In this document: piece after piece, positions 1-64,000 of the stretch
Layout: each line of letters opens with the position of its first letter
Position numbering within the stretch: the stretch's first letter is position 1
Assembly (NCBI GenBank): GCA_964016885.1
Contig: OZ024742.1
Location: 188,418,001 to 188,482,000 of the forward strand
Length of the DNA: 64,000 nt
Reading direction: 5' to 3'
From: Eledone cirrhosa
Lineage: Eukaryota
Program-made: the position numbers and the translations under genes
Notes under the pieces: model-generated
The model's database searches: none
What the model saw: only the letters and a program-made list of their open reading frames with translations
What the model was told of the DNA's origin: nothing

Positions 1-39
1 GTGAAAGCAGCGATTCTTTGCTTAAACTTTAATCTGTTA

Positions 40-45
<6 letters not shown>
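1..45 (+). mobile_element. PLE family B 3' fragment (3' half of hammerhead) running into (TA)n
   Basis: GTGAAAGCAGCGATTCTTTGCTTAAACTTTAATCTG matches copies at 6226, 13002 and, reversed, 5945, 37643, 51513. Confidence 0.75.
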
Positions 46-102
<57 letters not shown>

Positions 103-106
<4 letters not shown>

Positions 107-428
107 GTGGAACACTGGAAGGTAATATCCGTAGTGGTAGAGCACTCAGTCCAAGGGACTTACAAGGCTCCGGACTGATTCATTGTAATTTTATTTTTTA
201 TTTTTTTTATTTATTTTCAACCATAAAACTTTCCGGACTTTCGCAGTTATCTTCCTTACACTCCCCGCACGCAGTCTAGTATTGCCTGTGTGAAGTGACC
301 GAGTTTCTGCGCATGCGCGTTGGTACGGTTGTCCTTCCTGTTCCTATAACCATACACATCCCGAGCTGAAGATTCGCGAAGGTGAAACAATTGTTCTCGG
401 CGTGGTGAACTAACTGTTGTGTAACCAC

Positions 429-433
<5 letters not shown>
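103..433. mobile_element. PLE family C insertion with internal inversion (tail on minus 103-159, body on plus 160-433) in (TA)n
   Basis: Both parts match the collinear minus-strand copy at 45392-45735 but are flipped relative to each other; (TA)n on both sides. Confidence 0.8.
361..400 (+). ncRNA. Minimal type-I hammerhead ribozyme motif (family C)
   Basis: CCGAG-CUGAAGA-[stem II]-GAAAC-AAUU-GUU^CUCGG; stem I CCGAG/CUCGG, palindromic loop 3. Confidence 0.8.
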
Positions 434-462
<29 letters not shown>

Positions 463-502
463 CTATATGTTTATACATATATACATATTTATCTCTCTCT
501 AC

Positions 503-534
<32 letters not shown>

Positions 535-540
<6 letters not shown>

Positions 541-703
541 AATGGCTTCCACAGGACTAGAACTGTTTCATTCGAAGGAAATCATCTGATTTCCTACATT
601 AAAACAGATGTAGTCCTGTAGAAGTCATTTCTATATAAAATATGTATACTCTGCTATGTATTGACTACCTTACTTACTGTGGTTTCCCCGATTGAACCCC
701 CGA
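535..703. mobile_element. Degenerate PLE family A foldback with tail
   Basis: Imperfect inverted repeat of ACAGGACTAGAACTGTTT; tail matches 29288-29351 and 36532-36594. Confidence 0.7.
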
Positions 704-738
704 TACATACACACACATACACACACACACACACACAC

Positions 739-787
<49 letters not shown>

Positions 788-1989
788 GCGCATACACTCA
801 CCTACGCATACACACACACATATATATATATATATATGTGTGTGTATATGTCCAACTAAAAGGTGATAGACCGAGAGAATAAAATGTTTGAATACTTATG
901 TTTGGTAAAATTGTTATGATGCCGGAGTTAATGATGATGATGATGATGATATTGATCGCGGTGGTGGTGATGATGATGATGGTGATGATGATGATGATGA
1001 TGGAAGTGAAAGTGATAGATTGTTTATTTGTAAAAATGTTCGTATGGTTGAATTGAATGTTTGCATGTCAGATTATTAGTATTTGTGTTGTGATGGTGAT
1101 GGTAATGGCGATAACGATGTTGATAATGTATTTAGTTTGAAATGTGTGTATCGTTTGAATGCTAGCATACGTTCTTACGAACACAACCCACTCTTGTTAA
1201 TTGATTTCAATGAAACGCTATTAATATTGCTACCGGGACTAATGTCACAACCACCAGCACACCATATGGAACTTGCTTGAAATAACATTTCTAAATATAT
1301 ATATATATCAAATTCACTTCGTATCGGTTAATCGAGGCGTCTATTTCCCTCCAAGCCAGCAAATATTTGTTTTGTCGATCAAGCTAGAGTGGTGTGTAGC
1401 AACCAACTATTCACTATGTTATACAACTAACTACTAACACACCTCCAGTTTAATAATATCTTAGATAATTAGTCTGGGATTACACATCGATATTTATAAT
1501 AATGTATTAATTTGATTGACACGCGGTCATTGTCCTTTTTTTGTTTTTTGTTTTAGGTATGTAAAGGGCAGATTCTAACTGCAATTATCCACTGGTATAA
1601 TTTTTTCCGACAAAGGCGAAATCCTAACGTAGATCTGTATAACAGATTACTGTATATCTTTATATATATATAGGTATTTATAAAGGCAGTGACTCCGAAG
1701 TTAGAGGATTGCCTTCACAAAGATGAGATTACGAGCTCGATTTCCGGACAAGAAAATGCGTTGTTTCCTTCATCAAGACTGGTTATTTTACGTGTTTCTA
1801 CTTCTCTCATTTGCCGAGATTTAAATGGAAAGTATCAACGTACTCAATACAGTACGAGAATATATATTAGTTTGACGTTCTATATAGTAAGAAAACTCTT
1901 AATATTTCGGTACTTTTTCCTTCATCATAAAATAAAATAATAAATAAAACAAAAATAGAAAGATAGATGAGGAGGAAAGGGGGAAGTAA

Positions 1990-2790
1990 CTGAAAAAAAA
2001 CGAACACCTGAAAATGATATCTGTGTGGATATGTTATGTGTATCTCACAAAGCTATAACCAGGGAACACGACATGAAAAATGAGATTTCTCGGAGAATAA
2101 TATCAGGCTGAATAGCGTTAATCTTAGTGAAGGATGTGCTGAAGGAAACGAAACTCTTCAATGCCACTCGCATAAACTTCTTCAATGACATGGTACAATA
2201 TGTAATGCTATATGCAAGTGAAACATGGCGATGATGAAGAAAAAGAAACAGTGGTTAATAATGGCACAAAGAGTCTTGTTAAGGTCGAGACTGGGAATCT
2301 CCTTGAGAGATCACATCCGAAATTAGCAGATCAGGGAAAGAACCGGAGTTAAGGACGTTGGCAGTATCGGTAGAGGGTCGGACGCCATGCTTTCCAGCAT
2401 AGTTACGTCCCTTTACGATCTGAGTTCAAATCCCGCCGAGGTTAACTTTGCCTTTCATCCTTACAGGGTCGATAACATAAAGTACCAGTAATGCACTGGT
2501 GTATTGCTGGCCTTGTGCCTAAAGTAGAAACAGTTATTGCCAAGTACCGTCTGAGCAGACACTGATGGGCTCGATATGTTGCTCTAATGGGCTCGATATG
2601 TGGACCTGTGTAGTTATAGAGTGGTACCGGTGTGAGCGGGAACGACCAATCGGAAGAGGCTCCTACTCAGGTGGATTGGCAATATAAAGAGAATAATTAG
2701 ACGGCAAAGAGAAGAAATGACAGATTAAGAAAGGAATGGATAAAATGTTGTGGCCAGCGGATTCAAAGTGACATTCAACAGTCTGGCTGG
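1990..2790 (+). mobile_element. Decayed RTE-clade LINE 3' fragment, interrupted by a SINE
   Basis: Frame-broken translation gives VMLYASETW (about 2202-2228), LGISLRDHIRN..IRERTGVKDV and VIEWYR..RERPIGR, typical of the RTE ORF C-terminus. Confidence 0.75.
2359..2537 (+). mobile_element. tRNA-derived SINE, type 1 (Nin/Deu-like core)
   Basis: TGGCAGTATCGG A box, GAGTTCAAATCCC B box, GCCTTTCATCCTTACAGGGTCGATAA..AAGTACCAG core; many copies in window. Confidence 0.85.
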
Positions 2791-3555
2791 CCTAGATCAT
2801 AAAGTTCATATATATATACATATATATATAGAAATATTTGAATGGATACAGTTTAGTTGAAAGGAATTTATTGACACGTGTTTCTATAACAGTTACATAA
2901 CCTAAAACAGCTGCTATCTACAGACTTTTAGTTATGCAGACATTCAATATTTCAATGTTATTATTTACTGTCATTTCATCAGAATAATATTACTGAGGAC
3001 CTATTTAGTTTTTATAGAGAATATTTGGAGGGAGGGGTGAAGTTGTTAGAAGAATAGTTGAAGGAGTGGTTTTTCGATAGCAGTGAGAATTCTTGGTGGC
3101 AGTGAGTAATTAGATTCCCATCTGTTGTTTTGACATTTTTTATAGAATATATTATTGGTTATTTTTCTAAGTCTATAGAAGGATTAGAGATAGTAAAGAT
3201 ATGCGTGGTTGGTTTTGTGTTTGCACTTAATTAACATTCAGACTTAAATTTTTCTTTCAAGTGTAAGTATCCTTTCACCCACGCATTCACACACAAATAT
3301 ATTTGCACACCTCTACAAAATACATATACTCACAATTCACGTATTCATACTTACATATATATACACATGCATACACATATATATACACACATGTATTCAT
3401 GTACATACATACGCGCTCATGTGTATACATTTTCATACTCAACTTATCTTTATATACACACGTATAGACACACACATATATACTTACATACTCTAGTCCA
3501 TGTGTACACACATACACATACATACACATCTATATACACATATATACATACACAC

Positions 3556-3635
<80 letters not shown>

Positions 3636-3969
3636 GCACTTTAATACATGAATACACTTACATCTAACTATACACATCAAACCTATATATATATTTACTT
3701 ATTTATATACATTTTCACATATATATATACATACTTATGGACGTTTTTAGACACATTCATTATCGCATATTTGCACCTATTCTCATCAGCATATCTTTCC
3801 ATTATTAGTGTGGTAATTTAAGGTTATTAATATATGTTGAGAAGAGATTGTTTTTATATTTTTCTAACTAGATTAAAGTTTATATAGTTGGGGGATGTCC
3901 CTCTTTTATGTAATATTCGGCTTGTAGTGGGAAAAAAGGGTTTTAGTTCTGTGACGGCATTCTGTATAG

Positions 3970-4254
3970 GCATTCTTACTCAATAAACACCAGAGCCAAA
4001 GAAATGTAACAACTTTAGCAGAAAAAGCCTGGACGCTCAGGGATAGCGATCAAAAGTTTACCCTAAAATGGGAGAAATTAGCTAAAACCCAACGCTTTTC
4101 CAGGAGCCAAAATTTCTGCAAATTGTGTAATCTTGAGATTTATTACATAATCACACACAAGAAGAAACTGCTGAATAACAGAATTGAACGAACATTATTC
4201 TGCCGTCACAGAACTAAAACCCTTTTTTCCCACTACAAGCCGAATATTACATAA
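3970..4254 (+). pseudogene. 5'-truncated C-terminal half of a PLE GIY-YIG endonuclease
   Basis: Stop-free 94 codons, no ATG so absent from the ORF track: ..TTLAEKAWTLRDSDQKFTLKWEKLAK..FCKLCNLEIYYI..LLNNRIE..FCRHRTK; matches the T.L...W.L / W..L / CxLC..E / LN.R.E / CRH pattern of invertebrate PLE endonucleases. Confidence 0.8.
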
Positions 4255-4522
4255 AAGAGGGACATCCCCCAACTATATAAACCTTAATCTAGTTAGAAAA
4301 ATATAAAAACAATCTCTTCTCAACATATATTAATAACCTTAAATTACCACACTAATAATGGAAAGATATGCTGATGAGAATAGGTGCAAATATGCGATAA
4401 TGAATGTGTCTAAAAACGTCCATAAGTATGTATATATATGTGAAAATGTATATAAATAAGTAAATATATATATAGGTTTGATGTGTATAGTTAGATGTAA
4501 GTGTATTCATGTATTAAAGTGC

Positions 4523-4636
<114 letters not shown>

Positions 4637-5204
4637 GTGTGTATGTATATATGTGTATATAGATGTGTATGTATGTGTATGTGTGTACACATGGACTAGA
4701 GTATGTAAGTATATATGTGTGTGTCTATACGTGTGTATATAAAGATAAGTTGAGTATGAAAATATATACACATGATCGCGTATGTATGTACATGAATACA
4801 TGTGTGTATATATATGTGTATGCATGTGTATATATATGTAAGTATGAATATGTGAATTGTGAGTATATGTATTTTGTAGAGGTGTGCAAATATATTTGTG
4901 TGTGAATGCGTGGGTGAAAGGATACTTACACTTGAAAGAAAAATTTAAGTCTGAATGTTAATTAAGTGCAAACACAAAACCAACCACGCATATCTTTACT
5001 ATCTCTAATCCTTCTATAGACTTAGAAAAATAACCAATAATATATTCTATAAAAAATGTCAAAACAACAGATGGGAATCTAATTACTCAGTGCCACCAAG
5101 AATTCTCACTGCTATCGAAAAACCACTCCTTCAACTATTCTTCTAACAACTTCACCCCTCCCTCCTAATATTCTCTATAAAAACTAAATGGGTCCTCAGT
5201 AATA

Positions 5205-5324
5205 TTATTCTGATGAAATGACAGTAAATAATAACATTGAAATATTGAATGTCTGCATAACTAAAAGTTTGTAGATAGCAGCTGTTTTAGGTTATGTAAC
5301 TGTTATAGAAACACGTGTCAATAA
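5205..5324 (+). ncRNA. Hammerhead motif with expanded stem II (family F); mirror copy 2868-2987 (-)
   Basis: UUAUU-CUGAUGA-a-AUGACAGU..about 70 nt..ACUGUUAU-a-GAAAC-ACGU-GUC^AAUAA. Confidence 0.7.
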
Positions 5325-5475
5325 ATTCCTTTCAACTAAACTGTATCCATTCAAATCCTTCTATTTTTCTCCGGATTACTTTTGGATCTGCAACTGAAAC
5401 CGTCGAGCAAACTCTACGTGAACTGATAATCTACTGTGTGTAATATTTATATTACAACACAACGGAAAATACTGT

Positions 5476-5538
<63 letters not shown>

Positions 5539-5797
5539 TGTATGTGTGTGTGTATGTATATACCTCAAAATAGTATGGATCCACACCGTGAATTTACCTC
5601 TGCATACAGCTGACACCAGTGTCACTGCAAGCCGTGTTATCAGTTTGCAATAATACCAACCGGTTTCTCGTCTGACACGCGAAAACCCTGCCCACCTGTT
5701 GACTAACTCATCTGTGTTAGAGTTTACTCAGTGTTAAACGCATATATAAATACCCTTACATCCACAAGGCATGTATCATCTCGTTAACGATGCATGT

Positions 5798-5840
<43 letters not shown>

Positions 5841-5845
<5 letters not shown>

Positions 5846-6278
5846 ATAATAATAAATTTGAAGACTAAAATCCAAAGAGGGCTCGATAAGGATAAATATA
5901 TATCAAATATATACGAACCGTAGAGCAAATATTTATTAAAATAACAGATTAAAGTTTAAGCAAAGAATCGCTGCTTTCACCCTTAACGGGGTCTTCTGAA
6001 ACTAACAAAGTCAATCTGTGAACGCAGAAGTGAATATTTCAAAAAAACGTTTTCACCGCTCCAAATAATGACGTATTATATTCGTTTTTTCCCGTTAATT
6101 GCCAGGTAACGTTTCCACGAAACAAAGTCTCGTCTTCCTGTCTTCCTCCGGTTGCAACGTATTTTGAAACATTTACTTCTGCGTTCACAGATTGACTTTG
6201 TTAGTTTCAGAAGATCCCGTTAAGGGTGAAAGCAGCGATACTTTGCTTAAACTTATATCTGTTGTTTTAATAAATAAA
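5841..6278. mobile_element. PLE family B foldback, tail on left (5841-5930, minus)
   Basis: Arms about 5930-6050 / 6157-6275 are reverse complements; (TA)n flanks. Confidence 0.85.
6203..6253 (+). ncRNA. Variant hammerhead motif (core CAGAAGA, U4A)
   Basis: AGUUU-CAGAAGA-U-CCC-guuaa-GGG-U-GAA-AGCA..UGCU-U^AAACU; all three stems form. Confidence 0.55.
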
Positions 6279-6461
6279 TATATATATATATATATATTTT
6301 TTTTTTCTTTACTAAAGAACTTTTAGCCTGATAATGGGGTTTAGAACCCCCAGATAAATGGAAAAAGAAGAGTATTGACGTACAAAAATACGGTGAAAGC
6401 TCTTCTATTTTCTAATTTCAAACCTGCTCTCTGTTTCAAAACATAATTACTTATATATATA

Positions 6462-6700
6462 ATGTAAAAGATAAAGAGAAATAACAACACAATCGGTGCA
6501 GTATATGGAAGGGATATATTAGGTTAACGCTTGATAGAGCAGGAAGAGTGTCTTAACGTTTCGGACGTTAGTCCTTCATCAGAAGAAAGAATGAGGGACG
6601 GGTGTTTTGTGTACGATTTATTTTTTAGAAAAGTGGATGATGGAGCGCGTCTACCTAAAATGAAAAAAAAACATTTTGTAAAAAGAGCCATACTTGTGCA
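6462..6700 (-). mobile_element. PLE family I 3' end with minimal HHR at 6551-6586
   Basis: Minus strand UCUU-CUGAUGA-A-GGAC-uaac-GUCC-GAAACGUU^AAGA; 3' end matches 27733-27825. Confidence 0.8.
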
Positions 6701-6866
6701 CGTGACTAAGCATGTGTGTGTTTGTGTGTTATTATACGTCCGTTCGAAGCTAAGAAGAATTGTGTGTGTATATGGGAGTATAATAGTGTGTGTGTGCATA
6801 TATATGTGTGAGTGTGTGTGTGCGCGCGTGTGTGTCTGTATGTGTGTGTGCTAGATAGTATCAAAA

Positions 6867-6960
6867 TGTTCTCAGATTAGTTATGTTGAAAATAAAACTA
6901 AGTTTTAACATCATGTCCTTCGAAATAGTCACCTTGCGCAGCGATACACTGGTCCCACAC
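6867..6960 (-). mobile_element. Mariner transposase C-terminal/TIR fragment
   Basis: WDQCIAAQGDYFEG, the typical mariner terminal motif. Confidence 0.7.
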
Positions 6961-6987
6961 TATGATGCACACACGCACATCTCTCTT

Positions 6988-7071
<84 letters not shown>

Positions 7072-8761
7072 TAATATATATAAACACATAACGATAAACA
7101 TCTTTTGTATTAATGTAAAAAAGTACCACAAAAATGTTCTGATACAGATCGACGCTCCCCTAGAATGATGGACGAGATATTCGCCATGGGCTTTTAAGCG
7201 GATACATTAAGGTGACATAGAATACGCCTGCAGAAGTAATTTCTGTATTAGCGGAACAATTTTATTTTTTCAGATTTTAATATATGAGAAATTTTCGGGA
7301 GTTTTTGTCAATTTATTATTTTTTTCCGTCACATTATTGATTAACGTCATGCTATTGACGTCATTTCAGTTTTTTGACACTAGCATATTCTTCATTTGAG
7401 TTATTTAATCGCTATTTTGACATCGGAAAATATTTTCTAAATATTTCATACTAAATTTATTTAAAGTTACGTTTATTTTTTATTTAGCTTCTTTCTCTTT
7501 GTTTGTTTTTCTTCTCAATTCTGAATATATACAAAGTACATAAAATTGCTTTTGAAATATTAAACTGAACATCCATAAGGATTTTGTTTATGATAATTCG
7601 AAATTTTAATCAAGCCTTGTTATATTGAAAGTTTCAATCAGCCTAATTTCTCAACAAGCAAACCACCGCCATCTTCACTACCACCGCCACAGCCACTACG
7701 TTCTCTTCTTCTACATGCTTCATGTGAGTTATTTTATTGCATTTTTTATTTTCTATCTCTTTTAATGACAATTCCCATGTCACAAACTATTTTAAGTTTC
7801 ACTTATGGAGGTTGTAAATTTAATTTGTAAAACGATGTTATAAATAGTGTTAGTTTATTATTGATTATTATCAAAACGTTTATCTGAAATTTTCGGTGTA
7901 TTTATCATCATCATCGTTTTCATCAGCAGCAGAGGCGTTTTTTTTTATTGCGAGATATCGCTAAATTTTGGAGCGCTTTCTGTGTGCCTTGGACTTATGC
8001 AGAATTATGATTTTGTTGCTTTTATGTCTCTGATATCAAATTCAATATGTGTGTATGTGGAGCGTATATTAGAGCTCTTGTCTGTATGTATTACATATTT
8101 CTACTGTCGATATAGTTTATCAGACCGATTTAATTAACTGCTTTACGCCTCAATGGCGTATCCTTATGCCAATGTTAGATAATCAATATGATAGATTTCA
8201 AAAGTGGATGCGTTTGCCTTCTTCTGGGAGAGGGAAAACTGAGAAGGGGCACTAAAAGGAAAGGTTTGGATGTTGATCATCGAATGAGAGTGAGTGGGTG
8301 TGGGTGGGTGGATTATTGGCCAAATCTACAAAATAGTTCTTGAAGCTGTTATCTTTAGTTCTGCAATAAATTCTGAAATATAAATATAAATTGTTATGAA
8401 AAATATGTCTTTTATGTTTCATTCTTTATCAGCTTTACAGAAGGGACAGGTTGTCCAAAACTATTTGAGAAATTCTTATTTATATTGTTAATGATGTTTA
8501 TCAATTGAGTGATGCAGTAAAGTAATAGCGATTTCCTGACAAAAATGACAATATCTCCTATTGAGTTTCGATTTGATACTATTTGCATTAACATTATCTT
8601 TTTACGTCCATGTTTTTCATGCTTGCACAGGTCGAGAAACACTCAGAGATGTTCACGGTATCATTGTACTTAAGCGACTGAGATCTTGTCACACGTGCTG
8701 GTCTTGGATATCATTTGGTAGAAGAAACTGGAAAGATATCCTGTATATATAAATATATAAT

Positions 8762-8941
8762 GATAATAATTGTTTCTACTTTTGGCACAAGGCCAGCAAT
8801 TACCCAGTACATTACTGGTACTTTATTTTATCGACCCCGTAAGGATGAAAGGCAAAGTTAACCTCGGCGGGATTTGAACTCATAATGGCAAGGGCCGTAA
8901 CTCTATGCCTCAAAACATGGCGTCCGACCCTCTACCAATAC
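8762..8941 (-). mobile_element. tRNA-derived SINE type 1
   Basis: Reverse complement of 2359-2537 and 63217-63411. Confidence 0.85.
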
Positions 8942-9029
8942 GAGGTGTCAAAGTATCATCATAATAAATAATAATTTGATTCCTCATTCCTACTTATAAT
9001 CATTAGTATTATCATTATTATTAAACTCT

Positions 9030-9228
9030 AGGGCGGGGGATTGGTAATATCGGTAGAGGGTCGGAGGCCATGCTTTGACGCATAGAGTTACGCCTCTTGC
9101 CATTCTGAGTTCAAATCCCGCCGAGGTTAACTTTGCCTTTCATCCTTACGGGGTCGATAAAATAAAGTACCAGTAATGCACTGGGATAATTGCTGGCCTT
9201 ATGCCAAAAGCAGAAACAATTATTATTA
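9030..9228 (+). mobile_element. tRNA-derived SINE type 1 (head-to-head with 8762-8941)
   Basis: A/B boxes, core, (ATT)n tail. Confidence 0.85.
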
Positions 9229-9365
9229 AAACTACTTATGAAGGAGATTGACTATAGTATAACACCAAATGACTAATATCACGTACTAAACCGGACATAC
9301 GTATGTATCGAATGCTGAAGAGGATGAATAGTTACGTAAAATTACAAGCTAGTAAGCACAATATC

Positions 9366-9540
9366 AGACCCTCCATCTCAACTCACCTTTTGAAAAGCAG
9401 AAGAACTGCGAAACCGGTAAAGGAACCAAATAAATATATATATATTTTTTTAAAATAAGACTTCAGTTGCATTTTCGATTTCATCTCTTTTTCTTTATAC
9501 TTTCACTCGGTTATTTTTCATTTTGTAAAAAAAACCTCAC

Positions 9541-9546
<6 letters not shown>
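9366..9546 (+). mobile_element. PLE family H 3' end with U3:A8 hammerhead at 9386-9423
   Basis: CCUU-UUGAAAA-GCAG-aagaa-CUGC-GAAAC-CG-GUA^AAGG; other copies at 34663, 37471, 46034, 47440, 51660. Confidence 0.75.
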
Positions 9547-9579
<33 letters not shown>

Positions 9580-9584
<5 letters not shown>

Positions 9585-9763
9585 CTGACCCGAATTTTCT
9601 TGGTCGTTTTTTCGGCTGTGCGAATGATTTTAAGCATTATCTCAGTGTGTTGGTATTTAAACGTTAGTTATAGCTCTGGTTTATCCAAACTATTGAGCAC
9701 TTTGCCACACTTTTCGGAGATTGTGTTTCGTTATTTCGTGGGTCGAGATTCCGATTCTCTATA

Positions 9764-9765
<2 letters not shown>
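9580..9765 (+). mobile_element. Probable PLE tail-only fragment between (TA)n tracts
   Basis: Contains bulged hairpin GCTC-TGGTTT-atcc-AAACTA-TT-GAGC at 9673-9698. Confidence 0.5.
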
Positions 9766-9802
<37 letters not shown>

Positions 9803-9804
9803 AT

Positions 9805-10160
9805 ACATTAACAGAGAAAGCTTTCAGCTATACTCTGACTGGCTTCCATCTCACTCAACAAACATTAGGATATACCTTAGTATAATCCCAATTTTACGTT
9901 TGGGGTTCTAACTATATGTATTTTGCAGATAGCCAGTTGTATTATTTTATATGAGACATAATTAAAATACATCTCCCTTTCCAAACAATTGTTTCATTAT
10001 AAGTTTTCTACAAGTTTTGAAAAATGTGTCCAGGTTATGTAGAAGCCTGCACATAGTCCGTAGGAATATATACAGGTGGGCACTTATAAATCATCAGTGG
10101 ATGCCCGTCAAATATCGATATAAAGAAACCTTCTTACCGATATCTAATGTCTTGCGATAT
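9805..10160 (-). mobile_element. PLE family L 3' end with long-stem-II HHR at 9980-10101
   Basis: Minus strand UCCA-CUGAUGA-U-UUAUAAGU..ACUUAUAA-U-GAAAC-AAUU-GUU^UGGA; tail homologous to 24094-24270. Confidence 0.75.
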
Positions 10161-10169
10161 ATATTATAA

Positions 10170-10310
10170 GACAGATTAAAGTTTATTCAAAGAATTGTTG
10201 TTTTCACCCTTAACGGGATCTTCTGAAACTAAAAAATCAATCTGTGGACGCATCGATTCTTTGCTTAAAATATAATCTGTGCTTATGATAAATATTTGCT
10301 CCACGGGTCT
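10170..10310. mobile_element. PLE family B short foldback
   Basis: Minus HHR part 10172-10252 followed by plus-strand 3' part. Confidence 0.7.
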
Positions 10311-10312
10311 TT

Positions 10313-10441
<129 letters not shown>

Positions 10442-11243
10442 CCTTATCAATCCCTCTTCGGACTTTAGTTTTCACATATAAATTTATTACTATACATATA
10501 TGCGTACATAGTTAGGCATACGCACATACACTCACACATACACATCTGTATGTTGTTTTCTGTGTGTCTGGCCGTCCATTTCTTTATTTAATGTTCATGC
10601 CAATTGGAAATGTATAAATGTATGTCACTACAGCACAAAATACACGAACGTTGTGTATATTCACGAGCAGCTCAAAACATATTATTCAGTAACGAATAAA
10701 CTGGATAACTTAATTTGATCTTTCGTGTATAAATAGAGAATATAGTTTCCTTAGAAATAATCCAATAAAATATAAAGTGATAGAAAATTTGAATATGCGA
10801 AGGATTACGATGATGCCTTATTGTAGATTCTAATGTTGCCGCATCTAAGATTTTCTTGAATGGAAATATACAAAATATTGTTAAAATTAAATTAAGATTG
10901 GAAATACATACATAACGTCTGAGAGTTTGTGTACAGAGTAAGTGCAAAGATATATGACTGCATCCACGTATCCCGTTTGTATGAATTTATGTATTTATGA
11001 TTGTATGTATGGATATATTGATGTATATATATATGTGTGTTTATGTCTTATTAGATATATTAATGCATATCTGAACGTTTTTATGTATGCATGTATGTAC
11101 ATACGTTTTGTATATATGAAGTTTTACTGAGCATAAATCTACGTGTTAAGGTCTTGTAAATCTATTTTATACGTACGTGTATAAACACGCCACCGTCATA
11201 CACGCAAACTCCCCCCACCCATTTATATATATATATATATATA

Positions 11244-11628
11244 CGAGGGTAATCCTAAAAGTAAGCTCTCCAAAACGATGGGAACGCAGAGAAACTGTTC
11301 GTACGGCTGTTGGCAACACTGTTGTAATTGGTGCTTCCTTCACTCCCAAACAAGCATGCGGCGCTTCGCTGGGATGCTAAATCTTGACAGTCGTGGAGAA
11401 TGGAGCTCCCGTTGAACGCTACCGCCAAGTGATATTTCGCGCAGTTATTATATAGAGGGCAATCCCAAAAGTAAGATTTCCTTCCGAAGAAAACATGCGT
11501 AAAGATCGGCGGATCACTCTGGATGCTCTCTGCATTTTGGTTCCTGAGGTTTCCCGAAGCACCATCCACAGGATTTTAACGGAAAAGTTGCAATATCGGA
11601 TGGAACCCTTACTTTTGGGATTGCCCGC

Positions 11629-11629
<1 letters not shown>
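11244..11629 (+). mobile_element. Internally deleted mariner (MITE-like) with an extra internal left TIR near 11455
   Basis: TIRs CGAGGGTAATCCTAAAAGTAAG / CTTACTTTTGGGATTGCCCGCG, TA flanks; DRRITLDAL..VSRSTIHRILTEKLQYR is the mariner second HTH. Confidence 0.8.
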
Positions 11630-11663
<34 letters not shown>

Positions 11664-11705
11664 TATATAATCACATATCGACATACATAAGCATGCACAC
11701 AATAT

Positions 11706-11801
<96 letters not shown>

Positions 11802-12712
11802 CTCTCTCCCCCCCTCTCTCTCTCTCTCTACCACCATCTCTATCCCTCTCTACATCCACTATGAAACTTTCACATCATTAGTATCGAGAAGCGATAATTT
11901 CTCATATCATTATTAGCAGTGGTATAGGAACTGGGATCTAAGAGTATATAATTAACCAGTATTCAAAGACACGCTCTGTAATATGTCGGGTTTTGAGAAG
12001 ACGACAGTGAGAACTGGAAAATGAGACATTAAATGAAAGAAAATGAATATAAAATAATGAAGTTAAGTACAGAATCAGTACAGATATATTAAAAATGAAA
12101 CATGCTGAAATTGTAAGATGAGAGGAACAACGAATAATGAAAACATCTAAAAATACACAATGAATATACAAATCACAGCGATAACATCAGACTTCCATTT
12201 AATATTCGGTTAATTTAATTAGTGTTAGCACAACATTGTGTGAATCAGAGAGAAAAACTTTTTATGGAGTCCCTATAAAATATGGTTGTGCATAATGAAT
12301 ATATATTTATTCTCGCTGTCGGTATTTTAAGCTATGATCATAACACAGCTGCCACAACATCAGTGTAAGGTCGACATATACATTTATTTCAGGGACATAT
12401 GTACACCACAGTTAGATTCATATGTAGGTGTTTGTGATATTATAACACTGAAATAACAGCAAAATTAAATGTGTGTTTATTATACATAAGCATATGGTAT
12501 ATACGTCGATATTCTGTATTATCACTGCTATCGGAAGTAATTATTATTGTTCAAATCCCGCTGTGGTTAGCTTTGCATTTCATCCTTACGGGGTCCATAC
12601 AATAAAGTACCAGTAATACACTGGGGTTGATTGAATCGACTTTCAGCTTCGTCCCAGTGGCGTGAATAGGGTTATCGACAACTAAAGACAGCAGTCATGT
12701 CCTTTCAACAGA

Positions 12713-13050
<338 letters not shown>

Positions 13051-13052
13051 TA

Positions 13053-13083
<31 letters not shown>

Positions 13084-13419
13084 TTACATGTGTGTGTGTG
13101 TGTGAATGTATGTATAACCGTATGTGTGTGGAGGGTGTAGGATATCCGTTGATGAAAGAGCAAGTAAAACAATACTTTCAATATATTGCAGGAGAGCTTC
13201 TTCAGTATAAATAATGCTTCATACACTTAAGATGTATGTGCAAGCATTTGTATCTCGGTTCAGTTATGGCCACTAGTATATACTGGTTATATTTGTTCTC
13301 ATGCCAGACAAGGAGTTGTTTGGAATCACCAAACCCATAACCGACCCCATAACCAATGATCGCACATACATGTTAAATGTATGGAACATTATTTATACTA
13401 TTCATATATATAGCTTTCC

Positions 13420-13660
13420 GAGGCACATGTCCAAGCAAGGTTGTTTGTGGAAGACCAGAAGTTGCCTATGCATACCACTCTCCAGTCTTCACGTCACGGA
13501 TGATGCCCATGGCAAAGCTTAAGCCAATACAGCTTGGCGCCAGTGACGTCACAAACCATTTCTACAGCTGAATAACATGAATCAAAAACTCACGACACAG
13601 AATCAAGAACACATGACACAGCCCGGGTCGGGAATCGAATATACGACCCTGTAACCGGAA
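13420..13660 (-). mobile_element. Degenerate tRNA-derived SINE type 2
   Basis: B box TTCGATTCCCGACCCGGG on minus strand, body similar to 54535-54900. Confidence 0.55.
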
Positions 13661-14374
13661 TTAACTAATAAAATGAGTACTAATAATATGCAAATTATTA
13701 CGTTCATTTCAGTGATAAGGCATATAAGCGCTTCAGTTGCTTATTATTGCCTTGTTACTTTTAAGATCGTATACAGATCTCCTTATGAGTAAAACACTAG
13801 GTTCGAAAATCGCTTAAATGTTTTTATCACTTTTCAATTTAAAGGTAAATAATGAAAGTTTTCTTAGATACGTGTCTATATACTTAATTTGCAAAGCAAT
13901 ATATACGACTGCTCTCTCTATATAGGGTACGTAGAACACTCAAACAATGACTCAAAGAGCACGGAATATTTATGAATATATATGTATGAATGTATATGTA
14001 TGAATATATATATATATGAATAAACTCTCCATATGTATGAATATATATATATGTATATATAAATATAAATATAAATATAAATATATAAATATAATTTAGC
14101 GAGAATCGCATTTCGGCGGGTAGAAATTAGCGAAACGCAACTTCCATATTGTGCTGACAAGTGCTCCATGGATCTGAAGAAGATACCAGAGCTATAAACA
14201 TAAGTTAAAATGGTCATACACGCTGAGAAGATGGTTAAGAAGCCATTAACCACCATAGCCAAAAAAGCGAACAAGCTAAACGGGTCAAACAAAATGAGAT
14301 ATGATTGAAATATTTACCCGGACCCTTCGTGGAAGATGGAATACTCCGAAATTGGTTATATATATATATATGTA

Positions 14375-14457
<83 letters not shown>

Positions 14458-14470
14458 GCATACAGAGAAG

Positions 14471-14524
<54 letters not shown>

Positions 14525-15152
14525 ATATATATGTATATTAAGCATTCTTAAGGAAATACCACCTTGAAGATTTTGAACAATCTGTCACAGAAATATATCT
14601 ATTATACATGCACACACCTACACACTCTCACAGACACGCACAACTAGCCCTTACACACAACTACACGCACACACACACATACACATATCTATAATCATTG
14701 TACTCTGTGTTTCTCTACGTGTTAAAGGTTAAATACAATGAACAGCCAATCTATATATATATAAAAATAATTTACTTTTCTTCTCCATGGCTCTCCATTT
14801 TCGATGTAATACTCAGCTGTTTTATTCGAGCAATATAGATGTTTTTGGATATAGTTGTTCAATCAGATCTGTCATCATCTCATGTGAAATCGCATTTCTA
14901 AAAGAGCTTATTACAATGGCGACATATATATCGTTTGGAATAATGGCTACTACGTTAAGATCATGGGTTAAAACTGACATTATACTGAAGAATAGCTCAG
15001 GATAACGTTCTGGCGACATCAGAGTGACGTTGATCGTTCTCCAAATAGGTTTTCTTTTTTCTTTTTTCAACTGTGTTTGTTCTTAATATTTTATATTATG
15101 AAAGATATAACCGGGATAATAAATTTGTCTATTGCTATATGATTGTACACGA

Positions 15153-15278
<126 letters not shown>

Positions 15279-16329
15279 TTCACACACACACATATATATA
15301 TATTTATATATAAAGACTCGATATATTTAATCGATACTTGAAAAGTAAAGCCAATACGTATATTTTGTTTTACTATTGTATTATTAGGAATAAATTTATA
15401 TTTAACCATTTATGATCTATCTGACGGCTGTTGTTCGCTGTGGAAGCAGGCATGGTTCAATGGATAAAATGTTCGAGTTGCAACCTTGAGGCCACTATGT
15501 AGTATCAAGGGCACGTATTTATACCATAGCCTGGAGTTCATCCAAAGTTGGGGTGTGAAATTGACTTTGTTAGCCAGATACTTGGTGAATGCTCCTTGGT
15601 TGGATGTTAACTGTAATTGAAAAACACGTTATTGACACAAATTTTTTCACACTGAGTCTGGATCTTGCGAATTACTGTAAGGGTACACGTGCTTGTGGAA
15701 CATCCAAACACACTTTAATTAACGCATTCGACGTTCTTTTGGACGATCCATCGGACGATCCATCCTTCATCATGCTTTCAACGACTAATTGGTAAACAAA
15801 TTAAATTTAAAATCTTATTTGTTGTTCTATTATATTACACCACGATATATTTCTATTAGAAAATGATATCTTTGTTTAATAAGTCATTAACTCTTGTTAA
15901 TACAAACCAAACTCAAATAACAGATAATTTAAGCAAAGTTTTATATTATTATATGCCATGTTTTAATTATTGTTAAAACAGGAAATACATATTGTGTAGT
16001 GAAATGAATAAATAAGATCTTTTATAAGCAAGGGACACCGGAAACCAAACCAACAAGGTCAGCCAGGAAAACAATGATATTTCCAATATCGTTATCATAT
16101 TCTAGAGAGAAAATATTATATCTAGGTAATGTAATTTGATAAAGGATGAAAAAACATACGAAAGGTATTCGCTAAATGAATGCATTTCGTAATAAGGGAA
16201 ATCGATTAGATGTGGTATTATCTAAGAGTGTGTGTGAAGGGCTTCCATATTACAGAACAATGATAATTTTTCATAGAATCATGGCAGATATTAAAATAGA
16301 ACAGTACATATATATGTATATATATCGAC

Positions 16330-16543
16330 AGGTGATCGACTTTTGTCAAACCTGACCAAGGAAACATTGTTTCCATTGGTCTTTTCAATTGCTAATACTA
16401 TATATCGGTCGCAAATCCAGGTAGAAGGAGCAACATGATATAAAATATCTTTCTCACGGACATAACGCATCACCCGGTCCGGGAATCGAAATTCATAACC
16501 TCACGATTGCGAACCCAATTCTCTTACCATTCAGCTACGCATC

Positions 16544-16545
<2 letters not shown>
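16330..16545 (-). mobile_element. tRNA-derived SINE type 2
   Basis: Homologous to 21845-22055 and 50728-50870; tRNA A/B boxes. Confidence 0.75.
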
Positions 16546-16592
<47 letters not shown>

Positions 16593-16730
16593 TGATGTGT
16601 GTGTGTGTGTGTATACGCGCATATATATATTTATAAAAAAAAAAATGATTGTCATTTTGCAAAAAAAAAACACAGTAGTGTTGATCATATATTTTTTTAA
16701 ATTACTTTTTAAACTATATACATATATATA

Positions 16731-16791
<61 letters not shown>

Positions 16792-16889
16792 ACATATACA
16801 TATATATATTTAAATATATATATAAATATATATATATATACATTCATATATATATGAGTGAGAAATGAAATTTCGTTTCATTTTTTCCG

Positions 16890-16932
<43 letters not shown>

Positions 16933-16984
16933 GTATATATCTATGTCTATATATATGTATATATATGTATATATATATATATAT

Positions 16985-17517
16985 GTAGATAAATCTACCA
17001 AGAGTTTACGGTAGTGTCCAATCCGTATGAAGAACTCAATGTATTCCGGATATCATGGAAAGAAGAAATGTAATGAAAAATCACTTTCGGTGAAAGATAA
17101 ACGGTATACAGAGTCAAGATAAAATATTAAACAAATAATGAATAAACAATTCCTTATATTAAACAAAAAAAGTTCATTATTTAACGATCGTTTCTAGGAT
17201 ATATATGTGTTAGAGTTGGCATGCATATTCAACAGATCTATGTACAAAATTATACAAAATTATACAAACTATCAAGATTAAATATACATACCAACACATA
17301 TATACGCCGTCTTCAGAAATAATTATTTCTGAAGACGGCGTATATATGTGTTGGTATGTATATTTAATCTTGATAGTTTGTATAATTTTGTATAATTTTG
17401 TACATAGATCTGTTGAATATGCATGCCAACTCTAACACATATATATCCTAGAAACGATCGTTAAATAATGAACTTTTTTTGTTTAATATAAGGAATTGTT
17501 TATTCATTATTTGTTTA

Positions 17518-17525
<8 letters not shown>
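16985..17525. mobile_element. PLE family M: about 200 bp near-perfect palindrome centred near 17322, tail on left (16985-17118)
   Basis: Arms 17119-17320 / 17325-17525; third copy at 26176-26383. Confidence 0.85.
17323..17468 (+). ncRNA. Hammerhead motif with about 115 nt stem II (family M)
   Basis: UUAUUU-CUGAAGA..GUAUAUAUGUGUUGG..CUAACACAUAUAUAU..GAAAC-GAUC-GUU^AAAUAA. Confidence 0.7.
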
Positions 17526-17558
<33 letters not shown>

Positions 17559-17565
17559 GTATATG

Positions 17566-17633
<68 letters not shown>

Positions 17634-18688
17634 TATACATATATATATACATAGATATATACGTATATATATGATGCGTGCAGACACACACACACACACA
17701 CACACAGTAGAAAGAAAGGGGGAACATAGATTTATGTTGATGCAGAAATGATTAATACAATACAATGTCAATAAAAATTAATCTGAGGCACTTTAAACAG
17801 CATTGTGGCGCCATATTTTAGAGAAAGATATTATTACACCGTCACAATGTACTTCTTCCGTCATAATTGTTCAACTAAATCAGACAATTATGAAAGAAGG
17901 TCATCTGACCACAATGTTAGAGGTTCACACGAGATAAGTATTATGCAAAGCTTGGAATACCAACTGAAATCTGCCCTTGTAAATACATCTCTGCTATAGA
18001 ACTATAAGTAGTACTAATTTGCAGATAATTAGCGCTCAACTGTTTAATATATATCTTAATAAATTACCAACACGAACGCTAATTATTTGATAATTGGTAC
18101 GTCCATTTCAGAATAATACTAGAGCGAATGGATATGTATACCCATCAAGTACGTTTCCTTGTGGTTGAATGGATGATATACACGTATTCTGATGAGGGTT
18201 CAATTAGATCCGAAAATATATTGAACATATTTATCGTTTTTGTAATTTTCAGGGAACTTCGTGTTCGTATTTTTTGATATATTAGATATTTGTATATATT
18301 TTATACACGTTGGTGCAGTCTTAGTTACACACGCATTATTAATACAGATATACCTATAATATATAGGTGAATTCCCCATATATATCTGGAGGTGACTACA
18401 GTTAAAAAATATGGTCATCTTTTTTTTATTATATAAATATAAAGTAATGAACACTATATTTTATGTACCACCTGTAATTTCGACAATATATATTTGAAAG
18501 TCAATTATTTTGGCAATGATTTTTATAAATAGGTAAGAATTTCTCAGAAAAGCAGAGCAGCAGGTGATCTTCAGAGAAGAACCCCCTTTCATCAAATGTG
18601 TTTAATTGCATTTAGATATCGATAAAACGCTTTTGAAAGCTTTTCAATTTGCACGTAACAGACAGACAGACAGACAGATAGACAGACA

Positions 18689-18735
<47 letters not shown>

Positions 18736-20389
18736 ACGCACACGCACACGCACACGCACACGCACACACACATCTACATTAGACTATATTCTTCGTTATG
18801 TTATTTCTTGAAATAATAAAGAAAAACCATATAGTTTCTGTTTCTGTAGCGTGGGAAGCTTCACCAGTCCGCAGAGTTAACACACCACCTGACATTTCGT
18901 GTCTATCACTGATATCCTATATTTCAATTTAGTTTGTGTTTCTATTACTTCTCACAATTTCAATCGAATTTATTTAGCGTATGTCAAATCATTTGTGTTA
19001 TTAATAGAAAACTATAAACTGCAGGGGAGACAACTCATATTGATTGTTAATGTGGTCGTTGTATTATTGTAGATAGAATCGAATCACTTATATAGCCTCG
19101 AGTCTTGAATAATCTCCCTCCCCACGCCATTAATTAATTTTTTTCAAATTTTTTACAACCTCACCCCCTGCTTATTAAATTTGCTACTCTATCTCTGGTG
19201 AAATTTTATTTTAATTGGTAGCATTCCCGCGACATTAAATAAACCCGTTATACATGACAAAAAAGATTAAAATAAATCCCATGAGTTATAAAATAAATAG
19301 GATTGGTTGGGTCTCAATATGTAAACTAAACCGCTAATTCTGGTTTTATATAATCAACGGAGACAACCTAGAACATTTGCCGATTTTACAACTCGCCCCA
19401 CCCACACTATTATTTGGGACCTAAGCGTACACTTGCTCACAATCACATATGAAAACAATTATGCACACACACATGAACAGGCATATATGTAGACACACAA
19501 CATAATACACACATAAGCAGACACACGCACACACACACACATACGGATTCGTATAGACAAGCATACACACACCATGATACACACATAAACAAGCATATAC
19601 ACTACTAAAAAATGCTTCGCTCGGCTCAAGTTATGTGCATTGGGATCAAACCCTCTTGGACCGGTTATGAAGCGGGAGTTTTTACAACCCGCCCATGTCT
19701 GCAAAGATGTACAGATATACATGCATATGCAAATTAGCAATACTTCTTAAAGCTAACATTTACTTGCTTTATTTTAAGGTTTTTATTGGTTTTTTGAAAG
19801 AACAACGCCCATGCTATGGCATTTCCATTATGTATTTAGTCGATCACATCACCCCCAGTACTTATTTATAAGTCTGGTAAATGTTTTCTAATAACATATA
19901 ACAAATATATCCTATATGCCATTTGATCTCACTTTTAAGGTGATATTTATATTACCAAACTAATCCGTTTCTCATCAATTATAAACATCTAATAAGTTAG
20001 AGTGTTGATCCATGCTTGAATGTCGTCCCGAATGTGAAGGTGCATGGCTTATAGGCTACTGTATTCTGGGCACGAATGCTAATACGTGCGTTCGATTCCA
20101 GGTGATGTGGTGTTGTTACCTTGAGCAGTTGCCTCTTTTCATCTGGAAAAACAAATTTATTTGTAATTCATAAGTCCAGCACTTTTACACACTGTGTCAC
20201 ATTGAATCTCTATAAGAAGGATATTAGTGTTACACCTAACTATGGGATATTTAACCACTTGCAGGATAATTTCTCGGGCAGGCTATCCCATTGTGGGAAC
20301 TACTGGAATACTAATCATCAGAATCGACGTAAGACCAACACACTATCACAAATCCCCATTTTTTACTACCCATATACAAGAAGGTGCAG

Positions 20390-20596
20390 AAGCGACCCTA
20401 GCTTGATCGCTGCTACAGAGGCCTGGTTGGAGGCCCAAATTTCCGAGTTCTTTTTACATGGCGTAGAAAAACGGAAGGACTGCTACCATAAGTTTATGAT
20501 TTTTGAGAGGAGAGTAGGTTGAATAAAATCACAATTAACCGGTCCTCCTGTAATTTCATTTATCCAAAGCCAGAAACCTTTCAGCATCCAGTCATG

Positions 20597-20640
<44 letters not shown>

Positions 20641-20673
20641 GCGCATACATATATATATGCATATATATCTATA

Positions 20674-20729
<56 letters not shown>

Positions 20730-20842
20730 AGGACTGCTACAATAAGTGTGGGAACCTGAGAGGGGAATGTGTTGAATAAAATCACATTTAACCGGTCCTC
20801 CTGTAATTTCATTTAACTAAAACCAGAAACCTTTCAGCATCC

Positions 20843-20845
<3 letters not shown>
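20390..20845 (+). mobile_element. Mariner 3' fragments, 3' end duplicated across a microsatellite
   Basis: LIAATEAWLEAQISEFFLHGVEK and KLKDCYNKCGNLRGECVE; terminal sequence repeated at 20475-20590 and 20728-20843. Confidence 0.7.
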
Positions 20846-20898
<53 letters not shown>

Positions 20899-20910
20899 TA
20901 TTGCTATACT

Positions 20911-21049
20911 AATAAACGAAGTGACTTATTATACATTATGTTGAGAAATATACTCCAGAGTAAACAGAGGCACTCTACGAAGTACACAAGTGCGTCTGTT
21001 TACTCTGGAGTATATTTATAAACATGAAGGACAAGTCACTTCGTTTATT
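20911..21049. repeat. Short imperfect foldback next to (TA)n
   Basis: AATAAACGAAGTGACTT..TACTCCAGAGTAAACAGA / TCTGTTTACTCTGGAGTA..AAGTCACTTCGTTTATT. Confidence 0.7.
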
Positions 21050-21502
21050 CATATAGAATTAGTAGTTGTAGCATGACATAATATTAAATTATGACAGCTA
21101 ATCAACCAAATATAAAGCTGTAATCATAAATAATATCCAGTTTTCTCTCTATATGTTCCTTGCTATCTAGAGTAAGGGAAAGACAGAGAAGATTATATAG
21201 TCCTACATAAAGCGATATAGACATCTTGATCATGGATAGAATGGCTTTCATTGTAGTTGTGTTGTATCTGTGATGACATCCAACCAGACAACAGCTGCAA
21301 CGATGACAATAACGACGAGGGTAACGATGACGACTACGATGCCGATGACGACGACAAGGATGATTGCGATAACAAAAAATACAATGCGAAACCCCCACCC
21401 CCCACCCTGCCGTCTAAGTATAATAAATAAATAAATAAATAAATAAATAAAATAAAATCTGCAAGAAATACACTACATGACGGCAACACCACCAACAACA
21501 AC

Positions 21503-21725
21503 AATAATGATTTCTAGTATAGGCACAAGGCCAGTGGTTCGGTGGAGTGGAAAGTCGATTAAATTGACCCCAATGCATTACTGGTACTTTAATTTATCGA
21601 CCCCGCAAGGATTAAAGGCAAAGTTAACCTCGGTGGGATTTGAACTCAGACTGTAAAGGGCCGTAGCTCTATGCTGCGAAGCATGAAGTCCGACTCTCTA
21701 CCGATACTGCCAATCCACCTCCCTA
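21503..21725 (-). mobile_element. tRNA-derived SINE type 1
   Basis: Homologous to 63217-63411. Confidence 0.85.
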
Positions 21726-21844
21726 CCACCGCCAACGACTATACAACAACATGTAGAGGCTATATCAGAAATATTTCATATAGTTCAACATATAACCACT
21801 CCATCCCCCCCACCCCCCAAAAAAACCCCGCAGAATGAAGTAGG

Positions 21845-22055
21845 AACGATCGACTTTCGTCAAATCGGACCGAGGAAACAATGTGTCCCTTGGTCTTTCC
21901 ATTTGCTAATACACTCTATCGGTCGCAACTCCAGGTAGAAAGAGCAACGGAAATAAAGTGTATTGCTGTAGGACGTAACGCATCGCCCGGTCCGGGAATC
22001 GAACTCACAACCTCACGATTGCGAATCCAATTCTCTAACCACTCAGCCACACGCA
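21845..22055 (-). mobile_element. tRNA-derived SINE type 2
   Basis: Minus strand GTGGCTGAGTGGTTAGAG..GAGTTCGATTCCCGGACCGGG. Confidence 0.8.
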
Positions 22056-22769
22056 CAAAAAAAAAATACGCTAAAAACGAACAACAATATACGTCATTAG
22101 AAATAGTTTTATTGTTATCGAGGCTTTTATCAAGTCAATAACCGTAATGTGGTATTGTGCTTATATTCATTGTATACGCAGATAAAAAAGCTTATGAACG
22201 ATGACGAAAACAAAAGCACACAGCTATATAGAGCGAAAGCGAAGAGAGAAAGAAATAGCTTGGAGAGAGAGAGAGATTAGGAAAACAATAGTGTAGTCAA
22301 ACGTTCATTTAATTCTAGTTTATGAAGTAACAATAGGAGGATTATAGCGTATTGAGATATTATCAAAATAACAGAACCAAGGGAGGTCACTCTAATCGTC
22401 ACTTGTGCTGAATTCATTCCTTCAGTCGTTTACTCAAAAATACATTTCTATATTTTTTTCTGCTTCTTATATATTATTTCAACAAATTGTGAGTATGTTG
22501 GTTGGAATCTTCCATAATTTTAATTGATTATATCGACTGTTCACTGTTGACTAGTACTTAATCTATTACTGTACGTAGCATGTAAGAGGAGAATGGTTAA
22601 CTAAACTTATACGCAAAGGGACGTAATCGGGCGGAACACAATATCACGGATTTATATATATATATATATTTATTTTTATATTTATTTTTTGTTGTGGGCA
22701 TCGGTTTTTCAATCACACGCTGATGTGTATCAATATGTATGTGTACGTGCGTGTATACACACACTTACA

Positions 22770-22940
<171 letters not shown>

Positions 22941-23105
22941 GATTTGGAGGTCCACAACTGGATAGAACAGTGATACAGTGAAATGTACATAGTCTTTGCT
23001 GAAATAAGACTTTGAAGGAATTTCACCAGACCGCCCTCCTGTCATTTTGTTTAATAATAATAATAATAATAATAATAGTAATATATATATATATATATAC
23101 ATGTA

Positions 23106-23257
<152 letters not shown>

Positions 23258-23308
23258 TATATATATACATAAATACGCATGGACGCACACTGTCGCACGC
23301 ACGCCCAC

Positions 23309-23358
<50 letters not shown>

Positions 23359-23713
23359 TACAATGTACCCCAAGCATTCAAGGATTTATCCTTAGAACCT
23401 AACTGATAATTATTCGTGGAAACTACCATCTATGCACGGAATGGTAAATATCTTCCGTAATTTTCTTAATGCCGTTTTCGTGGCAATATATATATTTTTA
23501 ACGTTAAATTATTAATGAGAATATATCGTATCTTATATCCCAGCCTATTGGACACACCTTCTTTATTATATGTTACACTATTTTTGATGTTTATAGGCAT
23601 ATTTATGGATCACATCCAATATTTGCGGTTTCTCACTCTTCGCGGATGGTCTAGGAACGTATACCACGCGAGTACGGGTGGACAACTGTATATGTATATA
23701 TATATATATATAT

Positions 23714-24016
23714 ATTGTTATACTTTGGGAGGGTCATGTTGCCAATAAGAAACACACGCATCAGTTGCTTTCACTTCAATTTAATTTAATATATATTTAT
23801 AAATTTACAAATTTATAAATTTCTGGTTGGTTGGTTGGTTCCACAACCAGATAGTTGTTTATATATATATAGTCATAGTTCTTTCGTCACACACTCTGTG
23901 ACCTCTTCAGTGACTGGGGATTTCTTTCTTCGTTTCTGTGCCTTTCCTTTCTTCTATCCTACGCCATTTTGTTTCATGCTTATTGGCAACATGACCCTCC
24001 CAAAGTATAACAATAT
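23714..24016. mobile_element. Element with about 37 bp inverted termini related to the family J 3' end
   Basis: TTGTTATACTTTGGGAGGGTCATGTTGCCAATAAG / CTTATTGGCAACATGACCCTCCCAAAGTATAACAA; terminus similar to 33848 and 46410. Confidence 0.6.
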
Positions 24017-24093
24017 CGGTTTCAACACACGATTTCAGATAAAGAATCTTGCTAAACAAATTCAGAAACGAAATATATATATATATATATATA

Positions 24094-24267
24094 TGGGAAG
24101 AGATATATTTGATATGTCTCATATGAAATGATACAGCCAATTTTCCACACAATACAATTAGTTAGCACCCCGAATGTTTAATTAGGAATGTACTCAGGTA
24201 TTTCCTAATGTTTGTTGAGTGAGCTGGAATTTGGCCGGAGTATCGCTTTTAGCTTTCTCCGACTATG

Positions 24268-24270
<3 letters not shown>
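24094..24270 (+). mobile_element. PLE family L tail fragment
   Basis: Diverged reverse complement of 9810-9977. Confidence 0.65.
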
Positions 24271-24310
<40 letters not shown>

Positions 24311-24312
<2 letters not shown>

Positions 24313-24702
24313 TAGCAGTTGTAACCGGCGTTGCTCGGGAAATGAATGACAGCCTGAATTATTCAAGGTTGTTTATGGCTTAGCTAGCAATTTCTGAGTG
24401 CATGTCAGCTTATGTCAGCTAATTGGCTAGCCAATGAGAGGTCGCCTCAATAGCACGTGCCAAATCGGCCTAGTACTTCAAAAGTTAAAAGGAGCCTAGT
24501 ATTTGTACAGAGACGGATACACACACAAAATCGATTTTTCGGCCCCAATATCGATTTTTTTTCAAATTTATTTTTGTTCAAAACCTGCTATCGCATATAA
24601 GCAACATGTGTGTCAAATTTGGTTGAAATCGACCTGGTACTTCAAAAGTTAAAAGCCTAGTATTTGTACACGGACAGACAGATACACACACAGACCGACT
24701 TG

Positions 24703-24710
<8 letters not shown>
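24311..24710 (-). mobile_element. Non-autonomous Helitron
   Basis: Minus-strand 3' end CCCGAGCAACGCCGG hairpin followed by CTAG-T; other end TATATAAAAG plus (CTGT)-like repeats; internal about 45 bp duplication (24465 / 24627). Confidence 0.75.
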
Positions 24711-24766
<56 letters not shown>

Positions 24767-24978
24767 CAGACTTAACCATTTCTCTGTGTTATTCCAAAAC
24801 CTTTCTCTTTTATGAAGCTTTCAGTTTATTTTCAGGCTTTTTGTTAATCCCTTTCTAGGCCATTTATTGCATGTAACTAATACATGCATATGTAGCCACC
24901 ACATTGTTTTTCTGTGCTCTGCTGTCATAATATTATCACATCTTACTCTCACTCACTGGTCTCCCTTTCTCTCTCCCG

Positions 24979-25059
<81 letters not shown>

Positions 25060-25415
25060 TCTATCTATCTATCTCCCGCTCTCTCTCTCTCGTTTCTTCT
25101 CTATCTCTCTTCCTCCTTTCTCTTTCTCTCTTTTGTCGCTTCCTCCTTTCTCTGGCTTTTACATTTCTTCCTACTCCCCTCTCTCTCTCTCTCTCTCTCT
25201 TTCATCTCTCCCTCCTCACATCGCTTTCTGTCTCTCTCATTATTTCTCTTTCTCCCTCACTCTCTTTCTCTTTATTTTTTTTCTATCTCTCATGCTTTCT
25301 ATATTTTCACAATGTTACACCTACAATCTTTCATTTTATCATATCACTATTCCTTTCTTTTTTCTTTTTGAATATATGACAATCCTTAACATACACAACC
25401 ACATTCACTCATCCC

Positions 25416-25457
<42 letters not shown>

Positions 25458-25767
25458 TATTTGTGTGTAACATACGATTATGATATGACTTAGAAAGGAA
25501 ACATTCCAGTAGGAAAACCACCAAGATCATTCGTGATTGAAGTGGGCCTAGGATATTTATTCACAAGTGATGCTCATTGCAGGATCGTTCAGTTCAACGT
25601 TCGATCGGTAGATATTTCTGCGACAATATTATAAAGATATCACATGTCGATTCCAGAGTTGGGGACGATTGCTACCAATGTTACCTCGAGGTGGTCGATT
25701 GTGAAACGTACATCACATATGAAGAAACAAATGTTCTTTTCTTGACACCTCCTTCCTATTCCTATTC

Positions 25768-26764
<997 letters not shown>

Positions 26765-27600
26765 GTATTATTATAAATCATGTCTACAGAATTATTAGAT
26801 AAAAAAATATAGACTCCATTTCCTCTGCCAAACAGCACAATCAACCATATAAAAAATCAATTATACTAAGCCATAAGGATAAAAACTCCTATGAAGAAAT
26901 CTCCGACAAATAAACGAGAGTGGCTTCATCGCCGTATCCACAGCAGGTTATTTATCCAACATTTCGACAGCATGCATAAATCGACCAAGTACATAATTAA
27001 CCAGATGCAATTCGGTGTAAAATCAAACATAGAAGAACTGTGTACATACCGTAACTATATCCCTACCATGGTTTCATCCGTATTTTTAGATATCCTATTA
27101 ATAGGAAATCCATTGAGTTCGGAATCATCAGGAGATAAACTAAAAAATAGACACTTAGTATTCCAAGCCGATCGCGCCAAAATTGGATTCAAAAATGGCT
27201 AAGAATCACACTATGGCCGTGGTCAAGTTGGAAAGAATGTGATTGGCTGTTGACGGCGTGTAGGCCTGTCGCTCGAAAGCGCAGCCAAATATCGCCAAAT
27301 TTAATCTCAACCTTATGTGAGATTATTAATAATCTCCCGTAAGGTTGAGATAAATAACCTGCTGTGGATACCGCGAAGAAGCCACTCTCGTTTATTTGTC
27401 GGAGATTTCTTCATAGGAGCTTTTATCCTTATGGCTTAGTATAATTGATTTTTTATATGGTTGATTGTGCTGTTTGGCAGAGGAAATGGAGTATATATTT
27501 TGTTTATCTAATAATTCTGTAGACATGATTTATAATAATATATTGCTCTGAGTATTTAATTTATTAATTCTTCATAGAGTTAAAAACTGACCGGTTGTAA
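26765..27600. mobile_element. PLE-like family G foldback (arms 26765-26957 / 27347-27540) plus tail
   Basis: About 190 bp inverted arms, (TA)n flanks, tail hairpin GCTC-TGA..TCA-TA-GAGT at 27545-27580; no clean HHR seen. Confidence 0.7.
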
Positions 27601-27658
27601 CATATATAAATTTATGTATATGTAAACCTTTATATATATATGTATGTATATATATATA

Positions 27659-27682
27659 CGCTTGAAATAGCAGGAAGAGGGT

Positions 27683-27734
<52 letters not shown>

Positions 27735-27824
27735 AGACCCTCTTCCTGCTATTTCAAGCGTTAACCTAATATATTCCTTCCCTATTCTGTACCGATTGTG
27801 ACGTCATTTCTGTTTACCTTTTAC

Positions 27825-27825
<1 letters not shown>
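27659..27825. mobile_element. PLE family I mini-foldback around (TA)n plus tail
   Basis: CGCTTGAAATAGCAGGAAGAGGG / CCCTCTTCCTGCTATTTCAAGCG; matches 6462-6553. Confidence 0.7.
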
Positions 27826-27861
<36 letters not shown>

Positions 27862-28765
27862 ATGCAATGCATATTTAAAAATTACTACGTATATCCATCT
27901 GCTCCTCTTCTTTCCTATGTATTTAGCTATTTCATGCTCTTGAGCAATCTTCAGACTGGTGAATAAATGTTTTACTTCTCCGCCTCTTATTTCCAACATC
28001 ACATTCATACTATCCCTCCCACATACTTTTACAAATGAACCCATCCCACTTGCTTTCAATCCTTGTTTCGTCACAGTCCTATTTCTCATTTCATGTTCGC
28101 TAATATTTATTTCATTTTCGACATTTCGATATCTTCTGGAAAAACAATATTCAGTGCTCCTGTTTTCATCTCACGTGAGATTTGTCTTTAAATTGCATTC
28201 CCATTTCTGTTCTAACTAATATTCTTGAATTTCTTTCTTTAAATTGAATTACATGCCAGCCAAAACACGTTCAAATAATGTGAGCCTTCTTTCTGAGTGT
28301 CTCTATCTTCGCATAAAATCACTTCCTACGTTTTTATAATTTTCGCTTCTTTATACCACTCTCTATCTCGCACTATTACTATCGCTCTCTTTCAGTCATT
28401 TAATTTACTTTTCTGTGTCATACTTTGTCTTACTTTCCTTTCCCGTTTCCTATACACCCACATTATCTCTCAATCGTTTTATCCTTCAATTTTCGATTTT
28501 ATTCACATCTCCGATATTTCTTATCAATGATAATTTATGTTCCCTCATTTTCCTCTCATTTATGGCATTTATAGTCCGTTCCTTTACTTCCCGATACAGC
28601 CAGATCTGCCCTTCTTAACCCCTTTTCAAATTTTTCATTATTTATATAATTAATTATGAAAACTTAATAAGGTATTCCATAACATTAATAGCTAAACTCA
28701 GTATACTGCTAATACATATATATATGTGTATGTATATATATATATATATGTATGTATGTATGTAG

Positions 28766-28824
<59 letters not shown>

Positions 28825-29161
28825 TATGCAGTTGTTATTTCGTTTACTATCCTACATGTGTATATTCTTTCTTACACAAATAATTTTTTTATGTCAAGAT
28901 AGAATCAATATTAAAATTTACAAGACTTAGTTTTGTATTGTCTCTGAAGTTTTATAATTCCCACATACATGTTCATGCATATGTATTTGTTAATATCTGT
29001 CTCAGATTCAATTCCCTGGATTATGCAAACCGATTAAACTTCGCAGCTCATCACTTTCCTTATATATTGTCTTATATTATCTTAAATAAAAGCTTTTTAT
29101 TTAAATGAAAATAAAAATGTGCATTGAATATCATAGGTAATGTTCTATATATATATATATA

Positions 29162-29351
29162 TAGAAGGAGCTTCTACAGGACTAGTACTGTTTCATTCAG
29201 ATGAAATCTTCAGGAAGCCCTGAAGATTTCATCTGAATGAAACAGTACTAGTCCTGTAGAAGCTCCTTCTATAAAATAAAAAAAATTTACTCTGCCATGT
29301 ATTGAGTACCTTACTTACTGTGGTTATCCCCGACTCAACCCGGGACCTACG
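29162..29351. mobile_element. PLE family A minimal perfect foldback: two opposed hammerheads plus tail
   Basis: About 53 bp identical arms; minus HHR 29168-29220 GGGCUUC-CUGAAGA-U-UUC-aucu-GAA-U-GAAACAG-uacuaguc-CUGUA^GAAGCUC. Confidence 0.9.
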
Positions 29352-30274
29352 TATATATATATATATATATATAAAATTAACGAAGATCGCTGGTATTAAT
29401 TTAACGGTCCGCGACCGGCTTCTAGCTCACTCAATGAATTTGCTGACTATATACATACCCACATACACCCATATATATCTTTTTCTCCTTCGTCTCCTTC
29501 TTCTCCTCCCCCTCCCCCACTTCTTCTCCTTTTTCTTCTCCTTCCCCTTCTCACCCCACTACTACTATTACAGTCGAAGCCAACAATTTAGACTGCTACC
29601 ACCTCTGTTGGTCAACACTGACAGAGTACGAAAGAAAACTACGGACAAAACTATGAACTTTGCTCTCTAAATATGTATGTAAAAACTAAAAATAATATCC
29701 TCCATTTTCTTATTATTCTTATTAATAAGCATTTTAACTCCACTATACACTTCCGTCGTTGAAAAAACAGATAAAGCTGAAACCTGTACAATTAAATGTG
29801 GACATCTCTATTTTGTAAATAAATGTTCTGATGTTTTTCTGAAAAAATCCCTGTACCATTTTCTACTGCGTTTTTTCCCCCCTTTTTATTCTTTTATATA
29901 TATATATGTATATATATATTTTAATGTTTCCTCCCTGGACGATCTTTGATGTCTCGAGATAAGCAACATCCCAGAAGGGGTTACAAACCCATACATAGAT
30001 TTTCCGACGTTAGATGGTGTCTGTAATACATTTTTCGAACAGAAATACCTAATGCATGATCTTGTGCGTGGTAACTCAGGGAGAATAACAACACAGTATG
30101 GTTAATTTCCTTGAATCAGCAATTTTTGTGGTCTCATTAATTTCAACTCTTCCTATGAATAATTGCTTCTTTCCAGGGATTATGTTAAAAAATAAAATCT
30201 CCTTTGGTCATTCCATGAGAGTATCTGTGTCAGAATATGAACGTTCCAGCCAAACCTAGTATATATATATATAT

Positions 30275-30382
<108 letters not shown>

Positions 30383-30506
30383 GCATATATTTATTTATAT
30401 ATTTGTATGACATTACATACATATAAAGACATGCATACATTTGTACGCTTTCAGGAGTACATACAAACTTCTATACACACCTATATGCATCCATTGACAC
30501 ACACAC

Positions 30507-30538
<32 letters not shown>

Positions 30539-30976
30539 TACATATAAACATGCTCTTCACCGAACGTGGGTGCATATTGTAGTATTTCCATTAATGCTGA
30601 CAAGTTGGAGATCTGACCTTTGTGGAATGATTCGTTTCTAAGTATCAATGGAATATCGGATACACTTTGTCTGTGACGTCAGTGAAGGACAGGAGTGCTC
30701 TTACACATGAGCGTGTGATATTTTCCATCCTAAACATTCGAGGTGGAATCCCTTGGGATTTGCAACGTTGACATTATTTTTACGTGGTATAGATGTATAT
30801 TCCTTAATTATTATTTTTTTTGGTGGTGAAATAATATATATATGTAAATATGTATGAAATCATACGAATAAAACAATGCTTGTCCTGTAGAAGCCATCTC
30901 TATATTAGATAATGTATTGAGTACATTTTTAACAGTGCTTAATTGCGATTTCACACGGGATCTCTCTCTCTCTCTC

Positions 30977-31060
<84 letters not shown>

Positions 31061-31384
31061 TGTATATATATATATATATGTGTGCGCGTGTGTGTACAGT
31101 TGGTTTTTGAAACAAAATAATACTTTATTCATTCAAACACATTAACTGTATGGTCCATGAATAATTGTAAACCCACTGTAAATTTAAAATTCTGAGTTGA
31201 GCATTGTCAGTGACTTTGAATTTACAACTTAATCACTTAATCTGGCTGCTTGGTTAGCTGGCATCAATTTATTTTATATAGGTTTTATAGGTCTGCCTTG
31301 GTTAATTTATACTGATTGGGAGAGGAAATAATGTATATATATTTTATCTAATGATTCTTTGGACTTACATTTATATATATATAT

Positions 31385-31480
31385 AATCGAAGAAATAACT
31401 GAAAGGGAAACAAGCCGTTAAAATATATTTATAAGAAGCTCTTACACATGTTACGCCCAGGTTGGCTCCTCAGAGGCTCA
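31385..31480 (-). mobile_element. Probable PLE 3' end with degenerate HHR (31437-31479)
   Basis: Minus strand CUGAGGA-GCC-aaccug-GGC-GuAACAUGUGUA^AGAGC; GAAA mutated to GUAA. Confidence 0.5.
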
Positions 31481-32125
31481 CAAGAAAATAAAGGGTTTAA
31501 TTAGGAACCCTGAATGGATATGAGTACCATTTTAACATCGAAATTCATATGTTGGTGTTACAAAGTTAGATGTTCATGTTTGTGAACAAAGGGGGCTAAA
31601 ATCCGGTGCAGTTTTGGAATTAACTGCTAAATTTCCGTCCATATTACAAAATATTTATTTATTCCCCTAAGTCTATTTACTACGTGCTAATTTAATTATG
31701 CTTTGTCAAGCCAATTTGCAGAGGCACAGTTAAGGTATGAATGTGAGTGTGCAATAATATTAAGATCGATGAAACTTATGTAACGGTTTAAGTTAGTATG
31801 AAGCTGCAATTACAATAAAAGTTTAAACGCGGAGAAGTGTAAAGGCCCTGCACAATCACATTGTGTTTAAATGGTACAATCATCGATCCTGCAGAGATAC
31901 TCACGATTTATTCCGTTAGTGTGGAGGAATATGACGAGGCAATCATGTCTGGACACATGTAGTGCAACAACCTTGACGGATGACGGGGGCTGGATAATAG
32001 TATTGTTCACAGATGTTTAATTTTGAGCCCACCGTTTTAAGACAAGACAGGGCGCGGTGTAAAGTGCCCTGGTACTATGGTGTTTCAGTATTATCCGGGG
32101 TCCATCAGTAAAACGACTGTTGTAG

Positions 32126-32166
<41 letters not shown>

Positions 32167-32170
<4 letters not shown>

Positions 32171-33838
32171 TCATCTTACAGACCCACACTTCCCCCGGCC
32201 TGAACTCCCCACCCTTATTCCTTTAGCCTTCGACCGCCCCCCTCCCCCCACACTTATCCCCCACTAACACCACTAACGCACCCCTCCTTTTCCCCGCCCA
32301 CCCCACAACTAACAATACTAACACCTCCACTCCACCCCTCATCCGACCACCCTTCCCCAACTAACATACTAACATCCCTCCCTTCTTCTCCTCCCCTCCT
32401 CCTTATCACACGCACACACCCACCGGCACATATATACACGCGCTCACACTAAACACACACCCTACTACCACCACTAACCCTCACCCCCACACCTCCATCC
32501 CACCACCCCGCAACTAACCTCACTAACACCCCCTGACCCCAAGCACACGAACACACGCACCCACTTACACCACCCACCCCACATGCAACTAACATCACTA
32601 ACACCCCCCAACCCCACGCACACGTACCCACACACCCTCGTACACCACCAACTCTACACACCCTACTACCACTAACCCCCACTCACACCTGCATTCAACC
32701 CTTTCCCCACCTCCCGTATACTAACACCCACTAACACCCCCTTCATCAAATTACACACACACCAGTACACCACACTCCCTCCATAGAACTACACACACCC
32801 TTCTCTCCCCGCTCCACCCACACCCTCGCTCCACACTCACTCATCCCACTAACACCTCTACTAATACACACACACATCCTCCTCACTCCAACTTTCACAC
32901 CTACCCATCCTCGCCCCTTTACGATTCCACCCGACTGCTGCTATGCCCTCTGACCACCTCCGAGCACAAACAGACACACAGCACTCCCACCGCTTAACCA
33001 CTTCCTGTTGCGCGCGCACCCCACATCTCTCCTCTTCCGACCATCTCTTCATGGAATACTCGTATGTGGAACTTGACCACCACGGAATCTACTAAACATC
33101 ATAGGAATTGACCAACATTTCAACCATCCTCTTACGGAATCACCTATATAACTCATCCACACACGCACCAACAAAAAAATGTTTTTTCTCCCACACGCCA
33201 CCTACACCCACAACACGCTTAAACCCCCCACACACGTGCTTTCCACCACATATTTACACCCTCAGCCTCCTGATTCCTTCCCCCCCACCCCTCTATCCAC
33301 ACACGCACAGACACTCCGACCTACAACCCCCCCCCCCACACACACACAGCTCTTCCTGAATATGGAACCCCGTTCTTCCCCCAACCCTTACTTTCACATA
33401 TACACACACACGCGTACACCTACACACACACACACCACCTTCAGTCCTCCCCTCTCGGACACACGGTCTCCCTCTCCCCACTCCACCCGCCACCACCCCT
33501 ACACACCCACACCCTTCCACCACCTGTTTTACCCCTTTTTAATTTCAGTTTGTTTTGATCATGCTATTATATTTATTTTTATTTAATTCCTTTTATTTTG
33601 ATCATGCTTTATTGTTATTTTTATTTTTAATTTCATTCGCACCGTTTCCTTTCGCTATATGTCTCTCCACCACTCCCCTACGCACCCTTTGAACTCTGTT
33701 CCCACACACTTCTCACCTGAGGAAGGGCTTATGCCCGAAACGTCGTTCCCCACCACCACCCCACTCTCCAGAGCGTGAAATTAATAAACATTCGTTGTAC
33801 TGCCTCTCTGTTTTGTTCCTGTTCAAATTTTTCCATTA
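32167..33838 (+). mobile_element. 5'-truncated PLE: last endonuclease codons, 1.5 kb C/A-rich 3' region, HHR at 33715-33746
   Basis: IFILQTHTSPGLNS at 32167-32208 matches the PLE endonuclease terminal I..L.T..PGLN; CUGAGGA-A-GGGC-uuau-GCCC-GAAACGUC; homologous to 47718-48343. Confidence 0.75.
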
Positions 33839-33847
33839 TATATATAT

Positions 33848-34420
33848 ATTGTTATACTTGGGGAGGGTCATATTTGCGTAATATTGCCAGAATTAATAAC
33901 AGAACACACTCACTGTTTGGTTGGTTTTCGCTTCTCGCTGTCTTTTATATCTGCGATCTAACTTACTCGGTCCTCAATGTTGCCATTGACAGACCGAGGG
34001 TAAAAAATAATACAGATACAATATAGACACAAACACATATATATAGTTTACATAATTTACATAAATCTTTCGTTGCACATCTGCAACATCGTCAGTGGTG
34101 TTATATTTTTTCCTCCTGTTGTGTTGTATGTCTACGCCATTTTTTTATTCAGTCTGTCTATATATTTATTTATTTATTTGCTTGTTTGTTTATTTTATTT
34201 TATTTTGTCTTCTTTGCGCATGCGTTTGCGTGTGTGTATAGTGTTATGTGTGCTATGTGTATAGTGTGTATAGTGTTGTGTCTGCTGGGTGACTAGTGTG
34301 TGTTTATGTGCTTGTTGTTATTGTGCTTGTGTATGTATTTATTTATCTTATTTTATTTTATTTTATTTTATTTTATTTATTTACTTATTTATACTTCTCT
34401 TAGGTCAGTGTTGTTTGTTC
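33848..34420 (-). mobile_element. PLE family J 3' region
   Basis: Homologous to 46410-46925; HHR-like CUGACGA-U-GUUGCA-gaug-UGCAAC-GAAAG near 34066-34094 (-). Confidence 0.75.
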
Positions 34421-34587
34421 ATAGTGACAGTTTAAAACTAATTAGGCCATTATTCAACACAGTACTTAATACTTGGGATAGTCGAGTATGGGTATCTTAT
34501 AAAGTGTCAGGACCTAACAGCTGAGCTCTTGTTGTTTCAAAAAAATCCTGACTCTTTATAATATATATATATATATATAATATATAT

Positions 34588-34662
<75 letters not shown>

Positions 34663-34665
<3 letters not shown>

Positions 34666-34850
34666 AAAATGAGGGTTTTTTAATGGAAAAAAAACGAGAT
34701 ATCCTACACGAGTGAAAATATAGGGGAAAAATAAAATCGAAAGTGCAGCTGGAGGGTTTTTATGAATATTTATTTGTTTACTTTACCGGTTTCACAGGTC
34801 TTATGCTTTTCAAAAGTAGAATTGAGATCGCAGGTTTGTTGTTTTTCTCG
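34663..34850 (-). mobile_element. PLE family H 3' end
   Basis: Reverse-complement match to 9366-9546. Confidence 0.7.
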
Positions 34851-35052
34851 CATTATATATATATAATAACATATATATTTATATATATATTTTTATAAAA
34901 ATAAAGAATTTGAAGACTGACGGCCACCTAGAATCCGAAGAGAACATTCAAATAACTTAACGATCGATAGCCAAAACCGAAGTAAATGCTGCTCAAGCAC
35001 CGCCGGAGATCAATAACTAATTCCAGTGAAAATAAATAGAAAAATACATCCC

Positions 35053-35085
<33 letters not shown>

Positions 35086-35092
35086 TATATAT

Positions 35093-36594
35093 ATAAGTTT
35101 TAATATAGATGAGATTCTACAGGACTAGAACTGTTTCATTCTTTAGAAATCATCAGGAATCTGGGTATCAAAAAATAAGTATATGTATTTATAGGTCTCT
35201 TCAGGTGGTAGGAGAGGGTATGGGGTGGGATGGGTGTAGATCATTGGTTGATAGAAAAGGGAATTGAATGAAAGCTAATTCTTCAAAGCTATAGTTTATT
35301 TTTAGAGTAACAAAGGCAGAAAGAATTCTATAAACAAGTTCGGGATGGGGTGCTACTCCTTATTTTTAAGTTTCTCTCAGCTAGCAATGACTAGATATCA
35401 GGTGTCTATAAGATGATTGGGGGTTAGTCATGGTTGATGGATTTAAAGAAATGGGAGATTCTTTAAAAGCTAAATTCTTCAAGCTTCTACTAAGTGACAA
35501 AGGCCTAGAGAATTCTATAGACCAATTCAAAATATTGAGTGCATATCATACCATTATCTTCAAATTTCTCTTAAACTATTCAACTATATTCCAAAAATCA
35601 ACAGACACATTCACAAACACACTCACTCACACACTCGCGCGCGACCACATACACCCACACATACACATATACATATATATATATACATATATATACACAC
35701 ATACATATATATACATATACACACACATATATATACATATACACAGACATATATATATATATATATATATATATGGGTATGTGTATATATATGTGTGTGT
35801 GTATGTGTATATATATATGTATATGTATGTGTGTATATATATGTATATATATATATATATGTATGTGTATATGTATATATATGTGTGAGTATATGTGTAT
35901 ATATATGTATATGTATGTGTGTATATATATGTACATATATATATATCTATATATATATGTGTATATGTGTAAGTGTGGGTGTATGTGGGTGCGCGCGAGG
36001 GTGTGAGTGAGTATGTTTGTGAACGTGTCTGTTGATTTTTTGAATAGTTTAAGAGAAATTTGAAGATATTGGTATGATATGCACTCAATATTTTGAATTG
36101 GTCTATAGAATTCTCTAGGCCTTTGTCACTTAGTAGAACCTTAAAGAATTTAGCTTTTAAAGAATCTCCCTTTTCTTTAAATCCATCAACCAGAACATGA
36201 CCCCCAATCATCTTATAGACACCTGATATCTAGTCATTGTTAGCTTAGAGAAACTTAAAAATAAGGAGTGGCACCCCATCCCTAATTTGTTTATAGAATT
36301 CTTTCTGCCTTTGTTACTCTAAATATAAACTATAGCTTTGAAGAATTAGCTTTTAATGAATTCCCTTTTCTATCAACCAATGACCTACATCCATCACACT
36401 CCCTACCCTCTCCTACCACCTGAAGAGACCTATAATTACCATACTTAGTTTTTGATACCCAGATTCCTGATGATTTCTAAACATTGAAACAGTTCTAGTC
36501 CTGTAGAATCTCATCTAAATTAAAACTTATATACTCTGCAATGTATTGAGTACCTTACTTACTGTGGTTACCTCCGACTCAACCCGGAATAACG
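35093..36594. mobile_element. PLE family A large foldback (arms about 35093-35680 / 35955-36531) plus tail
   Basis: About 580 bp diverged inverted arms around a microsatellite; HHRs at 35112-35162 (-) and 36461-36511 (+) with stem I AGAUUC/GAAUCU. Confidence 0.9.
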
Positions 36595-36627
<33 letters not shown>

Positions 36628-36785
36628 GACGAATGATGTGTGGTAAGGAACCAGAAGGACCATAACGCACCAGAGTACTCAATACTGAGGGTAGTAGAGT
36701 GGGTAATAGGAAGATGTTTAACCCCGACAGAAGAGCTTAAGCCGTCTCGGCGGCTATTTTTGGACTCTGGAGTCCCAAAAAGTTT

Positions 36786-36788
<3 letters not shown>
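36628..36788 (-). mobile_element. PLE family D 3' end
   Basis: Diverged reverse complement of 41105-41237. Confidence 0.75.
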
Positions 36789-37470
<682 letters not shown>

Positions 37471-37476
<6 letters not shown>

Positions 37477-37771
37477 GTGAGGTTTCTTTTACAAATTGAA
37501 AAAATAACCGAGGTGTCCTACACGAGTGAAAGTATAAAGAAAAAGAGATGAAATCGAAAATGCAACTGGAGTCTTATTTTTTTTCTAAATATATATATTT
37601 ATTTGGTTCACAGATATATATATATTTATTTATTAAAATAACAGATTAAAGTTTAAGCAAAGAATCGGTGCTTTCACCCTTGACGGGATCTTCTGAAACT
37701 AACCTTTGATATATATTTATCCTTATCGAGCCCGCTTTGGATTTTAGTCTTCAAATTTATTATTATTACTA
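37471..37771. mobile_element. Adjacent PLE fragments: family H (37471-37610, minus) and inverted family B (37625-37771)
   Basis: Matches to 9425-9546 and 5841-6005. Confidence 0.75.
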
Positions 37772-37782
37772 TATATATATAT

Positions 37783-37897
<115 letters not shown>

Positions 37898-37945
37898 TAT
37901 ATATATCTATATATGTATATATAGATATATGTAAATATATAAATG

Positions 37946-37984
<39 letters not shown>

Positions 37985-39911
37985 TTGTGTGTGTCTAGCT
38001 GGTATTGTATATGTACAGTTTCCGACGATTAGTTGTAGAAATTCCTCGATTGTTTGAATAATATTTGCATTTCAGTAAATATTTATTCAGTATCTTACTT
38101 CAAAACATTAGCAGTCAGTGTGCTGAAGATATTTGAAATAATCCCAGTCGTGGCGTTTCCAATATCTGATGGAGAATAGGAAATAATCTCCGTTTATTTA
38201 ACTGCCAAGTCTGCAACACTAGTGATCAAATGACATCTACGTAAGTTTGGGTCACTTACCTCGTCCCTCCTTCCAGCTTAGTGACAACAACAATTATATC
38301 AACATTGGCAATGAAGCAGCAGACATTATATAGATTTTAGTCCATCAGTTATTGTCCCATACTTCTTATCACGTGTTTTATACACCATATTAAACGAAGG
38401 TTACTGGTCGTCATATTGAAATATGGAAACTATGTTTTTTACTGGTCTTTTCTTTGCTGATACTATCTGACGGGCTCATCTCACGGTGGAAGTGCCATGG
38501 CTACTCCGGTGACATGATCTGAACATAGAATGCACAGGTTCGTTGCAAACAAAAAAACTACAAAGTATCGCATCAGACTTTGTAATGAGTCTGTCACCCC
38601 ACCTCCCGAATACTATAAATTTTAATATCCTCGTTCCAGCCCTTAGTGTTTTCTTAATAAAATACATCAACAACGAAACGATCATTATCATCAATATAAC
38701 GCTAGTAAGAAAATCTAAACATCATGTTTCATAGTTATCACCATTATCGGGTTTTTAGCGAAATATGTATGGAAAATCGTCACTAAATATTTTCTTCTTA
38801 ATAGGACAACGTTATCACTAAACTTATTTGTTTCCATGCCAGTACTACATTTAACAACATAATCTATAACACACATATCCTTTAATTCAGTTTTTCTGCA
38901 ACTAATTTCATTATCAACCTTATCAAGAATAACAGCTTTGTACTATTGGCATCTTTGTGCCAACATCGAAAGAAAACATAATTCCTAGAACGCTGGAATT
39001 GATTGCAAAACTTAAGTTAAAAGTAATGACTGATCAAGCTAATTTCAAGTTGTGTCAAATCTGATCACATCAGTCACAAAACTTGATAAGATAATTATTA
39101 GCTTCAGACATCTAGATGTGTTAATTCATTTTCAACTCGATATCTCATCATCAACTTCATTCTCCAAATTTACCATTAGTCTAAATAATAAAATCATAAT
39201 CAGCATAACCATCAGAATATCTGTCAGCCTCGGTCGCATTCACTTTGTCGTCAAATTGAAATAATCATCATTAATACTTTCGAATAAAAAGCACCCCAAA
39301 ACAATCATGGATTATTATGTGAAGCTGGTTATATTGAATTATTCATATACATGAAAAACCTTAAACAATAATTTTATGTAAGAACCTTTGTTAAGCTACG
39401 TTCCTATCATTGACTTAACCACTCTAAATTATTGATTCTTTTCAAAATGAGTTAAACATTATAGACTGTGTATTTATCACTTATTTCTTTTTCTATTAAA
39501 TTGTATTTACATGATATATTTTTACAAAGAATAAAGATATCGTTTAACAGTTGGTTAGATATTCATATGACAAAATATAAAAATGCGTTTATAAAATAAC
39601 TCTCAGATTCAGTTAATATCTTTCAATATACTGTTTCAAATATTCCTTTTTGTTTTGAGACCTCACTTTATAAAGGAAACCTTGTGACCACATTCAGTGG
39701 AGGTTACAGTTATAGTACAAATAATTCGAATTAGTATTCTTTTTAAAAATCACGTGAAGTGGAGAGGAGTTGAGTTTTTTAAAGAGATTCCATCGGCGAA
39801 TCATTGATAGTATAGTAAACTGGTGAACTCACATGGAACCAATTCATTTGGAAAAGTAATTTTCTTTGTCTAACAGTTACTATGAGGTATGATTGGTATA
39901 GTTACACACTT

Positions 39912-40118
<207 letters not shown>

Positions 40119-40229
40119 CATGATTATATATATATGTTATGTTAACGAGATTATAGGAAATATATTCGCTATAATCTCGAAAGAGAATAAATGAATAAAT
40201 CTCTCTCTTTCTCTCTCTCTCTCTATATA

Positions 40230-40304
<75 letters not shown>

Positions 40305-40408
40305 ATATATATATGCATATATATATGTATATGTATATATATATGTATTTATATATATGTATATAGATTTGTATATCTATAACGACACACACGCTCACTC
40401 ACACACAC

Positions 40409-40471
<63 letters not shown>

Positions 40472-41044
40472 GTGGGAGGTTGCTAATTATCACGCTGAAA
40501 AGAAAAATTACTAGAACAATTGAAGCATAGTAGAAAGATTGTAATGACATGAAAAACCAACATCTAAGATGAAATTAATCGTCCAAAAATGTTAAGACCC
40601 CCGCAGTGTTATTCGATAGTAATGTTTCATAATTGAAATTTTACAAAATATTTCTTTTTCATCACAACTCTAGGTTGTTCATGATAGGCTCGTCTCCTTC
40701 ACCAACTATACGGACACAGTTTTTGCATAATGATAAGAAAGACATATCAGTACTTGATCATGATTTAGAAGATGTGATACCGAGCGGAAAATAAAAACAT
40801 GTTTTCTTTTAATCATCTGGTTGTAACATACAGAAGTAATTTATTTTTTGTTAGTTTCTTAGTTTTCCCTTTCCAAAATCGAAATGAAAAATACGTATAC
40901 TTTGTGAAACATCTGTACAGTTAAAATACACATATAGACACAAATATGTTCACAGTTCACACGTACATATTATTTGTTAGAAAGTATATTTATATATTTA
41001 TTCTAATGTATATTGAATAGTTTGTACCTATATATATATATATA

Positions 41045-41235
41045 TAGGAACAAGTAAGACCCCGACTGCTGAGCTCAAGCCGTTTCGATGGCTGATTCTG
41101 TACGGAATCAGCCGTCGAAACGGCTTGAGCTCAGCCGTCGGGGTCTTACTTGTTCCTATTACCCACTCTACTACCCTAAGTATTGAGTACTTTGGTGCGT
41201 TATGGTCCACCTGTTTCCTTACCACATTTCCTTCG

Positions 41236-41237
<2 letters not shown>
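41045..41237. mobile_element. PLE family D foldback (3' half of HHR) plus tail
   Basis: About 55 bp arms; GAAACGGC-uugagcuca-GCCGUC^GGGGU. Confidence 0.85.
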
Positions 41238-41271
<34 letters not shown>

Positions 41272-41732
41272 CGTTCTCTCTGTTTTTCTTACCTTCTTTC
41301 GTCCCCTCTATCAGTTAACACTTTCTCTCGACTGACCTCTTCCTCGCACTTCCACTCACTCACTCTCTGTTTCTCCCCTTCTCACTTCCTCCCTTTCGCT
41401 AGGAGTTGGATCTTTCTTTCTCACATCCCATTCACAGCGAAAGGTCTGTTTGCTAAGCGGTCATGAATTCACCCAGCTTACGCTGATCGAATAACCATGT
41501 TGCTTGTTTTCTTCCCATCTTCGGTTAACCTTTCTTCGATATTGTTTACTTGTCTCACTCGCTTTACACGTTTCACTTGTCCCAATAGCTTATTTTAGTT
41601 ATTGCTCGCACCAACGTGATGTATATGATTTTTAATGCGATGAAATACCAATGATCGTTGGCAAATCACTGATGAAGGACTAATTGTATATGTAATCCAT
41701 GTGCAACCATGCAGTATTCTTCTCCCCATATT

Positions 41733-41794
<62 letters not shown>

Positions 41795-41797
<3 letters not shown>

Positions 41798-42135
41798 ATG
41801 GATGTAACGGGTGAGCACTCGATGTTTAGTTTTACGTCAGTAGCAAGGTGTTGAGCTAAACAGAATGTAATATAATAATACAAGGACGATTCGTTAAGCC
41901 TTCATTACCTTTATTGACTGGTGACGCGCGGTTCGCTATTGATCAACTCAAGGTTCGATCAGAATCGTTCTGGCCCGACTCTGGAATCAAAATCTCCTTA
42001 GACCTCTGCAACAGATTTTGATTCTAGAGTCGGGCCAGATCGATTCAGATCGAAACTTGAGCTGATCAATAGCGAAACGCCAGTAATCTATCAATAAACG
42101 TAATGAAGTCTAACGAATCGCCCTTGTATTATTAT
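41795..42135. mobile_element. PLE-like foldback (arms about 41873-41996 / 42015-42135) with tail on left
   Basis: Imperfect inverted arms; minus-strand tail hairpin CATTC-TGTTTAG..CTAAACA-TC-GAGTG at 41816-41867. Confidence 0.7.
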
Positions 42136-42149
42136 TATTATTAATAAAG

Positions 42150-44283
42150 AAGGGGTAACTCACCTGGTTTGGATGGTCTGCCCTATGAACTTTACGTACA
42201 GATGCCAGACTTGTTCGGAGGCCTCTTGGCGGACGTCTACTGCAACTGGAAAGAGAACGGGAGAATTCCCAGCTCTGTGAGCCGAGGAGCTGTGGTACTG
42301 CTGCGAAAGGATCCGAACAAGGGGGATAACATAGATAATTTCAGGCCCATAACTCTGATAAACACAGAGTTCAAGATTTTGGCGAAGGTGCTAGCAAAGA
42401 AGTTGGCGCTTGTCGTTGTTGGTCTGGTGGGAGAGGCGCAGGCATGCGCCATTCCCGACAGATCCATCCACGACAACCTCCACCTCATGCGATACATCGT
42501 AGAGAGCGTAGCTAGGGAACCTGGCACGAGTGGGTCCTTGATCAATTTATATCAGTCGAAAGCTTTCGATAGGGTCGACGATCTTTACCTAGCGGCAGTC
42601 CTGAGGGCGGCTGTCTTTAGGCCCGTCTTCAAAGGCTGGATCGTTACCATGCACAGCGACATCTGCTCTGTGGTGAGAGTGAACGGTCACATTTCGGAAC
42701 CGTTCAACATCTTGCGCTGGGTCCGTCAAGGATGTCCCCTCTCGTCCCTCTTGTACGTATTGACTCTCGAGCCATTACTGCACAAATTGCAGACGTTGAG
42801 GGGGGTCCCGCGCGAACTAGGATGCGGAAGATCCGTGTCAGCATATGCGGACGATGTCCATGCCGTCCATCAGCGTCTTCGGGCGCTGGACGGATGGACC
42901 GGTTAAATTGCTAGGGGTCTGGTTCGGTCCGGACCTCCAGACGGAAAAAAACTGGGAAGATGTGACGAGCAAGGTGGCTTCTCTCACCCAGAAATGGGCG
43001 GAGAGGAAGCTATCCCTGAAATGTCGAGCGGAGGTGGCTAACGCGTACATCGCGTCGGTCATTTACTACCGCCTGACCGTTGTACTTTGTCCTAAGCCCC
43101 GCCAGACTGCCCTGGAGCGTTTGTTCTTTCGCTTTTTGTGGAAGAGACGCGCTCCTGTGGTCAGGCGGTCCATCTGCTGTCAACACCCGCTACGTGGAGG
43201 GTTGGGCATGCCGCGACTGATGATGCGCAGACACGAGCTCAGGCTACGACATCTCCACCTCTTCTTCGACGGTGATCGGGTGTGGTCGCCGTTTGCTGGA
43301 CGCGTGTTTACCCAGCTCGTCTCCTTGACGGAACTGCAGTCCTGGCTCAAGCGAAGACCGAGAGGGAGCGCTTGGAGACTGGAATGTCTTCAGGCGCTCA
43401 CAGCGGCAACCAATCGGGCAATGTGATCGGTGGAAACTCCACCTTGGCGTTCTATAGAGGATTAGTGGAGGGGAAGAGCGACAACGTACTTGGGGAAACT
43501 CTAGGCGTCGACGAAAATCAACTAGCCAATCTCTTCGGAAGATCTTTCGGGCCGAGGCCTAATGACAACTTCCAGAAATTCCTGGCCTGGCAGTGCTACC
43601 GAGGAGTTTGCCAGTTCGGGATAAACTCTACAGGCATGGAGGTGCCGTCAGCCGGGCATGCCCGAGATGCGCTCAGGGCGACGAAACCGTCCTGCACGCA
43701 CTCGTCCAGTGTCCGAAAATTGCTGACTTGTGGGTTTATGTCGGAAACCTGCTGTCGCTTGTAGGACGGATCCAGCTATCCGCTGAGTCCATTGTGAGGA
43801 TTTCCCCGCCCTCTTCCTTTAGCCGGCAGTTTTTATCTGTCTGGTGGCCATGGCGAAAGAGATAGTATGGTGGACACGTTTGAAAGGGCTGAAGACGAGC
43901 ACTTTCCTCTTCGGTGGTGCCTCGATTAACTTTTTCAAATTTCATTTGAAAAGGAAAATCAGGGTAGAGAGGGAAGTGCTCTCTTCCCAGCATTTTGTCG
44001 AAAGATGGGTGAGAGAAGCAAGAATGGCCCGAGTGAATGGGACTACTCTGAGTATGTGTCTGTAAATTAAAGGTGGAAAACTGGGAGAGGACACTTGCCT
44101 TGGTGGTCAGGGTCACTGTGCCTTTTTTAATGGGCTTTCTCCACGAATGTTCCTCGGAAGTCTCCCCCGTATTGGGGAATTTTTAATTGTTTTTTTTTTG
44201 TTACTTCTTCTGTTTTTGTTTTTTACACGGAGAAATGCACATTTGTCTACTTTATGTAAACTCTTGTGGTTAATAAAGAAAGC
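42150..44283 (+). mobile_element. 5'-truncated, frameshifted L1/Tx1-clade LINE (RT, zinc finger, 3' UTR)
   Basis: SPGLDGLPYELY, FRPITLINTEFKILAKVLA, KAFDRV, VRQGCPLS, AYADD; KLLGVWFG, GGLG; CPRC..ETVLHALVQC; AATAAA-type 3' end; GC-rich against flanks. Confidence 0.92.
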
Positions 44284-44290
44284 ATTATTA

Positions 44291-44470
44291 TGTATCGGTA
44301 GAGGGCTGGACGCCATGCTTTCCAGCATAGTTACGTCCCTTTACGATGTGAGTTCAAATCCCGCCGTGGTTGACTTTGCCTTTCATCCTTACGGGGTCGA
44401 TAACATAAAGTACCAGTAATGCACTGGGTTATTTGCTGGCCTTGTGCCAAAAGGAGAAACAAATATTATT
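44291..44470 (+). mobile_element. tRNA-derived SINE type 1 (5'-clipped)
   Basis: Homologous to 2359-2537. Confidence 0.85.
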
Positions 44471-44545
44471 ATGATTATTATTATTATTATTATCATTATT
44501 ATATATATATACACGCGCAAATACACACATCCATGCACACACACA

Positions 44546-44591
<46 letters not shown>

Positions 44592-44592
44592 T

Positions 44593-44623
<31 letters not shown>

Positions 44624-45313
44624 AACACACACACACATATATATGAAAACATCGCCAAGTTTCAATACATTAATAGATTATTTAATTGTGTTACATATGT
44701 TTCCTTCGACTACAAATGTGATATTATTTAATTTATTTCAAGAGAAATCGTCAGAATCAGTATATATGAAAAAAAAAAGATATTTATTTACCAACCACAT
44801 GTTCTTATGCATTCAGCTTCAAAGATTTGAAAAATGTAAACAAATTTTCTATTTCGGGAAAGCATTAAAAATTATGGAAGGCTAGATGTGTATGAATTAT
44901 TTTAACTGCACAAATTATAAAGTAGTTAGTTTGACTGGTTTTGTCGGCACTTACATATGATCTTGAATATATTAGAGGAATGAGTGTAGGCCATATCGAT
45001 CCAATGCCATTTATTCTCAAGTCTACGATCAAATTCAATTTAAGTATACTGTATTTTATGAGCAAACCTTATAAATATTATGGAAGCGCTTATTGGCTAT
45101 AGTATATCAGTCTGTAAGATGCATTAAGATACTGTAAGATACCTTTACCTAGTGCTCACTAACGTTCATTTCTGATTACATTAATGTGGATTTATCTCTG
45201 AACTGTCTTTTGCCAATCTAGATATGAACGAAATTTCATTAGAGCTTTAAATATCTGAATTACTTATACAGTTGTATCATCAGCTCATATAATTTACTTT
45301 TTTTATGTATATA

Positions 45314-45391
<78 letters not shown>

Positions 45392-45393
<2 letters not shown>

Positions 45394-46007
45394 GTGGTGG
45401 AACACTGGAAAGCAATATCCGTAGTGGTAGAGCACTCAGTCCAAGGGACGAGTTAGGTAGAAGTGGTTACACAACAGTTAGTTCACCATACCGAGTACAA
45501 TTGTTTCACCTTCACGGATCTTCAGCTCGGGATGTGTATGTTTATAGGAACAGGAAGGACAACCGTACGAACGCGCATGCGCAGAAACTCGGTCACTTCA
45601 CACAGGCAATACTAGATTGTGTGCGGGTGGTGTAAGGGAGATAACTGCGAAAGTCCGGAAAGTTTTTAGGTTGAAAATAAAATTTAAAAAAATTAGAAAT
45701 AAAATTACAAAGAATTAGTCCGGAGCCTTGTAGTTATGCAATAGATGTTTGGTGACGTGTGGACAACGTGGGAAAAATTCACTTCTCGTGTTTAGGCAAT
45801 CACTATTGCGTAAACTCTTTAGGATAGCTATTCGTTCGTCGATACATAAGCCACACGTCGGATTTCCCCTTGGACTTAGTGATGGCTTTCCATTGAATGG
45901 AGTACCCTATACTTGAGTCCTTGAGGGATCATACGTGGCTCGCGAGTTTCGTGGATGAACGTCTGTCCGGGTATCTGAAGGTAGACTGGTGGTTCAGGAA
46001 ACCCTCC

Positions 46008-46008
<1 letters not shown>
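45392..46008 (-). mobile_element. PLE family C, collinear copy: endonuclease C-terminus, HHR 45491-45530, tail
   Basis: QTFIHE..MIPQGLK near 45911-45966 resembles the endonuclease terminal P.GLN; CCGAG-CUGAAGA-U-CC-gugaa-GG-U-GAAAC-AAUU-GUA^CUCGG. Confidence 0.8.
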
Positions 46009-46033
<25 letters not shown>

Positions 46034-46038
<5 letters not shown>

Positions 46039-46350
46039 GAATAAGGTCTTTTTACGAAATGAAAAAAAAAAACAGATGTCCTACACGAGTGAAAGTATAA
46101 GGAAAAAGATGAAATCAAAAATGCAACTGGAGTCTTTTTAAAAATATTTATTTGGTTCCTTTACCGGATTCGCAGTTCTTGTGCTTTTCAAAAGTAGAAT
46201 TGAGATGGAGCCTTTGTGAGAAACCGCAAACCCTCCATCTCAATTCTACTTTTGAAAAGCACAAGAAGTACGAAACCAAATAAATATTTTAAAGAAACCA
46301 AATAAATATTTTAAAAGAGACTCCAGTTGCATTTTCGATTTCATCTTTTT

Positions 46351-46355
<5 letters not shown>
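46034..46355. mobile_element. PLE family H foldback, tail on left
   Basis: Arms about 46097-46210 / 46233-46355; core UUGAAAA in both. Confidence 0.8.
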
Positions 46356-46407
<52 letters not shown>

Positions 46408-46409
46408 TA

Positions 46410-47265
46410 TATTATTATAGTTGGGGAGGGCCATATTGTTGTAATAATATTGCCAGAAACAGAACACACTCACTGTTTGGTTGGTTTTCGCTTCTGTATC
46501 TTTTATATCTCCACAGTTAATTCATTCGGTCCTCAATTCCTCAATGTTTACCATTGACTGACCAAGGGTAAAAAATACAGATATAATATATATATATAAA
46601 CACATATATATAGTCTAACAAAGTTCTTTCGTTGCACATCTGCAAAGTTATCAGCGGTACTATTATGTTCCTCCTGTTATATTGTAATGTCTACGTTATT
46701 TTTTATTTTACCTGCTTATTTATTTATATTTGTTTTCTTCTCTGCGCATGCGTTTGCGTGTGCATATAGTGTTTGGTGTGTGTTCGCGTTTGGGTGACTG
46801 TATTTTAGTTATTGTATTCTATCTTAGTTTACTAGTGTGTTTATATGTGTTTGTTGTTATTGTGCTTGTGTATATATATATTTATTTATTTATTTATATT
46901 TCTCTTAGGTCAGTATTGTTTGTTTGGGTGTTGTTGTTATTCCATTCATTTTTTTCTCTATTTCGCTTCCCTCTCTGGTTTGCCTATCTGATGGGTCATT
47001 GCCATGTTTAGATATTTTAATTTCTATGTTGTCTATGTTACCGTCATGTTGTTGCCTGGCGTGTTCGTATAGTATTGAACCGTGTTTTCGTCCTTTTAGT
47101 TTCCCCCAGTGTTGGTCTACCATCTCTCCTATACTACGATCTGTCTCACCTATGTATGTTGTGTCATGTTTCTGCAAGTACCCTCTGTACATCTCATGCT
47201 ATAGACTACCCAAACAAATAATACTAACTTAAGAGAAATATAAATAAATAAATAAATAAATAAGT
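46410..47265 (-). mobile_element. PLE family J with GIY-YIG endonuclease remnant
   Basis: 3' region matches 33848-34420; short inverted piece at 47208-47265. Confidence 0.85.
46950..47210 (-). pseudogene. Frameshifted GIY-YIG endonuclease domain
   Basis: VVYSMRCTEGTC, frameshift, then KHDTTYIGETDRSIGEMVDQH..SILYEHARQQH..DPSDRQTRE; VVY/YIG motifs with two Cys between and two or more His after (CCHH). Confidence 0.85.
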
Positions 47266-47306
47266 AAATAAATAAACACACACACGCACACACACGCACA
47301 CACGCG

Positions 47307-47337
<31 letters not shown>

Positions 47338-47341
47338 AGAC

Positions 47342-47690
<349 letters not shown>

Positions 47691-47717
47691 ATATATATAT
47701 ACATATATATATATATA

Positions 47718-48341
47718 TAGTGAAAACTGGAACGGGAACGAAAACAGAGAGGCAGTATAAACGAAGGTTTATTATTATTTTCACGCTCTTTGGCGTTTCG
47801 AGCCTAAGCCCTTCTTCAGGACAAAAGTGGGTGGGAAGAGAGTTCCGAGGGTGTGTTGGGGAGTCGTGGAGAGACATTTAGAAAAAAGGGGGGAGAGAAA
47901 CGGGAAGGAAAACGGTGGAAGGGGTATAAATAAAAATAAAAATAAACATAAAGATAAACAAGAGGTAGAAGGGTGTGGGGCGTGTAGGGGTTGTGGCGGG
48001 TGGAGTAGGGAGAGGGAGGCGGGGTGTCCGAGCGGGGAGGGCTGAAGGTGGTGTTTGTGTATATGTGTAGGTGTACGTGTATGTGTGTGCGTGTGTGCGT
48101 GTGTATGTGAATGTGAGAGTTGGGGGAAGAACGAGGTTCCATGTTCAGGAAAAGGTGAGTGTGTGGGGTCGGTGTGTGGATGGGGAGGGGTCAGAAGGGC
48201 AGGTGAGGGGGGAGGGAGGATTCCGGAGGCTGAGTGTGTATATGTGGGTGTACGCACGTGTGTGTTGGTGTTTATACGTGGTGTGGATGTAGGTGGCGTG
48301 GTTCGAAAAGAAATTGTTAGTGTATGTCAGTGGGTAAGTTC

Positions 48342-48343
<2 letters not shown>
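47718..48343 (-). mobile_element. PLE 3' region with HHR at about 47790-47822
   Basis: CUGAAGA-A-GGGC-uuag-GCUC-GAAACGCC; homologous to 33180-33838. Confidence 0.75.
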
Positions 48344-48379
<36 letters not shown>

Positions 48380-48879
48380 ATATGTGCGTGCGTATATATG
48401 TATGTGTGTGTGTGTTTGTGGGTATACATCTCTCATTCTTTTCTGTTTCTTTGTTCGTGGCCAATACAAACAAATATCTTGTGTTGCGATTTCTGAGGTT
48501 TCGAGGTCAAAACAACTGAAAGCTGTAATGCGGATATTAAATCTTCCCCAAAGATATTTCCCTGTAACAAAATATATCACGCTGATTCCCTCATCATAAG
48601 AAATGTTAACTACTAACACATTTATTCCAGAATACCTGTTTCTACTACTAATTCCATCACCAGCTGCATACTCTTAGTCTTCCTTTCTGTCTAGAATCGT
48701 CACTTTTGATAGGATCTTAATGGTCATCGCATTAGCATACGGCGCCTCAAGGGCATTTTAAAACTTGGTGTAACCCCTTTTCTCTCCACGTCTCAACACA
48801 GAGCATTTCTTCCAGAGAAGGTTTGAGAGAGAGAAAGAATGGATGTTAGAAAGAATAACAGAGGAAGAATCTACCTCAG

Positions 48880-49025
48880 TACTAGACTGGTACTTATTTA
48901 TCGAACTGGAATGTATGAAAGGCAAAATCTACTTCGGTGGGATTTGAAATCAGAGAGTAGTCAGCTGGAATGAATACCACAAGGCCTTCTATCCGATGTT
49001 CTAACGAATCTGCCAATTCGCCGTC
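48880..49025 (-). mobile_element. Diverged SINE type 1
   Basis: CTGGTACTTATTTATCGA..GAAAGGCAAA..GGGATTTGAA. Confidence 0.65.
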
Positions 49026-50640
49026 TTACAACTACATATTACGAGAAACTATCGGTCGATATTGAAATAAAATATAAGTACACATGTGTATGTGAAAGTC
49101 TAGGTTACTAACTATAACATTCATTAAATAGATACTTCAGATTACCGAACGCAGGTGAATACGGATCGTCGAAACATATGTAGATCCATTTACCCTGTCT
49201 ACCACTGGAAAGTATAAATGAGTTTCTGTGTTTAGGTTTAGGTCTTGTTGTATGCGCATTGATAATTCAATTATTTATCATCATATATAGTCAATTATTG
49301 TCTAAATATGTTCATTTACTATCAAACAAAAGATTAGAAGCACGTTCCAAGAGAGCAATTCAACACATCCTTTATTAATTATGCGTAAATATTTATAATA
49401 TATTAAAATGCAAATATCTTGAGCATATTTAAAGATATTAATAATTTCTTCTTGTTTCCCGTTTCCATTCAATATTGTTTACTATCATTATATTTTGTTT
49501 AAGGAAATAGATTAAATATGGAAAGAGAGATTCCACTCTGATAGTTAATTACTTTGCTTCACAATTGAACATTAAGTTAACGTTCAATTAAACAGTTTTT
49601 AGCATAAAGTTTGCATAGAGAAATGGCTAATTAAGTATGTATTTGTTACGTTGCTATGTACGTGAATAAAAGAATGTGAGTATATGTGTGTGTATCTGTG
49701 TTTGTCAGTGTATGGTTCGAATAAATCAGTGCGCACATGTATCTGGGTGTGTTTTTGTGTGTGTTTATTAGTATGCGTTGCAGGGAGTTGTTGCTCTCTC
49801 TGCATGCTGTATCTTGCTTAATTTCCTGTTTACAAAAATTGCGATTTATACATAATTTATATATCTCGTAACGCAGATGTTTTGTGATAAATACATCAGC
49901 TCTTATCAAGAACGCTCGATCAGCCTACCTTACAATCTAGATATATGTAGAACGAAAGGTTTTTGATGAGGCGTGTAATCATGTATTCAACATCTACAGG
50001 TGTAAAAATATATCGTGAGCATTTTCAAACAGAAAAGTGAGTCCACCTTATAAAAGAGGTTTGAATAATCTACACGAACCTTATAATCGTTATGTTGACT
50101 TGTACGACTATTTACATAGATACAATGAAAACTAACAAGACGTCTGCATCATGAATATTATATATAATGCAGACCTACTTAGTAACTGCACTATAAAACT
50201 CCAAGAAGTCAGATTTTGTTTAAAAATTTGAGGTAGTTTATCCACCTGAATTGTTTATGTCTACGAAACCGCAGGTAGTGGATAAATAAGTCAAATTTGT
50301 GATATATTTTTAACTTCTACATTTTATATTTATTGCTCTTTACTTTAGTTTTACCCACACTAAGAAGAATGTCTGACAGAAAATTCAAGTATGTTCTAAC
50401 TTCCCCCATAATATGAGAACAAACTTTTTAACATTTGAAAAGAGTGACATACCAATCGAAACCGATAATATTTGAAAAAACTTAAATCCATTTAACGTAA
50501 AAATTTATTTTAAATATTCATTATGTGGGATTAAAGAAGAAAATAATCTTTAAATATACACCTGTGCTTTTGCACTTTTACTTTTTACACACACACACAC
50601 ACACACACAAACAAACAAACACACACACACACACACACAC

Positions 50641-50727
<87 letters not shown>

Positions 50728-50729
<2 letters not shown>

Positions 50730-50870
50730 CGTGAGGTTGTGAGTTCGATTCCTGGACCAGGCGATGCGTTATGTCCTTGAACAAGACACTTTATTTCACG
50801 TTGCTCATTCTACCTGGAGTTGCCACCGATAGATAGTATTAGAAATTGATGAAAGTCGATCGACTGTCGA
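50728..50870 (+). mobile_element. SINE type 2 fragment
   Basis: GAGTTCGATTCCTGGACCAGGCGATGCGTT..CTTGAACAAGACACTTTATTTC. Confidence 0.75.
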
Positions 50871-51134
50871 TATATATATAAGAAAATGTTCTACTTTGCT
50901 TGAAGCGTGGTATATGTATATAATGTGGAAAGAGATATAAGGCAAAACAATGCGAAATGGACTGTAAGATAAATGTTACGAGAAAGTAAGTTAACTGGTA
51001 ATCTTTGTTCTGCTTTTTGTTGTTGCTGTGTTTCTCTGAAAGTAATTATCCCCTGAATTTGAAGTCCCGCCTGAAGAAACAAGAGCAGCAATAAAAAACC
51101 ACACAAATATTAAGAGGTAACTTAATGTTACTTA

Positions 51135-51185
<51 letters not shown>

Positions 51186-51189
<4 letters not shown>

Positions 51190-51448
51190 AACCAGTAAGA
51201 CCCCGACGGCTGAGCTCAAGCCGTTTCAACGGCTAATTCTGGACAGTGACAATATAAGGAATTACCCCTTGAGAAGCTCGGCTATTTAAATACCAGGATA
51301 AATTTTCATTTAGTCCAGAATTAGCCGTCGAAACGGCTTGAGCTCAGCAGTCGGGGTCTTACTGGTTCCTATTACCCACTCTACTACCCTAAGTATTGAG
51401 TACTTTGGTGCGTTATGGTCCACCTGGTTCCTTACCACATTTCCTTCG

Positions 51449-51449
<1 letters not shown>
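51186..51449. mobile_element. PLE family D foldback with complete U3:A8 HHR at 51264-51357 plus tail
   Basis: ACCCC-UUGAGAA-g..CGGCUA..UAGCCG..c-GAAACGGC..GCaGUC^GGGGU. Confidence 0.8.
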
Positions 51450-51494
<45 letters not shown>

Positions 51495-51500
<6 letters not shown>

Positions 51501-51584
51501 TTATTAAAATAACAGATTAAAGTTTAAGCAAAGAATCGCTGCTTTCACCCTTAACGGCATCTTCTGAAACTAACAAAGTCAATA

Positions 51585-51663
<79 letters not shown>

Positions 51664-51805
51664 GAAAGAAATCGAAAATACAACTCGAGTATTTTTAAGA
51701 GTCTTCTGAAAAAGAATCCAGAGTTGTATTTTCCATTTCCTTTCTTTATTTTCACTCGTATTGGACATCTCGTTTTTTTTTTATTAAAAAAAAACTTCAT
51801 ATTCT
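51495..51805. mobile_element. PLE family B (51495-51582, minus) and family H (51660-51805) fragments
   Basis: Matches to other copies in window. Confidence 0.7.
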
Positions 51806-51848
51806 TATATAAACACACACACACACACACACATACACACACACACAA

Positions 51849-51881
<33 letters not shown>

Positions 51882-53116
51882 AACACACGCACACACACAC
51901 ACACACACACTCACACACACACACACACACGCACACACACACATATATATATATATATATTAGTTATGTTTACCGAAGCTATCCTTTTACAATACGTCGA
52001 GTTCGGTCCCTATATACTCACACAATAAATTTACACAAATCGCATGTTGTAAATACGGATTTTCAACCCAGAGTGGACATAATACGTTAATTAGTAGATA
52101 CACGACTGAGTGTGAGTACAATTAATAGACCAGATCTTTACAGGTTTCATGTCACGTTCTGTGTTCAGCATTTGAATGACAAATTCTTACTCACAGAAGT
52201 CGTACAATATTTCCAATTATTAAATAATTAGGACGTAACATTTGATCAGCGGGGGATCAGTCCGAACCCAAACAGAAGATTTATCAGAGGGACTCACAAC
52301 ACAGTTGATCTAACATATCATAGTGATACTGATAACAGTGTTATACTAAAGCAGAATCACAAGGCCTTATAAGAGGACCGCAATTGAAATTAGCTATTAC
52401 GAGGAAAAACGGTAAAATTGAAATATCTGAATAAGTGCTGGAGCTCTCAATTCGGATAGTTATGTGCATGATAAAGACAGTTTTGCAGAATACGTACACA
52501 TCTCATTAATACAAAAAGTAGTATTCAATTTACGATTAAAGAGGAGTTTTATACACGGTAGATAATTAAACTAAGTTTAATGAAGCTATCCGTTTACAAT
52601 CCGTCTAGCTCTGTCGCTATATGCTCACACGATATATGTGTGTGTGTATTCAGTGTATGTGTGTCTAATCAGTGTGTGTGCGTCTAATCAGTGTCTTCTG
52701 TATACGTCTTACCTGAAAATAAACAAATGTAAAGCACACCCATGTTCCCACGAACTCAAGCGAGCCCGAATTATAAACCCTCATTTAATACTTTCCGCCA
52801 AAATATATCGTACCGGCGGTAAATTTAATCCAAAGACGTCCTCCAAAACCAGCTCCTTCAGACAACGAACAGAAAAACTGTTCTAATTGTAGGTATAGAG
52901 GTGACGGAACTCGTCTGGATGTAGCCGTCACATAACTTAATTTCTAATTTTCTCTGAAGCGAATGGCATTGCACTCACACAGCATCAGTACAACCACCAT
53001 ATATATATATATATACATAAACGCACACACACACACAGACACAGACACACAGACACAGACACATACACACACACACACACACAGACAGACACAGACATAC
53101 ACACACAGACACACAC

Positions 53117-53186
<70 letters not shown>

Positions 53187-54534
53187 GTATATATATATAT
53201 ACATGATCACCTAATTGTTAGATATATTAAGTGATATTAGTTGATTATTTATTAATGAAACTTAGTATAGCCATTAGTGATAAAATTATTAATGCTTCCT
53301 ATTATATATTTTTTTTTAATCGTAAGTTAGAAATTTGTTTAGTATTTTATGAAACACCCAACATAATGGATGTGATATATGAACAGACCAGTAGACATTA
53401 CGTATGTAAGTAGAACTTCCATACGGCTGCAATAGATGCACAAATATATAGCGCTTTGCTCATTTCCGTATGATTTACAAACAAAATAGCTATTTCTGAA
53501 CTTACTACGAATATCTATTCCGTTCTATTAGAAGCAGTCACTTTAATTGTCAATAATTATGTAATAAATGTCATTGAACACCTCAGAAATGTCTGTATAC
53601 TTTTTTACTAATAGCAAAATGATTCTGTGTTATTTTAACAGTATTTTCTGATGCGAACTGTGGTGTAAAATTCAGGTCTCGAAAATAGTTGATATTAACT
53701 CCAAACAGTTGATGGGGCTAAATAGAGTGGTTATTAAACTTTGGCGCCAAACCTTTATATTTATATAAGAAATAAAAATACGTAAAATAATTCAATAAAC
53801 TACAAGTTGACTATACAGGTTTTCTGAGATCGATACAATCAGTCCTTATTTATTGTATACGCTGTTTCCTGATTTATTTATTTACTTACGTACAAGACTG
53901 GGGTCGATGGCCTGAAACGTTTTAGCCCCTTGAATTAAATACTGGTGTATACCGGATAATAAGATAATTGTCTGGATTTCCATCCGGTGGATTCCAAGAT
54001 AGCTCGGTGTAATTTTCCCAGCTACATATGGAAGGGGACTTATCTATAAACATCTTATCATAGAATATGACAATATGTAAATCCAGCTTTTCTCCTGTGT
54101 TCTCAGGTAGTTTAAGTAGAGTTTCTAATTAAGGCAGAAATCCAGCAAATTGTGAGGAGACGGAACGACCATTCTGTTGTGGACCAATATATAACTGGTA
54201 CTTTGTTATCAACCTCGGGAGAATGCAAGGCAGAACTGGTTATTCGCTATTATCCTCAGTGAGATTTGAACTGAGTACGCAAAAGATCGTAACTAGATAT
54301 TTCATTGCGTTTGATCCGACGCTCTAATGATTCTGCCAATGAAACAACATCTCATATTTTAAAAATAATTTCACGAAGGTTCTTTTCACAAACATATTTT
54401 TTGCAACTAACTTCCTCTAAACGGATCGTATCATTCACTTTGTTTCGTTTAACACTTTCTACACATTCATACGCCTTGATTGGTATCTGTAATATTGCAG
54501 CTACCACATCGAACTATATCTTATATACATATGT

Positions 54535-54900
54535 AGGCACATGGCTTAGTGGTTAGAGCATTGGCCTTGCAATCGAAATGTTGCGAGTTCAATTCTCAGA
54601 CCGGGTATGTGTTGTTTCCTTGAACAAGTTACTTTATTTCACATTGCCCCAGTTCACTCAGGTGTAGAAATGAGATGATAGGACTGGGGTCCTTATCATT
54701 CCACTGAAAAGAGGTCGTGCAGGTGCCACGGCAGCCCACACTGTAAAGTGGACGTGTAGGCGCCACGGAAAAAAGCACCCAGCACTCACTGCAAATGAGG
54801 TTGGTGTTAGGAAGGGCATCCAGCTGTAGAAATCAAGCCAGAATCAGTTCCCGTCCCACCCTTGGAAGCAGGGAAAAGCGGACGTAAAATGAAACGAATG
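54535..54900 (+). mobile_element. Composite tRNA-derived SINE type 2
   Basis: GGCACATGGCTTAGTGGTTAGAGC head, B box, GGTTGGTGTTAGGAAGGGCATCCAGCTGTAGAA conserved-looking domain. Confidence 0.75.
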
Positions 54901-54905
54901 AAATG

Positions 54906-54936
<31 letters not shown>

Positions 54937-54938
<2 letters not shown>

Positions 54939-55362
54939 ATGATATTAAATAAATGGAAACTATATTTATAAAACTATTATATATATTTCAAGAGTACCAA
55001 ACCTTTCGTACGCCCTCATCAGATAAAATACAAAGTTTGTTTTATAAATTTTCACATAACCAAGAAAAGATAACTTAACGGTTCAAGTTTTTCTATCCAA
55101 GAAAAACTTGAACCGTTAAGGTATCTTTTCTTGGTTATGTCAAAATTTGTAAAACAAACTTTGTATTTTATCTGATGAGGGCGTACCAAAGTTTTGGTAC
55201 CCTTGAAATATATATAATAGTTTTATAAATATGGTTTTATAAATATAGTTTCCATTTATTTAATATCATTGAATATTATACTCCAGAAAACTGTCGAGTG
55301 CTCTGAATCAGTTATAAACATTTATATTTGTTGAATTACCAACAAATTGAATATCCCTTTTG

Positions 55363-55365
<3 letters not shown>
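54937..55365. mobile_element. PLE family E foldback (arms about 54937-55095 / 55101-55271) plus tail
   Basis: HHR-like UAU-CUGAUGA-GGG-c-GUACCAAA-gu-UUUGGUAC-CCU-U-GAAAUAUAUAUA^AUA near 55169-55219; tail hairpin 55280-55299. Confidence 0.8.
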
Positions 55366-55429
<64 letters not shown>

Positions 55430-56726
55430 TGTGTGGGTGTGTGTGTGTATTACATTCATGCATAGTATTTCATGGTTCTTATATTGGTTCATATGAGTCT
55501 GACAACACATACAGTCGTGTGGTTCTGGCGTAGATTCAATCGAGTACACAAACAGACATTGATATCATTTTACGATTCACGCTGCCGTATGATCCTAGTT
55601 CCACATGGTCCATTGAAGCAAAATATAAAAGGAATCTCATTATATAAATATGTGGAAGGTGAATCTTACTTCTAAGCTGTATTTCTATAATTATTTATGA
55701 AAAGTGCTTATAAATTTTCATGAGCATTATTTCGACATGTTCATGACTATGTATCCTATGTTTTTCTGTTTGAAAGATGAAACTGTGGCAGAAAACAAAC
55801 AGCATAATAATCCACAGCTGATCATTAAGATGATGTAATCATTTCGTTATGAAATGGTATTTAAAAAAAGAACAAATCAAGCAGGATGAAACGAACCAGC
55901 TTATCCTTTTTTATTCAGTCGATTGCACCATAGAAAAACACATGAAGCTACTGTCTCTATTTGTTAATATCACGTGGTAAAGATTAGCAAACTGCAATTT
56001 AAAGATAGAACGTGTCTATAGTTACAGAAAATAATACATTCTGCTGACAGAATCAGATTCTTCTGAACACAACACTCCTAAAAAATGATGCCATGTCGTT
56101 GCATGTATAATCCTGATAGATTAATCCAAAAATTCAATTGAGGGGAACTATGATTTATTTCTGCAACGTGGTGTCTAGTATTGTTGTATAAATCCTCTTT
56201 CAGTATTTGTCCTGAAATCATGATTCTATAGAATCATATCAACTACATTGAACTATGGTTGCGAAATTTTCGAAAAAGTAATCTTGTGACCCGCCTCACC
56301 GTCTTTTAAAACTAGTTCTTCTTAATTCTGAAATAGAACACCAACCTCAATTTTTGTGATGTCTATGACGATTTTGCTATACATTAAGAAACAAACAATC
56401 ACAGTTTAAGATTAAGTTGGTATCTCTGAAACAAATCCTCTGAATAGACTCATATTACGGTTCCACTACTCTTTGAAAGTAAATCAAAGTGACAAAAGAT
56501 AAAATCTAATTATTTTCCTGCATAAGGGAATATCTTATTTAATGAAGTTAAATATGTTCTAACGCAAAGTTAAATACGCAAAGTTAAATATGTTCTTACA
56601 CGATAAACTGGCCTTACACGGAACTGCAAAACTGAATGATTTTGAACATACACTATATCCCTTTCACATATTATATATCCCAATAACGAGGGATTTGAAA
56701 AATATGTAAACAGAATATTGGAAATA

Positions 56727-56795
<69 letters not shown>

Positions 56796-57033
56796 ACCGA
56801 CCGACCGACCGACCGACCGACCGACCGAGCGACGAACGGGTAAAATGTTTTGCGGTATTTGTTGCGCTCTCGGTGTTCACATCCGGGAGAGATCAACTTG
56901 GCGTTTCATCATTTCAAGATCGATTTTTAAAAAAAGTAAGTGTACAGTACTAGGATTGATTGATCCTCCACATACCTTCCTCCATTACAAGATGGAGTCC
57001 GCATGCCCACACAGAGACAGGCATATACATATA

Positions 57034-57915
57034 CGAGGTGTGTCAGAAAAGTTCCAGGACTGATGTTACAAAAGATTTATTTCAAACCAAAACTTCACAC
57101 TAGGAGTTTTCTCCCTGGAGTCTAATGCACTGTTCCATCCTTTTCTGCCACGCTTGCATGCACTCCTGGAAGGATTCTTCCGGGATCCTCCGCAGTTCCG
57201 TCGTCACGGCCTTTTTGATGTCGTTCACGTCTTCAAAACGGGTCCCCTCCGGGTCGTCCTCGAAGATCCATGACACATCACCGGTGATGATTGTCCCTAG
57301 CACGTCTGGTTCGGTTTCAAGACGCTCGAGGATGTCCTGGCACACTTGCATGCGTCGACCCTTCTGGTCATAGATCAGCAGTGTTGGCACCATCTTCGTG
57401 CAGACTTTCCGCATGTCCAAATCTTCAATGAGAATCTTCCAGACGCCGTCCCGATTCATGCCCAGCTCATTTGCCATCAGTCGAACAGTCAGCCGACGAT
57501 CGCTATGCACCATTCTGCCGGATGCGCTCAACGTTGACCTCAGTCCTGGTTGTTGAGGGTCTTCCATTCCTGGGGTCATCTTCCACGTCCTCGCGTCCTT
57601 CTTTAAACCTCTTGCACCACTCAAAAACACGTGAGCATGACATCGTCTCATCTCCATACACTTGCTGCAGCAAACCCAGTGCTTCTGACGGAGTTTTCAA
57701 GTTTGTTAGCTGCTCTGTGCTCATTGCTTGACGACCTGAAACAGAGGACATGTATATAGAATTATGTAGAAAAAAGTTGGATCGCTGCAGAGAGCTAAGA
57801 TTAGAGTCACATACTCCAGGGGGATTACTTTGAAGGAGAAAACTCTTAGTGTGAAGTTTAGTTTTGAAATAAATCTTTTGTGACATCACTCCTGGAACTT
57901 TTCTCACACACCTCG
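57034..57915 (-). mobile_element. Internally deleted mariner transposon
   Basis: About 80 bp TIRs CGAGGTGTGT.., TA flanks; RVFEWCKRFKEGREDVEDDPRNGRPST, DRRLTVR, IITGDVSWIF, WQKRMEQCIRLQG; most of the catalytic region deleted. Confidence 0.92.
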
Positions 57916-58559
57916 TATATAAACAGTGTGCTCGAAACTTACCGGGTTTGAAACAAGGTATAGCATGCGCATTTTATTCTCTTTTGTTAACTAATGTTGC
58001 GTGATCAAATTATAATTTCTAATATATGCAGAATTCCAATAATTTGTCTACCCTGAACTTAGAACAGAAAAGGCCGCAATTAAAATCTCTATGTAAAGTA
58101 TTTTGTCCAACGCTTTAGCGATTCTGCTAATCCGCCGCCATACTATGTATCAAATTATACCGAGAGATATTTTAATTTAGTTCAACGATGACCTAATTGG
58201 CCAATTGACATTCTCTTCATTGGCTAATCATATTTCCGATATCTGATTTTCTGGTCCAGTTCTTCTGCTTGGGAAAACTACTCTTTTCTTCACATTAAGA
58301 TTTATAAAATAGGCAGACATTTTAAGCAAAGAAATGAAGAAATATTAGAAGACAGTATGGAAGATGTATGGTGTCTCAATTTGAAGCTTACTAACATGAT
58401 TTGCAACAGTGGTTGGAGTAGGAACAGATAAGTACATGTATGTATGTATGTATGTATGTATGTATGTATGTATGTATGTATGTATGTATGTATGTATGTT
58501 TGTATGTATATATATATATGTATATGTATGTATGTATGTATGTATATGTATGTAGGGCA

Positions 58560-58960
58560 AAGGAGCTCTTAAGAGTCAATGGCCATCCAAAATCACCGGG
58601 AGAGATGACCCATTAGCCTTTGTCAAGGCAGAATTCTAGTAGATGGAAAACTTTGATATAACACCTGCAACCCTGATGGTATCCAATGATGTTGACTTGT
58701 TCTTCTTTTTGGTAAATATCATCTTGGTTAAGAGAGTGGGACTGGCTTTGTGCAGTGCCTTTGCTCACTATAAAAGCTTCACGGCACAGGCATTGATTTA
58801 TATCTGGAGATCTCTCTGCACTTGTCGTCACATGGTACCATGGGCCCAGCACTATGTGTCAATAATTGTCACAAGTGTAGTGTTTGTACCAGAGTTTTCA
58901 AGTCGCTGGCTGGACTAAAAAGTCACACTCGTTCAGCGCATCGGTAAGGGTTCTCCTACA
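58560..58960 (-). mobile_element. Highly decayed RLE-type LINE 3' fragment
   Basis: KLWYK..IVLGPWY remnants resembling the W....PIVLGALG region; weak. Confidence 0.35.
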
Positions 58961-59169
58961 TGGATATAAAGTAGTGGCCGTACTCGAAAACGAGTTGGCA
59001 GCCACCATGTATGTATGTATGTATGTATGCATGTATGTATGTATGTATGTATGTATGTATATGTATGTATGTCTGTATGTTTCTCTTTCTCTTAATTTCG
59101 AGTACATTTTTGACCGGCCACCTTCCTGCTGGCAAGTTTGTAAAAGAAAAGAAATTGTCATCCCTTGAA

Positions 59170-59520
59170 TCGCAATAATGTTTTGCCAATTTTGAAGGTG
59201 CCAGCTATCGCAGACATTTGAACTCTATGAATTAGAGAACTGTGCTCTTTGTCCACAAATCCAAGTTCAGTTATACTTTGATCCAAGCGGGTTGGTATAT
59301 AACCTGTAGCTCCAATAATGATGGGTATGAAGCTGAAGGTGTATCTTAGATCTGCAAACTCCTCATCAATGGTCCGTAGATGTCTCCTTCTCTTGTATTT
59401 TTCTTACAACTTTGACATGAAGTGGGCAGCTGATCTCTACAACAGAGCATGTTTTCAATGTGTGGTCCCAAACAACAATGTCAGGTTGGTTGTGTTTTAA
59501 TTTGGTGGAAGTTTTTATTT
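59170..59520 (-). mobile_element. R4/Dong-like LINE restriction-like endonuclease fragment
   Basis: KHNQPDIVVWD..CSVVEISCP..KIQEK, then FSFIPIIIGATGYIP..ELGF (PD-(D/E)xK-type RLE). Confidence 0.75.
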
Positions 59521-59732
59521 TCAGATCTTTGGCATTTTGTATGAAGTCACTACTTACAAGTATCTTGATTATTATTATTTCTTTAGCAGCTACAATATAC
59601 ATTCCTCATTTATAATTTTTCTATGGGGAATATAACGAAACAAAAGAAATTTTAGTATGGAGAACATGTCAACTTATTTAAATCATCCGCGCTGTTAGAT
59701 ATACCAACGGAATTTCGCTTAAACCACATTAG

Positions 59733-59918
59733 ATAATTGTTGCTACTTTTTGGCACAAGGCCAGCAATTACTCAGTGCATTACTGGTACTTTATTTTATC
59801 GACCCCGTAAGGATGAAAGGCAAAGTTAACCTCGGCGGGATTTGAACTCAGAATGGAAAGGGCAGTATCTCTATGCGTCAAAGCATGGCGTCTGACCCTC
59901 TACCGATACTGTCAATCC
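59733..59918 (-). mobile_element. tRNA-derived SINE type 1
   Basis: Homologous to 63217-63411. Confidence 0.85.
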
Positions 59919-59964
59919 AATGTATTCTAAATACGCTATATCCAGGAAATATTAAGTCGATTAT

Positions 59965-60220
59965 TCAAGACTGGAACGCTGTTTATCATAGGTCATCTTT
60001 ACCAGTGTGGATATAGGACAGTGGAGATTTCTGGTGTCCTTAGCCCCAGCACCACCTCCCTAGTGACCACCATCGGCACGGAGTTGGCTACCAGCAGTTT
60101 TGAACTTCGCGAGCAGGAATGACTCTTCAATCGCATCTCCCTCATTATCCTCTGGAAAGACGCCTTTCTCTATTTTGCCCACCGGGACCGCGGGTCGGCC
60201 AGCTCGTGGGCTCCCATTTG
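59965..60220 (+). mobile_element. Decayed CRE-like LINE C-terminal fragment
   Basis: VEISGVLSPSTTSLVTTIGTELA..REQE*LFNRISLII resembles the ET.G..G..IG..LA..RE..L.QRIS terminus; GC-rich island. Confidence 0.55.
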
Positions 60221-61689
60221 TACATTATAGTGAGAGTTGGGGAAAGTGAAAGAGAGAGAACATTAACGCACATACGTGCACATATGTCAGAGGGATTGCA
60301 AATGTATTATTTGTTCCTGCTCTCTACGCTGAAGGTAGACGCTTCTTCTTCTTCTTCTTCTTCTTCTTCTTCTTCTTCTTCTTCTCATCCTCCCTCTTTT
60401 TTCTTTTTTTCTTTTTTCTTTTTTCTTTCTTTTTTTCTGGAAGCAACGAGTTTGGACTCAAACTATAACGGTATGGGTTTTTCTTTGGTAATAAAAATAA
60501 TCCCAAGACCCGCCCCTTATGAGAGCTGTTGCCTCTAAGAATCCTTCAGCAATTAAAGGCCCACCAACTAATGAATCTTAAAATATTCACAAGTATGATT
60601 ATATTTCACAGAAGTTTTGATCGGCTCAGCTTTATTTAACGCCAGTGTGCAACAACATAAAACATAACACCCTGATAATAAAACAGAACATCAGAATATT
60701 TAGCTAAACATGCTAATATTCAGTTGAAAATACAGATTCCGTTCTTTTTTTTTTAAACGGAATACGTTTTAAGTGACTTTCATTTTTCTGCGCTTAATTC
60801 AAAGTTAAATTTGGATTTATCAACAAATTTGAGATAATATGAAAAAGAAAATGGAAAAAATAAGAATCAATTATTTATAATAATTTAATAGGTTATCACG
60901 ATTTTATTTGAGGATTCCTTTACAGTAGAACATGTTACTGGAATTTTTTTTTTTGCATTTTGTTTTGTAAATCTGTTCAGTGTTTATGAACGTGTGTGTA
61001 TGTATATATTTTAATGTATTGTGTTTGATTATGTGCGTATTGTATATGTGTGTATGTGTTTATGTGATCTGCATGTTATATATGTATTTAAGTATTGTGT
61101 GAGTATTTGTGTTTACACATTGTGTATGTATGTATGTGTATATCTATGGATGTGTATATGTGTATATTTATAATACTATGGATGTGTATGTGCGTATATG
61201 TATATATCTATTATATCTATGGATGTGTATGTGTGTATATGTATATGTCTATTCATGTGTATGTGTGTATAAGTATTTGTCTTGTGAATGTGTATTTTTG
61301 TGGGAATTCGTATATTGTCTGGGTGTGTATATATGTGTTTTTAAATACAACATGTGCATATGTGCATATATGTGTGTTTATAAATTATGTAAACGCTTTA
61401 TGTTTTATGTATTGTGTGTATATATCTCTGAATATGTAATTAATGTTGAGGAGTCCTGACAAAATAGTTTATTATTAACTGAATAATAGCAAGGAGAAAA
61501 AACGAGGAGACAAGAAACTCTCCGGAAATTCAACGAAGTTAGACGGAGAACAATGGCTGATGTGTTGCCAGAAATTAAGAAAAAATATATAATAAAAGGA
61601 ACAAACATCAACAAAACTCGCAGTTCTGTCTGCCTTTTTGATATGACACGTATCTAGCCTCGGGCCATCACGTTCATTCTTGGACAACA

Positions 61690-62010
61690 GGCCACTGATG
61701 TTGATGATGATGGTGATGTCATTACTGATGTCAACCATGACGACGGTGATGATGATGATGATAATGATGAGATTGGCGATGATGATGATGAGGATGATGA
61801 TGATGTTAATCATAATTGCAATTATGAGGATGATGACGGTGATGATGATGATGATGATATATATGTTGATAATCATAATTACAATGATGATCATGATACC
61901 GAAGACTTCACCTAGGATTATGATGATGATAATGATGTCATATTGAGATGATGTTGGTGATGATGTTAACGGTGATGGTGATGGTAATGATGTTTATGAT
62001 GAGGACGCTC
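61690..62010. repeat. Degenerate (GAT)n microsatellite
   Basis: Direct inspection. Confidence 0.9.
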
Positions 62011-62585
62011 AAGAGATTACTATCTCAAATTAGAAGAAGCGAATCTTAGAAAAATAAAATAAAACAGCGTCCATATTTGTTCATTACTAATGTGCTAGAG
62101 TAAACCAGGCGAAGATCAATAAATAAATAAATAAATAAATAAATACCAATACAACTAATGCAAGTAAAATAGCCATAACACCACCACCAAAAACGAATAT
62201 GAAGAAAAATATCAGAAATATAAAAAAAAGCTAATATTTTACATTCTATTAGCATATAATTTTCTTTTGAAAAAAATATTGAATTTTCACAGTTGTGGAT
62301 TTCAGGAAAATTAAAACCCTGTCTTTATTAAACAGACACACAATTGGTTTCTTAATGCCAAGCAAACAGATTTTTAAACCAACAAGAAAACCTGAGAAAT
62401 GTTTCAATTTAATCGGATTATTGGAAAGAAAACAATACAGAGAGTAGAGAAGGAAAATATAAAGAAATGATAAAAGAAAATATGAAAGTATTATTGCTAG
62501 CATTGTTACTACTACGACTACTATTGTTACTAATTCTAGCATTGATTTATTATTAATTGCAATACTAATGACACGAAATACAATG

Positions 62586-62645
<60 letters not shown>

Positions 62646-62666
62646 GTACTACTACTACTACTACTG

Positions 62667-62748
<82 letters not shown>

Positions 62749-62761
62749 ATTACTACTACTA
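62586..62761. repeat. (TAC)n/(TGC)n microsatellite
   Basis: Direct inspection. Confidence 0.95.
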
Positions 62762-62787
62762 GAGTTTTATTATTATAACTACAATAT

Positions 62788-63640
62788 GGGCGGTGGATTA
62801 CCAGTATTGGGAAAGCGTCGTCCAGTATGCTTCGTGACAGAGTGTTATGGCCCTTTACGTTTGGATTTCAAGTTCTGTCCAGGTCATCTTTGCCTTTCTT
62901 CCCTGCGGCTTCGATAAAATATAATACCAGTAATGTACTTGGGTCGATATAAACGACTTTCCGCAACCCCCAAATCGCTGACCTTGTACCTAAATCAGAA
63001 ATCATTATTACTAATGTTGATTGGCAGTATCGGTAGAGAGTCGGACACCATGCTTTGAAGCACAGAGTTGCGTCCCTTTATGATCTGAGTTCAAATCCCG
63101 CCGAGGTTAACTTTGCCTCTCATCCCTACGGAGTCGATAAAATAAAGTACCAGTAATGTACTGGTGAATTGCTGGCCTTGTGCCTAAAATAGAAACAATT
63201 ATTACTAATATAATAAGGCGGTGGATTGGCAGTATCGGTAGATGGTCGGACGCCATGCTTTGCAGCAAAGAGTTACGGCCCTTTATGGGCTGAGTTCAAA
63301 TCCCGCCGAGGTTAACTTTGCCTTTCATCCTTACGGGGTCGATAAAATAAAGTACCAGTAACGTACTGGATAATTGCTGGCCTTGTGCCAAATGTAGAAA
63401 CAATTATTATTAATGTAATAATTGGCGATAGAATACCAGAATCGTTAGAGCGTTGGACAAAACACTTCGATGTATTTACTTTCGTTGCTTTACGTTATAA
63501 ATTCAGGACGCCCCTCTCAGATAAAGGTATATCTAACTGATCAGGGGTCGATAAATTAATGACAAATTTTAGGGTGAATATAATTGAAGTTCTTCTCACC
63601 CCAAAATTGTTGGTTTTGTGTCAAAATTGGAAACTGATTC
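62788..63640 (+). mobile_element. Head-to-tail cluster of four type-1 SINEs (about 62788, 63019, 63217, 63425)
   Basis: Repeated head/core/tail separated by (ATT)n; inner two well preserved, outer two diverged. Confidence 0.85.
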
Positions 63641-64000
63641 CTAAAATAAATACAATATATATAACTCGAAAGACAATAATAGATACAATAAACTATGGCA
63701 ACCGCTGCAAAATGTCAAAGACATAAAGGACATAAACAAAACCAATAACAATAAATTCTATAAACAATTTATCAACAACAGCATTACTGAAATGGAGCAA
63801 TAAAACCATCAGTCTCTAAAAAAAAACGAAAAAAAAAAAACAAGAAAAAAAAAATGTAAGACAATCAGAACAAAATGTAGAATCAAAATATCAGGAAGAG
63901 AATTCTTCTGATTATTATACAACTATAAGAAGAAAATTGTGCCACAATTTCTAAATTACTCCATTCGAAGCAGAAATAAAAATATGAAGAAAAACGTCAC

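Follow-up and report, generated by a model that had tools for sequence, protein, structure and literature searches.

The outer ends of the miniature head-to-head insertions left by family D of the Penelope-like elements (PLEs) in the Eledone cirrhosa genome lie at two internal sites of the element, each a few nucleotides 5′ of a hairpin, and the same layout was seen in several other families. The best model for this arrangement, and in our judgement the probable one as far as sequence can tell, is hairpin-docked twin priming on one RNA with one target strand per hairpin.

The window, by which we mean the whole stretch of 64,000 nucleotides that was analyzed (contig OZ024742.1, positions 188,418,001 to 188,482,000), had received an initial annotation in which eight junctions were quoted and a spacing rule for internal priming was proposed, with the short arm of each foldback ending just 5′ of the hairpin of the tail. 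All eight junctions were found in the window and the rule is supported; it also predicted a second hairpin past the tail end, and this was found. In that annotation the other arm ran to the end of the tail; the arm does carry the tail, but the tail end is a second internal site and not the 3′ end of the element or of its RNA. The best model goes beyond the earlier reading in that both arms would be internally primed.

The family D insertion

Positions 41047-41236 read as a miniature head-to-head insertion of a family D Penelope-like element set in a (TA)n run, with the following features.

41029..41046, no strand: (TA)n target, left flank, the likely primer strand for the short arm
41047..41101, minus strand: short arm, an inverted pLTR piece of family D without tail, its outer end being start site 1
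41102..41236, plus strand: long arm, a pLTR piece of family D with an 80-nt tail, its outer end being start site 2
41117..41144, plus strand: hammerhead ribozyme motif, 3′ half, with core and stem III with palindromic loop (by eye)
41157..41164, plus strand: site 1 (UAU on the RNA) and the 8-nt spacer up to hairpin 1
41165..41188, plus strand: hairpin 1, with RCUC/GAGY lower stem, 2-nt 3′ bulge and 4-bp upper stem
41201..41203, plus strand: unused internal control site, with the same hexamer context as site 2 and no hairpin 3′ of it
41237..41267, no strand: (TA)n target, right flank, joined at site 2

The short end of family D maps to the base after 41156, that is 8 nt ahead of the hairpin at 41165-41188. 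Hairpin 2 is missing from this insertion and stands in full-length copies directly past the junction (L142:4993-5014). The 5′ half of the hammerhead is also missing from the copy, and its putative cut, judged by eye, falls after 41139.

Other insertions and repeats in the window

Self-comparison of the window gave many foldbacks of several families, the main ones being listed below.

104..431, no strand: family C insertion, inverted arms without overlap, layout like L1 twin priming
2830..5478, plus strand: family F foldback, arms of more than 1 kb (end approximate)
5843..6276, minus strand: family B foldback; the autonomous B form has both hairpins
16990..17523, minus strand: family M foldback with a long-looped hairpin (start approximate)
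26766..27630, plus strand: family H foldback (end approximate)
29164..29351, plus strand: family A foldback that uses the upstream TA-rich site for its short end (end coordinate approximate)
35096..36592, plus strand: family A foldback whose arms measure about 650-680 nt, with its short end 5-6 nt ahead of the hairpin (end approximate)
36629..36766, minus strand: diverged family D copy bearing a tail
51188..51449, plus strand: second family D foldback, both ends as at 41047-41236
54937..55362, plus strand: family E foldback; the autonomous E form has both hairpins (end approximate)

The long arm of the second family D foldback retains the TATA-like and Inr-like boxes. Three of the readings in the initial annotation need adjustment: the family F junction is present and the outer pair of its hairpin is mismatched in the window copy, the family C junction is present and its arms do not overlap, and the family A end at 29162, which was put about 14 nt from the hairpin, lies about 19 nt from it in the leftmost reading, at the upstream TA-rich site. 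An origin of the foldbacks as MITEs or other DNA transposons was considered and rejected, the ends being asymmetric and the centres varying between copies, with no symmetric terminal inverted repeats copied as a unit.

Family G (9340-9570, 34640-34870, 37450-37600, 46050-46380 and 47420-47690) has three recurring end sites and no GAGY strand, and is an exception to the two-hairpin rule; two like-ended short foldbacks of it were seen (L045, L134). Family N (23715-24072) has a precise short end and a 60-nt tail in (TA)n without the hairpin motif. A SINE-like repeat at 8763-9226, with other copies at 2358, 21570, 44292, 59733 and 63019, forms an inverted head-to-head pair which possibly arose through twin or dual priming by other machinery. 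The foldback at 41881-42126 lies between (TAA)n-like repeats and not (TA)n. Positions 42148-43764 hold the RT region of a broken non-LTR retrotransposon, with related open frames in L108, L115, L121 and L135, and 57029-57973 is a transposase remnant flanked by 86-nt inverted repeats, which we take from its translation to be mariner-like. In three foldbacks at other loci (L021, L038, L234) the arms join at runs of A or T, possibly added by the RT without template. A scan of the window with Rfam gave, among 150 listed of 298 matches, only sub-threshold microRNA-like matches on repeats or foldbacks.

Precision of the short end and structure of hairpin 1

Exact-pattern counts over the 3.0 Gb genome gave 17,806 exact junctions at the family D short end, 8 nt before the hairpin, which bears out the ending of the short arm just 5′ of the tail hairpin; 18,286 read-through copies were counted besides, and reversed control patterns gave 0 matches, so the short end of family D is not a matter of chance. 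Within the following 30 nt, 347 ends were counted on the plus strand, the minus-strand count being redundant; of the 33 distinct such places listed, about 5 lie further into the hairpin and the others are the same site with a broken repeat.

A de novo set of 208 foldbacks in 47 clusters was assembled from loci L001-L270 and the window, some of the loci having been chosen on family D, A or B. The motif RCUC...GAGY starts at 20 nt or less from the short end in 16 of the 47 clusters and, for most members, at 4-12 nt in 12 of them, against a shuffle mean of 0.34 (maximum 3) and 0-2 clusters in shifted windows; the other 31 clusters, many of which are not PLE foldbacks, have none within 20 nt. In the 16 clusters the hairpin's outer pair is A-U in 8, G-C in 7 and G-U in 1, with no mismatch (Fisher p 0.0014). 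When a 2-nt 3′ bulge is given, the upper stem of 23 hairpins is paired in 60 of 69 cells, as compared with 28, 18, 16 and 29 cells when the bulge is set to 0, 1, 3 or 4 nt; shuffling the partners gave a mean of 34.7 and none of 10,000 reached 60, with four to six pair types per position. The 23 hairpins were chosen by us on the lower stem and come from families that are related and not phylogenetically independent, hence these pairing figures are not strict probabilities. On the sense strand of the upper stems G-U pairs exceed A-C mismatches by about 5 to 1. Judged by comparison of families, the hairpin is a real structure common to them with covarying pairs.

Folding of the whole leader gave nothing unusual (z -0.67 and -1.96), and the predicted stability in context was uneven, with stem probabilities of 0.02-1.0 and start sites that are not consistently unpaired. 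In Hydra consensi published for coral and sea cucumber (PMC8557442 File S7) the motif was found by eye in Hydra-2_Amil, Hydra-1_Ajap (twice) and Hydra-2_Ajap, and a variant of it in Hydra-1_Crog; in the same file no motif was seen by eye in the Hydra-1_Obim consensus, and the Hydra-1_Amil consensus does not contain the relevant region. A hammerhead cut acting as the ruler was rejected: its distance to the short end varies among families (about 17 nt in D, 21 in A, 21-25 in B, 36 in C and more than 60 in E), and site 2 has no hammerhead by eye.

Hairpin spacing and pairing with the target

The initial annotation had named two observations that would count against it, namely ends scattered regardless of the hairpin and ends explained by the nearest TA run alone, and neither agrees with the data. 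Of 162 ends from six families in 864 kb of contiguous DNA that was fetched irrespective of ends, 135 lie 5-10 nt 5′ of either hairpin, where 36.3 would be expected if all 3-nt pairing sites were equal (family K gave 0 of 2). In family D a hexamer identical to that of site 2, situated 36 nt past the start of hairpin 1, is used by none of 261 ends, while site 2 is used by 122 of them.

For a subfamily of family A the first 100 of 7,359 matches were counted by eye. About 68 of these 100 stop at a poor match 6 nt ahead of the hairpin and about 30 at a better-matching TA-rich site 17 nt away; none of the 100 ends at the site abutting the hairpin, which the pattern can see for one spacer variant only. 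The partners of ends at both sites show identical long-arm sequence. The usage in families A and D suggests that spacing dominates and pairing competes, or that later slippage shifts some ends.

Tail end and second hairpin

The spacing rule predicted a hairpin after the tail end, and a second hairpin was found. In L142 the tail ends after 4986 and is followed by 6 nt, by the second hairpin at 4993-5014 and then by the ATG. Upstream of the ORF starts of other families the second hairpin stands 6 nt (B), 7 nt (E), 8 nt (K) and about 7 nt (J) past the tail end, and in family O, known here from one copy, 8 nt. By its sequence context, the tail end is thus also internal, 6-8 nt 5′ of a second hairpin, in six families (D, B, E, K, J, O). 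Family A has a non-canonical stem 5-9 nt past its tail ends, as seen at 30 junction loci of one variant and likewise in another. Patterns for a canonical second hairpin, run over the whole genome, returned 0 matches for family C and 2 unrelated matches for family G, a result in which lack of junction copies and lack of the hairpin look alike; in families C, G and N the motif is not at every end or could not be shown there. In the best model the "tail" is the stretch between two start sites, and the tails here measure about 60-190 nt.

Leader RNA and small foldbacks

The 5′ ends of family D arms fall between -62 and -50 in 118 of 157 cases and beyond -62 in 3, in a set that was partly size-selected; where short arms were chosen solely by their junction, 25 of 30 go no further 5′ than -61. 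The A of an Inr-like box falls at position -62, and this box follows a TATA-like box by 25 nt, both boxes being named for their likeness to the consensus. Read-derived contigs, obtained from 2 runs of 1 study that is possibly the source of the assembly itself, show a 13-16-fold rise of depth and loose ends at the Inr-like base, as well as loose (TA)n ends at both start sites. The tiny foldbacks are likely run-off copies of the mRNA leader, from an RNA which would have begun 62 nt before site 1. Penelope of D. virilis has been shown to have a promoter in its pLTR (PMC2377424).

Coupling of the two ends

With arms of typical length, the genome-wide patterns for family D gave 10,484 mixed pairs of ends, 176 short-short matches (about 95 elements, as most were counted on both strands) and 44 tail-tail pairs. 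Independence of the ends predicts about 2,600 of each like-ended class, and 98.7% of the observed pairs were mixed; the three end-pair patterns differ in their anchor, so these ratios are approximate. Among 30 loci chosen on the short end alone, 27 had an adjacent head-to-head partner bearing the tail and none a short partner, and two more had distant partners.

From 93 family D foldbacks taken, 81 could be parsed. The 5′ extents of the two arms agree within 5 nt in 44, the long arm reaches further in 14 and the short arm in 23, the last figure becoming about 17 of 81 clear cases after small parsing offsets are removed; 5 of 81 have arms without overlap. Most arms overlap, by about 55 nt, and the centres often have an overlap of 0-4 nt. 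Subfamily letters match between the arms in 60 of 65 foldbacks, where a fraction of 0.30 is expected, which fits one source RNA, and single-source bursts or gene conversion could do likewise. The ORF-bearing arm may be primed from either site, as L142 is short-ended and L149 tail-ended. From their sequence, the arms are separate cDNAs, as snap-back copying cannot make arms without overlap or with the short arm further 5′.

Proposed mechanism and alternative explanations

The leader RNA would carry two bulged hairpins, each of which docks the RT and in this way fixes a start 5-9 nt upstream of itself. The GIY-YIG domain would nick both strands of the (TA)n target, each primer 3′ end would pair over about 3 bases with U-R-U, and both nicked strands would prime one cDNA each on the same RNA, running toward the RNA 5′ end, after which the cDNAs would be joined head-to-head with little or no microhomology. 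Overlap of most arms demands strand displacement or a second template; in the model the downstream cDNA would displace the upstream cDNA, and long copies would require a read-through RNA which spans the tandem junction. Binding, strand assignment, displacement and the RNA start are steps which we infer, and a dimer of the protein on the hairpins is plausible by analogy with the model drawn for the PAc element (PMC11167929).

The hairpins would fall in number with each round, from two in a junction to one in a tailed copy and none in a tail-less copy. As a hairpin is dropped each round, tandem junctions would be obligatory templates, and pLTRs, tails and inversions would be explained together. 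We lean slightly towards extending this into a programmed twin priming of Hydra-clade Penelope, in which each conserved RNA element would load the RT active site and one strand, both insertion ends would be made by RT, a hairpin would be lost per round with tandem junctions obligatory, and the arrangement would have been kept from cnidarians and echinoderms to Eledone cirrhosa.

The closest alternative keeps the starts set by hairpins and places them on two RNAs (dual priming), or on a single tandem transcript of which two repeats are used in one complex, each template being tied to a different hairpin. The overlaps of about 55 nt would then arise from two templates without displacement, about 1% of foldbacks are like-ended so that two templates are sometimes used, and the data of PMC2837659 could not distinguish twin from dual priming; however, two equal RNAs should yield many like-ended pairs where nearly all are mixed, and the non-overlapping arms and the agreement of subfamily letters fit one RNA, which leaves this reading unlikely. 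A still smaller probability is given to ends that are cut and not primed, the GIY-YIG endonuclease resolving a longer cDNA or a hybrid intermediate at a set distance from the hairpin. Such a resolution was put forward for the tail in PMC8557442, the D. virilis tail is needed for endonuclease recognition as recounted in PMC11167929, and a nuclease ruler would suit the fixed spacing equally well, but hairpin 2 is absent from the mini-insertions and must be copied and then removed each time, the excess of G-U pairs over A-C mismatches lies on the sense strand, and the tail ends of PAc coincide with RT starts in vitro (PMC11167929).

Self-priming, by which the cDNA from the tail end folds back and is copied until a stop near hairpin 1, would make the short end a termination site. 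Its geometry suits overlapping arms and the small overlaps at the centres, and it has been argued for inverted pLTRs in PMC3846280; we hold it to be very improbable here, as the short arm contains sequence missing from the long arm in the roughly 17 foldbacks noted above, 5 of them without overlap, and short-ended arms also include long copies and a whole ORF (L142). Least credible of all is that no ruler exists and the ends are set by whichever local (TA)n microhomology is best, or were shifted afterwards by slippage in the flanking repeat. Every start does sit at a short U-R-U match and about 30% of the family A ends use the better match 17 nt upstream, yet the identical hexamer of family D goes unused, the ends near the hairpins far exceed expectation (135 against 36) and in family A the poor match wins about 2 to 1. 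Microhomology or slippage is refuted as the sole cause and stays as a modifier of the hairpin-set starts.

Element identity and full-length copies

By the motif criteria of PMC8557442, applied to the sequence, family D and its relatives are assigned to the Hydra clade of Penelope-like elements. A full-length family D element lies at L142:2210-8027 with an open frame of 719 aa from the ATG at 5080; it further has a partial tandem upstream, a tailed arm in inverted orientation and a 3′ end without tail. The frame is a single ORF with RT and C-terminal GIY-YIG motifs (by eye), and the size agrees with that of the Hydra clade (about 3 kb or less), as does insertion in (TA)n. Families D, A and B have RWR, the published motif being RWK, and DKT replacing DKG; the family D protein has a CxCX5C linker, CxxC and CxH close to the C-terminus, and no CCHH. 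Membership in the Naiad or Chlamys PLEs was rejected as their endonuclease would be N-terminal and that of the family D protein is C-terminal. A Pfam search with this protein gave no match, and the 17,167 matches at E 0.001 in a protein library search served for alignment only.

The hammerhead is canonical by eye in families A and C and degenerate in the core in family D, and none is among the 150 Rfam rows listed of 298. In two published Hydra elements (PMC8557442 File S2) stem III of the hammerhead and the lower stem of the putative docking hairpin share the same four pairs. Related ORF starts were found in families A, B, E, J and K, the family B protein being about 45% identical to that of family D, and 80 further kb-scale loci searched for ORF-start junctions added no family. 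In family A 26 of 40 listed junction copies are 100% identical over 161 nt, and family B has several frames of 713 aa (L161-L190, L241-L270); these near-identical ORF starts suggest recent activity. A second kind of PLE-like ORF, with a Pfam RVT_1 match and a C-terminal EN-like region, was seen beside family D insertions (L141:956-3097, minus strand, and L144:5509-7700).

Value of the findings

The data define a cis-element and a rule for its spacing and supply natural products by the tens of thousands, and the open 719-aa frame of L142 provides an element for testing the rule. If the model is true, an RT of the sister group of telomerase would be positioned by an RNA hairpin, both insertion ends would be joined without ordinary second-strand priming, and there may be a handle on choosing the RT start inside any RNA. 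The origin of the inverted pLTRs and one-sided tail of PLEs is stated as open in PMC8557442, and no obvious mechanism for pLTR regeneration was seen in PMC2377424; two starts on one RNA would account for the one-sided Penelope tail which has been puzzling for long. Internal initiation and the tail are already known, while the paired hairpin, the spacing rule and the coupling of one end of each kind were not found in searches of open-access literature.

Comparison with known systems

For the Hydra clade an inverted 5′ copy, a one-ended tail, a (TA)n target and a pLTR hammerhead have been described (Craig et al. 2021, PMC8557442). The present families agree with it in having one short ORF, an RT followed by a C-terminal GIY-YIG, the Hydra motifs, the (TA)n target, the inverted 5′ copy and the one-ended tail, with a pLTR hammerhead that by eye is canonical in families A and C and degenerate in the core in D. 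They differ in that the published tails are of 30-40 nt and ascribed to resolution by the endonuclease, whereas those found here measure about 60-190 nt. The word "hairpin" does not occur in the main text of that paper, and its Hydra section and parts of its supplement describe no paired hairpin.

PAc, a Poseidon element of Anolis (Frangieh et al. 2024, PMC11167929), has in vitro two internal starts which bound the tail, and both target strands are cut and extended. Internal RT starts bounding the tail, the AT-rich target and starts near the pLTR-ORF junction are common to both systems. In PAc, however, the starts lie in an AC-rich stem-loop within the ORF and have no homology to the cut DNA, while here they are 5′ of a hairpin that is repeated in the 5′ UTR, and pair over about 3 nt; that paper does not assign one start to each strand.

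In L1 twin priming (PMC2837659) two target strands likewise prime two cDNAs, with a 5′ inversion and a short junction, but there it is a variant outcome in which annealing selects the internal site and the arms are free of overlap. In the elements analyzed here it would seemingly be the rule, with both sites set by RNA structure and arms that usually overlap. As in L1, an insertion comprises two fragments of a single element in opposite orientation, one for each target strand, and the internal deletion between fragments is seen in only the 5 of 81 foldbacks with non-overlapping arms; any target-site duplications are hidden by the (TA)n setting.

Telomerase RT is the sister group of PLE RT, and in telomerase RNA the template-boundary element is a helix 5′ of the template which is bound by the RT and sets the stop. 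In both cases an RT-bound RNA helix would fix the place of templating; in telomerase it stands 5′ of the template and sets the stop, whereas the hairpin described here lies on the 3′ side of the template, from where it would determine the start. The comparison is one of layout.
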